NCBI GenBank assembly: GCA_965602015.1
Contig: OZ271918.1
Coordinates: forward strand, 1 to 64,000
DNA length: 64,000 nt
Direction: 5' to 3'
DNA from: Salinispira sp.
Lineage (GTDB): Bacteria > Spirochaetota > Spirochaetia > DSM-27196 > Salinispiraceae
The notes under the pieces are model-generated. The model made no database searches. It saw nothing but the letters and a program-made list of their open reading frames with translations, and had not been told where the DNA came from. The first letter of the stretch is position 1; every line of letters begins with the position of its first letter. Below are positions 1-64,000 of the stretch, piece by piece. The position numbers and the translations under genes were made by a program.

Positions 1-167
1 CCGGTAACCGGCACCCGAACACTGCTAACTGACTCCGCCGGACGGATGATGGCTGCTGCGTTGAGTGAATCATCAATCGGGAAAAAGAGGCCGATTCCCA
101 GGAACAGCGTAAAGATTACTGAACTCCAGGTAGATACCTTCGTCCAGCGCTTCGATCTTATTTGCAT
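1..167 (-). CDS. HlyD-like membrane fusion/secretion adaptor, N-terminal part (runs off window edge)
   Basis: Manual translation from ATG at 167: MQIRSKRWTKVSTWSSVIFTLFLGIGLFFPIDDSLNAAAIIRPAESVSSVRVPVTG. One TM helix followed by the typical 'A.IxP....V..PVTG' start of MFPs; directly downstream of a PCAT. Not in the ORF track. Confidence 0.65.
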   Translation of the reverse strand, partial: MQIRSKRWTKVSTWSSVIFTLFLGIGLFFPIDDSLNAAAIIRPAESVSSVRVPVT

Positions 168-224
168 GTGATACCTTTGCAGTCGGAATCGGGACTTACA
201 TCTCCAAAACTCTGAGCTTTGGGT

Positions 225-2390
225 TTAGACGTACTGGGCCTGCCAGAGCTCCCGGTAAGCTCCGGTTCCGTCGGACATCAGTTCGTCGTGGCTGCCCGAC
301 TCTATGATTCGGCCGTTTTTCATGAGGTGGATAGAGTCGCAGCCCACAAGGGTCTGCAGGCGGTGGGCTGCCACTACGCAGGTGACCCCCTGCTCCTTGA
401 GCGAATCGAGGGTTTTGTTGAAGGCTTTCTGGGAAGCGTTGTCCAAGGCGCTGGTTGCCTCGTCGAGGAGCAGTACCGAGGGCTTTTGGATCAGTGTTCG
501 AGCAAGGGCGATTCTTTGGCGCTCGCCGCCGGAAAGATCGCGGCCGCCTTCCTGCAAGATGGTGTCGAAGCGCCGGGGCAGGCCTGAGATAACCGACAGC
601 GCCTGGGCTTTAACGCAGGCTTCCAGCACGTCTCCGATGCCGACGGATTCTTCACCCATAATCAGGTTTTCATAGACCGACATGCTCAACAGCTGTACAT
701 CCTGGGACACGTACCCGATGCAGCTGCGCAGCCATGATAAATCCAGGTCCCTGATGTTGATGCCGTCGATGCTGATTGAACCGCTGTCCGCCTCGTAGAG
801 ACGAAAGAGCAGTTTCATCATGGTCGATTTTCCGCATCCCGACGCACCGGCTATCCCCACCCGGCTTCCTGCGGGTATTTTTACCTCAAGATTTTCCAGC
901 GCCGGCCGCCCTGCTTCATATGAGAATTCGACTCCCGAGAATTCAATTTCACCTTTTATGCTTGTCGGGTGAATTTTCTCAGGTTGGGTATCATTCTCCG
1001 GCTCTTCGTCAGGCAGCTCGAGTATTTCCCCGACTCTCCGGGCAGCGATATCGGCGCTTTGAATGGCGGGCTGCATGGTGAGGATCCTGTTCAGGGGTGC
1101 GGAGAATGTGCCGCTCAGCATGGAGAAACTGATGAGCTGCCCGAAGCTCAGCTCTCCGGCCATTATCATCCGGCTCCCCGCCCAGAACAGAATGATTCGC
1201 TGAATGAGTTCGAAGGCTGAAAGGAGCTCCTGCTGAACGGCGGCGAGCCTTGTGAGACTGAAATGGGTGTTTGTCAGGTCGCCGAACTGCTTCCGGCTGA
1301 TTTCCATGGATGTAGCCTCATATCGGCTGCCCTTGATAAGTCCCATGGACGACAGGGCCTCTATCACCCTGCTGTTGCACATACCGTAGAGCGTCATGTA
1401 ATCCCGGTTTTGCTTTTCGAAGGTCTTGTGCATCCCCAGTACCAGCAGCGCGGACAGGGGAATTATCAGCATCATAATCAGGGCGAGTTTGGGCGCCTGG
1501 AAAAACAGAAAGCTTCCGACGCCGATAACCATCATGCTGTCCACCGATAATGCCATAACGCTGCCCGAAAGCACACTGCGTATCCGTCTGATGTCGTCGA
1601 ACCGGGTGTGGATTTCACCGGTTTTCCGTGAGTCGAAAAAGCTCATCGGCAGCTTCATCATTTTCGCCATATAGCGGTTCATCAACTCGAGGTCGATGTT
1701 GCAGCCGATTGCCGAGAGAATGTACTGTCTGCTGAATGATAAAATCCCCCTGAAACCAACCAGCGAAAGGGCGACCAGTGAGATAACCGAGAGACTCAGT
1801 CCGAGCTGCCCCGGGATTACCGAATCAACGAGAAACCGAAAGTAGATGAACTGCAGGATACTGATGACAGAGAGAATCCCCGAAGCCATCACGACCATCG
1901 CGAATGATCCGGTGAAGGGACGTAGCAGTTTGATAAAGCCCGCAAGGCCCGGTGTTGCCGACGTCTCGGTCAGAACCCCGCTTCCCGGCTCAAGAATCAT
2001 TGCCGCGCCCTGATACAGCAACTCGAACTGCCTAGCGGAAAGCCGGCGTTTCCCCTCGCCGGGGTCGGCCAGGTAAAACCTTCGAGACCCCGTGCGATAT
2101 AACACCGCAAAGTGACCACCGTCCCCCAGGCGGCTCTCAATATGAACAATGCAGGGCAGAAAAACAGCTGCCCGAAACTGGCCGGATTCTACCCGTACAG
2201 CCCTGACGGAAAAACCCAGTTCGCCGGCGGCCTTGGCCATCCCGGCAAAACTGCTCCCCCGCAGCCCGGTGCCCGCCAGCCGGCGAATCTGTTCCATGGA
2301 ATGCAGCACCCCGTGAAACCGGCAAATCATTGCCAGACATGCCGCCCCGCAATCCTGCTCATCCCTCTGACGAACCAATCGGAACATCAC
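225..2390 (-). CDS. Peptidase-containing ABC transporter (PCAT; C39 peptidase + TMD + NBD), bacteriocin-exporter type
   Basis: N-terminal QRDEQDCGAAC (catalytic Cys), GHFAVL...LADP (His/Asp), TM region, Walker A GASGCGKS, LSGGERQR signature, LLLDEATS Walker B. Confidence 0.95.
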   Translation of the reverse strand: MMFRLVRQRDEQDCGAACLAMICRFHGVLHSMEQIRRLAGTGLRGSSFAGMAKAAGELGFSVRAVRVESGQFRAAVFLPCIVHIESRLGDGGHFAVLYRTGSRRFYLADPGEGKRRLSARQFELLYQGAAMILEPGSGVLTETSATPGLAGFIKLLRPFTGSFAMVVMASGILSVISILQFIYFRFLVDSVIPGQLGLSLSVISLVALSLVGFRGILSFSRQYILSAIGCNIDLELMNRYMAKMMKLPMSFFDSRKTGEIHTRFDDIRRIRSVLSGSVMALSVDSMMVIGVGSFLFFQAPKLALIMMLIIPLSALLVLGMHKTFEKQNRDYMTLYGMCNSRVIEALSSMGLIKGSRYEATSMEISRKQFGDLTNTHFSLTRLAAVQQELLSAFELIQRIILFWAGSRMIMAGELSFGQLISFSMLSGTFSAPLNRILTMQPAIQSADIAARRVGEILELPDEEPENDTQPEKIHPTSIKGEIEFSGVEFSYEAGRPALENLEVKIPAGSRVGIAGASGCGKSTMMKLLFRLYEADSGSISIDGINIRDLDLSWLRSCIGYVSQDVQLLSMSVYENLIMGEESVGIGDVLEACVKAQALSVISGLPRRFDTILQEGGRDLSGGERQRIALARTLIQKPSVLLLDEATSALDNASQKAFNKTLDSLKEQGVTCVVAAHRLQTLVGCDSIHLMKNGRIIESGSHDELMSDGTGAYRELWQAQYV

Positions 2391-3706
2391 GGAGTTTCCT
2401 CGTCAGATTGGTTCTCAGCCACTGTCGCAGACCTGTCCGAGTCCTGGTTTTCCGGATTTACCGGTTCGTTAATAGGGACGAGGGGAGTGCGGGCTATACG
2501 TAGGCCTCGCGCGCCGGTGAGGTACGGGGTTCTTTTGAAGGAGCTTATGGACGGTGACCCACCGAAAAAGGAAGATGTACAGTACATCCGAAAACTATCG
2601 TAGTTCATTGCCCTACGACGATTCTCCCAGTTAGTTTCCTCCTCGTGCATGAGCCATTCATTATTGTTACCGGAAAGATCAAATATACCCAAGTGATTCG
2701 GTCGTTTTGTTCCTACCTCATGGGTTTGCCAGGCTATACCGCTGGTGTTGGAATTTTCTATGTACCAGGCAAATTCACCATTTAGTTCGGGGTCATCCTC
2801 GGGAATGTACATGGCCCCGCTGGCGGCAAGATGAAATGCATAGTATTGCCCTTCCATCCTTTGATTCCACTCGTATTTTGGAGTAGGAATTCGATTAGGA
2901 TCGAGCCAACAGCCAGCGACGTCATACTCCGACGGAGTCGGAAGCCTAAATCCGTCATGCAGGTAATGAAGCTTTTCATCTACATATTGGTAGAGGTCCG
3001 CTTCCACCGGAATAAATATATCTGTAGGCACATCGTTTGTCCTGCTTCTACCAGCATTTGCCAGGCGCGCGTCCCGTATTACGCTTCCGTCGCGTCTGCG
3101 ATATACCGGGCTGAGTTCACTGCCGCTGTGGGCATTCACCCATTCGGTCAGCGCGTTGGTCCAGACTACTGCGCTAAACCAGTCTATGTGGGTCACCGGG
3201 TGACGTTCGTTCAGGAGGTTTGGAGGGATTTCCGTACTATGGCTTTCATCAGACATTATACCCATGCCCATTTGCCCGGGAGATCTAAAATGGTAACGGC
3301 TTTCCAGCCGGTCTTCCGCAGTCGCCCAGCTGTGTATTGTTTCCCATAGTACATAGGTTACCTCTGTTTCCCCCATCCAGCAGGAGGCGACGGGAATGAC
3401 AGCTTCGTGGAATTTTAATTTTGTGTGGCCATTGACGGTATGACGAAGCCGCAGAGATAGCTCCCCAACCTGGAACTGCTGAAGCGTTCCTGGCGCGCTT
3501 TCAACCCGGATGTATTGACGGTCGTGAAAAGGGGGAATGGTTGGGACATCTCCCTCAGTAAACCATGCTGTGTCTAGATTACTAACGGTTGGCAAGCCGG
3601 CGGCGATTTCATTTTCCGCATGTCGGGCCTTAGTTGACTCGAAATGACAGCCGACAGGTAAGGTCCACAAAACAATCAAAAAACAGCTAATCATGGTTCT
3701 TCTCAT
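2387..3706 (-). CDS. FGE-sulfatase (formylglycine-generating enzyme fold) domain lipoprotein
   Basis: Signal peptide ending PVGC; motifs ETEVT, HPVTHIDW, FRLPTPSEY, HEVGTKRPNHLGIFDLSGNNNEW, C-terminal GLRIAR; stop overlaps PCAT start. Confidence 0.85.
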   Translation of the reverse strand: MRRTMISCFLIVLWTLPVGCHFESTKARHAENEIAAGLPTVSNLDTAWFTEGDVPTIPPFHDRQYIRVESAPGTLQQFQVGELSLRLRHTVNGHTKLKFHEAVIPVASCWMGETEVTYVLWETIHSWATAEDRLESRYHFRSPGQMGMGIMSDESHSTEIPPNLLNERHPVTHIDWFSAVVWTNALTEWVNAHSGSELSPVYRRRDGSVIRDARLANAGRSRTNDVPTDIFIPVEADLYQYVDEKLHYLHDGFRLPTPSEYDVAGCWLDPNRIPTPKYEWNQRMEGQYYAFHLAASGAMYIPEDDPELNGEFAWYIENSNTSGIAWQTHEVGTKRPNHLGIFDLSGNNNEWLMHEEETNWENRRRAMNYDSFRMYCTSSFFGGSPSISSFKRTPYLTGARGLRIARTPLVPINEPVNPENQDSDRSATVAENQSDEETP

Positions 3707-3716
3707 GCTCTCATCC

Positions 3717-4553
3717 CTATTCGATTACCCGAAGGCTGACAATCTGATAGTCAGAGCGGTCTTTGCCGGAATGGGGATCCATCATGGTATCCCAGTCCCA
3801 GCCGCTCACGGACACGAAGTGGGTGGCACCGTTGTGCGTTTGAAGCTTCACAATTACGCCGCTTACATCGCCGTAGTCATTTGCCTCGCGAAATTGATTC
3901 AAAACGCTCTGGCCATTTGAATAGCTGAGGTCGCTGTAATTCTCCAAATTGTCGCCGGTGAAGAAAGGAAGATCATCGGAGCTATCTATTGATAGATAGT
4001 CATCTAAAGACAGGCTCAGTTTTTCGCCGATCACCTCCATCAATTTCTGAGGATTGTTTACGTACCCGTTTTTCTCAATTATGGGATTTCCATTATCGGA
4101 TCTCATCCCCGCCTCCACAATCTCCAGCGCTTCGTCGAAGCTGATGTCATAGCCTGCGGCGATGTACTGGTTGATGAGCGAGGCGACGAAGCAGAAGCCG
4201 TCGCCCAGTTCGGCATCCAGATCTCTGCCGAGGCTGTCGGGATCAAGGGGGTCGGGGTCCGGATCGGTTTCGTCGTCTTTCGGGGGTTTGGGCTTCGGGG
4301 GTTTGCGGTAGCTGGTGTCGTCGTAATATGAGCTTGGGCCTTTGTACGGGGTTGAGCCGCCTCCGCCGCTGAGCCCCGGGTCGCCTTTGTACCAGCTGCT
4401 GAAGGCGCTGATGTCCGGGTCGTCATCATCATCCGGGCCGTTATCGGGTGTGCTCGGTTTTTTGTAGCTGGTTGGCGACGAGTAATGGCCGCCGCGGATT
4501 TCCGCCATTTCTTCCGGGGTGAGCTCCGGCAGGGTGAGGGTGGTCTGCTTCAT
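3717..4553 (-). CDS. Double-glycine-leader secreted precursor (278 aa) with Pro/Asp/Ser-rich linker and putative papain-like C-terminal domain
   Basis: N-terminus MKQTTLTLPELTPEEMAEIRGG matches the EL..EE...I.GG leader consensus; same operon as the PCAT; C121 (GFCFVASL), H245 (THFV), D259 (MDP). Confidence 0.8.
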   Translation of the reverse strand: MKQTTLTLPELTPEEMAEIRGGHYSSPTSYKKPSTPDNGPDDDDDPDISAFSSWYKGDPGLSGGGGSTPYKGPSSYYDDTSYRKPPKPKPPKDDETDPDPDPLDPDSLGRDLDAELGDGFCFVASLINQYIAAGYDISFDEALEIVEAGMRSDNGNPIIEKNGYVNNPQKLMEVIGEKLSLSLDDYLSIDSSDDLPFFTGDNLENYSDLSYSNGQSVLNQFREANDYGDVSGVIVKLQTHNGATHFVSVSGWDWDTMMDPHSGKDRSDYQIVSLRVIE

Positions 4554-5749
4554 ACGCTGATCTCCTGTTTTATGGTATTCTTGTGCTCGCAGCTGCAGCT
4601 CTTACAGCGTTTTCTGGGCAGGTACTCCCGGTACACATCGATATGTGCCTGGGCGCACCTGCGCCAGGTGAATTGCCTGGCGTCGCTGATTCCCTGTTCC
4701 ACCAGGGGAGCGCAGCGTTTCCAGTCGCCGACTGCCCGGCGCAGTACTTCCGCAATGCGTTCCCTGTGGGATTCTATTTCCAGAGCGTTGGTTCCGGGCC
4801 TTAGGTATTCATCCATGCCCAAGCCCGTCGGAGCCAGGAGCAGGCAGCCGGCGCCCATGGCCTCCAGTCCTACGAGCCCGAAGGGTTCGTAGCGGCTTGG
4901 CATGACCACCGCATCGCTCTCCGCATATGCCTTGATTCGCTGGTTCCGTCTGACGAACCCCATAAACCTGACTGCGGGGTAGCGCCCGGCCATGTCAGGC
5001 GGAGCTTCGCTGTACAGTCGGAACTCTATGCCGGCAAACGACTCTTCTTCGGCCAGCGTCCGGGCGGCTTCCAGGTACTCGATTACGCCTTTGTGCCGGG
5101 GCTCAAAACGCCCGAAAAAGCTGATTACCCGGGGAACTGCCCGGGGTTTTGCCTGGGGCTTGGGAACCAGTTCTCCCCCGCCCAGGGGCAGCACCCGCGG
5201 TTTGCAGCCGGGACTGATGCTTGCGGCGGCCTTCTCGGCCATGTAGCGGGAGTACACCAGGCTCACCGGCGAGTTTCTCAGGGCATGCCTGTCAATTTTA
5301 TATTCCTGAAACCACACGTCATCCAGTTGGGGAAAGCCGACCAGGTCGGAGTAGGCGAAATGCAGGGAGAACAGCAGGTTCGGCAAGGCTCTGAAGGGAT
5401 AGTATGCCTGGCGGTCGTTACAGTGAATGACGTGAGGATCAAACGCCTTCAAGAGGGGAATCGACCGGGCCAGGATTTGGTACCCGGTGCGAAAAATCAG
5501 GCTCTCGGTGGCCGAGGCCCCGATGTCCGGTCCGGGTGACAGGCAGTAATCGACCTGATCCGAGGGAGTCGGAGCATCCCAGCGGTACTGGAGAAGCAGT
5601 ACCCGGGCGTCGGCTCCCAGCCTGCGGAGCTGTCGGGCCATCTGACCGATGAACTCCCCGGCGCCGCCAAGCCGCCGGCCGGGATCTTCATTGGTGACCA
5701 ACAGCACCCGCAATTCTTCGGTTTTTGATGTGCATCGGCATTTTTCCAT
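4550..5749 (-). CDS. Glycosyltransferase family 4 (GT-B)
   Basis: GGAG N-terminal motif, DPHVIHCND, FFGRFEPRHKG, PSRYEPFGLVGLEAM; ATGA overlap with the precursor gene. Confidence 0.92.
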   Translation of the reverse strand: MEKCRCTSKTEELRVLLVTNEDPGRRLGGAGEFIGQMARQLRRLGADARVLLLQYRWDAPTPSDQVDYCLSPGPDIGASATESLIFRTGYQILARSIPLLKAFDPHVIHCNDRQAYYPFRALPNLLFSLHFAYSDLVGFPQLDDVWFQEYKIDRHALRNSPVSLVYSRYMAEKAAASISPGCKPRVLPLGGGELVPKPQAKPRAVPRVISFFGRFEPRHKGVIEYLEAARTLAEEESFAGIEFRLYSEAPPDMAGRYPAVRFMGFVRRNQRIKAYAESDAVVMPSRYEPFGLVGLEAMGAGCLLLAPTGLGMDEYLRPGTNALEIESHRERIAEVLRRAVGDWKRCAPLVEQGISDARQFTWRRCAQAHIDVYREYLPRKRCKSCSCEHKNTIKQEISV

Positions 5750-5862
5750 CTCACAACTACTACCCGCAGATCAGTTCAGCTGCTTCGATTTTTTATGGAA
5801 ATTCGAAGTGGTTCGAGACTTTTTTCAGTGAGATAGTCACAGCACTATGTGAGGAGTTGCCG

Positions 5863-8055
5863 ATGAGTAGAGTCCGGAGGAGATTGTCCGGGAAATTGAT
5901 GGCGGTCGGGGCGTTTGTGATGTGTGTGGCGGTCTGCGCCGGGGCTTCCTGCAGAATGAAGACCCTCGAGCCCGAGTTGCCCCCTGAAGTGGTCAGGCCG
6001 GCGGTCCTGGGGGAGATAGGCCTCACGGTCCGCATTCCCGAAGATCTGGGTCGCTACCGACCGGGAGCCGCCGCCAGATTCATCGATCCCCGCTGCGCCT
6101 CCCTGGAAATTGTGGTTTCCGGAGCCGACATGGAGGACAAAAGCCTGTCTGCCCAGATCGGGCCGGAGGACGCCGGCGGTTCGGTGGTTCTGGAAATGAC
6201 GGGAATACCCGCTGGAGATGCCCGCTTCATTCAGGTCACCGCCAGGGATGAGGACAGCGGGATACTCGGAAGTGGCGCCGCACAGATCGCGGTGCATCCC
6301 TCGGTGGTAACCCGGGCGGTAATATGTCTCCTCCCGGACGTATGCGTACCCCTTGAGACCGGAGCTCCCCGCATGGAGAGCATCGGAGCGAAAGTACTGA
6401 TGTATTTCCGCACACCGGCGGGCGGGGCGGAAACCGGCGGGTTGTGGTCCTTTTCCGTTGACTCGGATATCCGGCCGGATGTGTATCTTATTCATGCTGA
6501 CGGCACAATGACCGATGATTTTCGCCTGGAGGAGCGAAGCGCCGGGACCGATGCGGTGCTGTCGGCGGAAACCGGGGATGAACTGTACTGCGCTCTGGGC
6601 AACCCCGGAGCTTCGGCCATGACCGTTGAAATTACCTGGCATGAGTATCCCGGCCGGCTGTTTGATCCGTATTACATCGGCGCGGAGGTGGGAGCCGGGG
6701 GTTTTACCGATATCAACTCCGGCGCCCAGGCTCTTTGGCCCGGACGGGATGGTTCGACCAATCACATCACTTCGACGATTTCCCTGGATTTTTCCTTCCC
6801 CTTCGGAGGCGCATGGTATGACGAGCTTGTTGTCAGCTCCAACGGGTACATCGCCTTCACAAGCGAAAATATCTATAGCTCCGTGGACGCCGATGATTTT
6901 TCCGCCCGGGATTATCCGGTGAACCTTATCGCGCTGTTTATGGGAAGCTTCGTGGCAGATTTTGAGCGGGGTTTTCAGGGGTATTGTGCGTTCGACGGGA
7001 GCGGGGACGGCCGACGCTGCACCATACAGTTCGACAGTGTCAGACTGCGTAGCCAGCCTGATATCTCCTTATCGGGTCAGGTGGTTGTGTATGCCTCCGG
7101 GGAGATTGAACTTCGCTACCGGACTCCGGGTCAGGCCCTGCCGGCCGGGGAAGAGCTGGCGGCGGGATTGAAGAATAATGCGGGCACCGATTTTCGGGGG
7201 CCCGGGCTGCTGACGTCCGCCCTGCCTGCTGAAGACCTGCGCTTCGCCCTCACGGACAACTTGCCGCCAACGGCTGTCATGAACATGCCGCCGGCCGCAT
7301 ATGCAGGAACCGGGGTGGCGTTTTCCGCCGAGGAGAGCAGCGACCCCGACGGCAACATTGCTTCATGGTTTTGGGACTTCGGCGACGGCGCCAGCTCTGA
7401 GGGCATTACGGCGAACCATAGCTACGCCGATTCAGGCAATTATACAGTCAGCCTCACCTGCACAGACAGCAAGGGGGCGGCGTCCCGAAGCAAGAAAACC
7501 ATCCGCATCGGCGAAGACAGCGGGATAGACACGATTATTATCAGCGAGCTGTTGTTCAGTTCTTTTGATGATGCCGTTGAACTGCACAACCCGACCCTGT
7601 CGCCGGTGAGCATCGGAGGATGGACCGTCGGCATTTACCGAAGCGAGAGCAGCCACAGTATTATCAGCCTGCCGGGCGGCACGGTTTTGGCGCCTTTGAG
7701 CTGCCTTGTGGTGACCGAGGCTGATTTTGATGACGAACTGCTGCTTGGGCATGCGCCTGTTCTTGCCGGCGACAAAAACTGGACTCTCTACGGCAATTAC
7801 CGCGCCAGGATCTATCTGGAGGACGGCGGGTCTGCGCCGGTTGACACCCTGCTTCTCAATGACAGCTTCATTCTGCCGGCGGGCGGGCGCTGGTACGGCA
7901 ACCCCCTGACTCCCGGCGCCGAGGCGCTGGGGGTAAGCCGCAACTATCCCCTAACTGATAATCACGATGGAGCGGACTGGCGGATAGACTCTCTGAGCCC
8001 CGGGGAACTGTACCCCGGCGAGTCTGAGGGAGGGCTGCTCATAGATATCCGATGA
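5863..8055 (+). CDS. Large surface lipoprotein with PKD domain and C-terminal lamin-tail-like domain
   Basis: RBS GAGGAG before ATG 5863; signal ending GASC; PKD motif SSDPDGNIASWFWDFGDG...HSY...GNYTVSLT; LTD-like IIISELL...VELHNP; nidogen-like FSFPFGG...VSSNGYIAF segment. Confidence 0.75.
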   Translation: MSRVRRRLSGKLMAVGAFVMCVAVCAGASCRMKTLEPELPPEVVRPAVLGEIGLTVRIPEDLGRYRPGAAARFIDPRCASLEIVVSGADMEDKSLSAQIGPEDAGGSVVLEMTGIPAGDARFIQVTARDEDSGILGSGAAQIAVHPSVVTRAVICLLPDVCVPLETGAPRMESIGAKVLMYFRTPAGGAETGGLWSFSVDSDIRPDVYLIHADGTMTDDFRLEERSAGTDAVLSAETGDELYCALGNPGASAMTVEITWHEYPGRLFDPYYIGAEVGAGGFTDINSGAQALWPGRDGSTNHITSTISLDFSFPFGGAWYDELVVSSNGYIAFTSENIYSSVDADDFSARDYPVNLIALFMGSFVADFERGFQGYCAFDGSGDGRRCTIQFDSVRLRSQPDISLSGQVVVYASGEIELRYRTPGQALPAGEELAAGLKNNAGTDFRGPGLLTSALPAEDLRFALTDNLPPTAVMNMPPAAYAGTGVAFSAEESSDPDGNIASWFWDFGDGASSEGITANHSYADSGNYTVSLTCTDSKGAASRSKKTIRIGEDSGIDTIIISELLFSSFDDAVELHNPTLSPVSIGGWTVGIYRSESSHSIISLPGGTVLAPLSCLVVTEADFDDELLLGHAPVLAGDKNWTLYGNYRARIYLEDGGSAPVDTLLLNDSFILPAGGRWYGNPLTPGAEALGVSRNYPLTDNHDGADWRIDSLSPGELYPGESEGGLLIDIR

Positions 8056-8093
8056 GTAATGATGGTAAATGACCGCCGGGTCTGATATAGTCT

Positions 8094-9245
8094 TTGTATC
8101 GAACTTTCATTGATTTTTGGACCGGTATGTTACTGATTGCGGCGGCCATCGCCTTTACAACTAACCTGATTCTCACCAGATTTATCATTCGGCTCAGCCA
8201 TAAAAAGCAGTGGTTTGACCATTTCGACGACAGGAAAATCCACACCGAAGAAACTCCCCGGTTGGGGGGCGTCGGGTTTTTCCTGAGTTTTATTATTACG
8301 GTGCTTGTTATCATTGTGCTTCAGCTGGTTTTTCCCGGGCAGCTATTGCTGCGGGGCATTCAGCTAAGGCGGAATCTCCTGCTGTTTCTCGGGCTCACGC
8401 TGATACACGGCCTCGGCTTGTATGATGATTTTCGCCCCATAAGGGCCATATACAAGCTGGTCGGCCAAATCGCCGCCGGCATAATGATGGCCCTTGGCGG
8501 CGCTCTTATGGACGGAATCTACCTTCCGGTGATTTCCGTGGTTATTCCCCTTGGCCCCTTCAGCGGGGCGGTTACGGTGTTCTGGATTATTTCCATTTCG
8601 AATGCGGTGAATCTGATCGACGGGCTGGACGGTTTGGCCGGGGGCACGTCGCTTATTGCGGCGTTGGCCATCGGCGCGGTCCACATCATCCTCGGCAACT
8701 TTATCGGGGCCTTGTACAGCTTCATTCTTGGCGGAGCGGTTTTGGGCTTTTTGTTTTACAACCGACCCCGGGCGAAGATTTTTATGGGCGACTCGGGCAG
8801 CCTGTTCCTGGGATTTATTCTCGGCGCACTGGTGTTTATCGGAGGCGACGGAGCGGCGGATGAGGCGGTGAACGGAGTGGATCAGTTTCTTGCGGGCTTT
8901 GTGCTGACCATTACCCTGCTCATCGTTCCCATTATCGATATGATATCCGCCATTCTGCGCAGGCTGAGGGAAGGAAAGCCTATACATCACCCCGACAAGG
9001 AACATCTGCATCACAAGCTTCTGGGCTTTGGCTTTTCCACAGCTCAAATTCTGGCCATTGTTCACTCGGTGAATCTGGCCATGGCCGTTGCGGTTATCGC
9101 CTGGGCAATAAACAACGCGTCGGGAGGCGCTCAGGTGGCCGGCGACCTCATACTCATCGCGGCCTGGACCCTGGCTGCAGCCCTCTCAATCTGGCTTCAC
9201 TACGCGAACCGGCGGCGCAAGAGCCGGGCTTCAGCATCGAACTAA
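8094..9245 (+). CDS. MraY/WecA/TagO-family undecaprenyl-phosphate sugar-1-phosphate transferase
   Basis: RKIH..PRLGG, GLYDDF, NAVNLIDGLDGLA, IFMGDSGS, DKEHLHHKL; start may be ATG 8127. Confidence 0.92.
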   Translation: MYRTFIDFWTGMLLIAAAIAFTTNLILTRFIIRLSHKKQWFDHFDDRKIHTEETPRLGGVGFFLSFIITVLVIIVLQLVFPGQLLLRGIQLRRNLLLFLGLTLIHGLGLYDDFRPIRAIYKLVGQIAAGIMMALGGALMDGIYLPVISVVIPLGPFSGAVTVFWIISISNAVNLIDGLDGLAGGTSLIAALAIGAVHIILGNFIGALYSFILGGAVLGFLFYNRPRAKIFMGDSGSLFLGFILGALVFIGGDGAADEAVNGVDQFLAGFVLTITLLIVPIIDMISAILRRLREGKPIHHPDKEHLHHKLLGFGFSTAQILAIVHSVNLAMAVAVIAWAINNASGGAQVAGDLILIAAWTLAAALSIWLHYANRRRKSRASASN

Positions 9246-9353
9246 GTGAGTTTTATTACTCTTGCCCCCCGGTACATCCTGATTGCCCGTGACCGTCTTT
9301 TGCCCATTAGCAGATTTTTGAGGCGCTGTTCTTGCTTGTGAGGAGGAGCCTGA

Positions 9354-10970
9354 ATGAGTAAAAAAATTGCCGCAGCTATAGCTTTTGCCCTCGTTGTTTT
9401 TTGTCTACACGCTCAACACCCTCAGGAACATGTCCCATTTGACTCTCCAAAGCTCAGCCTTGGCAGGCTTCAGCTCGTTGCGATGGGAAGGGTTGGGCTT
9501 CTCAATGCTATGCCTTTAACCTATGACCAATTGATCAGCCAAATAGATGACACTCCTGGATTGAACCTCTGGATTGAGGAAAGGCCGGGAGAGTCAAACG
9601 ATCTTCACTACAATAATGCCAGTGGATTACAGGCTCGAATTAAACCAGTGCTGGGCCTGGAAACCTATGCCCGAGGCAATCCTGATTTTGGATCTCTATA
9701 CCATGGCTACATTGAGCGCCTTCCTGTTATAAATTTCAGTACAGCCTTGATTGCCGGAAGCTATGTCTATCTTTACGCCGATTACGAGCTAAGAGAAGAG
9801 TATTTCGCCGTGAATGGAGATGGTTGGCCAAATGTAAATCTTCCCTCTGATTTTGGGTACTTTGATTTTCAGCTTCCGATACACGCCTATGGATCAGTCG
9901 GGGGTGATTTTTGGAACGTCTCGCTGGGAAGGGAGCGCAAGGAATGGGTGAGCGGAAACTCTGGCTCCCTCGTGTTGTCCGAGCGTGCTCATTTCTACGA
10001 ATATTTGCGGTGGCAGCTGTACTCTTCGGATATTATGTATACGAATCTCCTTATCAATATGGAGCCCTTGCTGCTCGATGGAGAATCAGATGGACCGGAA
10101 AGCAAGAAGACATTTCTTGCTCATAGATTCGATTTTTTATTTTTTGATGACCGTGTTCATTTAACCGTTACCGAAGGTACACTCCTTGGCGGAATTAATG
10201 TCGAGCTTAAACATCTCAATCCGTTGATGATTTTTCACAGCTTCACCGATTGGACCAATGCCAGCAGTCTGTTTTCACTTGCGCTTAATGTCACGCCGTT
10301 CCCCATGATCGAGATATACTCGGAATTTGTCATGAATCAGATTCAGCTCAGTTATGAAACCCAAGTCTATGAAGATGACGCCATGCCCAATGCAATGGGT
10401 TACCTGGGAGGTTTCAGGGTTGTTGTTCCTTTCAGTGACAATTTATCGAATCTCTTTTTTGGAGGAGTTGAGTTTGCCCATACTGATCCATGGCTATATG
10501 TCCGGGAATCCCCGTTTATCAGCTACCATTGGCGTCGCAGAGTTTTTTCCAATGTTGAAGGAAATGGAATAATTCGTATTGTGACAGAGCCTATGGGATA
10601 TCAGTATGGTCCTGATGCAAGGGTAATTGATGTTCATCTTGGTTATCGTTCAGGGCTGTCATTTGCCGCGAGTCTCGGTTTTCGATATATTGCCAATGGT
10701 GAGAAGACTGTCTCTTCTCCGTTTGCCACTGGCGATGAAGCGGTGAAACTGCGGACACCGACTGGCGTTGCAGAAAAAACATACCTCACTTTTATAGAAA
10801 CTGAATATGAGCCGCTTGAGTACTTGCGCCTAACTGGAACCATCGCCTGGTACAATGTGCAGAATTATTTGCACCAGACAGATGAAACGCAATCGGATGT
10901 GCAGATGAGTGTTGGCGTCGAGATAGATCCGGTTGAATTAATTAAAAATACATTAGGAAAAACTGAATGA
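9354..10970 (+). CDS. Wzi-like capsule assembly / outer-membrane beta-barrel protein
   Basis: Signal peptide; SLGRE..W.SG.SGSLVLS, AHRFD, LNPL, MGYQYGPD motifs resembling the Wzi family. Confidence 0.6.
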   Translation: MSKKIAAAIAFALVVFCLHAQHPQEHVPFDSPKLSLGRLQLVAMGRVGLLNAMPLTYDQLISQIDDTPGLNLWIEERPGESNDLHYNNASGLQARIKPVLGLETYARGNPDFGSLYHGYIERLPVINFSTALIAGSYVYLYADYELREEYFAVNGDGWPNVNLPSDFGYFDFQLPIHAYGSVGGDFWNVSLGRERKEWVSGNSGSLVLSERAHFYEYLRWQLYSSDIMYTNLLINMEPLLLDGESDGPESKKTFLAHRFDFLFFDDRVHLTVTEGTLLGGINVELKHLNPLMIFHSFTDWTNASSLFSLALNVTPFPMIEIYSEFVMNQIQLSYETQVYEDDAMPNAMGYLGGFRVVVPFSDNLSNLFFGGVEFAHTDPWLYVRESPFISYHWRRRVFSNVEGNGIIRIVTEPMGYQYGPDARVIDVHLGYRSGLSFAASLGFRYIANGEKTVSSPFATGDEAVKLRTPTGVAEKTYLTFIETEYEPLEYLRLTGTIAWYNVQNYLHQTDETQSDVQMSVGVEIDPVELIKNTLGKTE

Positions 10971-12631
10971 GAAAACGTCTCTTTGTATCCTTCGTTATCT
11001 TGCTTTTTCTGCTCATGACCAGATTAACCGCTCAAAGTCTGGGCTACGTTAATCTAAACCATGGAGCATATGAGTTAATTGATGAGGCCTATGCCTTGGA
11101 TGCCCTCCCGTTTGTCTCGATGGCCCGGCCATATACAAAGCGGCAAACTATTGATTTGCTATCCAAAATGGAGACAGCAGCATTGACTGATCTTCAAACC
11201 GAACTCCGGCAATATTACATAGATCAATTATCCGCTGACTCTAGTGGCTTTATAGAAGTGGAACAGGACAATAGTAGGCTCGCCATTTCAAGTCCCGTTA
11301 CCTTAGGCGTAGCCGCAAATACCTCCGGATTCAAAAACACTATTCCAAGCCTGTCTCAATCTCTTAAATTCTCATTGGAGTTCGGGAGTAATTTGTATAT
11401 CGGCGTAGATCAGATGCAAATATTTCAGCTCTGGGCCTGGGATGATCTGCCTTATGCACATCTCCAGGAGCCGGTGAAATTCGATAATGTTTTTCATGGC
11501 TGGAATTTACAAGATGGTTCACAGTTCTCAAACACGAATTCCTTTCATAATCCCGGCGATCAGCATGTGTTCTATGCATCCAATCAAGAGAGCCAGGTAA
11601 CCATAGGAATTCTGGATAGTATTTTGAACCTCGGGCGAAGCAATCTTAATTGGGGGCCTGGAAAACGGGCAGCAGTACATCTGTCCGGCTCGAGCAAGCC
11701 GTACGAAAATATTTCTCTGATATTGCCAATTGGCAATGTGGGTTCATTTTCCTGGGTGACCGGTTTCCTCCAGGAAGACATGCCCCTGGGTTCGGATTTT
11801 GACGGTAAGCGGATGATGAATGCCCATCGACTAGAATTCCAGCCCTTGAGCTTTATGACAGTATCAATTTACGAAACCGTGTTGTACAGCAATCGTTTTG
11901 AACTCGGCTACCTGAATCCCATCGGTTTATATTTCCTTAATGAAGTGCGTCTGGGGGATTACGATAACAAACTCGGTGGAATTGATCTGCATTTCAGGTT
12001 TTCACCCATACATCTTTATGGATCATTCTTTGTCGATGATTGGACGTTCAGCAGGATATTCAGCCTCAACTACTTCAATAATCAGTTTGCATTCCTCGGC
12101 GGTATTGAATGGGTGAATGTTATACCGGATCTCAATGCGGCTTTCGAACTGACGTATATGAGTCACTGGATATATACTCACCGTACTGATATTTCTGCAG
12201 GAGTAGAACATAATTTCAATAATTACACACATTTCGACAGTCATCTTGGGCACACGATGGATCAGAATTCCATCGCGGGAGAAATCTTTCTGGACTATGA
12301 CCTCAGCAGGAATTTCGAACTCAACTTCTCAACGTTTTTGATGTTCGACGGCAGGGGAACCATTGACGACCCGCCGGACTGGACCTTTGAACGTGAATTG
12401 AGGGGCTTCGAAAGCGTCCGTGATATTTGGTATTCATTTCTCGATTGGGATTTGGATCAGTTCAGTATTGAGCGGATGCTTCAGGTTGAATTGTCTGGAC
12501 AATACCGTTTTCCCGAAACCAACTTGGGATTGGAAGCAAGAATTATCCTTGAATCAAGAGTAAATAAAGATAATGTGGTTGATGCAAATGAAGTCACCGC
12601 ATATAGCGAAATGCTGTTTACCATCCGCTAA
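10967..12631 (+). CDS. Second Wzi-like outer-membrane protein
   Basis: Signal peptide; RPYT, LGRSNLNWGPG, AHRLE, YETVLY, YLNP, DNKLGG, LGH motifs; ATGA overlap with the previous gene. Confidence 0.7.
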   Translation: MRKRLFVSFVILLFLLMTRLTAQSLGYVNLNHGAYELIDEAYALDALPFVSMARPYTKRQTIDLLSKMETAALTDLQTELRQYYIDQLSADSSGFIEVEQDNSRLAISSPVTLGVAANTSGFKNTIPSLSQSLKFSLEFGSNLYIGVDQMQIFQLWAWDDLPYAHLQEPVKFDNVFHGWNLQDGSQFSNTNSFHNPGDQHVFYASNQESQVTIGILDSILNLGRSNLNWGPGKRAAVHLSGSSKPYENISLILPIGNVGSFSWVTGFLQEDMPLGSDFDGKRMMNAHRLEFQPLSFMTVSIYETVLYSNRFELGYLNPIGLYFLNEVRLGDYDNKLGGIDLHFRFSPIHLYGSFFVDDWTFSRIFSLNYFNNQFAFLGGIEWVNVIPDLNAAFELTYMSHWIYTHRTDISAGVEHNFNNYTHFDSHLGHTMDQNSIAGEIFLDYDLSRNFELNFSTFLMFDGRGTIDDPPDWTFERELRGFESVRDIWYSFLDWDLDQFSIERMLQVELSGQYRFPETNLGLEARIILESRVNKDNVVDANEVTAYSEMLFTIR

Positions 12632-12661
12632 AGGCGGGTCCACTCACTTTCCACACCGATC

Positions 12662-14548
12662 CTATTCTCCTTCCGCGTCGGAGCCGGTATCTGGGCTTGC
12701 AGCGTCGCTTTCCTCTTCAGTGTGGAAATTGTCCACCTTGGCGCCCAGGGCTCTAATGTCCCGGCTGGAAGTCTGCTGAAGCGAGGCCACCTGATCGACG
12801 GTGCTCAGGATGCTTCCCGAATGTTCGAGCATCTGGGACACCCGCGTGTTGAGCTTTTCGGAAAACTCGGTGACGCCCTGAACGGTTCCCTCGATGTCCT
12901 GAATTGCGCTGAGGATTTCCTGGCTGCTCTCCCGGCTGCGGTTTACGCTGGTGCTGAGTTCGTTGGCGGCGCTGAGCACTTCCCGGCTGCCGGTGGACAC
13001 TTCGGCGGTGGACTGCTGCACCTCATTCATGGCCAGGACAAAACTGTCCAGCCGGTTCGCCGAATCTTCAAGGTAGCTGTAGTTCTGCAGGCTGACTTCT
13101 TCGGCGGATTTTATCTTTCCAATGATGGTTTTGAGGTTTTGCCTGATCTCCTTGGAGCGTTCGGTGGTGGTTTCCGCCAGCTTACGGATTTCCTCGGCGA
13201 CAACCGCAAAACCCCGACCTGCGTCGCCGGCATGAGCCGATTCGATTGCGGCGTTCATGGACAACAGACTTGTCTGGCTGGCAACCGTTGCAATTACCGA
13301 AAGTATTTCGTTCAACCGGTCGATATCGGCGGCGACCGAGCTGATGGTTTCGGTTGCGAGCTTTCCTTGTTCCTGGCTTTGGCGGGTGGCATCGGACAAC
13401 TGTTTGAGATCATCCTGACGGGTAGAGATAATTTCGGCGATGCGCCGGAGGCTGGCCTCCATCTCTTCTATTGATGATGAACTCTGGTCCGCGGCGGCGC
13501 TCTGATCCTCGGTGTAATCGCTGATGGTGCCGATGCTTTGCGCGATGGAAGATGTCTTTTCCCTGACCTGTGAGATCTGATCACGCATGCTCATGGCCGA
13601 AAATTCCAGGTTGTGCATGTGTTCCCGGTTGGTATTAAGAAGGGTCTTCATACTGTTAACATTGTCTTCAAGCCGAGCGTCGCTTCCCTGGCTGCTCAGG
13701 GCAAAGCCCCGCAGATCTCTAATTACATTGCGGAAGTTGTCAAACAGGCCGTTTAATTCCCTGCCCAGCTGTCCCAATTCGTCCCTTCGCTCAATGAAGC
13801 GCACCGTCAGATCCAGCTCAGCCGCCCGGTTAACACCCTTTTGCAGACCGGCGATTGATTTGATGATGCTCCGGACTATGAGCACCGACAGCCCGATTAT
13901 CACCAGGGCGAACAGGGAAAGGGCGATAATTATCAATTGCTGCATCCGCGCACCGGTTTCAAGAGCCTGTTCCTCAAGGGTGCCGAACAGGGTGCTCAAT
14001 CCGCCTTCGAAATTGAGGGTCAGGGGCTGCAGATTAAGCATGGTCCGCTCAAGGGCTCGGCCGGTTACGAAAACCGGATTTGCTATATCCCTGCTCCCCT
14101 GGTAGAAACCCAGCTTGTAGCTGAGCCCTCCGCCGATATCCCGGTCGGCATCTATTGCCGCCTGATAGGCGTCCAGTTGGGCGATGGCTCGCTGAGAGGT
14201 CGATGAAATGGTATCGAGCTGGTTTTTTAGCTGATCGATATTCTGGCGGGTTTGGCCCGAGGTAACCGAGAAAAGGGGCTGATTGAGAAAGTCAGTCATT
14301 GCTTCCAGGGCATTTTCCCGGTTTGTTCTCCAGACCGAGGAAGCTTTGGCGATGGTCTGGGGTGTTATGAGCACTTCCTTTGTGGAGTGGGAGAAGCGGT
14401 TCCAGCTGTCGATGGCCCGGTACCCGAAACCGATGAGGTTCTGAATCCGCCCCAGGGTGAACTGGGAAAAAAAGAACATTCCGGCGACGAGAAAAATTGA
14501 CAGCACGCTCAGGATGGTCTGAATCCAGAGCTTAGTTCTAATGCTCAT
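12662..14548 (-). CDS. Methyl-accepting chemotaxis protein
   Basis: Two TM helices, HAMP (RRDELGQLGRELN), signalling hairpin QTSLLSMNAAIESAHAGDAGRGFAVVAEEIRKLAE. Confidence 0.95.
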   Translation of the reverse strand: MSIRTKLWIQTILSVLSIFLVAGMFFFSQFTLGRIQNLIGFGYRAIDSWNRFSHSTKEVLITPQTIAKASSVWRTNRENALEAMTDFLNQPLFSVTSGQTRQNIDQLKNQLDTISSTSQRAIAQLDAYQAAIDADRDIGGGLSYKLGFYQGSRDIANPVFVTGRALERTMLNLQPLTLNFEGGLSTLFGTLEEQALETGARMQQLIIIALSLFALVIIGLSVLIVRSIIKSIAGLQKGVNRAAELDLTVRFIERRDELGQLGRELNGLFDNFRNVIRDLRGFALSSQGSDARLEDNVNSMKTLLNTNREHMHNLEFSAMSMRDQISQVREKTSSIAQSIGTISDYTEDQSAAADQSSSSIEEMEASLRRIAEIISTRQDDLKQLSDATRQSQEQGKLATETISSVAADIDRLNEILSVIATVASQTSLLSMNAAIESAHAGDAGRGFAVVAEEIRKLAETTTERSKEIRQNLKTIIGKIKSAEEVSLQNYSYLEDSANRLDSFVLAMNEVQQSTAEVSTGSREVLSAANELSTSVNRSRESSQEILSAIQDIEGTVQGVTEFSEKLNTRVSQMLEHSGSILSTVDQVASLQQTSSRDIRALGAKVDNFHTEEESDAASPDTGSDAEGE

Positions 14549-14661
14549 GTGTGTACTCCAAAGGAAACGATTCGATGCAAGTTTTTACCCGGATTATAGC
14601 ATAAATTCAATGCTGCAAACCGTTAATGCCAAAAACAGGCCATTCATATAGTGATACTTCA

Positions 14662-14707
14662 TGATGAAATAGTTTTGCTTTTTGATGAAATTGTTCACAT
14701 TGTGTGA
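14662..14707. promoter_or_regulatory. Candidate operator in the divergent MCP/regulator promoter region
   Basis: TGATGAAAT direct repeat at 14662 and 14683 (21-bp period) and inverted repeat TCACA-ttg-TGTGA at 14695-14707 in an AT-rich intergenic region. Confidence 0.35.
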
Positions 14708-14730
14708 TTTTTTGTAGTATATTGTGCGAT

Positions 14731-15714
14731 ATGAATGGCTTCGCTGAACGGCTTAAACATCTGCGAAAACAACGGGGTCTCACCCAAAAGCAGCTCGGCG
14801 AGGCACTGGGTCTCGGACAAACAGCCATAGCCAATTACGAGCAGGGAAACAGGAGCCCGGACAGTGAAGGGCTCATCCGCATTTCCGAAGTACTCGACGT
14901 GTCGGTGGATGCCCTGCTCGGCAGGGACAACGGTACCCCCCGCGCTCAAAGCGAAACCGCATCTCTAAACCAAATGGGTCAGGTATCGGCGTACCAGCAC
15001 CACCTGGAAACCGACCCGGCGATTCGCGGCGAAGACCCTCCCCTGGAAAAATACGATGACCCCTCAGAAGTAGACGGCGACTGGGAGCGGGAGCGCTACA
15101 TCAACCTCGTCATCAACGGCGAACCGGTTGTGGCAATCAACCGGGTAAACGAGCTTGCGGTGCTGGGCGTGCCGGTTAACCGGATCTACCGGGAAATACT
15201 CGAGCCGGTACTGGTGCGCTCCGGCGAACTGTGGGCCATGGGCAAGCTGGCCATCCATCAGGAACATGCGGTCAGCCAGAGCATTATCAGTTGCATGGGG
15301 CTTCTGCGCGGGTTTATGAAGCGCAAACCGTCCAACGGGAAACGCTTCCTCGGCGTGGTTGTCAACGGAGAAATGCACGGCATCGGCCTCATGATGGTCT
15401 GCGATTACATGTACATGGAAGGCTGGGATGTCATGTATCTCGGGACATATCTTCCGGGTCCCGAAGCCGCCGATGCAATTAAGACTTACCGGCCCGACGT
15501 AGTCGGACTGTCGGTTACCATGCCCTACAATGTCCATTCGGCTGAGATGCTTATTTCAATTCTAAAAGACGAGTCTTCAGAAAAAATACCCCTCATTCTC
15601 GTCGGCGGCCAAGCCTTCGCAGCCGACCCTGAATTGTGGCAAAAGATTCATGCTGATGCTTTTGCTCGTAAAGGCGTGGAAGCTGTTGCCATGCTCGACA
15701 GGCTGATCAAGTAA
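14731..15714 (+). CDS. XRE-family HTH regulator fused to a cobalamin-binding (CarH-like) module
   Basis: N-terminal RLKHLRKQRGLTQKQLGE...IANYEQGNRSP (HTH_3); W-x9-EH (WAMGKLAIHQEH); GEMHGIG (ExHxxG); VGLSVT; LVGG. Confidence 0.9.
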   Translation: MNGFAERLKHLRKQRGLTQKQLGEALGLGQTAIANYEQGNRSPDSEGLIRISEVLDVSVDALLGRDNGTPRAQSETASLNQMGQVSAYQHHLETDPAIRGEDPPLEKYDDPSEVDGDWERERYINLVINGEPVVAINRVNELAVLGVPVNRIYREILEPVLVRSGELWAMGKLAIHQEHAVSQSIISCMGLLRGFMKRKPSNGKRFLGVVVNGEMHGIGLMMVCDYMYMEGWDVMYLGTYLPGPEAADAIKTYRPDVVGLSVTMPYNVHSAEMLISILKDESSEKIPLILVGGQAFAADPELWQKIHADAFARKGVEAVAMLDRLIK

Positions 15715-15716
15715 AG

Positions 15717-16967
15717 AGTGCCCCCAAAACAGCTGATCGAATCAACATAACTCTTTTGCCAGTAGTCTTCTATGACACGATTACCAGTTCATAGGAGATT
15801 ACCATGGCATTTCACCCCCGTTTCTGTCCGTACTCGGACTGTTCTCAGCATCATCGCGACAGAGAATCAAGCCGATGCTGGTTTGTCCGAAACGGCCACT
15901 ATCACTGCCGCCGCCTCGGTTCTTCCCAGCGCTATCGCTGTAAGCATTGCCGTCGATACTTCTGCGAAAGCGCGTTTCACCTCGATTATCGCGCACATCA
16001 TCGCCTCGATTACCGGCGCATCTTCTCTTCAATCAACTCGGCTTCCGGCATCCGCGACATTGCCCGGGAGTTTTATGTCACCGACAAGGTCATTCTCAAT
16101 CGGCTGAGCCGCCTGTCCCGTCAGGCGATCGCTGCCATGGCCGAGTTATTGAACGATCATACAATCGATGAGGATATTGCCGTTGATGGGTTTGAAAGCT
16201 TTGTGTATAGCCAATACTGGCCGAACAACTTCACTCTCGCGGTGGGTTCCGACAGCCAGGTTGTCTATGCGTGCGACTATGCGCAGATGCGGCGCAAAGG
16301 GCGGATGACCCCCGCGCAAAAGCGCCGGCGCGATGAGCTCAATCGCCGGTATCCTATTGCAGGGGGACAAATTGCGCGATCTTTCCGGGATGTGATGAAT
16401 ACCATTCTTCCCCGGTGGAAGGCTTATTCATCGAAGAAGCCATGCTATCTCTTGAGCGATGAAAAACTCGAATACCGCCGTGAGCTCTGCGCTCACCGGG
16501 ATTGGGCGGCGTTGGAAAATGCAGGGAAGGTACTCCATCACCGAACCTCATCGAGGGTAGTGAGGACCACTGAAAACCCCCTGTTTCCGGTGAATTACCT
16601 GGACCGGGAGATACGAAAGGATCAATCCTGTCATGTCCGCCAGAGTGTGCAGTGGTCAAAATCGGTGAACAACAGCATGGAGCGGATGATGATTTACATC
16701 GCCTATCATAACCTGCTCAAGCCGTATCGGATAAACGGACGAAACGATATCAGCCATGGTGAGGTTGCCGGGTTTGACCGAAAGCGGGTACTCACGTTGG
16801 CAAAAAGGATGTTTACACAGCGGGCCTTCGTTCATCATCTGGTGCTGGACATCAGCCAATGGAAGACCTGGCACCGGATCTGGAAGACACCGGTGAGTGC
16901 GCTGAAGATCGATCTTCCCGATTATGCGGTGGCCTGAGGGGCGGAAATCAGCTGTTTTGGGGGCACT
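15717..16967 (+). mobile_element. Insertion sequence with 21-bp perfect terminal inverted repeats
   Basis: AGTGCCCCCAAAACAGCTGAT at 15717-15737 and its reverse complement at 16947-16967 bracket a single transposase-like ORF; no clear TSD. Confidence 0.85.
15804..16937 (+). CDS. Putative DDE transposase with IS1-like N-terminal zinc ribbon and HTH
   Basis: CPYSDC...RNG...QRYRCKHCRRYF zinc ribbon, GIRDIAREF HTH, acidic candidates VDGFES and SDEK, YIAYHN late motif; fills the TIR-bounded interval. Confidence 0.8.
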   Translation: MAFHPRFCPYSDCSQHHRDRESSRCWFVRNGHYHCRRLGSSQRYRCKHCRRYFCESAFHLDYRAHHRLDYRRIFSSINSASGIRDIAREFYVTDKVILNRLSRLSRQAIAAMAELLNDHTIDEDIAVDGFESFVYSQYWPNNFTLAVGSDSQVVYACDYAQMRRKGRMTPAQKRRRDELNRRYPIAGGQIARSFRDVMNTILPRWKAYSSKKPCYLLSDEKLEYRRELCAHRDWAALENAGKVLHHRTSSRVVRTTENPLFPVNYLDREIRKDQSCHVRQSVQWSKSVNNSMERMMIYIAYHNLLKPYRINGRNDISHGEVAGFDRKRVLTLAKRMFTQRAFVHHLVLDISQWKTWHRIWKTPVSALKIDLPDYAVA

Positions 16968-17071
16968 TCCAAAAAATCCCAAAATTTTTTCGTTTCAGTC
17001 GAAGCAGGTCTTTATTTTTTCCGGTATAAAATTCAGACTTAGAATTAATCCACATGCATCAGGGGGATATT

Positions 17072-17230
17072 ATGTGGAATACTACACAGGCGGCGGAAGG
17101 CCGGAAAGTATCGGTTCATCGGATTATCATCCGTATGTATCTCCAGGCACTTGAAATGGAGGACCGGCGGAAAGCCAGGGCAATTCTCAATTTGCTTGCA
17201 GTCGTTCCCGACAGAATCGGGGAGAATTGA
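17072..17230 (+). CDS. Small hypothetical protein (52 aa)
   Basis: Manual translation MWNTTQAAEGRKVSVHRIIIRMYLQALEMEDRRKARAILNLLAVVPDRIGEN; AGGGGG RBS; stop 1 nt before the next ATG. Confidence 0.5.
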   Translation: MWNTTQAAEGRKVSVHRIIIRMYLQALEMEDRRKARAILNLLAVVPDRIGEN

Positions 17231-17231
17231 T

Positions 17232-17651
17232 ATGCCTGCTGAAGCTAAAGTCGAGAACCAAAAATTTCTGACGTTGGTGCACTGCGATCTGATAGCTGAA
17301 GAGCAGGTATCGGAAGCGGTTCATAAGGACATTCTCAATGGGGTTATCCGCCTTCCGGCGGAAGAACAAGCGGTCATCGATAATTACCGCCAGGATCTTA
17401 ACTCCATGCTCAAGCTTATGTTTAACATCTATCTTAACTTCCTATGCAAGGGCGATATAACCTCAGCTGGGAATCTTATAAAGTATTTTCCCTGCTTCGC
17501 AGAGCCTGATATACCCGCGGTCCTCGATGCCCTCGGGATAACAGCACCTGATGACGATCCCTTTCTCGATAAGGTGGGGGCAGATAAGAAGGGCTGCACA
17601 GAGGAACCGGGCCGTACTGAGGAACAGAGCCGCACCGAGGAACAGGAATAA
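17232..17651 (+). CDS. Hypothetical protein (139 aa) with C-terminal (R)TEE repeats
   Basis: GGGGAG RBS, ATG 17232 within the ORF-track ORF 17151-17651; ends CTEEPGRTEEQSRTEEQE. Confidence 0.6.
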   Translation: MPAEAKVENQKFLTLVHCDLIAEEQVSEAVHKDILNGVIRLPAEEQAVIDNYRQDLNSMLKLMFNIYLNFLCKGDITSAGNLIKYFPCFAEPDIPAVLDALGITAPDDDPFLDKVGADKKGCTEEPGRTEEQSRTEEQE

Positions 17652-17965
17652 ACCGCCGCCTCATGTTTCGCGTCGACCATCGCGGTTCTGCAGAAAAAAG
17701 TTTTGCTGGAAACTATCGCGGTGCTGTCCACCGCCGCCTCATGTTTCGCGTCGACCATCGCGGTTCTGCAGAAAAATGTGTTGCTTAAAACTATCGCGAT
17801 GCTATCCACCGCGGGATTGCGTATTGAGTGGACCATCGCGGTTCTGCAGAAAAATGTGTTGCTGAAAACTATCGCGGTGCTATCCACCGCCGGCTTTTGT
17901 ATTGCGTGGACCATCGCGGTGTTGCTAACCACCGAATCAGGTACGGTGCAGACAATCGCGGAGCT
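17652..17965. repeat. 78-bp tandem repeat (3 full units plus degenerate 4th) with internal 36/42-bp subperiod
   Basis: Units start at 17652, 17730, 17808, 17886; core ATCGCG at 17679, 17715, 17757, 17793, 17835, 17871, 17913, 17955. Confidence 0.9.
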
Positions 17966-18010
17966 CAAGAGCATCTACTCAGTACGGCGCGAGCTGTTAT
18001 TCTAACCCTG

Positions 18011-18076
18011 CATTACCGGGCATCACCGGACATTACCGGGGCTGCCGGGGTTACCGGTGTTACCGGTGTTACCGGG
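18011..18076. repeat. Short 9-10 bp tandem repeat (TTACCGG core)
   Basis: cattaccggg catcaccgga cattaccggg gctgccgggg ttaccggtg ttaccggtg ttaccggg; the last unit supplies the hemW stop codon. Confidence 0.75.
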
Positions 18077-19304
18077 CGATTCCGCGGTATTCCTTTGCTA
18101 AATCCCGGATTTGGGATTGCTCTATAACCGGGTCCATCAGCCGGTCCATGGTGAATCGGTATTGGTCTTGCAAGATGATTCTTTTCGCATGGGGTATGGT
18201 GTAATTCCGCCACAGTTCTGCCAGTTCATCGGCGGCCACCAGACCTGGTGTTCCGAAACTTTTTTTAATCTGGGTCAGGCTGACGCCCGCGATGGTCCGA
18301 AGGCCGGTGATAAATAGCTCAGTAAAATGCTGCTGAGGGCTTATGTGCTCAGTTTTCCTGCCTCCCGGATATTTGTTTTCCAGTTTTTTATAGGCAAAGA
18401 TATCCGGATTGGTCGTCCGTATTGTTTCAAAGGGATTGTCCGGATGGGGGAGGGTGCTCACGGCGCCGGGGCCGAGACCAAGGTAGGGCCTGAGGCGCCA
18501 GTAGGCAAAATTGTGCAGGCTTTCCCGCCCGGGCAGGGCGAAATTGCTCACTTCATAGTTTCGGTAACCCGCAGATGTCAGTTCCTCAAGGGCGTGCTGC
18601 CACAGTTCGTCTTGCTGCTCTTCTTTGGGAGCCGCCAGCCGGCCTGCGGTAATCCTGGCTTCAAGCAGCGTCCGGGGTTCGACGCTTAACTGATAGAGGC
18701 TTATCCCCTCGGGTCGGTGTCTTATCAGATGCTCGAGATCCTGGGAGAACATTGCGGGCTCCTGCCCGGGCAGTCCATAGATGAGATCGGCATTGAGAGA
18801 GGCGGGTACCTCACTTTCGGCGGCAAATCGCCGCATTCGATTCAAGGCCTCTTCTGCCTGCCGTGGGGTTCCCCGCCGCCCGAGGATTCTCAGGTTCTCA
18901 GGGGAAAAACTTTGAATGCCCAGACTGATACGAATGCCGCGCGCCCGTCCGGCTGCTGCTGATGCCAGAGCGTCGAGGAGCCCGTCGCTCAAGGATTCGG
19001 GATTCGCTTCCATTTCCAGTTCCCCAAGGGGCCGTTGGCCGCTGACACCGAGGCGGTCCAGTAGCTGCCGCAAAAACGATTCGAGTTGCGCCGGGGGGAT
19101 TACGCTGGGAGTGCCGCCGCCCAGGTACATACTTCGAAGCCGGGGTAGGCTGTAGCGCGATGCCAGCAGTTCGGCTTCCGCGAGTATCCCGTCGAGCACC
19201 GAGGTGAGCACCGCCGGGCTCCATCCGGTTTCGAAATAGAAATCGCAGTAATGGCAGCGGCTGCTGCAAAAGGGAATGTGAACGTAGACCGAGAGGTCTT
19301 TCAT
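18069..19304 (-). CDS. hemW: Radical SAM heme chaperone HemW (HemN-like)
   Basis: YVHIPFCSSRCHYCDF, YLGGGTPS, EANP, RISLGIQSF, DLIYGLPGQ, YEVSNFA, HNFAYW, GLGPGA. Confidence 0.88.
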   Translation of the reverse strand: MKDLSVYVHIPFCSSRCHYCDFYFETGWSPAVLTSVLDGILAEAELLASRYSLPRLRSMYLGGGTPSVIPPAQLESFLRQLLDRLGVSGQRPLGELEMEANPESLSDGLLDALASAAAGRARGIRISLGIQSFSPENLRILGRRGTPRQAEEALNRMRRFAAESEVPASLNADLIYGLPGQEPAMFSQDLEHLIRHRPEGISLYQLSVEPRTLLEARITAGRLAAPKEEQQDELWQHALEELTSAGYRNYEVSNFALPGRESLHNFAYWRLRPYLGLGPGAVSTLPHPDNPFETIRTTNPDIFAYKKLENKYPGGRKTEHISPQQHFTELFITGLRTIAGVSLTQIKKSFGTPGLVAADELAELWRNYTIPHAKRIILQDQYRFTMDRLMDPVIEQSQIRDLAKEYRGIAR

Positions 19305-19308
19305 GACC

Positions 19309-19512
19309 TTATCTTCTGCGGCTTATAAAATAGAGGAGGGCGAAAAGCAGCATTACGCCGACGCTCGCCAGGGCGCTCAACAGAAGCCAGCTCTCAAGGC
19401 TGAATGCCGATTCGGCTCCCGGGCTCAACTGCTGAAGCACCGGAATCCAGATTACCAGGAGGGTGAGAAGCGCAAGAATAAAAAATAAGCGTACCGGTTT
19501 GCCGTTATTCAT
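19309..19512 (-). CDS. Small two-TM membrane protein
   Basis: Two hydrophobic helices; ATG 19512 overlaps the upstream stop (ATGA); lies in operon between the epimerase gene and hemW. Confidence 0.55.
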   Translation of the reverse strand: MNNGKPVRLFFILALLTLLVIWIPVLQQLSPGAESAFSLESWLLLSALASVGVMLLFALLYFISRRR

Positions 19513-20552
19513 CGCGACCTTCCCCATGCTGCCGCAGTCTGCTCAATACCGGCGGCGAAATCGGTTTTGGGTTCCCAGCCGAGTTCCCGGCGGGCCTTAT
19601 CCATGATGAAGTGGTAGTCATGACTGACCTGCTGGATCCGGTACGGGGTGAGGTCCGGCGCTTTTTTGCTGCCGGCCAGGCGAAATGCCCCGCTCATGAG
19701 TCCTGCGGCTATACGGGCAAGCCAGGCGGGTACTGCCAGCTTCACCGGCGGGAGATTCGCCGCCCGGGAACAGTGTTCGGTTAGCTGTTTCCAGTTGATC
19801 AGTTCGTCGCCGGTGATGTTGTACAGCCTCAGCGCTGAACCGGGCTGCTCATCGGTGAGCACATCAAGCAGCGTCACATACGCCGAGACCAGATCGTCAA
19901 TAAACACCGGGCAGGTAAGCCGGAGCCCCCGGTCAACCAGCCCCATTTTGCCCCGTTTTATGGCATCGAGCATGGGATACATGGTGGTGGTATCTCCCGG
20001 TCCGTACACATTTCCCGGTCTGATAATGCCTGTAGGCGGCAAGCTTTTGCTTTTTTCGCAGGCAGCCGCGATGAGCTCCTCACTCTCCAATTTGCTGCGT
20101 TGGTAATGACTGATGAGGGGATAGTAGGGACCTTCCTCGCTGCTGTTTTTCTGGCGACCGAAGCCGTGAACTGAAATACTCGAGGTTTGGATGAATGCCG
20201 ACGGGGGATTCTGCGAGTCTGACATCCAGTCGAGGATGTATTCTACCGGAAGTACGTTGGCCCGATAAAACAGGTCTTCACCGCCCCAGTCCGAGGCGAA
20301 ACCGGCAATATTGATAATCGCTTCGGCGTTTTCCAAAAGGGGCACCAGTTCCCCGCGATTACTGATATCCGCCCTGACGGCTCGCAGCGACCCGCCGGGT
20401 TTTTTTACTCCGTCGAAGCCCGCGTCGTATCGTTTGATGCTTCGGGGCTCATGAGACCGATATGTGCCGGTTACCGCATGACCCCGGGCGGCCAAAGCTG
20501 CCGCAACGTGGGATCCGATAAAGCCCGAGATTCCGGTTACCAGTATGTTCAT
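19509..20552 (-). CDS. NAD-dependent epimerase/dehydratase (extended SDR, 3-beta-HSD-like)
   Basis: ILVTGISGFIG, YQRSK (YxxxK), RPGNVYGPGD, KARRELGWEP. Confidence 0.9.
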   Translation of the reverse strand: MNILVTGISGFIGSHVAAALAARGHAVTGTYRSHEPRSIKRYDAGFDGVKKPGGSLRAVRADISNRGELVPLLENAEAIINIAGFASDWGGEDLFYRANVLPVEYILDWMSDSQNPPSAFIQTSSISVHGFGRQKNSSEEGPYYPLISHYQRSKLESEELIAAACEKSKSLPPTGIIRPGNVYGPGDTTTMYPMLDAIKRGKMGLVDRGLRLTCPVFIDDLVSAYVTLLDVLTDEQPGSALRLYNITGDELINWKQLTEHCSRAANLPPVKLAVPAWLARIAAGLMSGAFRLAGSKKAPDLTPYRIQQVSHDYHFIMDKARRELGWEPKTDFAAGIEQTAAAWGRSR

Positions 20553-20699
20553 ATGTGTAGAATACGGGAAGGCCGGGGTAATGTGAAGGGCGTAAAATAC
20601 TTCCGGCTACCCGCCCGGAAAAAAACATGCTACATTCACTCCAAGTCCGGCGCGCTTGCAAATCAAAGCCGGCGGAATTTGATTCACCTGGAGACTGTA

Positions 20700-21527
20700 A
20701 TGCAGCAGATTAAGCGATACCGTGCGGTAATACTGACCGTTATTGTCAGCCTCTGCCTGACGGCATATATGTATCTGAATCCCCCGCTTGCCTCTACGCC
20801 GCTGCTGCCCCTCGGTCTGTACGGTGACCTTGATTGGTACGTTTCCCGCTTTGCCCTGTCCGCAGCATTTTTCGGATTAATCCCCTTTGCCGCCGCGCTG
20901 CTTCTTGGCTACGGACCTGCGGATCTGGGCATAGTCTACCACCGAAAGATGTTCCGCTGGAAAGCTTATTGGATCATGCTGCCCCTTTTTGTGCTGATCA
21001 TCGCCGCGAGCTCCTTTAACGACTCCATGCGGCAGTTTTATCCGTTCTCGAAAACCATGATCGAGATAAGCATTGAGGTGAGTCCTCTGTTTATGCTTAT
21101 CCACTCCCTGGCTTACCTGCTGTTTTATTACCTGCCCTGGGAGCTTTTGTTCCGCGGTCTGATGATTCTTCCCCTGGTCGCTCATTTGGAGCACCGGGAC
21201 CTGGGCAATAACCGGGTGAATGCCGGCGCCAGGAATCGCGGACTGACCCGGGTTCCCCTGATCCAGACCCGCAATGAAGAGAGCATCGTCAACAGCTGGA
21301 AGAACCCGGCCTTATTGGGTATCGCTTCCCTTCAGACCGTGCCGACCCTTCTCATCCACTTCGCCCATCCGGCGACCGAGAGCCTGGGAACCATTGTCTT
21401 CGGCATCCTGTCGGCGGTCATCGTGCTTCGCACCCGTTCCATCATTCCGGTTCTCCTTCTGCACGCAGCCGCCGGCATCGTTCTCGATTTGTCCCTGTTC
21501 GTTCAGTCTTCCTTGGGAGTATTTTAA
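20700..21527 (+). CDS. CPBP (CAAX/Abi) family intramembrane protease
   Basis: Multi-TM; WELLFRG, LIH...E, RTRSIIPVLLLH. Confidence 0.8.
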   Translation: MQQIKRYRAVILTVIVSLCLTAYMYLNPPLASTPLLPLGLYGDLDWYVSRFALSAAFFGLIPFAAALLLGYGPADLGIVYHRKMFRWKAYWIMLPLFVLIIAASSFNDSMRQFYPFSKTMIEISIEVSPLFMLIHSLAYLLFYYLPWELLFRGLMILPLVAHLEHRDLGNNRVNAGARNRGLTRVPLIQTRNEESIVNSWKNPALLGIASLQTVPTLLIHFAHPATESLGTIVFGILSAVIVLRTRSIIPVLLLHAAAGIVLDLSLFVQSSLGVF

Positions 21528-21548
21528 CCAAAGACTTGAGGAGCTTGT

Positions 21549-22391
21549 ATGATTGCCGACGATGAAGCCCGACGGATACTCGATCGCGCCGCCCAGATTC
21601 AGGCGGAGCGAGGCAGACAGGACCGGACCGCGCTGCCGGAGACCGGTTCCCATGAGGTTCAAGACGGCTCTCAGGGACTCAGTCTGGAGATTCTGCAGGA
21701 AGCCGGTGCGGAAGTGGGGCTTCAGAGGGAAGATCTGCTTATTGCCGCGGCCGAGCAGAAGGCGCCGGGCTACAAAGCCCATTCGGAAAAACTCCTTCGC
21801 AAGGCCGAACTGGCACTCGGATCCAACGTGCGTGTCATACGCCTGGCATTCCGCATGAAATGCCCGGCTTCCACAGCCCCGGGGCTCATCCGGCGCACGG
21901 CGGAAAGCAAGAGCTATGCAATGACCATGGAGTCGATCTTCGGCGATGATATGATTCGCGACGGGGTCATGGTGTTCCGGACCACGGGATACGAAAGCAT
22001 CGAGGCGAACCTGGGAACCAATCCCTTCGTAACCAGAATGCTGACCCTCGATATCAATCGGATACTGATCACCGTCCGCCCACCGGCCGGCGAAGCAGAC
22101 AATGAGTGCGATGTGGTCATCGTGGCTCCCATGGATCATTCCCTGGCCCTCAATTACAAGGTGAGCCTGGGTTTGGCGGCGGGTTTTAGCGCGGTGGTGC
22201 TTGTGGCCGGCGGGCTGCTGTTTCCATTTCCCGCCCTTGCTGCCTGGGCCGGCGCCGCCGGAGCGTCGGGTTTGGGACTCTGGGGGAGCCGGGCTCTCTA
22301 CCGGATCAGCTACCGCCGGGCGGTAAAGAAAGGCCGGGAAGCCCTGCAGGGTTTTGTGGCTGCCATCCAGACTGCGGCCCATACCGGGTGA
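21549..22391 (+). CDS. Hypothetical protein with C-terminal TM hairpin
   Basis: Long ORF with RBS GAGGAG; N-terminal 'EARRILDRAAQIQ...LQEAGAEVGL' helical motif; two C-terminal TM segments. Confidence 0.6.
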   Translation: MIADDEARRILDRAAQIQAERGRQDRTALPETGSHEVQDGSQGLSLEILQEAGAEVGLQREDLLIAAAEQKAPGYKAHSEKLLRKAELALGSNVRVIRLAFRMKCPASTAPGLIRRTAESKSYAMTMESIFGDDMIRDGVMVFRTTGYESIEANLGTNPFVTRMLTLDINRILITVRPPAGEADNECDVVIVAPMDHSLALNYKVSLGLAAGFSAVVLVAGGLLFPFPALAAWAGAAGASGLGLWGSRALYRISYRRAVKKGREALQGFVAAIQTAAHTG

Positions 22392-22523
22392 CCGTCCAAT
22401 ATATTGAATAATTATCAACTTTTTTCGTAAAACATGTATTTTTTTTCATGGTTTTATATACAAAGTTAACCGCCCTTTTTATAATGTTTGGCTATAATCC
22501 GGCTTGTAAAAGGAGTGCGTACC

Positions 22524-23636
22524 ATGAAAAAGCTGATTGTTATGGCAGTTGCAGTGCTGCTAATTGTCGCCATTAGTTCCTGCGGGGGTGAAGCTGAAAC
22601 CATCAAAATTGGTGTCGCCGGTCCCCATTCGGGAGACCTGGCTTCCTTCGGTATCCCGACCATCAATGCGGTCGAGCTCGCCGTTGCCCGGCAGAATGAG
22701 GCCGGCGGCCTTTTGGGCCGGACTATCGAACTGATCATCCTCGACGACGAGTGTGACACCAACCTGAGTCCCACCGTCGCCACCCGAATGATCGGCGAAG
22801 GCGTTGTGGGCGTCATCGGACATATCTGTTCGGGAGCCACCGAGGCTGCCTTGGGCGTGTATCTCGAGGAAGAGATTCCCATCATCTCCCCTTCGGCAAC
22901 CAATCCTTCCCTCACACAGAGCGGCGAGTACCCCAACTTCTTCCGGACCATTGCGCCGGATGATGCGCAGGCGGCTCTTCAGGTCAATTTCGCCGAGAGC
23001 CTGGGTCTGTCCCGCATCGCGATTCTCCACGACCGTCAGTCATACGGGCTCGGTCTCGCTGAATTCGCACGCGGCTACATCGAAGCGACCGACGGCATGG
23101 AAGTAGTAATGTTCGAGGGCATCGAAGTCGGCGCCGACATCTACACCGCGGTAATCAACCGAATCGCCAACGAAGGCGCCGATGCGGTTATGTTCGGCGG
23201 CTACCATCCCGAGGCATCAAAGCTGGTTTCCCAGATCAATGAAACCGGTCTCGACATCGTATTTATCTCCGGCGACGGAGTCCGGGATGACACCTTCATC
23301 GAAATCGCCGGCGCAGAAGCCGAAGGCGTGTTCGCATCGGGTCCCAACGACACCTCTGAAAACGCCATCGCAATCCGCGCCCGGGAAGACCACATCGCCG
23401 AATACGGCGAGGAGCCCGGTTCATTCTTCGACAACGCCTATGCCGCCGCCCTGGCGCTCATGGCCGCCATCGAGTCCGCCGGAAGCACTGATTACGACGA
23501 AGTTACCGCAGCCCTGCGGGCAGACACCGTGCAGACCTCCGTCGGAGCGATTTCCTTCGACAGCATTGGTGATGCCGAAGGCGTCGGTTTCACCATGTTC
23601 CAGGTTCAGAACGGCGTTTACCGGCCGGTCGATTGA
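22524..23636 (+). CDS. livK: Branched-chain amino acid ABC transporter substrate-binding lipoprotein
   Basis: Lipobox ISSC; IKIGVAGPHSG, VIGHICSG, SPSATNP, FFRTIAPDD. Confidence 0.9.
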   Translation: MKKLIVMAVAVLLIVAISSCGGEAETIKIGVAGPHSGDLASFGIPTINAVELAVARQNEAGGLLGRTIELIILDDECDTNLSPTVATRMIGEGVVGVIGHICSGATEAALGVYLEEEIPIISPSATNPSLTQSGEYPNFFRTIAPDDAQAALQVNFAESLGLSRIAILHDRQSYGLGLAEFARGYIEATDGMEVVMFEGIEVGADIYTAVINRIANEGADAVMFGGYHPEASKLVSQINETGLDIVFISGDGVRDDTFIEIAGAEAEGVFASGPNDTSENAIAIRAREDHIAEYGEEPGSFFDNAYAAALALMAAIESAGSTDYDEVTAALRADTVQTSVGAISFDSIGDAEGVGFTMFQVQNGVYRPVD

Positions 23637-23658
23637 TTACCTGATTTGAGAATTGGCT

Positions 23659-23698
23659 ACACCGGGGCGCTTGCCGCTCCGGTGTTTTTGTTTTTTTC
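23659..23698 (+). terminator. Stem-loop with U-tract after livK
   Basis: ACACCGG-GGCG-cttgc-CGCT-CCGGTGT followed by a T-rich run. Confidence 0.65.
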
Positions 23699-23737
23699 CG
23701 GGGGTTCGCTCCTCCGGTACGGGGATGGCTTACACGT

Positions 23738-24640
23738 ATGGAATTCTTCTTTAATCTCCTGATCAGCGGGCTCACAAAGGGAAGCATTTACGCCCTCATC
23801 GCCCTGGGCTACACCATGGTGTACGGGATTATCAAGCTGATCAATTTCGCTCACGGAGAGATTTACATGATAGGCGCGTTTACCGCGCTGATCTTCGCGA
23901 GCCTGTTTACCTACCTGGGACTCCCGGGTTGGGCTGTTTTGCTTCTGGCTGCCACTATGGCGATACTGTTCGCCTCGGGTTACGGCGTGACGATGGAAAC
24001 CATCGCATACCGGCCTATCCGAACCGCTCCGCGGCTTTCCGCGCTCATCAGCGCCATCGGCATGTCCACCTTCCTGCAGAACTACGTTCTGCTGGTTCAA
24101 ACTGAAAACTTTCTGCGCTTTCCGCGCCTGATACCTGATTTCGCCTTCCTTGAACCGCTCAGAGGCTTGGTGAGTTCCCGCCAGCTGGTGATTTTTATCG
24201 TTACCGCAGTGGTGATGCTCGCTCTCTGGATTATGATCAAGGGTACCCGAATCGGCAAGGCTATGAGGGCAACCAGTCAGGACCAGACTATGGCCAAGCT
24301 GCTCGGTATAAACGTTAACCGGGTCATTTCATTTACCTTCCTGATCGGTTCGGCTACCGCGGCCCTCGGTGGTGTGCTCATCGCCACATTTTCGGGGCAA
24401 ATCAATTACCAGATCGGGTTCCTCGCGGGTATCAAGGCCTTCGTGGCGGCGGTGCTCGGGGGAATCGGGTCGATTCCCGGAGCGGTGCTCGGCAGTTTTA
24501 TCCTCGGCCTGTCCGAAAGTTTCGGAGCCGGGTATATATCTTCGGACTATGAGAATGTATTCGCCTTCGTCATTCTCATCCTCGTGCTGACCGTCCGGCC
24601 TTCGGGTATTCTCGGCCGCAACGAAAAGCAGAAGGTGTAA
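23738..24640 (+). CDS. livH: BCAA ABC permease LivH
   Basis: GSIYALIALGYTMVYGIIKLINFAHGE, GKAMRA, KAFVAAVLGGIG. Confidence 0.95.
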   Translation: MEFFFNLLISGLTKGSIYALIALGYTMVYGIIKLINFAHGEIYMIGAFTALIFASLFTYLGLPGWAVLLLAATMAILFASGYGVTMETIAYRPIRTAPRLSALISAIGMSTFLQNYVLLVQTENFLRFPRLIPDFAFLEPLRGLVSSRQLVIFIVTAVVMLALWIMIKGTRIGKAMRATSQDQTMAKLLGINVNRVISFTFLIGSATAALGGVLIATFSGQINYQIGFLAGIKAFVAAVLGGIGSIPGAVLGSFILGLSESFGAGYISSDYENVFAFVILILVLTVRPSGILGRNEKQKV

Positions 24641-24643
24641 ATC

Positions 24644-25894
24644 ATGAGTGATGTTCAAAACAAATCGACCCTGACCTCCCGGCTCCGACGGTCATTTTTT
24701 ACCATGCTGTGGCTTGCCCTGCTGACCTTTCCGCTCGTTGTTATGCGCGACGACCGAATTGAAGGTCAGATTGTCTGGCGCTGGGTTGGCCTCATCGCCA
24801 TGGTAATCGGGGGATTCGTCGCCGCCTTTGTGTGGTATAGCAGCCTTGAACGGAAACAGCTTTCGCTGGCTCACCCGGCATGGATGCAGGCTCTCAAAGA
24901 GTGGGGTGCCAGGCTTGCCGCTGACCGGAAGGCCCGAACGGGAATGCTCGGGGCCCTGGCACTGGCGGTTCTTCTGTATCCCTTCGTGGTCTCCCTGTAT
25001 AACACCAGCATCATGACCACAGCCCTGGTATACGTTATTCTGGGTCTCGGCTTGAACATCATCATAGGATGGGGCGGGCTGTTGAACCTTGGCTACGCGG
25101 CGTTTTTCGCCATCGGGGCATACAGTTACGCCATGCTCAACCAGTACCTGGGAATAGGATTCTGGCTGGCCCTTCCCCTGGGAGGCATAATTTCGGCCCT
25201 GGCCGGCGTCATCGTCGGATTCCCCGTGCTGCGTCTGCGGGGGGATTATCTTGCCATTGTCACCCTTGGATTCGGCGAAATCGTCCGTATCGTCCTGAAT
25301 AACCTGGGAGATATCACCGGTGGACCCGACGGCATTGCCCGAATTCCCCGTCCGGGCTTGTTCGGCATCGATATGCGGCTCCAGGGCAATATCACTTATA
25401 CCTACTTCATCGCGCTTGGAGCGGTGCTCTTCACCATTTTTATCATGCGCCGCATCGAAAGCAGCCGCTGGGGCCGGGCCTGGGAAGCAATGCGCGAAGA
25501 TGAAATTGCCGCCGAGTCCATGGGAGTGGACATTACTCACGCCAAACTGACTACCTTCGCCCTGGGCTCGTTTTTCGCCGGCATCGCCGGGGTCATTATG
25601 GCGGGGTTTACTACCCAGGTTACCCCCAGCGCCTTCGATCTGATGGAGTCCGTAATGATACTCAGCATCGTCATCCTGGGTGGCAAGGGCTCTATTCCCG
25701 GGGTGGTTCTCGGGGCATTTATGCTGAAGCTGCTGCCGGAGTATTTCCGGGCCTTCAGTGAGTTCAGAATGCTGGTCTTCGGAGCGGTGCTGGTGCTGAT
25801 GATGGTCTTTAAACCCGACGGGCTGATAATCAAAGTGAGGAAGAAGTTTCTCCTCAAGGAGGATGAGGTTCTCCAGGGAGGCGGCGATGAGTAA
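24644..25894 (+). CDS. livM: BCAA ABC permease LivM
   Basis: LGLNII.G.GGLLNLGYAAF, LRLRGDYLAIVTLGFGEI, GRAWEAMREDE. Confidence 0.95.
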   Translation: MSDVQNKSTLTSRLRRSFFTMLWLALLTFPLVVMRDDRIEGQIVWRWVGLIAMVIGGFVAAFVWYSSLERKQLSLAHPAWMQALKEWGARLAADRKARTGMLGALALAVLLYPFVVSLYNTSIMTTALVYVILGLGLNIIIGWGGLLNLGYAAFFAIGAYSYAMLNQYLGIGFWLALPLGGIISALAGVIVGFPVLRLRGDYLAIVTLGFGEIVRIVLNNLGDITGGPDGIARIPRPGLFGIDMRLQGNITYTYFIALGAVLFTIFIMRRIESSRWGRAWEAMREDEIAAESMGVDITHAKLTTFALGSFFAGIAGVIMAGFTTQVTPSAFDLMESVMILSIVILGGKGSIPGVVLGAFMLKLLPEYFRAFSEFRMLVFGAVLVLMMVFKPDGLIIKVRKKFLLKEDEVLQGGGDE

Positions 25895-26702
25895 CAAACC
25901 ACTTCTCGAACTTGAAAAACTCACCATGGATTTCGGCGGACTGAGAGCGGTCAACCAGGTTGATTTCGAAATCAGGTCCGGGGAAATCGTGGCCCTCATC
26001 GGACCGAACGGCGCCGGCAAGACGACCTTTTTTAACTGTGTTACCGGGGTGTACAAGCCCACCCAGGGAGACGTTTTTGTCAATGTGCCCGAGGACAGCA
26101 AAGAGGGACGGGGCGGCCAGAAAATTCGGCTGAACGGCATGAAGCCCAACCACATCACCAACATCGGCCTGGCCCGGACCTTCCAGAATATCCGGCTGTT
26201 TCAAAACATGACCGTTTTGGAAAATGTCCTCATCGGCCATCATCTTCGCCTCAAGCAGGGACTGTTCGCTTCGGTCCTGCGGACTCCGACCTTCCTCCGA
26301 GAGGAGGACGAATCCGTCGAGAAGGCCATCGAATTTCTCAAGGTGATGAAGCTCGAGCAGCATATCAATGACCTGGCGAAAAACCTTTCCTACGGAGATC
26401 AGCGCCGGCTGGAAATTGCCAGGGCCCTGGCTACCGAACCCTTCCTGCTGCTCCTCGACGAGCCGGCGGCGGGGATGAATCCCCGGGAGACCGCCGCTCT
26501 CAACGAAGATATTAAGCGCTTGCGGGACGAGGAAGACATGACGATTCTGCTCATCGAGCACGACATGAACCTGGTAATGTCTCTTTCCGAACGGATTTAC
26601 GTGATGGATTACGGACAGCTCATCGCCCAGGGTACTCCTGCGGATATCCGCAAGGATCCGGCGGTCATCAAAGCCTATCTCGGAGAGGAAGTCGATGCTT
26701 AA
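25887..26702 (+). CDS. livG: BCAA ABC ATPase LivG
   Basis: [45 protein letters not shown]. Confidence 0.95.
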
Positions 26703-27402
26703 GATTGATAAGATCAATACCTACTACGGAAATATTCACGCTTTGAAGGATGTCTCCCTTGAAATAAACGAGGGGGAAATCGTCACCCTCATCGGGGCAA
26801 ATGGTGCGGGAAAATCCACCACCCTCATGTCGGTTTCCGGCGTCGTACCGGTGAGCGGAGGTTCGGTCAGTTTTCTCGGCGAGGAACTCACCGGGCTTTC
26901 ACCCGACGAGATTGTCCATAAAGGCGTCGTTCAGGTTCCCGAAGGCCGGAGGATCTTCCCCCAGCTCAGCGTAAAGGAAAATCTGGACATGGGAGCCTTC
27001 CTGAGAAGGGATAAAAAAGCCATTGAAAAAGACGTCGAGTATGTCTTTGAACTGTTTCCCCGGCTTGCCGAGCGGCGTAATCAGGCGGGGGGAACTCTCT
27101 CGGGGGGTGAACAGCAGATGCTGGCCATTAGCCGGGCGCTGATGGCAAAACCGAGAATGCTCCTTCTGGACGAGCCCTCCCTCGGGCTGGCGCCTCTCCT
27201 GGTGCAGCAGATATTCGAAATCATCACCCTGATCAACAGGGAAAGCAAGGTGAGCATATTTCTTGTAGAGCAAAACGCCCACATGGCTCTTAAAATTGCC
27301 CATCGGGGATATGTGCTTGAAACCGGAACCATCACCATGACCGACGACGCCAAAAGCCTTGCGGCCAACGAAGATGTAAAAAAGGCGTACCTCGGTATAT
27401 AA
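26695..27402 (+). CDS. livF: BCAA ABC ATPase LivF
   Basis: GANGAGKST, VPEGRRIF, LSGGEQQML, DEPSLGLAP, VEQNA. Confidence 0.95.
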   Translation: MLKIDKINTYYGNIHALKDVSLEINEGEIVTLIGANGAGKSTTLMSVSGVVPVSGGSVSFLGEELTGLSPDEIVHKGVVQVPEGRRIFPQLSVKENLDMGAFLRRDKKAIEKDVEYVFELFPRLAERRNQAGGTLSGGEQQMLAISRALMAKPRMLLLDEPSLGLAPLLVQQIFEIITLINRESKVSIFLVEQNAHMALKIAHRGYVLETGTITMTDDAKSLAANEDVKKAYLGI

Positions 27403-27410
27403 TATAATGA

Positions 27411-27839
27411 ATGAAGTTCGAAGCCCACGGCAGTTTCCGTCTCGTGCTCTGCGAGCACGTTATTCTCTGCAGCCTCACAAGCAGTTTTAACTATGAGGCC
27501 GCCAGGGAACTGGACCGGAACGTCAGGGACCTTCTTGAAAAGTCACCCCGAAAAGCGAATCTCATAGACAGCCGCCGCTGGGGCTTTGCTACCCCCGATG
27601 CTTCAGAGGTTCTGGCTGATCTCAACCGCTGGAGCATTGGAAAGGGGCTCGTCCGCAGCGCCCACATTACCCCGGGCAAACTCATGACCAGTATAATAGA
27701 CGGAAACCTCTCCCCCGACGGTCCCCGCTACCGGCGCAGATACTTTTCCGACCTGCAGTCCGCCCGAACCTGGCTGGCCGATGAAGGGTTCCCGATTTCC
27801 GATGAAGAACTGGCGGATTTTTCTTGCCGGCCGGACTAG
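27411..27839 (+). CDS. Hypothetical protein (STAS/SEC14-like alpha/beta)
   Basis: Pattern LIDSRRW...F.DL.SARTWL typical of SpoIIAA-like small proteins. Confidence 0.5.
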   Translation: MKFEAHGSFRLVLCEHVILCSLTSSFNYEAARELDRNVRDLLEKSPRKANLIDSRRWGFATPDASEVLADLNRWSIGKGLVRSAHITPGKLMTSIIDGNLSPDGPRYRRRYFSDLQSARTWLADEGFPISDEELADFSCRPD

Positions 27840-28609
27840 GGACCGGCGAAGTATGCCTGGTAGCCGAGATAGATAATGCTCGCCGCCAGGACGAGGAGAA
27901 ACACGATCCGGACGAAGGAGCTGTTTCGCTTTAACACCATGTGGCTTCCGGTCCAGGCGCCGGCAATCTGAGCTGCTCCCATCAGGATTCCAGGAATTAT
28001 GAGTATGTTCCCGCTGAATAAAAATATGCCCAGGGAAACGATGTTGCTGGTGAAGTTGACCACCTTGGTATGCCCCGTCGCCCGCTTTATATCCATTCCC
28101 GCAAGTGTAATAAATGCGATGGTCCAAAAGCTGCCGGTCCCCGGCCCGAAAAACCCGTCGTAAAAGCCTATCAGCAATCCGAACAGGGCATAAAATGCCA
28201 TCCGACGGATTTTCTCTTTTGACTCCACGCTTCCCAAATCCTTTTTTATCAGCATGAATACAAAAAGAAGGCTAAGCAGAATCGGAATCATCAGCCCGAG
28301 GATGTCCGGATTGATGAGCTGAACAGCCAGGGCTCCGGCGGATGCTCCGGCGAAGGTAAAGGCGATTCCCGGCAGGACCTCTCTCAGGCGCACCAGTCCT
28401 CCGCTGCGGTAGCGCAGGGTTGCGGTGAGGCTGCCGAAGCTCGCCTGCAGCTTGTTGGTGGCGATTGCCTGGAGGGGAGAGAAACCGGTGAACAGCAGAA
28501 GGGGGACGGTTATCATTCCCCCGCCTCCGGCGATTGAGTCGACGAAACCCGCGCCGAATGCGCCGAGAACGAGAATCAGGTAAGCCAGTAGCGGAGCGGA
28601 TTCGATCAT
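27836..28609 (-). CDS. TSUP / TauE-SafE family permease
   Basis: AGFVDSIAGGGGMITVP, ATNKLQ, GFYDGFFGPGTGSF. Confidence 0.92.
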   Translation of the reverse strand: MIESAPLLAYLILVLGAFGAGFVDSIAGGGGMITVPLLLFTGFSPLQAIATNKLQASFGSLTATLRYRSGGLVRLREVLPGIAFTFAGASAGALAVQLINPDILGLMIPILLSLLFVFMLIKKDLGSVESKEKIRRMAFYALFGLLIGFYDGFFGPGTGSFWTIAFITLAGMDIKRATGHTKVVNFTSNIVSLGIFLFSGNILIIPGILMGAAQIAGAWTGSHMVLKRNSSFVRIVFLLVLAASIIYLGYQAYFAGP

Positions 28610-28699
28610 GGCGGCAGTATATGGCGGCTGCGGTCCGGTGGGCAAGCGGAGCGTCAAAAACTGGACAGTTCAATGCTTTGGCAGTATTGTCTTTAGATT

Positions 28700-29950
28700 A
28701 TGGATATCAATACTAAACAAAAACTCGCGGAACTCGCCCTCAAGGTGGGTTTGGATTTTCAGAAAGACCAGTGCCTGCAGATCGGCACCGGCATAGGCAC
28801 CTACGACTATGCCCGTGAAATCGCCAAAAAAGCCTATGAAATGGGTGGGCGGCTGGTGCGCATTGTCGTCACCGACAACGAACTGACTAAAAGCCGTGCG
28901 GAACACAGCACGCCGGAGAACCTGGAGTATTTTCCCCGTGACAATATCGAAACCGGTCAGATGCAGCTCGACGAAAGCTGGGCGCGGATCCGCATCGACA
29001 GCACCGAAGAGCTCAATGTGCTCAAGGGCGTCGATTCAGACGCATTGAGCACCATGACCCGGGTCGCCCGCAGCAAACTGAAATTCGTATCGGATCAGCT
29101 CATGCGCCACAAGCATCCCTGGCTGGTCCTTGCGGCCCCGGGGCCCGAGTGGGCCAAGTCGGTGTACGGACTCGCCGACGACGCCCCCCAGTCCGACGTT
29201 GATGCGGCCCTGGAGAAACTGGAAATGGTATATGCCTCCATTCTTCGCCTCGATGCCGATGATCCGGTGGCGGTCTGGAAGGAGCACGGGCGAAACCTGG
29301 CGAACAGGGGCAAAACCCTCGATTCCCACAAGCTCGACCGGGTGCGCTTTGTTTCCGGAGAAACGGACCTTACCGTCGCCCTGGCCCCAACCCACACCTG
29401 GATCGGCGGACCAAGCCAGCTTCCCGACGGCCGATGGTACGAGCCAAACCTTCCCACTGAAGAAGTATTTACCACCCCGGACTACCGCCGCACTGAAGGT
29501 TTTGTCAAAATCGTAAAGCCCGTGAAGGTCATGGAAACCATGGTCGAAGGCGCCTGGTTCACGTTCGAGAAGGGCAAGGTAGTGGATTTCGGTGCTGACA
29601 AGGGAGCGGAGATCATGAAGAAATTCCTCGAGATGGATGAAGGCGCTTCATTCCTCGGCGAGGTAGCCCTGGTCGATGTGGATTCACCCATCAACCGAAG
29701 CGGGCTGGTTTTCGGTTCCATCCTCTTCGATGAAAATGCGTCCTGTCACATTGCCCTTGGTCAGGGTTATCCCTCGGCCCTATCTAATGCCGACGAGCTC
29801 ACAGACGCCGACAGCCTCAAGGCTGCGGGCTGCAACGTCAGCATGCTCCACACCGACTTTATGATAAGCGACGACAACACCGATGTGACGGGCTACGGTG
29901 CCGACGGCAGCGAACTGCCGATTATCCGCAAGGGCAAGTTCGTAATTTAA
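28700..29950 (+). CDS. Aminopeptidase, M29 family (AmpS/PepS/AmpT)
   Basis: NLPTEEVFTTP, GEVALV, LFDENASCHIALG, NVSMLHTDFMI. Confidence 0.92.
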   Translation: MDINTKQKLAELALKVGLDFQKDQCLQIGTGIGTYDYAREIAKKAYEMGGRLVRIVVTDNELTKSRAEHSTPENLEYFPRDNIETGQMQLDESWARIRIDSTEELNVLKGVDSDALSTMTRVARSKLKFVSDQLMRHKHPWLVLAAPGPEWAKSVYGLADDAPQSDVDAALEKLEMVYASILRLDADDPVAVWKEHGRNLANRGKTLDSHKLDRVRFVSGETDLTVALAPTHTWIGGPSQLPDGRWYEPNLPTEEVFTTPDYRRTEGFVKIVKPVKVMETMVEGAWFTFEKGKVVDFGADKGAEIMKKFLEMDEGASFLGEVALVDVDSPINRSGLVFGSILFDENASCHIALGQGYPSALSNADELTDADSLKAAGCNVSMLHTDFMISDDNTDVTGYGADGSELPIIRKGKFVI

Positions 29951-30128
29951 GCCGCCGTCTTTCCGGGACGCTGTCGACAGCGCGCTAGCGTGGTTAGCAG
30001 CGCGTTCCCCGGCCCGGCCTGGGCCCGGTCACGGTGCCGGTCGTCCGAGCATGTGGCGGCGCGAACGGTGGTGCACCGGCCGCCACAGAAACGAGCAGAG
30101 CGGTGCGGCAGGTGCCGCATTGAGCGAG

Positions 30129-30157
30129 GCGGCCGGATATCCGGCCGCTCTTTTTTT
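30129..30157. terminator. Perfect palindromic hairpin with T-tract between convergent genes
   Basis: GCGGCCGGAT-ATCCGGCCGC followed by TCTTTTTTT. Confidence 0.6.
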
Positions 30158-32249
30158 ATCCGAGCTGCTTGAGATACCAGGCTGCCGCCGGATCGCCCGG
30201 AGCCTTTTTCCTGCAGATTGCGAACAGTTCCCGGGCCTCGACTATCCGGCTCTCCCGGTAATAGTACACCGCCCGCTCGAAGTCCTTGCGGCAGCCCCGT
30301 TTCTGTTTCCAGATGTCCTGGGGATCGGCATTCATGACTTCTATGACGTCCACCGACTCCCCCCGGCCCTTCACCTTGAAGCTGCCGATGTTTCTCAGGT
30401 AGAAGCGTTCGGGGTTCATGGCATGTTCGAAGGCCTCGCCGCTGATGAGTATGCGGTTGCGAAACTGCCGGGTGAGATTCTGCAGACGTGAGCTGAGGTT
30501 TACGGCGTCGGAAATTACCGTTCCGTCCATGCGCTGAAATTCTCCGATGGTGCCGAGCATGCAGGAACCGGTGTGTATCCCTATTCCCATTGCCAGCTCA
30601 TTGAGGCCGCCCTCGTTCCGTTCCCGGTTTATATGATCGAGCTGTTGCTGCATTTCAATTGCCGCCTGTATCGCATTGGAAGAATTGCCGGAAAACAGCG
30701 CCATGATCCCGTCGCCCAGATATTTATCGACGAAGCCCTTGTTTTTTCTGATGATTGGCGCCATCCCCGCAAGGAAATCGTTAATAAGCCTGAAAACCTC
30801 ACCGGGTTCGCTGTTTTCCGCTATTGCGGTGAAGTCCTTGAGATCGGCGAACATCACGGTGAGAAATTCCTCGGAGTGATCACCCAGCTCCACCTCGGTT
30901 ATTTCGCTGCGGTGCAGGAACTTGAGGAATTCCCGGGGTACGAAGCGCTCCATGGCATTGTTGATGTTCTGCAGCTGACGGGATAGGCCTTCGGCCTGCA
31001 CCAGGGCGTGGGTGGTTCTCCTGCTCAGGTTCATGGAAAGAATAACGATAAACAGAACCATTCCCAGGCTGGTGAGGCTGGGAAACGGCAAAACCAGCAT
31101 GGTTTTGATGATGTCGAACACCGCCGTCGCCATAATCGCGAAGAAGCCCATAAAGAACGCGCCGGACAGGGGCTTGCGGCTGATCACCGCCCAGAGAACC
31201 ACGGCGAGAAGACCGAGGGCGATAATCAGGGCGAAAAGCTGAAATGGCACCAGGTATTCGGTGAAAACGGGGAGCGGGGCGAACACAATCAGTCCGCTGT
31301 AGAGAATAGAACCGACGGCGCTTATCCAGCTGAGGAGCCGGCCGAAATCGCTTTTGTAAGAATGATGGACGAAGAGCGTCACCGAAAGAAGAGGCACCGT
31401 GAAACTCAGGTAGTTTAGCCGCAGAACCGGCTCTATTAATATACCGGGCAATATTACAGTCAGCGGAAAGGTATCAACCACCATTGCCCGCAGACCGAGA
31501 AAGAGGGCCGCCATGGCGAACCAAAACGGCGCTTCCTCGCTGCTTCGGATAAAAAACATAAAGAGGTGGTACACCGCCATTATCAGCAGTATTCCGAGTA
31601 CGAAGAAATTCACCGTCAGGGTGGACTCGTAGTAGTTTCTAACTGCGGAGCTTGTCCCGAAAATCAGGTTGTCGACCAGGCCGCCGTTTATATTGTCGTA
31701 GTTCGAAATGTGAACGATGATTTCAACTTCCTGGCTCCAGGGAAGATCGCTGGTAACGCCGCTTCGCCATTCACCCTGGGCGAATTCTTCAGTTGATGCC
31801 GCTCTACCGGTGCGGGCCACCAGCTCGCCGTTCCAGTAAATCCGTGCTGCGCTCCCGATTTCCCTGAAGTGCAGAACGAATGGGCCGGTCCGCGGGGGGT
31901 CTTGCGGCAATAAAAGGGTCAGCCGGTAACTGGCGAACCCCCTGGGAGGGTTGGCTCCCCCGCCGTTCCAGTTGGAGCCGCTGGAAACATACCCGTCCGG
32001 GAGTCCTGAGTGTCCCGGCTGGACAAAGGCCTCCCAAAAAAACTCCCATTCACCCCGTAATTCCGCCATGGCTTGCCGGGTGAAAGAAAAATCCCTCAGG
32101 TCCAGCACTCCTTCCCGGGCTTCGGGCTTGAGAGCCTCAGGGATGAGCTCCGGGCTTTCGGCAAGCCCGGCTGCGAACAAGCCGGAGCTTATCAGTAGTA
32201 GTAAAATAACGAGTGCGTTGCGTCTTCCGCCGGCCGGCTTGCGTATCAT
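30156..32249 (-). CDS. Class III adenylate cyclase with 7TM-DISM-like sensor region
   Basis: Signal; LRGEWEFFW extracellular domain; 7 TM; MFADLKDFT, DKYLGDGIMALF, GIGIH, TVISDAVNLSSRLQ. Confidence 0.9.
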   Translation of the reverse strand: MIRKPAGGRRNALVILLLLISSGLFAAGLAESPELIPEALKPEAREGVLDLRDFSFTRQAMAELRGEWEFFWEAFVQPGHSGLPDGYVSSGSNWNGGGANPPRGFASYRLTLLLPQDPPRTGPFVLHFREIGSAARIYWNGELVARTGRAASTEEFAQGEWRSGVTSDLPWSQEVEIIVHISNYDNINGGLVDNLIFGTSSAVRNYYESTLTVNFFVLGILLIMAVYHLFMFFIRSSEEAPFWFAMAALFLGLRAMVVDTFPLTVILPGILIEPVLRLNYLSFTVPLLSVTLFVHHSYKSDFGRLLSWISAVGSILYSGLIVFAPLPVFTEYLVPFQLFALIIALGLLAVVLWAVISRKPLSGAFFMGFFAIMATAVFDIIKTMLVLPFPSLTSLGMVLFIVILSMNLSRRTTHALVQAEGLSRQLQNINNAMERFVPREFLKFLHRSEITEVELGDHSEEFLTVMFADLKDFTAIAENSEPGEVFRLINDFLAGMAPIIRKNKGFVDKYLGDGIMALFSGNSSNAIQAAIEMQQQLDHINRERNEGGLNELAMGIGIHTGSCMLGTIGEFQRMDGTVISDAVNLSSRLQNLTRQFRNRILISGEAFEHAMNPERFYLRNIGSFKVKGRGESVDVIEVMNADPQDIWKQKRGCRKDFERAVYYYRESRIVEARELFAICRKKAPGDPAAAWYLKQLG

Positions 32250-32317
32250 GGCATTCCTCGGTAAGGACTTACTTGTGTTTTCGGCGATAATTATATCATA
32301 ATAAGTGCGGGGGAGAA

Positions 32318-33784
32318 TTGCGGAAGAATAGCATTCAGCAACAGGTAAACGTCTCTCACTTCTTCCAAGTCAGCGAAGTCCTTTTTTATCTCACGAACCT
32401 CTTCGTTTTTGTCGGCCTGATAATATACACCGCGAAAGACATCGCAAATTTTTTCATACCCCTGGGGCTGGCGGATCTCATCGTGCTTTTTATTCAGCTT
32501 CTGCTGCTTTTTTTGGTCATTGCCGGGGTCGTCAGCAGGAATACCGCGATGGCCACCCTCCTCATCCTGTCGATTTTCCTCTTTCAGTTGTCGGCCTTTG
32601 TGAACAGCAGCGCCGGCGGAAACGTTTCGCTTCAGATCGCCATAACCACGTTTATTTCCCTGCTTTTCGCCTCCCTGGCGGCGTTTACCGTTAGCAAATA
32701 CATGGCGCTTGCGGTGGGTACCGTCAATCTCGTCTTTTTTATTACCATCACCCTGGTGTACCAGGACCGCAGGATGATGGATGATCTGGTGTTCTTTTCC
32801 ATAATCATCGTCGGGTATTCAGTTGCCATGTACTATTACCGGCACTCGCTGGAAAACCTCGCCGAAAGTCTGTACGCCTCCTATCAGACAGTCAAAAAGC
32901 AAAAGGTCGAGCTGGAAACCCTCAAGGAAAAGGCCGAACAGATCAACGAGGTAAACCGGCCGTTTGTCGTGTTTGGAAGGAACACCAGCGGTCTTGTACA
33001 CGACTTTAAAAATGAAATCGGACTGCTTGATTCAAGCAGGCAGCTGCTCAGAAAGAAAATAGACGGAGAGGTGCCTGTGAGCGCCGCCGATATCGATGAT
33101 TTGGACAGTCATATCCAGCGGCTCAGCGAGCGGGTGGATACTATAAAATTCGTGGTGACCGCAGGAAATTCCCGGGAAGCGGAAAACATTGCCGTGTCAA
33201 AACTGATAAATGCCGCCCTGTATCCATTCAGACTCACCAGCGAGCTCAAGGATCGCATCGTATTCGAGGAGCTGCTGGAGGGGGACGCGGTCATCACCGC
33301 CCCGCGTTACCGGCTTGTACAGATTCTTGAAAACCTCATTCGGAACTCTTGCGAGGCAATTGTCGATGATCAGGACGACCAGGCCGGTTCTGATGGACAT
33401 AAAGATAATGAGGCGCCGGGAAGCATCGAACAGCTGCTGGCCCAGCAAAGCCGCTACGGAAAGGTCAGGGTAGAGGGCAGGCGGATTGAGGGGGGCGTGC
33501 TGTTGGCAGTCGAAGACAACGGACCGGGAATCGGTTTCTGCCAGGAATGCCCCTCGGGCAACTGTATTGACTGCGCGCACTTTGAGATCGGTAAAACGAC
33601 CAAGCCCTACGGCAGCGGCATTGGAATGGTGTCGGTTTTGGAAGCCATCGATCAGCTCAGGGGCGGCATACGCATTACATCCTCTCCGGACCGGGGAACA
33701 CGGGTTGAAATACTTCTCCCGCCGAATCCCGATGAGGAGCTTTCGGAACACCTTGTGCAAAGCCTTGGCTTTGCCCGTCGTTGA
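32318..33784 (+). CDS. Membrane sensor histidine kinase with Cys-rich ATP-lid
   Basis: About 6 TM; H-box VHDFKN; N-box ENLIRNS; G1 EDNGPGI; CQECPSGNCIDC; G2 GSGIGM. Confidence 0.85.
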   Translation: MRKNSIQQQVNVSHFFQVSEVLFYLTNLFVFVGLIIYTAKDIANFFIPLGLADLIVLFIQLLLLFLVIAGVVSRNTAMATLLILSIFLFQLSAFVNSSAGGNVSLQIAITTFISLLFASLAAFTVSKYMALAVGTVNLVFFITITLVYQDRRMMDDLVFFSIIIVGYSVAMYYYRHSLENLAESLYASYQTVKKQKVELETLKEKAEQINEVNRPFVVFGRNTSGLVHDFKNEIGLLDSSRQLLRKKIDGEVPVSAADIDDLDSHIQRLSERVDTIKFVVTAGNSREAENIAVSKLINAALYPFRLTSELKDRIVFEELLEGDAVITAPRYRLVQILENLIRNSCEAIVDDQDDQAGSDGHKDNEAPGSIEQLLAQQSRYGKVRVEGRRIEGGVLLAVEDNGPGIGFCQECPSGNCIDCAHFEIGKTTKPYGSGIGMVSVLEAIDQLRGGIRITSSPDRGTRVEILLPPNPDEELSEHLVQSLGFARR

Positions 33785-33790
33785 TTCTTA

Positions 33791-33816
33791 TGGAGTGCCC
33801 CGAAAACAGCTGATTT
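33791..33816 (+). mobile_element. Solo IS/MITE-type terminal repeat
   Basis: TGGAGTGCCCCGAAAACAGCTGATTT matches the IS and MITE termini; no partner end immediately nearby. Confidence 0.7.
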
Positions 33817-33897
33817 CTGTAACTATGATTCCTGCCGCGAAGGTTCCTGCTGCTTATGGTTTGCCCGACCCACTTCACCAAAGGCGCCAGACCGGAC

Positions 33898-34311
33898 TTA
33901 TGCCCTGGTGTCTTTTATTACCCACAATGCGGCCAGAATGACTGCATCCTCAGTGAGAGGGGCGAACCAGTTTAGGAAGTCCGGCTCCATGAAATTCCCC
34001 AGGAAATGCGTCATAACGACGTAGGCAGCCCAAGCGCCGAAAATCACCAGCTTGACGATCATCATGGTGTTTTCGCGGATTGGAAGGAATACGTCGATGA
34101 GCAGCACCACGCCGATAATGAGCTGGGCTATGGCGACGATGAGGGCGAAGGTGCTGTTTCCCCCGCGGCCCACTATGGAGCTTATGGCTCTGCCGAGCTG
34201 ATTCGCCGGGTTATCGTAGTTCATGATCGAGATAAAACCGGTGATGATAAAAAACAGCGCAAGGGCGATTGTCAGTATCAAAAGATTCGTTCTGTGTGAT
34301 TTGCTGGACAT
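33898..34311 (-). CDS. Hypothetical four-TM membrane protein
   Basis: 137 aa hydrophobic ORF with GGAGG RBS. Confidence 0.7.
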   Translation of the reverse strand: MSSKSHRTNLLILTIALALFFIITGFISIMNYDNPANQLGRAISSIVGRGGNSTFALIVAIAQLIIGVVLLIDVFLPIRENTMMIVKLVIFGAWAAYVVMTHFLGNFMEPDFLNWFAPLTEDAVILAALWVIKDTRA

Positions 34312-34342
34312 TGAGCCTCCGTTTGAGTTGTGGATTATATAG

Positions 34343-34495
34343 TGTACTGCCCCGAAAACAGCTGATTTAAATCATTTTATCCGTTTGTGGAAAACAATTT
34401 ACCCCCGTCTCACTGCAAGCATCGCCCACCTTCACTTTAGTCGTTCTCATATAATGGTTTATTGCAGTAAAATCAGCTGTTTTCGGGGCAGTACC
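34343..34495. mobile_element. 153-bp MITE, copy 1
   Basis: 25-bp TIR GTACTGCCCCGAAAACAGCTGATTT; flanks ATTATATAG / ATTATATTG (8/9 match, likely TSD); second copy at 61024-61176. Confidence 0.88.
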
Positions 34496-34563
34496 ATTAT
34501 ATTGTAGCCAATCCCCGTCGGGACTACAAGAACGGCAGCGTTGTTAGTATATTCTCCACCACT

Positions 34564-35409
34564 ATGAAAAATGAATTTCCCCAGTCGCGGACGAATTTAC
34601 AGCGATTCATCGACCAGCAGGGTCGGTACCGCCTCCTTATTTTGGCCGGAGGAGCCCTCGGGCCAGCGCTTGCCGATGCTCATGGTTTGCGGGACGGTTT
34701 CAGAACCCTGTTTGTTCAGGCTGTGCATGCCGCGGCCCTGCAGTCTGCGGACCTCAAGCAAACCATGCGTCAGGTCCTGCAGATTAAATGGCCGGATGGT
34801 GGATTGTCGGTGGAAGCCGGCTGGCAGGGACATATCAGGGGCTACGCCAGGAATCCCGAAAAAATCGAGGAGCAATTTCAAAGCGATGAGGTCCTCGGGG
34901 GAACGATGGCACTTATACGCCTTATCGGTTCCCACCCGGGGTATACGGGCTACGGCAGCATTTTCGGGTTTAATCTGGCATCCGCCCTCCAGAGTCATTA
35001 TTCTACCTCGGAGCAACGGGAAAGCTATTTCCATTTTGCCGATGATTTTGCCGCCATGATTCAGCGTTTGCCGGATACCGGAGGTAATGCCGGTACGCAA
35101 AAGCATACGCCCGATGAAATACTCCTGCAAGAGCACTTCGAGGCGCTGGTTCCCCGGCTGAATGCCGTTCTCACTGCCGATGATAAGCTTCTCGCGTCGG
35201 ATTTTTCCCTTACCCGGCTCAGCAGCGAAGAGCGGCTTATCAGTTGCGGATGCAGCCGGGAAAAAATATCTGCCTATGTGCGCGGTCTGGAAAGAACAGA
35301 ATTACAATCCATGTATGAAGAGGGTCCGTGGCCGGTGGTGGTGAACTGCGACAACTGCGCCTCGTCCTATGAGTTCAGCCGGGATGAAATTCGGGACTTC
35401 CTGGAATAG
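34564..35409 (+). CDS. hslO: Hsp33 redox-regulated chaperone
   Basis: IRGY, Y..SEQ, MIQRLP, C-terminal CGCS...CDNC zinc motif. Confidence 0.8.
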   Translation: MKNEFPQSRTNLQRFIDQQGRYRLLILAGGALGPALADAHGLRDGFRTLFVQAVHAAALQSADLKQTMRQVLQIKWPDGGLSVEAGWQGHIRGYARNPEKIEEQFQSDEVLGGTMALIRLIGSHPGYTGYGSIFGFNLASALQSHYSTSEQRESYFHFADDFAAMIQRLPDTGGNAGTQKHTPDEILLQEHFEALVPRLNAVLTADDKLLASDFSLTRLSSEERLISCGCSREKISAYVRGLERTELQSMYEEGPWPVVVNCDNCASSYEFSRDEIRDFLE

Positions 35410-35537
35410 CAGGTTTAGGTCCATGCATGGTGCTCAAGTCTTTGCCGGCAAAGCGTGCCGGTGGGACTGCCGAAAAGCAGACACAATGAGTTCACGTGCC
35501 GCGTTTGGGAGGCGCTTATGGGATGATCAGTTGACGA

Positions 35538-36455
35538 TTATTGGGCGATGATGAGGCTTAGAATCTGGCCCGAGGTTGCTGCGGCGCTGAAGAGCAAAAA
35601 TATCGCGCTGATTCCGCCCATGGCAGGGCCTTTGTTTTTCTGAATCAGTCCCATCGCCAGCATTTTACGGTAGCGCTGCATTGCGGGAATCAGCAGTATC
35701 AGAGCCGGCAGCGATGCCAGGGGATGAAGCCCCCCCAGATTCTCCATAGCCAGGACGGCCAAGAGCAAAAATGCCGCGGCGATTAATACGCCGACTACCC
35801 CGGCCGAGGCAGTCCGCCCTATTACAATGCTCAGTGTCCGTCTTCCGGCAGCCTTGTCGGCTTCCAGGTCGCAGCTATTGTTTACCGTCAGTATGGAGGC
35901 GATTACCAACGCTGAAGGCAGGGACAGCAGCAGCCACAATCCCCAGCGGGGCGCGGCTTCTGACATAAGGATATACTGTACGACAATAAAGAGCACGCTG
36001 CCCAGAAAGCCCCCGGCAAACAGTTCGCCCAGGGGCGTATGGCTAATGGGCCGCTTTCCCCCGCTGTAGAGCATACCCACGACCAGGCTTGCCGCGCCGA
36101 GAAGCAATACCGGCCATCCTCTGGTAATGATGAAATATCCGCCAATGGCAGCGGCTCCGGCGAACAGGCCGAGCGCGCTGATCAGGGCAGCGCCTGCAGG
36201 AACCTTCTGATGCACCAGTACCTTTTCCTTCTCCCTGTTCAGGCTTTGGTGATCAACGCCTTTGACGAAGTCGAAAAAACTGTTGAAAGCTGTGGTGCCC
36301 ATATCGACCATCAAAACGGACGCAAAAAGCAGGATTGCCGCAATGTCCGGCTGCCCCCCCTGGAGATATACATACAATAAAGAAATGAGAAACGTGGAAA
36401 CCGAAACGATTTTTGTGCGGATCTCTACAATTGACAGAAACTGGGCAAAAGTCAT
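35538..36455 (-). CDS. menA: 1,4-dihydroxy-2-naphthoate polyprenyltransferase (UbiA family)
   Basis: NSFFDFVKGVD, YSGG..P....LGE, NNSCDLEADKAAGRRTL; ATG 36455 preferred over GTG 36500. Confidence 0.8.
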   Translation of the reverse strand: MTFAQFLSIVEIRTKIVSVSTFLISLLYVYLQGGQPDIAAILLFASVLMVDMGTTAFNSFFDFVKGVDHQSLNREKEKVLVHQKVPAGAALISALGLFAGAAAIGGYFIITRGWPVLLLGAASLVVGMLYSGGKRPISHTPLGELFAGGFLGSVLFIVVQYILMSEAAPRWGLWLLLSLPSALVIASILTVNNSCDLEADKAAGRRTLSIVIGRTASAGVVGVLIAAAFLLLAVLAMENLGGLHPLASLPALILLIPAMQRYRKMLAMGLIQKNKGPAMGGISAIFLLFSAAATSGQILSLIIAQ

Positions 36456-36670
36456 GGCGGAAAAATCAGTAATTTTTTTTTGCTTGTCAATATAATTCAC
36501 CGCTCTCCCCGTAGGAGCTATGTTGAACTTCGTTCAAGTATATTCCTACATTCCTGTAGGTCGATTACCTAATTCCAACATTTTTGACAGAAATACTTCT
36601 AATAATATTGCCCAGTTGTCAGAGCTGTGCTAATCTCAACGATGAGGCAACATTTCTGTAAGGAGGAAAT

Positions 36671-38485
36671 ATGAAAAAGCTTCTTGCTGCGCTTCTGGTA
36701 CTCGCAACGGTTTTCAGCCTTGTGCTGATGAGCTGTGGCGGCGGTGCCGAAGCTGCGACTACCGAAGAAACCGCTGAGGCGGTTGCTCCGGGACTTACTG
36801 TTATTAACCGCAACAGCGGTTGGGAAATCGGTCAGAAGGGCGGAGAACTTGTTCTCGGTCAGCTCGGTACCGGCCCCAAGTCTTTCAATGCTGTTCTGGC
36901 TGAAGAAACCAGCTCCACCGATATCACCAACCTCCTAGGCTCCGCCCTGGTAACCCGTGATCAGTTCACCCTCGAGTGGATTCCCAATCTCGCTACGAGC
37001 TGGGAGATTTCCGAAGACCAGAGAACCATCACTTACACTCTCCCCGACGATCTCCTGTGGTCCGACGGCGATGACCTGACTGCGTATGACTTCGAGTTTA
37101 CCGTTAACGAGCTTATCTATAACGAAGCGGTTCAGACTTCCACCCGTGACTCCCTCACCGTTGGCGGCGAGCTGTCCGAGTGGGTAGCCCTTGACGAAAC
37201 TACTCTTCAGATCACCGTGGCAAGCGTGTACGCCGGGCTGCTCAACATGAGCACCATTCAGGTTATGCCCATGCACGTCATTGAGCCCATCATCGAAGAA
37301 GAAGGTATTGACGGCTTCCTCAACCTCTGGGGTGTAGATGCCGATCCTACCACTATTCCCTCGGCGGGCGCCTGGGTAATCAGCGAATACCGCCCCAACG
37401 AGCGGATTTCCTTTGCTCCGAACCCCAACTACTGGAAGACCGATGAAGAAGGCACCCAGCTTCCCTATCTGGAAAGCATGACCTTTATCTTCACTCCCGA
37501 CACCGACACCCTGCTCCAGCAGTTCCTTGCAGGCACCGTAGATGTATACGGCGTGCGCGGTGAGGACTATGCTGTTCTCGTGGAAGAAAAAGAGAATCTC
37601 GGTTTCGAAATGTATGAAGTCGGCCCCGACACTGGTACCAACTTCATCACTTTCAACCAGAATCCCGATGAAGACGGTCCCGACGGCGAGGAAGACGCTG
37701 GTATCACCGAGCCCGAACTGACCTGGCTCAGCACTCTCGAATTCCGCCAGGCAATGGCTCACCTGATTGACCGCGAAACCTACATCAACAACATCGCATT
37801 CGGTTTCGGCTATCCCCAGTACTCCTTCATCCCCCGCTTTAGCCCCTATTACTGGGACGGCGTTGATGAAGCAGCTGCGAAATACGATCCCGTACGGGCC
37901 GCTGAAATCCTCGACGAACTCGGCTGGGTCGACAACGACGGCGACGGCTTCCGTGAAGACAGCGACGGCGTCAAAATCTCCCTGGACCTGACCACCAATG
38001 CGGGTAACCGGGTGCGGGAAGACATCGGTACTGCCTTCGCTCAGGACGCGGCAAATGTTGGTATCGAAATCAACTTCCGCCCCGTGGACTTCAACGAGCT
38101 GGTAACCCAGCTGGTGGCGACTTACGACTGGGAAATGATCCTCATCGGTCTGACCGGTTCTGTTGACCCCATCAGCGGTTCCAACGTGTATCCTTCCAGC
38201 GGTAACCTTCACATGATCGAGCCCAACCAGGAATCTCCCCGCCGCGAGTGGGAAGCCCGGGTTGATGCTGCCTGGATCCAGGCCAACGAGACCACTAATG
38301 AAGCTGACCGGGTTGCCGGTTTCGAAATCATTCAGCGCGAATGGGTAGAGAACCTTCCCTGGGTGTACACCTACAACCCGCTGATCCTGGCTGCATACGA
38401 CGCAGATTTCGGCAACGTATATCCCCAGCCCATCAACGGATACGGCGCAACCGGTATTTCCGACCGCCTGTTCCGCCGACAGTAA
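36671..38485 (+). CDS. Peptide/nickel ABC transporter substrate-binding lipoprotein (family 5)
   Basis: Lipobox LMSC; PKSFN, PNLATSWEISED, WSDG, NPNYW, FRQAMAHLIDR. Confidence 0.93.
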   Translation: MKKLLAALLVLATVFSLVLMSCGGGAEAATTEETAEAVAPGLTVINRNSGWEIGQKGGELVLGQLGTGPKSFNAVLAEETSSTDITNLLGSALVTRDQFTLEWIPNLATSWEISEDQRTITYTLPDDLLWSDGDDLTAYDFEFTVNELIYNEAVQTSTRDSLTVGGELSEWVALDETTLQITVASVYAGLLNMSTIQVMPMHVIEPIIEEEGIDGFLNLWGVDADPTTIPSAGAWVISEYRPNERISFAPNPNYWKTDEEGTQLPYLESMTFIFTPDTDTLLQQFLAGTVDVYGVRGEDYAVLVEEKENLGFEMYEVGPDTGTNFITFNQNPDEDGPDGEEDAGITEPELTWLSTLEFRQAMAHLIDRETYINNIAFGFGYPQYSFIPRFSPYYWDGVDEAAAKYDPVRAAEILDELGWVDNDGDGFREDSDGVKISLDLTTNAGNRVREDIGTAFAQDAANVGIEINFRPVDFNELVTQLVATYDWEMILIGLTGSVDPISGSNVYPSSGNLHMIEPNQESPRREWEARVDAAWIQANETTNEADRVAGFEIIQREWVENLPWVYTYNPLILAAYDADFGNVYPQPINGYGATGISDRLFRRQ

Positions 38486-38493
38486 TTATCAAT

Positions 38494-38578
38494 GTCCGGG
38501 CGGAGATCTGTCTCCGTCCTGACTCTGTTTAACGGACCGCGCCGGTCTGCTTCCCATCCGGGTTCTGCAGCCGGCGCG
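38494..38578 (+). other. Two intercistronic stem-loops after the SBP gene
   Basis: GTCCGGGCGGAGA...TCTCCGTCCTGAC and CGCGCCGG...CCGGCGCG inverted repeats. Confidence 0.45.
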
Positions 38579-38635
38579 ATCTATCTTTGATTGAGCGGAC
38601 AGCTCCATCCTTCCGTCCCTCAATAGAGGCTATTT

Positions 38636-39778
38636 ATGAAAAGTGATGCACAGTTTGACTGGCGCCTAACCTTTATTGTCGATGCGGCCTTATTTCTCTT
38701 TCTCGTATTCGCGACAAGTACAGGGATCTTCGGCGCCCTCTTGATAACAGAGCTGTTTATGTGGCTCATCCGCCTGTTCTGGATAAGTCCGGCAATGCTC
38801 CGCTACATCCTCAGGCGATTCCTTCATATGATTCCCATTTTGCTTATGGTAATCGCCATAGGCTTTTTACTGCTCCAGCTGGCACCGGGAGACAGTTTTA
38901 CCCGGCTTTACCTGGAACAGGATATTAGACAGGAAACAATCGACGCATTCCGCGCCCAGTTCGGCCTTGACAGGCCCTGGTACGTTCAGTTTTTCAGATA
39001 TATCTGGAATGTTCTCCAGCTCGACTTCGGGTTCTCAGCGGAATATAAAATCGGTGTCTTCGAAATGGTTCGCCAACGGGCTATACCCACCCTGGAGCTC
39101 TCGCTATCCGCTCTGGTTTTTGCCTGGGGATTGAGTATTCCCATGGGCGTCTTCGCCGCCCAACGGCAGTATAAATGGCAGGACCAGACCATATCGGTAT
39201 TCGCCTTTATCGGTTTGGCAATTCCCAACTTCTTCCTGGCATTTCTCCTGCTGTACTTTGTCACCGCCACATCAGGAGGCATACAAGGAACCTGGCTTCC
39301 AATCGGCGGCCGGACGAGCATCGACCACTCCAGCATGACCTGGATTCAGCAGCGGCTCGATATTATCCGCCATCTGATACTTCCGGTTTTTGTACTAGGT
39401 ACCGGTGCCATGGCCGGTCTCACCCGTATTATGCGGGCCAATATGCTTGAAATCCTCAACCAGCAATATATTGTAACCGCCAGGGCCAAGGGCCAGAGCG
39501 AGAAAAAGGTTGTTTTTCGGCACGCCCTGCGCAATGCCATAAACCCCATGATTACCATCCTCGGGTTCCAAATTGCCAGCATTCTCGGCGGCGCCGCGTT
39601 GACCGAGGCGGTATTGAGCTGGCCGGGACTTGGGCAGCTGGTTCTTCAGGCCATCCTGGCCCAGGACATGTTCCTGGTTATAGGGACCCTGATTTATTCG
39701 ACGGTGCTGTTGGTTGTCGGTAATCTTATGGCCGATATTCTGTTGGCCGTCACCGACCCGCGAGTGAGGATAGGCTGA
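38636..39778 (+). CDS. Peptide ABC permease (OppB/DppB-like)
   Basis: LAPGD, FGLDRP, DFGFS, EAA loop TARAKGQ...RHALRNA, WPGLG, DPRVR. Confidence 0.93.
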   Translation: MKSDAQFDWRLTFIVDAALFLFLVFATSTGIFGALLITELFMWLIRLFWISPAMLRYILRRFLHMIPILLMVIAIGFLLLQLAPGDSFTRLYLEQDIRQETIDAFRAQFGLDRPWYVQFFRYIWNVLQLDFGFSAEYKIGVFEMVRQRAIPTLELSLSALVFAWGLSIPMGVFAAQRQYKWQDQTISVFAFIGLAIPNFFLAFLLLYFVTATSGGIQGTWLPIGGRTSIDHSSMTWIQQRLDIIRHLILPVFVLGTGAMAGLTRIMRANMLEILNQQYIVTARAKGQSEKKVVFRHALRNAINPMITILGFQIASILGGAALTEAVLSWPGLGQLVLQAILAQDMFLVIGTLIYSTVLLVVGNLMADILLAVTDPRVRIG

Positions 39779-41268
39779 TGTTAAAACGATTTTTATTTCC
39801 CCGGAGCCTGTTCGCCGCCGACAAGGGCGACTCCGATAACCAGGCTCCCAGCGGCGCCCAGCAGATGGTGGCCGACAAGACCATGCAGCGCGAGGGTATG
39901 GGGGAGAAACCCGAATCCATGTGGTCCAACTATGTCCGCCGTTTTCGCAAACACAAGCTGGGCATGGTCGGGCTGGTAATTCTTCTGTTCTTTTATTTCC
40001 TCGCACTCTTTGCGGATTTTTTCTCACCGTACACCATGGTGTGGGGCGACAAGACCAAGCCCTATCACGGACCAAGCATTATTAATTTTATCGCTGAGTC
40101 CCCAGACGGCGAAGGCCGGTCCTTCAGGCCCTATGTGTATGAAGAAATCATAACGAATATGGCCTTGAGGACCTACGAGCCGATTCCCTCCCACTCACTC
40201 CGGGCAATCGGAATCGAGGACCGGGTCAGGGTAAACGAAATGAGGGTATTCGCCCTCTCGGAATCCTCGACCAGAAGGGAATCGGAAATAATTGCCGGCG
40301 TTCTCAGGCATTACCGGATTCCCACTGACAGCCCAATGGTCGATGAGCTTCGGCGGGCCATCCGGGACATCGAAGCTGATCAGGATCCCAACGCCAGACG
40401 GGTGCTCGAACTCGGAGAAAACGTTATAAACAACGTTCCCACACCGGTGAATATCATCCTGGCCAAGGGGAACAAGAACTTCTTGAGTTTCTTCTACCGT
40501 GGCGTTCCCTACCGCTTCCTGGGAATGGACGGGGTGAGAAGCAACGTTCACTTTTTCGGATCGAGGACCGGGGGCTACTTCCCCCTCGGCACTGACAAAA
40601 CCGGCCGGGATATGGCCAGTCGCCTGCTGCACGGTTCCAGAATCTCCCTGACCGTCGGTATTTTCGGTTCGCTGATATCTCTCACCCTCGGTCTGATGAT
40701 TGGCGGGCTTGCGGGATATCTGGGCGGAGTGGTGGACAACATCCTGATGCGATTCACCGAGGTGTTGATCTCCATACCCAGTATTTACTTTCTGTTCGCC
40801 CTTCGGGCGGCGCTTCCGACGGACCTGCCGAGTACCTCGGTGTATTTTATTATCGTCATTATTCTGTCCCTTACCGGCTGGTCGACCATCGCGCGGGTTA
40901 TCCGGGGGCAGGTACTGTCCATAAAAACCGAGGACTTCGTGCTCAGCGCCCGAACCATGGGCCTGAACCGTTTCAAAATACTCGTTCGGCACGTCCTGCC
41001 CAACACCATGAGCTACGTGATCATCCAGCTGACCCTTTCCATACCCGGGTATATTCTGGGTGAGAGCGCCCTGAGTCTCCTGGGGCTCGGAATTACCGAA
41101 CCCCAGTCCAGTTGGGGACTTATGCTGGCAGTCGCGCGAAACTTCCGAGTTGTCCGGGATTTTCCCTGGGTTCTTTTTCCGGGATTCCTCATCTTCCTGG
41201 CGATACTCGCGTGGAACTTCTTCGGCGACGGCGTTCGCGACGCCCTGGACCCCAAGAGCAAACACTAA
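39778..41268 (+). CDS. Peptide ABC permease (OppC/DppC-like) with large extracytoplasmic insert
   Basis: LGTDKTGRD..SRL..GSRISL, SARTMG...RHVLPN, SWGLML, GDGVRDALDP. Confidence 0.92.
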   Translation: MLKRFLFPRSLFAADKGDSDNQAPSGAQQMVADKTMQREGMGEKPESMWSNYVRRFRKHKLGMVGLVILLFFYFLALFADFFSPYTMVWGDKTKPYHGPSIINFIAESPDGEGRSFRPYVYEEIITNMALRTYEPIPSHSLRAIGIEDRVRVNEMRVFALSESSTRRESEIIAGVLRHYRIPTDSPMVDELRRAIRDIEADQDPNARRVLELGENVINNVPTPVNIILAKGNKNFLSFFYRGVPYRFLGMDGVRSNVHFFGSRTGGYFPLGTDKTGRDMASRLLHGSRISLTVGIFGSLISLTLGLMIGGLAGYLGGVVDNILMRFTEVLISIPSIYFLFALRAALPTDLPSTSVYFIIVIILSLTGWSTIARVIRGQVLSIKTEDFVLSARTMGLNRFKILVRHVLPNTMSYVIIQLTLSIPGYILGESALSLLGLGITEPQSSWGLMLAVARNFRVVRDFPWVLFPGFLIFLAILAWNFFGDGVRDALDPKSKH

Positions 41269-41279
41269 GAGGCCTTATT

Positions 41280-42395
41280 ATGAAACCATTATTGGATATA
41301 AAAGATTTACGGACCTACTTCTTTATGCCCGGCTATGTTGTCCGGGCAGTGGACGGTATCTCCCTCACCGTCCATGAAGGGGAAACCGTCGGAATAGTCG
41401 GTGAGTCGGGTTGCGGCAAAAGCCAGACCTCCATGTCCGTCATGGGGTTGGTTCCCTCTCCTCCGGGTCGAATTGTTTCCGGTGAAATAAACTTCGGAAC
41501 CCGTGGCGACCTTACGAAGCTGGATGAAGAGGAGTACCGGAAGGTCCGGGGAAATGATATTTCCATGATTTTCCAGGAGCCCATGACTAGCCTTAACCCG
41601 GTGTTCACCATCGGTTTTCAGATTACCGAAGCCCTGCTTCTTCACCGCAATATGAGCGAGGCGGACGCAATGGAAGAGGCCGCCCGGCTCCTGAAGCTGG
41701 TGGGCATTTCCGATGAAAAAGAACGGTTGAAGGAATATCCCTTCCAGCTCTCCGGCGGCCTGCGACAGCGGGTCATGATCGCCATGGCAATGGCCTGCCA
41801 GCCCCGACTGATGATCGCCGATGAGCCAACCACGGCCCTTGACGTAACCATTCAGGCACAGATTCTCCGGTTGATGAAGCAGCTCACTGAAGAGCAGAAC
41901 ATGGCCACCATGTTTATTACCCATGACCTTGCGGTAATCGCCAGTTTTACCCAACGGGTGGTCGTTATGTACGCCGGGGTAATAGTCGAGGATTCGCCGG
42001 TCATGGAAATCTTCAAAAAGCCGCTGCATCCCTACACCCAGGGACTTCTGGGTTCCATACCGGTTCTCGGACAGGGCAGCAGGGATGAAATGGGCAAGCG
42101 CAAGCTCCTCAAGGCGATTCCCGGCAGTCTCCCCGACACCCGTCAGCTCACCAAGGGCTGCAAATTCGCTTCCCGCTGTCCCAAGGCAATGCCGAAGTGC
42201 TGGGAAGCCGAACCGGCCCTTGTTGAGGTTGAAAACGGCCGTAAGGTGCGTTGTTACCTCTACAGCGACGAGGTGAGGGAAAGTCAGTCCATTACTGATA
42301 TCGATACGCTTACGGATTTCGGCGGGCGGGCCTGGCGCAACGAATACGACCGCCAGGAGAAAAAACGAGAGAAAAAATCGGAGGCCCGGTCGTGA
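41280..42395 (+). CDS. Peptide ABC ATPase (OppD/DppD-like)
   Basis: GESGCGKS, FQEPMTSLNP, LSGGLRQR, DEPTTALD, HPYT, GCKFASRC. Confidence 0.93.
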   Translation: MKPLLDIKDLRTYFFMPGYVVRAVDGISLTVHEGETVGIVGESGCGKSQTSMSVMGLVPSPPGRIVSGEINFGTRGDLTKLDEEEYRKVRGNDISMIFQEPMTSLNPVFTIGFQITEALLLHRNMSEADAMEEAARLLKLVGISDEKERLKEYPFQLSGGLRQRVMIAMAMACQPRLMIADEPTTALDVTIQAQILRLMKQLTEEQNMATMFITHDLAVIASFTQRVVVMYAGVIVEDSPVMEIFKKPLHPYTQGLLGSIPVLGQGSRDEMGKRKLLKAIPGSLPDTRQLTKGCKFASRCPKAMPKCWEAEPALVEVENGRKVRCYLYSDEVRESQSITDIDTLTDFGGRAWRNEYDRQEKKREKKSEARS

Positions 42396-43549
42396 GCACG
42401 GATAACGCATACAAAGATACGGTGCTGAAGGTTCAGCGGCTGGAGAAGTATTTCCCCGTCAAGGCCTCGTATTTCTCAAATCAGAGCCTCATTCTCAAAG
42501 CCGTCGACGGTGTCAATTTTGATCTCCGCAGAGGAGAAACCCTGGGGCTTGTCGGCGAATCGGGCTGCGGAAAAACAACCGTGGGCCGGTCGGTCCTGCG
42601 CCTCTATGATCCCGACGAAGGGAGGGTGTATCTCAATCCCCAAAGCTCAGTTGTGGATCAGGTCGACGCCCTTGACCTCGAGCGACTGACCATCAGGGAC
42701 GAATACAACACCCGCTTTGCCGACGGCGAAAGTGCCGCCGCCTTGCGGCCGCTTAAGGGCAAAATGAAGAGCCTCAAGAAGCAGGCTGATGAGATAGCCC
42801 GGGAAACCGACCTTCTCACCATGAACAGTGAAAACTTAAAGGCTGCCAGACGCCAAATTCAGATGATCTTTCAGGATCCCTGGGCGAGCCTGAATCCCCA
42901 TATGATGGTTAAAGACATCATCGGCGAGGGACCCAAAGAGTTCAATCTTCACCGGGGCAGCAGCCTTGACGGCTGGGTTATGGAGCTTCTCGACCGGGTG
43001 GGCCTTCCGAAGGCCGCGGCAAACCGCTACCCACATGAATTTTCCGGCGGGCAGCGTCAACGTATTTGCATAGCACGGGCACTGGCCCTGACGCCTAACG
43101 TGGTTGTGTGCGACGAGCCGGTTTCAGCTCTGGACGTATCTATCCAGGCCCAGGTATTAAACCTGCTTATCGGACTGCAACAGGATTTTGACCTCACCTA
43201 CCTGTTCATCGCTCATGACCTGTCAGTGGTCGAGTATATTTCCGACAGGGTCTCTGTTATGTACTTGGGCAAGATGTCCGAGACTGCCACTTCCAAACAG
43301 CTTTACAGTAATCCCCGGCATCCATACACCCAGAGCCTGTTGTCTGCGGTTCCCGTCGCCGACCCTACGGTGCAAAGCGCAAACACCCCCCTGACCGGCG
43401 ATGTGCCGAGTCCGGTGAATCCGCCGAGCGGCTGCAGCTTCCACACCCGCTGCCCCTATGCGACTGATGTCTGCAAAGAGGTGACGCCCACGCTTGAAAA
43501 GGATCAGGACGGACACCGCATAGCCTGTCATAACCCGCCGAACGGTTGA
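42392..43549 (+). CDS. Peptide ABC ATPase (OppF/DppF-like) with helical insertion
   Basis: [45 protein letters not shown]. Confidence 0.93.
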
Positions 43550-43561
43550 GCGACTTTATAT

Positions 43562-43591
43562 AAACGGCCCTGTATTTCGGGGCCGTTTTTT
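43562..43591 (+). terminator. Rho-independent terminator
   Basis: AAACGGCCC-tgtatttcg-GGGCCGTTT followed by further Ts. Confidence 0.8.
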
Positions 43592-43605
43592 CGTATTATA
43601 GTGCC

Positions 43606-44166
43606 ATGATCAGAATACGCAGCCGCATCGCCGCTGCTCACAGTAAAAACGGCGACTTCGTGATTCAAAGAAAATTGCTCGGCAGGCTTTTTAACGGAGC
43701 CATGGTTCTTGTGCTCAGTATTGCGGTGTTGCTCGCCCTGCTAAATGGTGAATCAATCAGCAATGCGGGAATAGTTATTTTTGGCATTATCTTCCTGGCA
43801 ACCCTGTTTAATGCCGGAGAGAACAAGGTGTACCGCTTTTCCGGGAGCGAAGGCCGCCTGACTATTACCCACAGTTTTCTTGGCCTGCGCTTGAAGAGGG
43901 TCGATATTCCCCTTTCAGCCCTCATGCGTGTTATGGTAACCGGGGTTGAATTCAACAGTTTTTCTCCCCGCCGTAAGAATCCCGGAATTTACAAACTGCA
44001 GGTCAGGATCGACCTTGAACGGCTTGAGGACAATACCGGACGGTTGGCCGGCAAGCTGACCCTTGAAGACTCCACCGATGCCCTTGAGCTTCATAACAGC
44101 GGCTCGGCGCTTGCTTCCTACCTCGACATCGATTTCGAATCAGAGTACCAAAGTCCCGGGGTATAG
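43606..44166 (+). CDS. Hypothetical two-TM protein
   Basis: Two N-terminal TM helices then a beta-rich soluble domain. Confidence 0.6.
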   Translation: MIRIRSRIAAAHSKNGDFVIQRKLLGRLFNGAMVLVLSIAVLLALLNGESISNAGIVIFGIIFLATLFNAGENKVYRFSGSEGRLTITHSFLGLRLKRVDIPLSALMRVMVTGVEFNSFSPRRKNPGIYKLQVRIDLERLEDNTGRLAGKLTLEDSTDALELHNSGSALASYLDIDFESEYQSPGV

Positions 44167-45279
44167 AAGGGAGAAAACAGCCCCCTTTCCGGGCTCTGAT
44201 TCGAACTCCACGGCAGCCCCGAGCTCATTGGCGAAGTCCCTGCAGATAATCAACCCGATTCCCGTTCCCTTCTCCTTCTCGGTTCCCTGAGTGGTCGGAT
44301 TTTTCTCGATATCAAAGAGATCATCTTTGACCAAAGGATCTACGCCGATTCCCCGGTCTTTCACGCACACCGCCAGGCCGCCGTCGCGCTTTTGGTCGAA
44401 TATCTCGATGTTACCGCACCGAAATGAGAATTTAACCGCGTTACTGACAAAGTTCCTGATAATGAGGGAACTGAGAACCTCATCGCTTTGCACAAAAACC
44501 GCGGGATCGATGTTGATTTCCAGAGTGAGCTCTTTGCTTTCCAGGGTATGGTACATACTGTTGAGAATCTCCTGGGCCAGACTGTACAGATGAAGCTTCT
44601 GACTGCGGATCTTAAGTTTTCCCCGCTGGTTCTTCGACCATGTAATGAGGTTGTCGAACAGTTCGCGGGTCTCGGTTAGCCCGCTGCTCAACTGTCTGAG
44701 GTGGTCCGCAAGGCTTTCGCGGTTCATTGACTTAACATCGTCGTTGAATAGCTCATAGACAGAAATGAGGGACGAGAACTGATTGCGTATTTCATGGGCG
44801 ATTATTGAGAGGACCCGGTCCTTGATTCCTATTTGACTGTCCAGCTCCCGGCGCTGGGCGATTATCCGCAGATGTGATTCGACCCGGCTGAGCATTTCGT
44901 ATCTGCTGAACGGTTTGGGAATGTAATCAACGGCTCCCAGTTCGAATGCCCGGGCCACCGAGTCATCATCGCCCTTGGCAGTTATAAAAATGACTGGGAT
45001 GTCTTTTGTCGCGGAGTTTTTTTTGAGTTGCGCGCATACCTCGAACCCGTCGCTTCCCGGGAGAATGATGTCCAGAAGAATGAGATCGACGCTGCCCGAA
45101 ACGGCTATATCGATCCCCCGTTCTCCGTCCGGAGCGCTTATACAGTCGATGCCCTGATCCTGGAGGATAACCCTTATCAGTTCTATGACATCTGGAGCAT
45201 CATCAACAATGAGGACGGTAAATGCCTGATTAAAAATAATAATCGTCCTCCCGCTTTGCCTGAGCTCACCACTCACCAC
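44140..45279 (-). CDS. Hybrid response regulator / histidine kinase
   Basis: REC (VLIVDD, LLDIILP, KPF), H-box AHEIRN, NFVSNAVKF, DRGIG, GTGIGL. Confidence 0.92.
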   Translation of the reverse strand: MVSGELRQSGRTIIIFNQAFTVLIVDDAPDVIELIRVILQDQGIDCISAPDGERGIDIAVSGSVDLILLDIILPGSDGFEVCAQLKKNSATKDIPVIFITAKGDDDSVARAFELGAVDYIPKPFSRYEMLSRVESHLRIIAQRRELDSQIGIKDRVLSIIAHEIRNQFSSLISVYELFNDDVKSMNRESLADHLRQLSSGLTETRELFDNLITWSKNQRGKLKIRSQKLHLYSLAQEILNSMYHTLESKELTLEINIDPAVFVQSDEVLSSLIIRNFVSNAVKFSFRCGNIEIFDQKRDGGLAVCVKDRGIGVDPLVKDDLFDIEKNPTTQGTEKEKGTGIGLIICRDFANELGAAVEFESEPGKGAVFSLLYPGTLVL

Positions 45280-45369
45280 TCACCGTTCACCAGGCGTCGG
45301 TAATCTGTTCCCGGCCGGTGTGCTGGCTAAACCAAGTATAGTTCAGGGCGACGGCGATCGCCAGAATGA

Positions 45370-46872
45370 TTACAGGAGCTCACGGCGAAGCCGTTCTTTT
45401 TCGACTTCGGTCGATTCATCGTGCGATGGACCGTTTTTCTCGTTCTGTATGATGGCGGACAGACGGGAAAGCTTGTCCCTGTTTAGCGGATACTTCCTGA
45501 TGAGGAAATACAGCATCCCCAGGATTACTATGGGCATGACAATCATGAGAGCCTGAATTGCGCCTATGGCGTTATACGGTTGTGCTATGGCACCCGTGGC
45601 AGGGCTTATCACATTTGCCCCGCTCTGCGCTGTTTGGTAACCGGATAGGTGGAGGGTAAGTCCCGCAGCAAGCACGGCGCCAGCCCGGGATATTCTGCGC
45701 AGGGTTCGGATCAATACGGTCAGGCCGCGGGGTATTCGTTTTTGAGCCGTCAATGAGAACACGCGTACCAGATCCCTATACATAAGATTGGGCAGGGAAA
45801 TAGTCCCGCCGCTGCCAAAGCCTGCCAGGGCTGCTGCCCCGCCCACCGCCCATGACGGCCACTGGGAATTAATTCTCGAGAGGGCGAATATACCGGCGAG
45901 CCAGATAAGTAAAAAGGCCGCCAAGGTCTCAGGCTTGTCCAATTTGCTCGCCAACGGAGCAGATAGCGCCGCTGCCAACACGGTACCTAGTGCCAAGGCT
46001 CCAAGGGCAAGTTCCACGTTATCCGGTCGTCCCTGCGAGCACTGCACATAGTACGTGAAGACCGAGGAAGTGAGCATGTGAATCAGCGAGATACAGACCA
46101 GTATTCCGGCAAACAGCCTGAAGCTCTTTACGCGGAATGGCTCGAACAGGCTCCTCATGCGGACTCTGCTGCCAGGTATCCGGGAATACCCTTTATTCTG
46201 AGGTAAAACGGCAATAACCAGAAAGGGTAAGGCCAACAGTGCGCCGATGAGTATTGCCGGAAGCTGGAGATTGCCGTGCGCATTTTGAAAGCCTGACAGA
46301 ATACGCCAGGCAAAAACGGCGGTGAACATAGCTGATAGAGCGCGTACAACATGCCTGCCGTTGACAAAGAAGGTTTGCGTTAAGCCGCCGGTATGCATGC
46401 TCCTGCCAAATGGCAGGTACGGCGTGGTCACCATTGAGTACGCGCTTGAGTACAACAGGAAAGCCAGTAATGCCGTGACTGTCTGTGCTGTCGAACTGGA
46501 CATTTCTGCAGGAAGGGCCAAGAGGAGAAACGAAATCGGTATGAGGAGGGCACCGGCGGCCATTATGTACGTGCCGGAAAGCATGTTGCCGCGGCGGCTG
46601 CGGATTGCAGACCTCAGCATGATGTCCGCGCCTAGGCTCCACAACATGGCCAAAGCTGCAATAATCCCGGAAATATGGGCGCTGATTCCAACGCCGTCGG
46701 TGAGGTAACGAAGGGAGAACAGGCCTGTCAGGCTCCAAGATGCTCCGACAAACGCTTCCCCGGCTATAACAGGCAGTTCCGCGCGTGTGCCTGAATCCTG
46801 TGCTTTATGGCGGCGTACAATGATAATTCGCCTCCTTTTGTCTGGGGTTTTGCTTAGCGCCGAGGCTGGCAT
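45370..46872 (-). CDS. MFS transporter, GPH/MelB-like
   Basis: About 12 TM; YLTD.VGI, YSMVTTPY, SGY, YPL motifs; start uncertain. Confidence 0.75.
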   Translation of the reverse strand: MPASALSKTPDKRRRIIIVRRHKAQDSGTRAELPVIAGEAFVGASWSLTGLFSLRYLTDGVGISAHISGIIAALAMLWSLGADIMLRSAIRSRRGNMLSGTYIMAAGALLIPISFLLLALPAEMSSSTAQTVTALLAFLLYSSAYSMVTTPYLPFGRSMHTGGLTQTFFVNGRHVVRALSAMFTAVFAWRILSGFQNAHGNLQLPAILIGALLALPFLVIAVLPQNKGYSRIPGSRVRMRSLFEPFRVKSFRLFAGILVCISLIHMLTSSVFTYYVQCSQGRPDNVELALGALALGTVLAAALSAPLASKLDKPETLAAFLLIWLAGIFALSRINSQWPSWAVGGAAALAGFGSGGTISLPNLMYRDLVRVFSLTAQKRIPRGLTVLIRTLRRISRAGAVLAAGLTLHLSGYQTAQSGANVISPATGAIAQPYNAIGAIQALMIVMPIVILGMLYFLIRKYPLNRDKLSRLSAIIQNEKNGPSHDESTEVEKERLRRELL

Positions 46873-46928
46873 AAGCGCTGTTTCTGTATAATACTTATAG
46901 CCTAAAATACTAATCAAAAGGTAGCCGC

Positions 46929-47282
46929 GTGGTTCTCGTCGCCGAAGATGAAGCAATAAACAGAATGTATATATGTTCCCTGCTCCACCGAAGGAATATC
47001 AGCTACCGGGAGGCTGCCAGCGGCCAGGCAGCCCTCGAACTGGTTACGGGGGGCGAGTACGAGCTTCTCCTCCTGGATCTTGGTCTGCCCGATATGGACG
47101 GATATGATTTGCTTGCTCAAATTCGCCTCGCCGGCATTGCCGCTCCTGCGGTTGCGGTCACCGGCAGGGATTATCCCGAAGATCAGGATGCAATGCAGAA
47201 AGCGGGATTTCAGGGAATCATTGCCAAACCCATACAGGAATACGTATTTTGGGATGAGATAGAGAAACATCTCACAACCTGA
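46929..47282 (+). CDS. Single-domain response regulator
   Basis: LVAEDE, LLLDLGLPDMDG, VTG, AKP. Confidence 0.85.
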   Translation: MVLVAEDEAINRMYICSLLHRRNISYREAASGQAALELVTGGEYELLLLDLGLPDMDGYDLLAQIRLAGIAAPAVAVTGRDYPEDQDAMQKAGFQGIIAKPIQEYVFWDEIEKHLTT

Positions 47283-47293
47283 TGGAGGCAATT

Positions 47294-47791
47294 ATGGTTA
47301 CATTTCACGGAGAAGGCGTTCAATTCAGCGGCACATTCCCCGGCAAGGGGGATGCCCTAACGGATTTTCATTTGACCGACAGTTCTCTCGCGGATCACCG
47401 GCTCAGCGATTTTGCGGGTAAAACCCTTATACTCAATATCTTCCCCAGCGTGGACACCGGCGTGTGCGCAGCATCGGTCCGGGAGTTCAACAAGCGGGCT
47501 GCGGCCCTCGGCGATAATGTGCGCGTACTGTGCATTTCCAAGGATCTGCCCTTCGCCCATGCGAGGTTTTGCAGCGCAGAGGGAATTGAAAACGTCCTCA
47601 GCCTCTCGGCCTTCCGGGATCCGGATTTTGCCAAGCGCTACGGGCTGGAAATGACCAATACCAAATTAGCGGGACTCATGGGCCGGGCGGTTATTGTGGC
47701 CGGCGCCGACGGAACCGTTACATACACCGAACTTGTTCCGGATATCGGACAGGAGCCGGATTATGAAAAGGCCCTGGCTGCCGCTAAGTGA
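47294..47791 (+). CDS. tpx: Thiol peroxidase Tpx
   Basis: FPSVDTGVC, ISKDLPFAHARFC, EPDYE. Confidence 0.95.
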   Translation: MVTFHGEGVQFSGTFPGKGDALTDFHLTDSSLADHRLSDFAGKTLILNIFPSVDTGVCAASVREFNKRAAALGDNVRVLCISKDLPFAHARFCSAEGIENVLSLSAFRDPDFAKRYGLEMTNTKLAGLMGRAVIVAGADGTVTYTELVPDIGQEPDYEKALAAAK

Positions 47792-47834
47792 GAGGACCTT
47801 GCTTCAAGCATAGTGATCCGGTAAGCTTCACAGC

Positions 47835-49001
47835 ATGAATCCCTCAGCCTTTAATTACCGCGATTACATAAAGCATACGTTGCGGAATCTCTTTTGCGCC
47901 CCTGATACCCGGATACGGAGCCATCGCCTCCATACGACGTGGACGCTGGTTCAGGTTTTTGGCTTCCCAGTTTTTCAGATATGGAATTGGACCTTTTTAT
48001 ATCTCGACAGGATATTCAGGCGAGGCGTTGAGAGCCTGGAAATACAGAAACCGGTGTATATTATCGGGAGCTTCCGTTCCGGATCAACCTTCCTTCAGCG
48101 CCTTATGGGGATGGATGAACAGACCTTTTCATCGGGCACGACCTGGGAGATGATGTTTGCGCCGTCGGTGCTTCAGCGTCAGCTGGTAAAGGGACTGTTT
48201 ACCGTCGATAAATGGCTGGGCAAACCGTTAAGAAGATTGCTGTACATCGCCGAAGGCGAGGTGTTTCACGAGAAATCCGCTCACAAAATGGGTCTTTTAC
48301 ACCATGAGGAGGATGAAGCATTTCTCATCCACAACTACGCCAGCTGCTTCCTCCTGTTCGTGAATCCATATCTGGAGGATGCGCTGAAATACTACCGCTT
48401 TGACAGCAGCGTTGACCGGCACCAGCGTAAGCTGGATATGGATTTTTATCACGGAATGATACAGCGTCACATGTTCGCCCACCCGGAATCAAAGCGGTAT
48501 CTTTCTAAGAGCCCGACGTTTAGTTCCCGGTTCCTGAGTCTGTACGAGTTGTACCCCGACGCCCGCTTTGTCTATCTGGCCCGTCATCCCCTGGATGTCA
48601 TACCGTCGCTGATGAACTGGTTCACCCAGGTGTGGAACAGCATAGAAAAGCCCAATGTCCGCTTCCCGTTCCGGGATTTTGTCGTTGATTTCGTCGAGCA
48701 TTGGTATGTCGATGCCCTGGAAGCCTTGAGAGCTATTCCCGAAGATCAGGTAAAAATCGTCGCCTACGATGATCTGGTCGGCGACCCGTTTCACACTGTG
48801 GAGTCCATATACGCGTTTATCGGGGAACCCATGCCAGACGAGTACCGTGATACCCTGTCTCACGAAAAAGCCCGGGCAAAGCGCACATGGAAGCCGAAGA
48901 TTCACAGCCTGGAGATAGACGATTTGGATCCCCATGAAATCCGCCGGCGCTTCGAACCGGTGTTTGAACGCTTCGGATTTACCCTCGAGGAGTATGTCTG
49001 A
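47835..49001 (+). CDS. Sulfotransferase family protein
   Basis: PVYIIGSFRSGSTFL (PAPS loop), LSKSP, YPDARFVYLARHP..S, YDDLVGDP. Confidence 0.85.
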   Translation: MNPSAFNYRDYIKHTLRNLFCAPDTRIRSHRLHTTWTLVQVFGFPVFQIWNWTFLYLDRIFRRGVESLEIQKPVYIIGSFRSGSTFLQRLMGMDEQTFSSGTTWEMMFAPSVLQRQLVKGLFTVDKWLGKPLRRLLYIAEGEVFHEKSAHKMGLLHHEEDEAFLIHNYASCFLLFVNPYLEDALKYYRFDSSVDRHQRKLDMDFYHGMIQRHMFAHPESKRYLSKSPTFSSRFLSLYELYPDARFVYLARHPLDVIPSLMNWFTQVWNSIEKPNVRFPFRDFVVDFVEHWYVDALEALRAIPEDQVKIVAYDDLVGDPFHTVESIYAFIGEPMPDEYRDTLSHEKARAKRTWKPKIHSLEIDDLDPHEIRRRFEPVFERFGFTLEEYV

Positions 49002-49024
49002 GGGTAAAACCCTTCACCCTCAGA
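48997..49024. terminator. Hairpin between convergent genes
   Basis: TCTGAGGGT-aaaacccttc-ACCCTCAGA. Confidence 0.45.
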
Positions 49025-49092
49025 TGGGACAATAAAAACCGTAAATCCGAACCGGCTTCGCTCATTGCATAATCAAAGTGCTCATTGCAATA

Positions 49093-50439
49093 TCAAGGTA
49101 ACGTCGCTTGCCACTCTGCTTCGATATTTTCCATCTGAGTTTGTGTCATTTCCGTAATGGACTCAATCCTGATGAGCGCATATCCGTAATCGGTCCGGAC
49201 TCCGAACACCTGACCGGGAACCGCCTCGAGGGTGACACCCCAGTTCCAGCCGTAGGCAGCCTCAATTAACTGAGAGCTTAAATCGAAATCTTCGGTCAGC
49301 GGGTCACTGATGCCTGCCTCAGTCAGGTCCATAATCCGACCGGCATTTCCAACTGTGTACGCCATGGTTCGAAAGCTCGCAGTGAAATCGTCGTAGTAGC
49401 TATTCATTCTGAAACCGATTTCCTGCTGCGAATCGAAGTAATACTCATTGAGTCTGTCGGCTAAATACGGGTCGCCAATGCTGTCATAATAGTAATCGGC
49501 CAAATTATAATCGGTAAAATCGTAGCGGCTGACAGTGTTTATCTCGTTGCCCGATGAAAAACCGCTTCCTGCGGAGAAATTACCGTCGGCGGAAGAGAGG
49601 AAGCTAAAACCGATAATGCGGTTTGCATACAGATTAAATTGACCTAAATCTACGCTGTTCTGGCCATGCAGGGATTCATATTCAATTTCTTCCTGGCCTT
49701 CATTGTAAAAATTTTTTTTCACATAAAAGCTCAACCAATCGGAGTTGGGCAGATCGGCTTCTCTCTCAATGGTATGAATACTTTCGAGGGTTTCTGTGAA
49801 ACCGGTGGCGGACAGGTTGTCCGGCGAATTATAAACCGTATACCCGTAAGAGGAGTTTTGATTCACATGATGATAGGCGGTTATCTGAAATTTGTAGTCG
49901 ACAAGGGGATTTCCCTGATCATCGACGGCAGTTCCGCTGAAATCAATAGACCGCCCATTGGAACCGCTCTCCCAGTGCCTGATGGTTTCCCGGTAAAGAA
50001 AAATGCTGTTGACCTCATCGACTACTTCGTAGGGCGTGCGGGTGTCCATATTCACTTCCCGATACCACGGCTCTACTTCCTTTATAAGACCGAGGGCCGA
50101 ATCGCCTGCGGAATTTAGAAAGTCCAAGGTGACAGTGTTGCTGCCGTAGGCGCTGAGATCGACCCAGGCGCTCCACTCGGTGGTACCGGTGACATTCGAA
50201 TTTCCGGCTTCCATTTCGACATCAATTATCCGGTCATCACCATCATTGGTGACCCGAAGGGTAATCGGACCGGCTGGAGTGATGTCGTCGATGGTGATAA
50301 TTTCAATATCGAGCCGGGAGTTTAGGGGGAAGCTGCTCGGCTCGCTGTCGTCAATGGGCGCCGGTGGAAGCAGGTCACATGAAGCCATGATAGCGACAAT
50401 TAAGCTTAGTATTATTATAAAGAATAATGCTTTTTTCAT
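49093..50439 (-). CDS. Hypothetical lipoprotein
   Basis: MKK + hydrophobic core + MASC lipobox; AGGAG RBS; acidic beta-rich mature part. Confidence 0.75.
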   Translation of the reverse strand: MKKALFFIIILSLIVAIMASCDLLPPAPIDDSEPSSFPLNSRLDIEIITIDDITPAGPITLRVTNDGDDRIIDVEMEAGNSNVTGTTEWSAWVDLSAYGSNTVTLDFLNSAGDSALGLIKEVEPWYREVNMDTRTPYEVVDEVNSIFLYRETIRHWESGSNGRSIDFSGTAVDDQGNPLVDYKFQITAYHHVNQNSSYGYTVYNSPDNLSATGFTETLESIHTIEREADLPNSDWLSFYVKKNFYNEGQEEIEYESLHGQNSVDLGQFNLYANRIIGFSFLSSADGNFSAGSGFSSGNEINTVSRYDFTDYNLADYYYDSIGDPYLADRLNEYYFDSQQEIGFRMNSYYDDFTASFRTMAYTVGNAGRIMDLTEAGISDPLTEDFDLSSQLIEAAYGWNWGVTLEAVPGQVFGVRTDYGYALIRIESITEMTQTQMENIEAEWQATLP

Positions 50440-50582
50440 TAAAATCTCCTTTACATGTGGGAATTATATGGCGAGTTATGAGATATGTCTAAAAGTACAT
50501 CCGGATTATTTGTAAATTTCATTGGCGATATAATACGCTATTTGATATCTTTTACCACAGTTAACTATACAGGAGCAGTCGC

Positions 50583-51053
50583 ATGATTCTCGACATTCTT
50601 ATAAATCTCGCCATTGTAATTGGCGCTGCCGTAGGCATGGAGTTCGTCGCGTGGTTTACCCACCGGTACATTATGCACGGCGCCTTGTGGTCACTCCACA
50701 AGGATCATCATCATCCTCACAAGGGGAAATTCGAAAAGAACGATTTATTCGTTATTTGGTTCGCCACTCCGGCGGTTGCGGCTCTGGTTATCGGCATCAA
50801 TCAGATGATATGGCCCCTGATATCCGCGGGCATCGGCATAACCCTTTACGGAATCGGCTATACGCTTTTTCACGATATCATGTTCCATCGCAGGATAAAG
50901 TGGATAAAGATTCCCCGAAATAAACCGTATTTCAAGCGCATCATCAACGCACACAGGGACCATCACAAAACCCTGGAGCGTTACCCTTCCGAGTCGTTCG
51001 GATTCCTCTGGGCCCCGAAAAAGTACGATAATTACGATCCCAAAAGTACGTGA
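50583..51053 (+). CDS. crtZ: Beta-carotene hydroxylase
   Basis: MEFVAW.THRYIMHG, HKDHH, FEKNDLF, HDIMFHRR, HRDHH, SFGFL His-boxes. Confidence 0.9.
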   Translation: MILDILINLAIVIGAAVGMEFVAWFTHRYIMHGALWSLHKDHHHPHKGKFEKNDLFVIWFATPAVAALVIGINQMIWPLISAGIGITLYGIGYTLFHDIMFHRRIKWIKIPRNKPYFKRIINAHRDHHKTLERYPSESFGFLWAPKKYDNYDPKST

Positions 51054-52492
51054 TATACGATATCGCAGTAATCGGCGGCGGCCCCGCGGGGCTTACGGCT
51101 GCCGGGCGCTGCGCTGAGTACGCCGAGGGCGTATCCGGCTCGTCATCCGCTGCCGGTCCGTCAATCCTTCTCATCGAGGGGAATCCTGCTCCCGGCAAGA
51201 AACTCCTGCTCACCGGCGGGGGTCGATGCAATATAACCAATGCCGGGGGCGACCCCCGTGAGCTTGCTTCGCGCTTCGGCAGCGAGGGAAGGGCTCTGAT
51301 TTCCCCGTTTACCAGATTCAGCGCGGAGGATTGCCGAAGATTTTTTTCCCGTCTCGGTCTCGAGACCAAGGTCGAGGCTGAGTCCAGGGTATTCCCCGTG
51401 GATGACTCGGCTGCATCTGTGCTCGCTTCCCTGATGAAATACTGCAAACATCCCATGATTCGCACGGTGACTTCTTCCCGGGTACGCTCCATTACCCGCT
51501 CCGGGGCTTCGGATTATTTTTGCCTGGAATTTCAGGGCGGAGATAGTCGGAGCGCGTTCAGCCCGGGCGCTGATGGCCCGGGTGCGGGCAGTCAGGGGGC
51601 AGGCAGTCCGCAGGCGGGTTCGAGTGCGGATGGCCCGGGTGTGCGAACTGTGAACGCCCGGCGGGTAATCCTGGCGACCGGCGGGTTCGCCCGGCCGGAT
51701 ACGGGTTCCGACGGTTCGGGTTTCGCCTTGGCCGAGAGCCTCGGGCACCGCATCAACCGTCCGGACGCCATGCTTGTTCCCGTCGCCGTCAGGGAAAAAA
51801 CGATTTCTTCCCTCATGGGAGTGTCCCTTCAGGACTGCGGCATCCGCGTCCTGCTGTGCTCCGGAGCTGACCCCTCCGCTGACGCCCGGGTGCTCGAACG
51901 CAGCCGCGGCAAGGTTCTGTTCACCCACTTCGGCCTGTCCGGACCGGGCATCCTGAATCTCAGCGGCCGCCTGGGAGAACTCGAGCAGCAATGGCGCAGG
52001 GAACTCTCCGCCGGCGCCCGCCTGGTCATCGAACTCAATCCCAACCCGGACTTGAGCGAGGATGAGGCCGATGCCCAGATTCGCCGACTCTGCGCAGAGC
52101 ATCCGAAAAAACTCGTGGGAAATCTCACCGGGCGGCTTTTGCACCGCAGATATCATTTTTTGTTCGGCGACGACCTTTCCCGGATCCTTGGAATACGAGC
52201 CGCCGACCTGACGAAGGGGGACCGGCGGGTCCTGGCAAGGGCCTGCGTAGGTATTCCCCTTACATTCAAAAAACGCATGCCTCCTGAAGATGCCATCGTT
52301 TCCCGGGGGGGCATTCCCATCGACCAGGTCGACTTCCGGACCATGGAAAGCAAGCGCTGCCGGGGACTCTATGTAATCGGCGACATGCTCGATATTAACC
52401 GTCCCAGCGGCGGTTTTTCCCTTCAGCTTTGCTGGGCCAGCGCCTGGGTGGCCGGGGAGTCCGCCGCTGCCTCGGTCCATGCAAAATCCTAG
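51050..52492 (+). CDS. HI0933/BaiN-like flavoprotein
   Basis: IGGGPAG, GKKLLLTGGGRCNITN, RVFP, ATGG, LFTHFGLSGP, TMESK, GGFSLQ. Confidence 0.9.
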   Translation: MIYDIAVIGGGPAGLTAAGRCAEYAEGVSGSSSAAGPSILLIEGNPAPGKKLLLTGGGRCNITNAGGDPRELASRFGSEGRALISPFTRFSAEDCRRFFSRLGLETKVEAESRVFPVDDSAASVLASLMKYCKHPMIRTVTSSRVRSITRSGASDYFCLEFQGGDSRSAFSPGADGPGAGSQGAGSPQAGSSADGPGVRTVNARRVILATGGFARPDTGSDGSGFALAESLGHRINRPDAMLVPVAVREKTISSLMGVSLQDCGIRVLLCSGADPSADARVLERSRGKVLFTHFGLSGPGILNLSGRLGELEQQWRRELSAGARLVIELNPNPDLSEDEADAQIRRLCAEHPKKLVGNLTGRLLHRRYHFLFGDDLSRILGIRAADLTKGDRRVLARACVGIPLTFKKRMPPEDAIVSRGGIPIDQVDFRTMESKRCRGLYVIGDMLDINRPSGGFSLQLCWASAWVAGESAAASVHAKS

Positions 52493-52523
52493 GCAATACC
52501 TCATACTGTGGGCAGGAGGGCAT

Positions 52524-53177
52524 ATGAGAAATACCACAATGGCTCGGGGGCTTAGCCGCTTTGCGGCGGGCATGGGCATCGCGCTATTTATCCTGGCATC
52601 GGCATCCTGCCTCGATGTTGTGCAAACCATCGAAACCCAGGGGAACACCACCACAACCCAGCTCAAAATCACCTTCAGCAAGGCGCTGATTGAGGGCGGG
52701 GCGGCGATGTCCGGCGAAGAGCCGGATTACAGCGATCTCCCGGATTTTACCGGCGAAGACGGCCTGGTTCAGACCGTAATTCCCGGAGGCAAGGTTGAAG
52801 TGGTTCAGGTGAATAATGATTCGGATATCGGCGTCCTGGTAAACGCCAGTTATACCGCCGGAAATTTAACATCATTGTCGGCGGAAGACCGGGCATTTTT
52901 CCCCCTGGTCGAGGCAAAGCGCATTGAGATACTTCTGCCTCCCAACGACGACGCCGGTGAAATGGATGAGATGGCCGCAATGTTTTTCGGATCCTCGAAA
53001 TACCGCATGCTGATTCAAAAGAGCGCCGGCCGACACTCCATAAGCCGAATACTAATAGACGGCGAGCCCGCCGATCTCCCCGTGCTGGAAATGGAAGACG
53101 TCCTGTTGATCGAGCTGCCCCTGTTGACCTGGCTGGCTGCCCGGGATGTTTTGCCGGTGGAAATTTTCTTTGATTGA
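52524..53177 (+). CDS. Hypothetical lipoprotein
   Basis: AGGAGG RBS; signal ending ASASC. Confidence 0.7.
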   Translation: MRNTTMARGLSRFAAGMGIALFILASASCLDVVQTIETQGNTTTTQLKITFSKALIEGGAAMSGEEPDYSDLPDFTGEDGLVQTVIPGGKVEVVQVNNDSDIGVLVNASYTAGNLTSLSAEDRAFFPLVEAKRIEILLPPNDDAGEMDEMAAMFFGSSKYRMLIQKSAGRHSISRILIDGEPADLPVLEMEDVLLIELPLLTWLAARDVLPVEIFFD

Positions 53178-53207
53178 GCGTTCAGGAATTCAATTGTATA
53201 GTGATAT

Positions 53208-53534
53208 GTGATGAAAACTATCAGGATTTTCTATTTCAAAGAAATGACCGACGAACAGCAAAAAGAACTTCTGGATCGCCGGCTCGAGGAAGTTATGGCC
53301 GAAGGCAAGGTCAATCTCCTCACGGTGATCGAAGAGGGCGGTAAAACGAACCATGTTAAAAACCACCAGCAGCGTCAGTTTTCCAAGGCCGCGGGACCAT
53401 ATGTGGAAAAATCCGCGGTGGTGGGAGCCAAGGGAATGATCAAAGTCGCTGTGGCAGGGGTGAAAATGGTTACCGGCCGGGAGATCAGGGCATTCGACAG
53501 CGAGGTCGATGCGGTCAGGTGGCTGGACTCATAA
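53208..53534 (+). CDS. Small STAS/SEC14-like hypothetical protein
   Basis: KSAVVG...F.SE.DAVRWL pattern. Confidence 0.6.
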   Translation: MMKTIRIFYFKEMTDEQQKELLDRRLEEVMAEGKVNLLTVIEEGGKTNHVKNHQQRQFSKAAGPYVEKSAVVGAKGMIKVAVAGVKMVTGREIRAFDSEVDAVRWLDS

Positions 53535-54389
53535 ACATTCGCCGTCTATTGCCGCGAGCCGGTCCTTGAGGTAGTTACTGAAGCTGATTTTCGGCACGCC
53601 CTTGGCGGGCTTCGCCTCGATGCGCAGCTCTTCACCGGTTGCCGGGTGTTTGACGGTTCTCGATTTCTGGGCTTCGCGTATTTTGCGGTAAAACCTTCCG
53701 ATTTTTCCCATGGGCACCGACTCGCCCATGAGCATGCCGGTTTCAACCATGGTGAGGTAGTCATCGACAATGAGCCGGGCCTGGTTTCCCGTCAGGCCGT
53801 GCTTTTTCGCCAGATACCTGGTCATGGACTTCATGGTAAACTGATCGGGAATATTTTCCTGGCCTTCGGACAGATCCCTGTTGAATTTCATAAAGCCGGT
53901 GGTCACATAAATGCTTCCTTCCCGTATGAGCCGGTCCTGCTGATCCTTTTCCAGATCTTCCGGGCAGACCGCCAGACGGTACACCGGACTGGTTGTGCTT
54001 ATTCTCGAGTTAATGAAAACTATGGGGTGGCCGCAGCGCACCTCGCCGGGGAGGGAAATCATCTGGTCCGCAATTATATCCGGAACATCGGTGCGAAGCT
54101 TAATGGCCGAGTATTCGAGCCATTTGCCGGCGGTGTCGTCGTTGTCCGGTCCGACGGCCAGCAGGGAGCCCGAATAGCTCAGGGCCATAAAGCCCCTGCT
54201 GTCTCCGGCGGGAAGCACATCGCAGATTTCCAGCCCGCTTTGCCGTGCGTGGAGCTCGAAGAGGGATTCCTTCCTCTGCCAGACTCCGGCCATCAGTTCC
54301 AGAAAGTCCCTGTCGCCCTGTTTTCCCGCGTCCGCCGCAAGGGCCGTCAACTGCCGCTGTATTTCTCCAGATAGCTTTTCATATGACAT
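53529..54389 (-). CDS. Unknown N-terminal domain fused to a C-terminal HU/IHF-like DNA-binding domain
   Basis: C-terminus LAKKHGL...GESVPMGKIGRF....R.VKHPATGEELRIEAK...PKISFS..LKD is HU-like; N-terminus is paralogous to 54537-55061. Confidence 0.85.
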   Translation of the reverse strand: MSYEKLSGEIQRQLTALAADAGKQGDRDFLELMAGVWQRKESLFELHARQSGLEICDVLPAGDSRGFMALSYSGSLLAVGPDNDDTAGKWLEYSAIKLRTDVPDIIADQMISLPGEVRCGHPIVFINSRISTTSPVYRLAVCPEDLEKDQQDRLIREGSIYVTTGFMKFNRDLSEGQENIPDQFTMKSMTRYLAKKHGLTGNQARLIVDDYLTMVETGMLMGESVPMGKIGRFYRKIREAQKSRTVKHPATGEELRIEAKPAKGVPKISFSNYLKDRLAAIDGECL

Positions 54390-54536
54390 ACTATGCTCTC
54401 CCGACACTAACAATAGTTCGAAAACGCAGTGTTTTCAATAATTTTTTCAAAAGATACCGAAAAATATGGAACTTTATGGAAAGGGGCGATAGAATCACCA
54501 TCGCAGCTGCAATCACACGGTATCAGGAGAGAAAAA

Positions 54537-55061
54537 ATGAGTGTACAATTTGACGAGCTTGCCCCGGAAATTCAGAGTCACATCAGGACCCTCGCCAAGC
54601 AAAACGGCGGCGGAGATGAAATGATCGAACGGCTCGCCGACGCCTGGCAGGAAAAGTTTCGGCAGTTCAGCGGGAAAACCGCTGAAGGCAATATGGAGGC
54701 TCTGGATCGCCTGGAGGTGGATGACAGCAGGGGGGTGTTGATGCTTACCTACTCCGGTTCCCTGCTTTCCGTGGGCCCGGACTCCGATGACGGCCGGAAG
54801 GTCGATTACGTCAGCATCGGGCTTCGAAGCGATGTGCCCGAATCTATCAGCGGGGAGGCGGTGAGCTTCGCTGCAAGCCCCGAATGCGGCAGGCCGGTAG
54901 AGTTTACCGCCGGACCTATCAGCAAGAGTTCGCCGATTTTTGCCATGGCTGCCACAGCGGTGGACGCCGGTGAAGAAGAAGCCCTGGAACAGCTCGAAGA
55001 GATGACGAGGATAATCAGCGATGAGTTCGCTGAAATCAATAAAACGATAATTCAGGAGTGA
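54537..55061 (+). CDS. Hypothetical protein, stand-alone paralogue of the HU-fusion N-terminal domain
   Basis: AGGAG RBS; DSRGVLMLTYSGSLLSVGP vs DSRGFMALSYSGSLLAVGP; LRSDVP vs LRTDVP. Confidence 0.8.
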   Translation: MSVQFDELAPEIQSHIRTLAKQNGGGDEMIERLADAWQEKFRQFSGKTAEGNMEALDRLEVDDSRGVLMLTYSGSLLSVGPDSDDGRKVDYVSIGLRSDVPESISGEAVSFAASPECGRPVEFTAGPISKSSPIFAMAATAVDAGEEEALEQLEEMTRIISDEFAEINKTIIQE

Positions 55062-55067
55062 TGCGCC

Positions 55068-56081
55068 GTGGAACGAGCCGAATTGAATCAACTGGAGCAG
55101 CAGCTGACGGAACGGGCCCGACTTTCCGGGCTTCCCGACCGGGTTGAGTTGGGCGGGCTGCTGGCCCAGGTGAACGGAATACTCAATTCGGAACCCGAGG
55201 ATCTCCGCCCGGCGGACCGCAGAGGTCTGCCCGGCGGCCTCGTCCTTCTGCCGGTTGCCCAGTATTACCTGGTGGTTCCCGATTTGCACGCCAGGAAGGA
55301 TTTTTTCCTCCAGGTTTTACTGCATCGCGCCGCCGGAGTTAATTCGGTGCTCGCCGACCTTGCGGAGGGCAGGGCGGTTGTGATTTGCGTCGGCGATGCG
55401 TTTCACTCGGAGCGCCGGGCCTTGAAGCGCTGGCAGGCGGCGTTTGGTGAATACATCAACGAGTTCGCCGAGCATAGGCACATGGATGAGGAAATGGCCG
55501 AAAACCTCGGCCTCCTTCAAATGATCGCCATGGTCAAGCGAGCCTTCCCCCGGAGCTTTCATTTCCTGAAGGGTAATCACGAGAACATCGCCAATGAACG
55601 GGGTGAGGGCAACTATCCGTTTATGAAGTTCGTCCGGGAGGGCGACATGGTCAAGCGATGGATGGACATGTTCGCCGGGCCCGATGTGCCCGACCTGATA
55701 TACCGCTGGGAAAAATCCCTGCCGCTTATGGCCGCCGGGGAGGATTTCCTGGTGACCCATGCTGAGCCCGGAAGGGCCCTGGAGAGGAACGAGGTCATAG
55801 ACGCCTATGGGAACCCCGAGGTGATCTACCTTCTCACCTGGGTGGGAAACGACGAAGCCGAACCCGGTTCGGTACGGAAAACCCTGGAAAACATCATCGG
55901 CCGTGGGGCCGACGGGCGGATTTTCGGCGGCCACAGACCGGTGAGCGACCGCTACGATCTGCGGCAGGACGGCCAGTACGTCCAGATCAACACCCCGGAC
56001 AATCATGTGGTCGCCAGATTTTCTACAATGAATACCTTTGATCCGGAGACCCAGATCTACCGGATACTCGGAGGTCAATAA
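55068..56081 (+). CDS. Calcineurin-like metallophosphoesterase (putative protein phosphatase)
   Basis: PDLH, VGD, KGNHE, VTH, GGH metal-binding motifs. Confidence 0.88.
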   Translation: MERAELNQLEQQLTERARLSGLPDRVELGGLLAQVNGILNSEPEDLRPADRRGLPGGLVLLPVAQYYLVVPDLHARKDFFLQVLLHRAAGVNSVLADLAEGRAVVICVGDAFHSERRALKRWQAAFGEYINEFAEHRHMDEEMAENLGLLQMIAMVKRAFPRSFHFLKGNHENIANERGEGNYPFMKFVREGDMVKRWMDMFAGPDVPDLIYRWEKSLPLMAAGEDFLVTHAEPGRALERNEVIDAYGNPEVIYLLTWVGNDEAEPGSVRKTLENIIGRGADGRIFGGHRPVSDRYDLRQDGQYVQINTPDNHVVARFSTMNTFDPETQIYRILGGQ

Positions 56082-57886
56082 TGGCAACGGCTCCGAGCCA
56101 GATAGACAAGTATCCGGTCAAGCAGCAGGTGGCCAGCGGCGGCATGAGCGCCGTGTACCTGGGCAGCCACCCAACCCTCGACAGGCCGGTTATTCTCAAG
56201 AAACTCACCCTCTCGGGAGACAAGTCCATTACCGAACGCTTTCGGCGTGAGGCCAGGCTTCTGATGGATTTCCGGCACGACCACATCGTGGATGTGTTTG
56301 ATCACTTCGTAAAAGGCAGATCGCACTATATCGTCATGGAATATGTGGACGGCATGTCGGTCAAGGAGCTCATCGAGTCCCAGCGCTATCTGGACGCCCC
56401 GGTAGCGGCGTACATCACCCTGATTACCTGCCGGGCCCTGGAGTATGCTCACCGCAAGGGCGTGGTCCATCGGGATATCAAACCGGCGAATGTGCTGTTA
56501 TCCCGGGACGGGGAAATCAAGCTCGCGGACTTCGGCATCGCCAGCGGCGGCGGGGGAGATGAAACCCTCACCAGCGACGGCGCCACCCTCGGCACGCCGG
56601 CCTACATGGCACCCGAGCAGTTCAGCAACTCCCGAACCGTTGACTTCCGCGCCGACCTGTACTCCCTGGGGGTCATGCTCTACGAGATGCTCTGCGGGCA
56701 GAAGCCGTTCCCCGGGGGGTTTACACCGGAAGTAATTCAGGCCATCCAAAAGGGACGCTATATTCGGCCGGGAAAACACAACCCTTCCATTCCCCGGGTG
56801 ATCAAAAAGCTCATACGGCAGCTCATGCTGCCGTCCAAGGACCGGCGCCTGAGCCACATGAAACGGATTCAGGAGCGTCTGGAGCGCTTTCTCAGCGCCT
56901 ACGACGGGGAAGCTGTGGTGAGCAGGCTCGGTGCCCTGGTTCGCAATGAGGAACCGACGGTCCTCGGCAGGCGGCGCCGGCCCCGCCCCCTTCTTCGCTG
57001 GGGAATCGCGGCGGCGGTCCTCCTGCTCGCCGGCCTAATCGGGGGATACGCAGCAATCACCGATGTCCATCGCGTGCTGCTCTTTCCCGGGGAGTACGGC
57101 AGGCTTCGAATAGAGTTTCAGGGAAACCGCGCGCCGGTTAGCAGCATCTTCGTCGATGACGGCCGGGAGATACCCCCGGTGCCGGCGACGGTCCGTTTTA
57201 TTCCCCAGGGCGACTGGCAGGTCTCCCTTCCCCTGGTTCTGCCCGAGGGACAGTACCGCATAAAAACCGAAAGCGGGGACCGGGTGGTGTGGAACAGCAT
57301 TTACCTGCCCTCTGCGGCCCGCAGGAGCGAAGGCAGGAGGGTGTTTATTGCCGCCGAAGAGCCCGTCGCCCGGGAATTAACGGTTCGCACCGAGGCGGCG
57401 GATATAAGCCGGGGCGGCCGGGTTAACGTGGAGGTCATAACCGAGGTGTTGCAGGGCCGAGCCTTTATTCCCATTGATCGGGCTGAATCTCTCATGAGCG
57501 GAGAAGTGCACCATTTTCGCATCCGCGCAGAGGGCTATTTTACCCAGGAGTTTGTGCTGCGCATCGACACCAGACAACGGGATGTGGTGCTGCGGGCCGA
57601 CATGGTGCCCCTGCCCGGTGAGCTCAGGGTCGCCTTTCCCGTGGGGAACCGGGATTTTCTGTTCCGTATCGACGGTGACAGCAGGGCGATGATCGTGGAA
57701 GCCGGCGCAGTCCGCCGAACCGAGCTGAATCTTGAGGCCAGGGACCGATATCCCCTGCTTCCCGGAAACTATGAACTGTTCATTTCCGGAGACGGGTGGC
57801 AGCAAAGCATCCAACTGGAGCTGGCGTCCGGCGAGAACCGGGTTCTTTTCATCAATCCGGCTGCCTCAACGGCTGAGTTGAGATAG
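56081..57886 (+). CDS. Hanks-type Ser/Thr protein kinase with TM and PEGA-like extracytoplasmic region
   Basis: SGGMSAVY, ILKK, HRDIKPAN, DFG, GTPAYMAPEQ, DLYSLG; one TM. Confidence 0.95.
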   Translation: MATAPSQIDKYPVKQQVASGGMSAVYLGSHPTLDRPVILKKLTLSGDKSITERFRREARLLMDFRHDHIVDVFDHFVKGRSHYIVMEYVDGMSVKELIESQRYLDAPVAAYITLITCRALEYAHRKGVVHRDIKPANVLLSRDGEIKLADFGIASGGGGDETLTSDGATLGTPAYMAPEQFSNSRTVDFRADLYSLGVMLYEMLCGQKPFPGGFTPEVIQAIQKGRYIRPGKHNPSIPRVIKKLIRQLMLPSKDRRLSHMKRIQERLERFLSAYDGEAVVSRLGALVRNEEPTVLGRRRRPRPLLRWGIAAAVLLLAGLIGGYAAITDVHRVLLFPGEYGRLRIEFQGNRAPVSSIFVDDGREIPPVPATVRFIPQGDWQVSLPLVLPEGQYRIKTESGDRVVWNSIYLPSAARRSEGRRVFIAAEEPVARELTVRTEAADISRGGRVNVEVITEVLQGRAFIPIDRAESLMSGEVHHFRIRAEGYFTQEFVLRIDTRQRDVVLRADMVPLPGELRVAFPVGNRDFLFRIDGDSRAMIVEAGAVRRTELNLEARDRYPLLPGNYELFISGDGWQQSIQLELASGENRVLFINPAASTAELR

Positions 57887-57918
57887 GCCAAAGACGAAAA
57901 ACCAATAAGGAATGTGAT

Positions 57919-58812
57919 ATGACCTTAACGATACGAAGATTAATCTATGTTCTTGCAGGGGTCCTGGCGGGAATACTGGCCCTGGGCGCCGTGGAGTCGG
58001 TTTTGCGTTCGGCCATCGGAAATTATGCAGTCTCCACCATTCTCCAGGGAGCGGTGATGGGGGCCTCCTTTGGTCTGGTGTTCGGATTATGCGACGGATT
58101 TTTCTTCTCGTCCTTAAAGCGCCCGGAAGTAGCGGTGAGATTTCCCGCCGCTCTGCTGACCATGGCGGCGGGAACCGGCGGCGCAGCCCTGGCCATTCTC
58201 CTTTCAGCCCAGCTGCTGCTGCTTTTTACCGGGCTTGGCAGCTCGGGGTTTCGCAATACTCCGCTGATTTTCGCCCAGATTCGGGGGTTCGCCTGGATGA
58301 TTCCCGGCGGGCTCATCGGCGCCGCCCAGGGTTTTATCCGGCGCAGTCCCGCCCGGGCTGCCGGAGGGGCTTTGGGCGGCATGGCCGGGGCTTTTCTCGG
58401 CGGGGCGGTTATGGAGCTGGCGGGAATCCTGATGCCGGCAAATATCTGGCTGAGGGCAGCGGGATTCGTCCTCATGGGGGTCTCACTGGGGTTCGCCCTT
58501 GGCTGGTTCGAAGCCCGGTTTGCCTACGGAAGGCTCAAAGTACTCAGCGGAGCGGCTAAAAATCGGGACCTGCTGCTGGTCGACCGCAGGCTCAGCCTCG
58601 GCAGCGGCAAGGGCGATCAATTGGCATTTTCCCGCTACGATGACCTGCTCCCCAGGCATGCCATCCTGCACCGCCAGGGCGACGACGTATTTATTGAAAA
58701 ACAGTCGGGCCCGGTTTCGCTGAATGTCAGGGAAATCGACCAACGCCATCTGCTTCGTTACGGCGACGTCCTTGAAGCCGGCGGCCTTCGGCTGCTGTAT
58801 CTCCCCCGTTAA
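57919..58812 (+). CDS. Multi-TM membrane protein with C-terminal FHA-like domain
   Basis: About 6 Gly-rich TM helices; LSLGS...PRHAIL...LRYGDVLEAG. Confidence 0.8.
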   Translation: MTLTIRRLIYVLAGVLAGILALGAVESVLRSAIGNYAVSTILQGAVMGASFGLVFGLCDGFFFSSLKRPEVAVRFPAALLTMAAGTGGAALAILLSAQLLLLFTGLGSSGFRNTPLIFAQIRGFAWMIPGGLIGAAQGFIRRSPARAAGGALGGMAGAFLGGAVMELAGILMPANIWLRAAGFVLMGVSLGFALGWFEARFAYGRLKVLSGAAKNRDLLLVDRRLSLGSGKGDQLAFSRYDDLLPRHAILHRQGDDVFIEKQSGPVSLNVREIDQRHLLRYGDVLEAGGLRLLYLPR

Positions 58813-58833
58813 GGCAAGAATCCGGAGGATTAT

Positions 58834-60306
58834 ATGAAGCGAATAATGCAAACAAGTACACGGCGTCGGGTGCGCCAGCTTTCCACAATGCTTTTTGTCT
58901 GGGCTTGCGGCATCCTTTTCAGTCCGGGCGTATTTGCCGATGACTGGGAGATAACCCAGGTCGACAGTTCATCCCTTCTCACCGCGGGAAGCATAAGGGT
59001 GTATCTGAGGTCGCAGAATCAATCGGGTGAAACTCCGGCGCAGAACGGCGCCCAGGGGGCAGAGGATTCGGAAAGCCGCGGCGCAGCTCCTTCGGTTCGT
59101 GATTTTCGAGTCCGGGACCGCGACGCCGGCCCCCTTGAAGTGCTTTCCGCGGAGAGCGGGGTGTTGCGGGAAGAGGGAATATCGTTTTTGATGCTTCTGG
59201 ATAACTCGGGTTCCATGTACGACGAACAGTTCAACGGGCGGCGGAGGATTGACGAAGCCGTCGACGCCATCAGGGATTTTACCGGACTCACGGCCGCAAG
59301 CGGGGACCGGATGGGCATGGCCCTGTTCGACACAGGTCTTACACCGGTAGCCCTGCCCGGCGACCGTCACCGTGATATTTTGCGCACCCTGGAAACCCTC
59401 AGACGGCCTGAGCGGCAGGATGCCTATACCGAGCTCTATAATGCCCTGCTGGACAGCGCGGACGACATGGCCGATCTGACGGGACGGCGGGCCATCATCC
59501 TTTTGTCCGACGGCAGGAACCTGCCGTATTTGCTGTCCGAAGCTGAGCCCAATCCCACATGGGGCGAGCGTTTGCCCCTGGCCGGCGATGTTTCCCGGGC
59601 GCTTCTGCAGGCGGGGGTCACCCTGTATGCGGTTAATTTTTCCGACGATGAGGATCCGGGGCTGGCGCAGATTGCATCGGCCTCCGGAGGCGCGGTGTAC
59701 CGGGCGCGGTCGGGCAGCGAGCTGGCCCGGGTCTATGAAAATATCCGGAACGACATTCTCAACGAGCTTCGCCTGGAGATCCTGGCGCCGGCAATAGACC
59801 GCAGCGACCGCCAACTGATAATCGGATACGACGGCGGAGAGATTCGCGCAGACTACTACATTCCGCGAATTTTCGCTCCGGGCCGCGGCGAGGAGCCGAC
59901 GGCCTGGCCGCTTATTATCCTTTTTCTCGCCATCGCCGCGGGGGGAACCGCAATCCTGTTCCTGTTCCCCTTTGAGGGGCCGGCGAAGGCTGCCCAGCTT
60001 CGCCAGGTGGACAGCCGGCTCACCGCGGTGTTGCGCAATGACGTCACCTCCATCGGCTCAGATCCCGCCGCCGGACTGACCCTGGCGGGAAATCCCGCAG
60101 TGGAGGCCGAGCATGCCACGGTGGTCAGGGATGACCGGGGAACCTACCGCCTCGAGTCGGGAAAAATCGTCATGGTAAACAACCAGCCGGTTACCAAGAC
60201 CCGGCTTCGTCCCGGGGATGTCATTCGAATCGAGGGAACCACCCTGATTTTTGATGAGCCCGAATCCCGGCCTCCGCGCAAGACAAAGAGCGGCAAATCG
60301 GAGTAG
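58834..60306 (+). CDS. vWA domain - TM - FHA-like domain protein
   Basis: Signal; MIDAS LLDNSGSM, YTELYNAL, ILLSDG; TM; SIGS...EHATV...VNNQPV..LRPGDVIRI. Confidence 0.88.
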   Translation: MKRIMQTSTRRRVRQLSTMLFVWACGILFSPGVFADDWEITQVDSSSLLTAGSIRVYLRSQNQSGETPAQNGAQGAEDSESRGAAPSVRDFRVRDRDAGPLEVLSAESGVLREEGISFLMLLDNSGSMYDEQFNGRRRIDEAVDAIRDFTGLTAASGDRMGMALFDTGLTPVALPGDRHRDILRTLETLRRPERQDAYTELYNALLDSADDMADLTGRRAIILLSDGRNLPYLLSEAEPNPTWGERLPLAGDVSRALLQAGVTLYAVNFSDDEDPGLAQIASASGGAVYRARSGSELARVYENIRNDILNELRLEILAPAIDRSDRQLIIGYDGGEIRADYYIPRIFAPGRGEEPTAWPLIILFLAIAAGGTAILFLFPFEGPAKAAQLRQVDSRLTAVLRNDVTSIGSDPAAGLTLAGNPAVEAEHATVVRDDRGTYRLESGKIVMVNNQPVTKTRLRPGDVIRIEGTTLIFDEPESRPPRKTKSGKSE

Positions 60307-60339
60307 ACTTGCCGGGAATACGCGAACCGGGAGTGGTCC

Positions 60340-60975
60340 ATGGCAGAAGGTTTTATCGAAAAACGCCGGGAAGAAGTGATCGATGTGCTTACCGATGCCT
60401 TCGCCCGGGATCTGATCGATACCGAGGAATACGAGCGGCGGGTGGGTAAGGCTCACGAGCTCAGCAGCATTCCCGAGCTAAACGCCCTGGCGGCGGACCT
60501 CCGTCCCTTGTTTAACGAGGACGCAAAGGCCTTGAGCCTCTACCCAGCTGCGGGAGATCTCTACCTCAAGACCTATTTCGCCAGCCAGCACTACGACGGC
60601 AACTGGCTTACCAACGAGAATGTTGAGCTTAGGGCCATAATGGGCTCCATGACCTGCGATTTCCGGCGGCCGGTTCTGGGGCCCCGGACAACGGTAAACC
60701 TGCGGGTTATTATGGGCGACGTGAAAATCATCATACCCCGGGGCTTGAGAATCAGCGTGGAAGTCACGCCGATTCTCGGTGACGTGACCAGGCAGCGGGG
60801 GGACAACCGCTTTGTGCGGCAGGTGAAGGGCATCATCAGCAGTTTTCTCGGCGGCGAAGAATCCCGGGAGCTCATTAACCCCAACTCTCATCCGGCGGCT
60901 GAAATTGTTATAACCGGCAGCATCTTTATGGGCAGCCTGAAAATTATTGAGAAGGATGAATCCCTCTTTTCCTGA
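60340..60975 (+). CDS. DUF1707 (SHOCT-like) plus LiaF-like C-terminal domain protein
   Basis: REEVIDVLTDAFARDLIDTEEYERRV...ELNALAADL; AIMGSMTCDF...MGDVKIIIP. Confidence 0.75.
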   Translation: MAEGFIEKRREEVIDVLTDAFARDLIDTEEYERRVGKAHELSSIPELNALAADLRPLFNEDAKALSLYPAAGDLYLKTYFASQHYDGNWLTNENVELRAIMGSMTCDFRRPVLGPRTTVNLRVIMGDVKIIIPRGLRISVEVTPILGDVTRQRGDNRFVRQVKGIISSFLGGEESRELINPNSHPAAEIVITGSIFMGSLKIIEKDESLFS

Positions 60976-61023
60976 ATACTATTGTGATTCTGTAATGAGA
61001 GTGGGGCAGCAGCGTAATTTTTT

Positions 61024-61176
61024 GGTACTGCCCCGAAAACAGCTGATTTTACTGCAATAAACCATTATGTGAGAACGACTAGAGTGAACGTGGGCGATGC
61101 TTGCAGTGAAACGGGGGGAAATCCTCTTCCACAAACGAATAAGATGATTTAAATCAGCTGTTTTCGGGGCAGTACA
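61024..61176. mobile_element. 153-bp MITE, copy 2 (inverted relative to copy 1)
   Basis: Same 25-bp TIRs; the reverse complement matches 34343-34495 with about 10 substitutions by manual alignment. Confidence 0.88.
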
Positions 61177-61202
61177 TATTTTTTATCGCCTCACTCTCGC
61201 GC

Positions 61203-62465
61203 TTACTCCTGTAATTTGATAAATCCCAACTCGAGACCGATATACTCCTGGGTTTTTGTGCCCTCGGGGAACAGGCCTTCTTCCCGGAAGCCGTCTTCCA
61301 GTCCGTAGACTATCTGGGTGTCGTCGCCGAAGTGGTAGAACAAGGTGCATGATATTCTCAGGCATTCGCGGTACAGACGGCGGACCTTTTTGAGTTTTTC
61401 CCTGTCGCTGAGGTCGTAGTCTCCAAGCACCGAGTGAATTTCGTCTATTGCGGCGGAAGCCTTTTCGACGGCGTCAGGGGTTACCACGACTTCGTGCCAG
61501 CCGGCCTTTATCGGGCGGGTGGTAATTTCTCCCTTCCGTTCCATTGAACGCATTCTCAAATAGAGCTGTCTGCCGGCCTGCACCAGGAAACAGCCAGGGG
61601 GTACCCGGACTTCAAGGCGTTCGCCGTTTTCCGTGTATACAAAAAGGCCCGAGTGGGTGCCCTGGGCATGAATAGCGAAGACATCGATGTCCTGGTGCAG
61701 GGCAGCCTGGACGGTTCCCGGTTTTCGGTCTTCCCAGTAGCTGGCATAGGTAGGGGCGATTTTGTGATGTCCGTCATTCATCAGGGATGTAAAATAGTCT
61801 TCCCTGAGCCCCAGCCCCTTGGCGAGCATTTGGGAAACCCGGGTCACCGGCTCGAGCATCATAATGCCGAACTCGTTCATGATTTCCCGCCAGCTATCTC
61901 TGAGCTTAGCCGATAGCTGAGCGGGAATGATGTTCCGCTCATCGGCGACGACGCTTGTTTTGCCGTCGGCTTGGAGAACCCCGACCCGTTCCCGGGGTTT
62001 TCTTCCGGTACGGGTTATCAGGTGATCCATGAAGCGGCCTTTGTGGTCCGGGTAATCGCTTCCGGGAATGGTGAAGGGCAGGTTGCCTTCGCTGAGCCGG
62101 TCGACGAATTTTCGGCAGGCGGCGCTGCTGTCGTGCTGGGAACACAGGGCGACCTCTTCGCCGATGGGGGTCGGGCCGTACTGGTAGCCCAAATCCTTGC
62201 GGAGGTCGTCGTCGGGGATTTCTATGCGCACATCTCCTCCCCTAATCTGGACTGCGGAGCAGTAGTAATCCTGCACTGCCTTGAGAAAGCGCGTTCGCAC
62301 CTTTTTGTCGAAGGCTTGGCTCTTTACCAGAGCCAGACCGTATTTATGAAGGCAGTCGCTGAGCAGTTCGGCATCATGCGGATCCTTGGAGTCCAGGTCG
62401 ATGGGTTCCATAAAATCCCGGGTGGATCGGATATCCGGATTGAACTCGCCGGTTTTATAACTCAT
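61203..62465 (-). CDS. 2OG-Fe(II) oxygenase (IPNS-like fold)
   Basis: HQD (HxD), GCFLVQAGRQL, GWHEVV (distal His), RIS (RxS). Confidence 0.8.
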   Translation of the reverse strand: MSYKTGEFNPDIRSTRDFMEPIDLDSKDPHDAELLSDCLHKYGLALVKSQAFDKKVRTRFLKAVQDYYCSAVQIRGGDVRIEIPDDDLRKDLGYQYGPTPIGEEVALCSQHDSSAACRKFVDRLSEGNLPFTIPGSDYPDHKGRFMDHLITRTGRKPRERVGVLQADGKTSVVADERNIIPAQLSAKLRDSWREIMNEFGIMMLEPVTRVSQMLAKGLGLREDYFTSLMNDGHHKIAPTYASYWEDRKPGTVQAALHQDIDVFAIHAQGTHSGLFVYTENGERLEVRVPPGCFLVQAGRQLYLRMRSMERKGEITTRPIKAGWHEVVVTPDAVEKASAAIDEIHSVLGDYDLSDREKLKKVRRLYRECLRISCTLFYHFGDDTQIVYGLEDGFREEGLFPEGTKTQEYIGLELGFIKLQE

Positions 62466-62703
62466 GGTGCATCCTCTTTCTCTGTTTTTGCGGCGGTTCG
62501 CTGAAATTTCCTACAGGCACTGTGGTGTTCATAAAAATGACCTCTATCTCCATTGTACCCCGAATTTCCTTGTTCAGCGAAAAATTTCACCTGTCCCGCC
62601 CGTTGGCTTACTGTGGGCATAGGCAGAATCGAGGGCGGCAGGCGGCTTTTTTCCCGTTTTTTCCCGGAATATGATATTATTCAGCCACCGGAGGAATTGC
62701 CGA

Positions 62704-64000
62704 ATGAGGAAAACCGTTACGCCGTTTACGCTGCAACAGGCCTGGAAAGATTTCACTGCAGAGTTCGCCGACTTGCCCGCTCTGGGTTTTGTGGACGAAG
62801 AACAGATAAGCTACGCCCAGCTTGGAGAGCGGATCGCATCCATTGCCGCCGCTTTGAAAAAACGGGGGATCAACGCCGGAGACCGGGTTGCCCTGCTCTC
62901 GGAAAACCGGCCCGAATGGGTTATGGCCTATTTCGCTATTAACAGCGTCGGCGCGGTTATTGTTCCTATCCTGCCGGATTTCCCTTCGGGAGATGTTGAA
63001 AATATCCTCCGGCACAGCGGAAGCCGGATGGTCATCGTCAGCGCGAAACTGGCGAACAGGGTGGAAGAGGCCCCCGCAGACTGCGCTGTTTTCGATATAG
63101 AAGAGCTTGCCGCAGTTGATGCGGCTCCCCTGCCTGCGGGTTTGCCGGTGGTGAAGGAAGACGACACTGCGTGCATCATTTATACATCGGGAACCACAGG
63201 TCAGTCGAAAGGCGTAATGCTCAGCAATAAAAACCTGGTGTGGAATGCCTGCGCATCCAAGGATATTCCGCCGATCCATCGCAAACACCGCATGCTTTCA
63301 ATTCTTCCTCTTTCCCATACCTACGAATGTACTCTGGGTATGATACTTCCCATGATTTCCGGCGCCCATGTGCATTATATAAAGCGGCCGCCCTCCGCCA
63401 CTGTTCTGCTGCCCGCCATGGCTCATGTTCGGCCTCACCTGATGCTTTCAGTGCCCCTGCTCATCGAGAAAATATATCGCCAGTCTGTACTGCCCCGATT
63501 TTCCGGAGACAATCTCGTTGGGCGCCTGTACAAAAAGGCCTTCTTCAGAAAGATCCTCAACGGACTTGCGGGAAAGAAACTAAAACGCATGTTCGGCCGC
63601 CGCTTGTTTTTCTTTGGCATCGGCGGCGCGGCCCTGGATCCGGAGGTTGAGCAGTTTCTACGGGAAGCAAAATTCCCCTACGCGATCGGTTACGGCCTCA
63701 CCGAAACCTCGCCGCTCATTGCCGGAGCGAATGCCAAAAAGTCCCGATACCGCTCCACCGGCCCCCTGGTCCCCGGTTTGGAAGTACGGCTGGATGACGT
63801 GAATGAAGAAGGGGTCGGCGAAATCGTGGTCAAGGGCCCCAGCGTCATGCAGGGATACTACAAAAATGAGGAAAAGACCCGGGAGGTACTGAGCGAAGAC
63901 GGCTGGTTCCGCACCGGCGATCTGGGTTCATTCGACAAGGACGGGTATTTGTACATCCGCGGGCGATTAAAAAACATGATCCTTGGCCCCAGCGGTGAAA
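62704..64000 (+). CDS. Long-chain fatty acid-CoA ligase (AMP-binding), partial
   Basis: Manual translation from ATG 62704: GDRVALLSENRPEW, IYTSGTTGQSKG, GYGLTET, GWFRTGDLG, RGRLKNMI; runs off the window, so absent from the ORF track. Confidence 0.92.
   Translation, partial: MRKTVTPFTLQQAWKDFTAEFADLPALGFVDEEQISYAQLGERIASIAAALKKRGINAGDRVALLSENRPEWVMAYFAINSVGAVIVPILPDFPSGDVENILRHSGSRMVIVSAKLANRVEEAPADCAVFDIEELAAVDAAPLPAGLPVVKEDDTACIIYTSGTTGQSKGVMLSNKNLVWNACASKDIPPIHRKHRMLSILPLSHTYECTLGMILPMISGAHVHYIKRPPSATVLLPAMAHVRPHLMLSVPLLIEKIYRQSVLPRFSGDNLVGRLYKKAFFRKILNGLAGKKLKRMFGRRLFFFGIGGAALDPEVEQFLREAKFPYAIGYGLTETSPLIAGANAKKSRYRSTGPLVPGLEVRLDDVNEEGVGEIVVKGPSVMQGYYKNEEKTREVLSEDGWFRTGDLGSFDKDGYLYIRGRLKNMILGPSGE

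Follow-up and report, generated by a model that had tools for sequence, protein, structure and literature searches.

A predicted PCAT-exported cysteine hydrolase-like cargo from Salinispira sp. as candidate cassette of a spirochaete polymorphic toxin-immunity system

We analysed a stretch of 64,000 nt (the window) that forms the start of a 3.87-Mb single circular record of Salinispira sp. On balance, we favour reading its first genes as one cassette of a PCAT-exported spirochaete polymorphic toxin-immunity system, in which the N-terminus of the toxin would be modified as in RiPPs and an FGE-fold lipoprotein is the candidate immunity protein. An earlier note on this DNA proposed a new export system for a large, possibly glycosylated double-glycine protein and missed the main point, which is the polymorphic cargo-plus-partner architecture. 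For the family to which the cassette belongs, a toxin-immunity logic is likely, and we hold it with good confidence.

The five genes lie on the minus strand throughout (Table 1). They are as co-oriented and tightly coupled as the earlier note described, with overlaps at 4550-4553 (GT4/cargo) and 2387-2390 (FGE/PCAT) and a gap of 10 nt between cargo and FGE (3707-3716). The GT4 probably starts at a TTG at 5713, where its homologues begin, which corrects the start at 5749. The closest named relatives are Spirochaetota. Promoter and terminator counts were at chance level, and flank searches in five relatives defined no insertion site. The cassette sits on the edge of a surface-polysaccharide region. 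Beyond the TolC-like gene are found a GH123 lipoprotein, a 203-aa protein and a GT2 (G000:C1:3867144-3863946), and the other flank (window 5725-12631) carries a PKD/LTD protein, a WecA/MraY-like gene and two Wzi-like genes.

Table 1. Features of the cassette. Coordinates refer to the window, or to the circular record (C1) where so marked.
Feature	Coordinates	Strand or place	Basis or remark
GT4 glycosyltransferase, candidate cargo-modifying enzyme	4550..5749	-	Pfam GT4 families over cut-off
Whole cargo gene	4553-3717	-	278 aa = 22-aa leader + 256 aa
Leader of double-glycine type (residues 1-22), cleavage predicted behind G22	4488..4553	-	PCAT consensus fit
Disordered Ser/Thr/Tyr/Pro/Asp-rich segment, candidate glycosylation site and linker	4254..4487	-	pLDDT; glycosylation inferred
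Papain/C39-like cysteine hydrolase domain, candidate toxin domain	3717..4253	-	Invariant residues and fold match
FGE/CLec-fold lipoprotein, 439 aa, candidate immunity protein	2387..3706	-	PF03781 over cut-off
PCAT: C39 peptidase, ABC membrane and ABC ATPase domains	225..2390	-	Pfam over cut-off; NCBIfam
HlyD, 5' end	1..167	-	Rest at record end, C1:3869486-3868587
TolC-like gene	C1:3868722-3867184	3' of HlyD, across the record's origin	OEP match

The exporter is a complete PCAT-HlyD-TolC set. The PCAT carries C39, membrane and ATPase domains in one chain and keeps the Cys/His/Asp residues of C39 that were noted earlier, as C14, H93 and D109; on TIGR01193 it reaches 480.6 bits, under the cut-off of 523.85. 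HlyD is split by the record break, where about 4-5 codons are missing, and a contig from a public sequencing run reaches 5,693 nt past position 1. The remainder of HlyD and a TolC, which the earlier note suggested looking for to the left of the window, were both found at the end of the circular record, with HlyD_3 barely over its cut-off (22.3 vs 22.2) and the OEP match of the TolC-like gene at 22.3 vs 22. Pumps of this type usually carry tiny bacteriocins; it is very probable that the cargo is exported by this PCAT. The same genome holds a second PCAT-HlyD-TolC locus (G000:C1:3611280-3606539), whose PCAT is frameshifted and lies among insertion sequences; no double-glycine cargo was seen at this second locus.

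The gene after the GT4 opens with the textbook double-glycine leader that the earlier note pointed out. It carries L(-12), E(-8), M(-7) and G(-2)G(-1), corresponding to L11, E15, M16 and G21-G22, and fits the PCAT leader consensus L(-12)xxxE(-8)L(-7)xxxxGG (PMC6959990). Genome-wide, the window cargo is the sole match to the leader pattern and to a leader HMM whose training included the window leader. Against the PDB, the cargo profile gave only two matches, both to PCAT1 substrate leaders and both weak (E 0.12 and 0.17). Residues 1-100 are predicted to be disordered (pLDDT <50) and residues 101-278 to be folded. The front segment begins with His-Tyr-Ser-Ser and is rich in Ser, Thr, Tyr, Pro and Asp; in homologous front segments, Ser and Thr together make up 25-58%.

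The folded part of the cargo, which had been called enzyme-like, is a predicted cysteine hydrolase, because a Cys-His-Asp set (C121, H245, D259) is invariant across five aligned cargo sequences, the fold matches are papain/C39-like, and the domain has relatives among Treponema cargo domains (HH probability 92.6, E 4.6e-7). The best VIA-align match of the domain model is the PCAT1 C39 domain (Z 8.5, rmsd 3.4, 121 residues), and the matches listed are papain-like throughout. Pfam, NCBIfam and PHROGs assigned no family to the domain, and Foldseek against the PDB and viral models returned nothing at E<=0.001. In Atlas features the cargo lies at 0.93-0.94 to DUF261 clusters; it gave no Pfam match to the DUF261 / Tox-PL-C39 family, and its predicted fold is C39-like. 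Word-based homologue searches found nothing beyond the cargo itself, and a full HMMER search of 1.84 billion representatives yielded four relatives. Three of these have a double-glycine leader, as does P0011, the full-length cluster member of the fourth. Self-processing by the papain domain is unlikely, since no domain lies downstream of it.

In the related loci, the leader and a Tyr/Ser/Gly/Thr-rich front are constant and the C-terminus is swapped. C-termini are papain-like in L012-L015, L020, L029 and L035, and M23 peptidases over the Pfam cut-off in L039 and L185. A further Cys-His family matches a PDB CHAP domain (E 2.5e-4) as well as CHAP and NlpC/P60 clusters, and resembles the T6SS amidase Tse1/Tae1 (Foldseek probability 1.0, TM 0.57, E 1.1e-3). 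The window holds a single cassette; tandem arrays occur in L180, with eight leaders in a row between GT4 and PCAT, and in L184 and L022, with three each. In L022 (29-3863), the three cargos are without an assigned fold, and the two genes between them are M23-like (one over, one just under the cut-off), which is the reverse of the usual arrangement.

Large cargos are each followed by an exported protein, and 20 of 21 next genes have a signal-peptide-like start (by eye). These next genes are homologous only where the cargo C-termini are homologous. Among cross-locus pairs of the 21 cassettes, cargo and next gene were both homologous in 9, the cargo only in 8, the next gene only in 0 and neither in 174, a count that leaves out one duplicate and one frameshifted L180 cassette, L088, those lying at the end of a contig or locus (L013, L035 and one in L022) and short partnerless cargos. 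None of 10,000 shuffles reached 9. For a second set of 13 cassettes, drawn from PCAT loci that lack the GT4, the counts in the same order were 5, 5, 0 and 330, with several matches at only 15-17 bits against a threshold of 15 bits. Recurring cargo-partner pairs are seen in different families (LRR, WG-repeat and one of 162 aa), and orphan partner genes are found in L014 and L184. Polymorphic double-glycine arrays are also present in L251, L269, L270 and L271, where no modifying enzyme was seen; their C-termini include DUF4329 and unassigned domains, and one cargo has a LysM.

Arrays of swapped wall hydrolases, each with its type-specific exported partner, are a hallmark of conflict systems, which argues for reading the family as one. 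We consider it unlikely that the cargo is instead a glycoprotein enzyme, secreted or at the surface, that serves a non-toxic role such as processing, nutrient release or signalling, and its partner a receptor or anchor. Ser/Thr-rich linkers are typical glycosylated stalks, as such a role would have it, and short enzyme-free Gly/Ser cargos are common: in 17 of the 32 cargo-bearing loci of the GT4 clade described below, only cores of <150 aa are found, mostly Gly/Ser-rich and without an enzyme domain. The toxin reading is also weakened because T. denticola supernatant, which contains related proteins, failed to inhibit seven oral strains; the authors of that study propose peptide hormones (PMC11879956). 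These points are set against the swapped hydrolase arrays. Cargos without a C-terminal domain occur in L003-L009 and others. In gut Treponema, L003-L009, L016, L018, L019, L023 and L040 combine the GT4, 45-103-aa Gly/Ser-rich cores and PCAT-HlyD-TolC and are partnerless, and these are candidates for glycosylated microcin-like peptides or decayed cassettes; in L002 the peptide is lost.

The partner slot of the window is filled by the FGE lipoprotein. Catalytic FGE has two active-site cysteines. The window protein has a lipobox Cys20 (by eye) and cysteines at 8, 20, 109, 266 and 376, none in conserved columns of an alignment of its homologues. The closest homologues, spirochaete TvpA-like proteins, are about 30% identical, and the T. 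denticola variable protein TvpA is matched weakly (E 2.8e-5). The earlier note took this lipoprotein as a partner and made conservation of both GT4 and FGE beside homologous precursors its test. This held for the GT4 clade and failed for the FGE, which is absent between cargo and PCAT in all related loci examined. None of the FGE homologues inspected lies beside double-glycine cargos, and a pattern search gave no genomic locus for the FGE protein. We therefore rejected the FGE as a conserved enzyme partner, as it is absent from related loci and its homologues lie away from such cargos.

Cargo and PCAT are separated by the FGE gene alone, which lies 10 nt from the former, overlaps the latter and occupies the position of the variable partner; in T6SS, an immunity role of FGE-fold proteins is proven (bioRxiv 10.1101/2021.05.21.445229). 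Because of this position and this precedent, we lean, modestly, towards the lipoprotein as the candidate immunity protein of the window cargo. This role is weakened because the related Treponema cargos have other partners, being followed by ~240-aa proteins and not by an FGE, and because the G004 homologue is without one: P0011, the nearest cargo homologue, is followed by an 87-aa ORF, and G004 gave no GT4-clade match and no FGE match. It is improbable, however, that export and toxin-partner logic hold and the FGE is not the immunity protein of this cargo but a partner left orphaned, or a TvpA-like binding protein that was inserted. Orphan partners do exist, and the FGE was not seen in any related cassette, but its tight placement, the immunity precedent and the presence of only one Cys in its C-terminal region speak against this.

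The GT4 belongs to a spirochaete clade present in 8 of the 401 genomes sampled from the phylum, with only three candidates scored per genome, and in 4 of 99 sampled genomes of the order. PCAT is found in 7 of the 8 clade genomes vs 38 of the 393 others. At E<=1e-40 there are 73 GT4 homologues, and a metagenome scan added three further clade loci among 80. Among 46 clade loci, a PCAT is present in 35, a double-glycine cargo in 32, either in 39 and, within the sequence covered, neither in 7; the cargo count is partly circular, as the leader profile was built largely from clade loci, and the PCAT count is not. The 46 loci comprise 26 lineages at 70% identity, so that genome kinship makes the counts overstate independence; by lineage, PCAT or cargo is present in 20 of 26 (hand count). 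The 121 other GT4 loci, mostly non-spirochaete, had no PCAT and one leader match. The GT4 thus stands as part of the system, as the earlier note had it, and belongs to a dedicated clade that accompanies double-glycine cargos and PCAT-HlyD-TolC. The window enzyme is without the methyltransferase-like C-terminal extension of most homologues; this extension (PF08241), seen in L004:10004-11707 and most clade GT4s, has a degenerate first motif. In L036 and L178, the clade GT4 lies beside small bacteriocin-like double-glycine peptides, in the former with two GT4s and a CAAX-protease-like gene (by eye), in the latter with a BAAT-family hydrolase lipoprotein.

Action of the GT4 on the front of the cargo is supported chiefly by the covariation of modifying enzyme and front. 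Among 43 clade cargos (many from kin, eight from one locus), 38 have Tyr directly behind Gly-Gly. In 40 PCAT regions that lack the clade, a hand count found this in 0 of 34 cargos, one of which shows Tyr behind a second, later GG. In L255 and L256, a radical-SAM/SPASM enzyme occupies the GT4 position, and here Cys is the first residue of the cargo fronts, which contain Cys-Gly-Gly repeats. Their C-termini and partners are of the types found in GT4 loci (CHAP + WG, CHAP + LRR, NlpC/P60, M23), making these loci a candidate thioether-modified branch of the GT4-linked system. The two radical-SAM/SPASM genes (L255:5247-6926 in G362; L256:5283-6950 in G299) are PapB-like, below cut-off. From these sequence patterns, action of the GT4 on the cargo appears fairly likely. 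That the GT4 merely belongs to the surrounding surface-polysaccharide region is very improbable: the flanks do carry rml-type, GT2, GH123, WecA/MraY-like and Wzi-like genes and the cargo occurs in G004 with no GT4 of this clade. Against this, clade GT4s adjoin a cargo or a PCAT even where the surrounding chromosome is unrelated, and they often overlap the start of the cargo gene; the Tyr-first rule and the radical-SAM swap tie the GT4 slot to the cargo front.

In the toxin-immunity model, the cytoplasmic GT4 would glycosylate the Tyr/Ser/Thr-rich segment behind the leader. Going by known PCAT chemistry, the PCAT would then cut after Gly-Gly and export the 256-aa protein via HlyD and TolC; secretion has been demonstrated for the T. 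denticola relatives only (PMC11879956). Outside, the C-terminal cysteine hydrolase would attack the envelope of competitors, most likely peptidoglycan, as suggested by the CHAP, NlpC/P60 and M23 domains in the same slot. In the periplasm of the producer, the FGE lipoprotein may bind and block the hydrolase, judging from its position and the precedent. The glycosylated front end would probably serve target uptake or stability. Two further points go against this model: the window cargo starts with His-Tyr and not with Tyr, and the fold match of its domain is middling. More tentatively, the system might be a hybrid of RiPP biosynthesis and polymorphic toxins. Here, an exchangeable maturase (GT4 or radical SAM) would modify a short motif after the leader, and the modified front would act as an entry tag that takes interchangeable PCAT-exported wall-cutting enzymes into the periplasm of rivals, each enzyme with its own periplasmic immunity protein.

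If correct, the toxin-immunity model would add PCAT/type I export to the routes of polymorphic toxins, would mean that RiPP-type enzymes modify folded protein toxins, and would supply a GT4 with Tyr or Ser of a protein as possible glycosylation sites. It would offer a possible function for the spirochaete 'bacteriocin-type signal' proteins, which are secreted without a known role, and put forward LRR, WG-repeat and FGE proteins as candidate immunity families. The existence of natural PCATs with cargo of 200-600 aa is also relevant to the length limit of engineered microcin exporters; the MccV exporter is described as coping poorly with cargo at 116 aa, which speaks against the model.

Glycocins combine a short Cys-containing core with a GT2 (SunS-type) enzyme, whereas the window pairs a GT4 with a 256-aa core that contains one Cys. 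On TIGR04157, used for the GG-Bacteroidales type, the window GT4 reaches 26.3 bits vs a cut-off of 400. Glycocins and cacaoidin share with the window a glycosyltransferase beside a leader-bearing precursor, and cacaoidin has an O-glycosylated Tyr and a GT4 in its cluster (PMC8068269); glycosylated RiPPs, however, have short peptide cores. Class II microcins and bacteroidetocins likewise have a double-glycine leader, a PCAT-type T1SS and an adjacent immunity gene, and the short Gly/Ser cargos of the clade resemble them. Their size is given as <150 aa, with membrane immunity proteins of <=216 aa (PMC12219008, PMC10231218); here, the 278-aa precursor exceeds the limit of ~150 aa, and a folded enzyme is paired with a 439-aa lipoprotein.

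T6SS effectors offer two likenesses, the Cys-His amidase fold of Tse1/Tae1 in related cargos, and Tsi3, in which a non-enzymatic FGE domain acts as immunity protein (bioRxiv 10.1101/2021.05.21.445229). In contrast to injection by T6SS, delivery here is predicted to occur through PCAT-HlyD-TolC, and the affinity of the window FGE protein is with spirochaete TvpA-like proteins.

Large spirochaete double-glycine cargo is already known. In T. denticola (TDE_0416/0422/0424 with TepA1-B1), double-glycine proteins of 167-614 aa are encoded beside a PCAT, in tandem with lipoprotein genes, and occur in the supernatant (PMC11879956). The likeness to the window lies in the large double-glycine proteins, the PCAT and the lipoprotein neighbours. 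In contrast, the available text of that paper is silent on glycosyltransferases, enzyme domains, polymorphism and cargo immunity, and the paralogues are near-identical. Double-glycine proteins of L265 (G291) resemble TDE_0416/0422/0424 and share a conserved Trp-Cys-Asn near the N-terminus, which may mark a cysteine hydrolase domain. The claim of an unrecognised combination is thus narrowed: a large double-glycine cargo beside a spirochaete PCAT was already published, and a literature search covering few subscription papers found no description of a GT4-linked, polymorphic, partner-paired system.

A parallel in organisation is provided by polymorphic toxins, which have a constant N-terminal trafficking part, a variable C-terminal toxin, an adjacent immunity gene and tandem cassettes, and for which a Tox-PL-C39 toxin domain has been described (Zhang et al. 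2012, PMC3482391). In the accessible part of that work, the routes are T2SS, T5SS, T6SS, T7SS, PVC, TcdB/TcaC, PrsW and MuF, without PCAT/type I export, and no modifying enzyme was seen, in contrast to the GT4 or radical SAM here. The present family shows the same architecture, with a constant N-terminus and variable C-termini across the related loci and, the window FGE aside, a type-specific adjacent partner.
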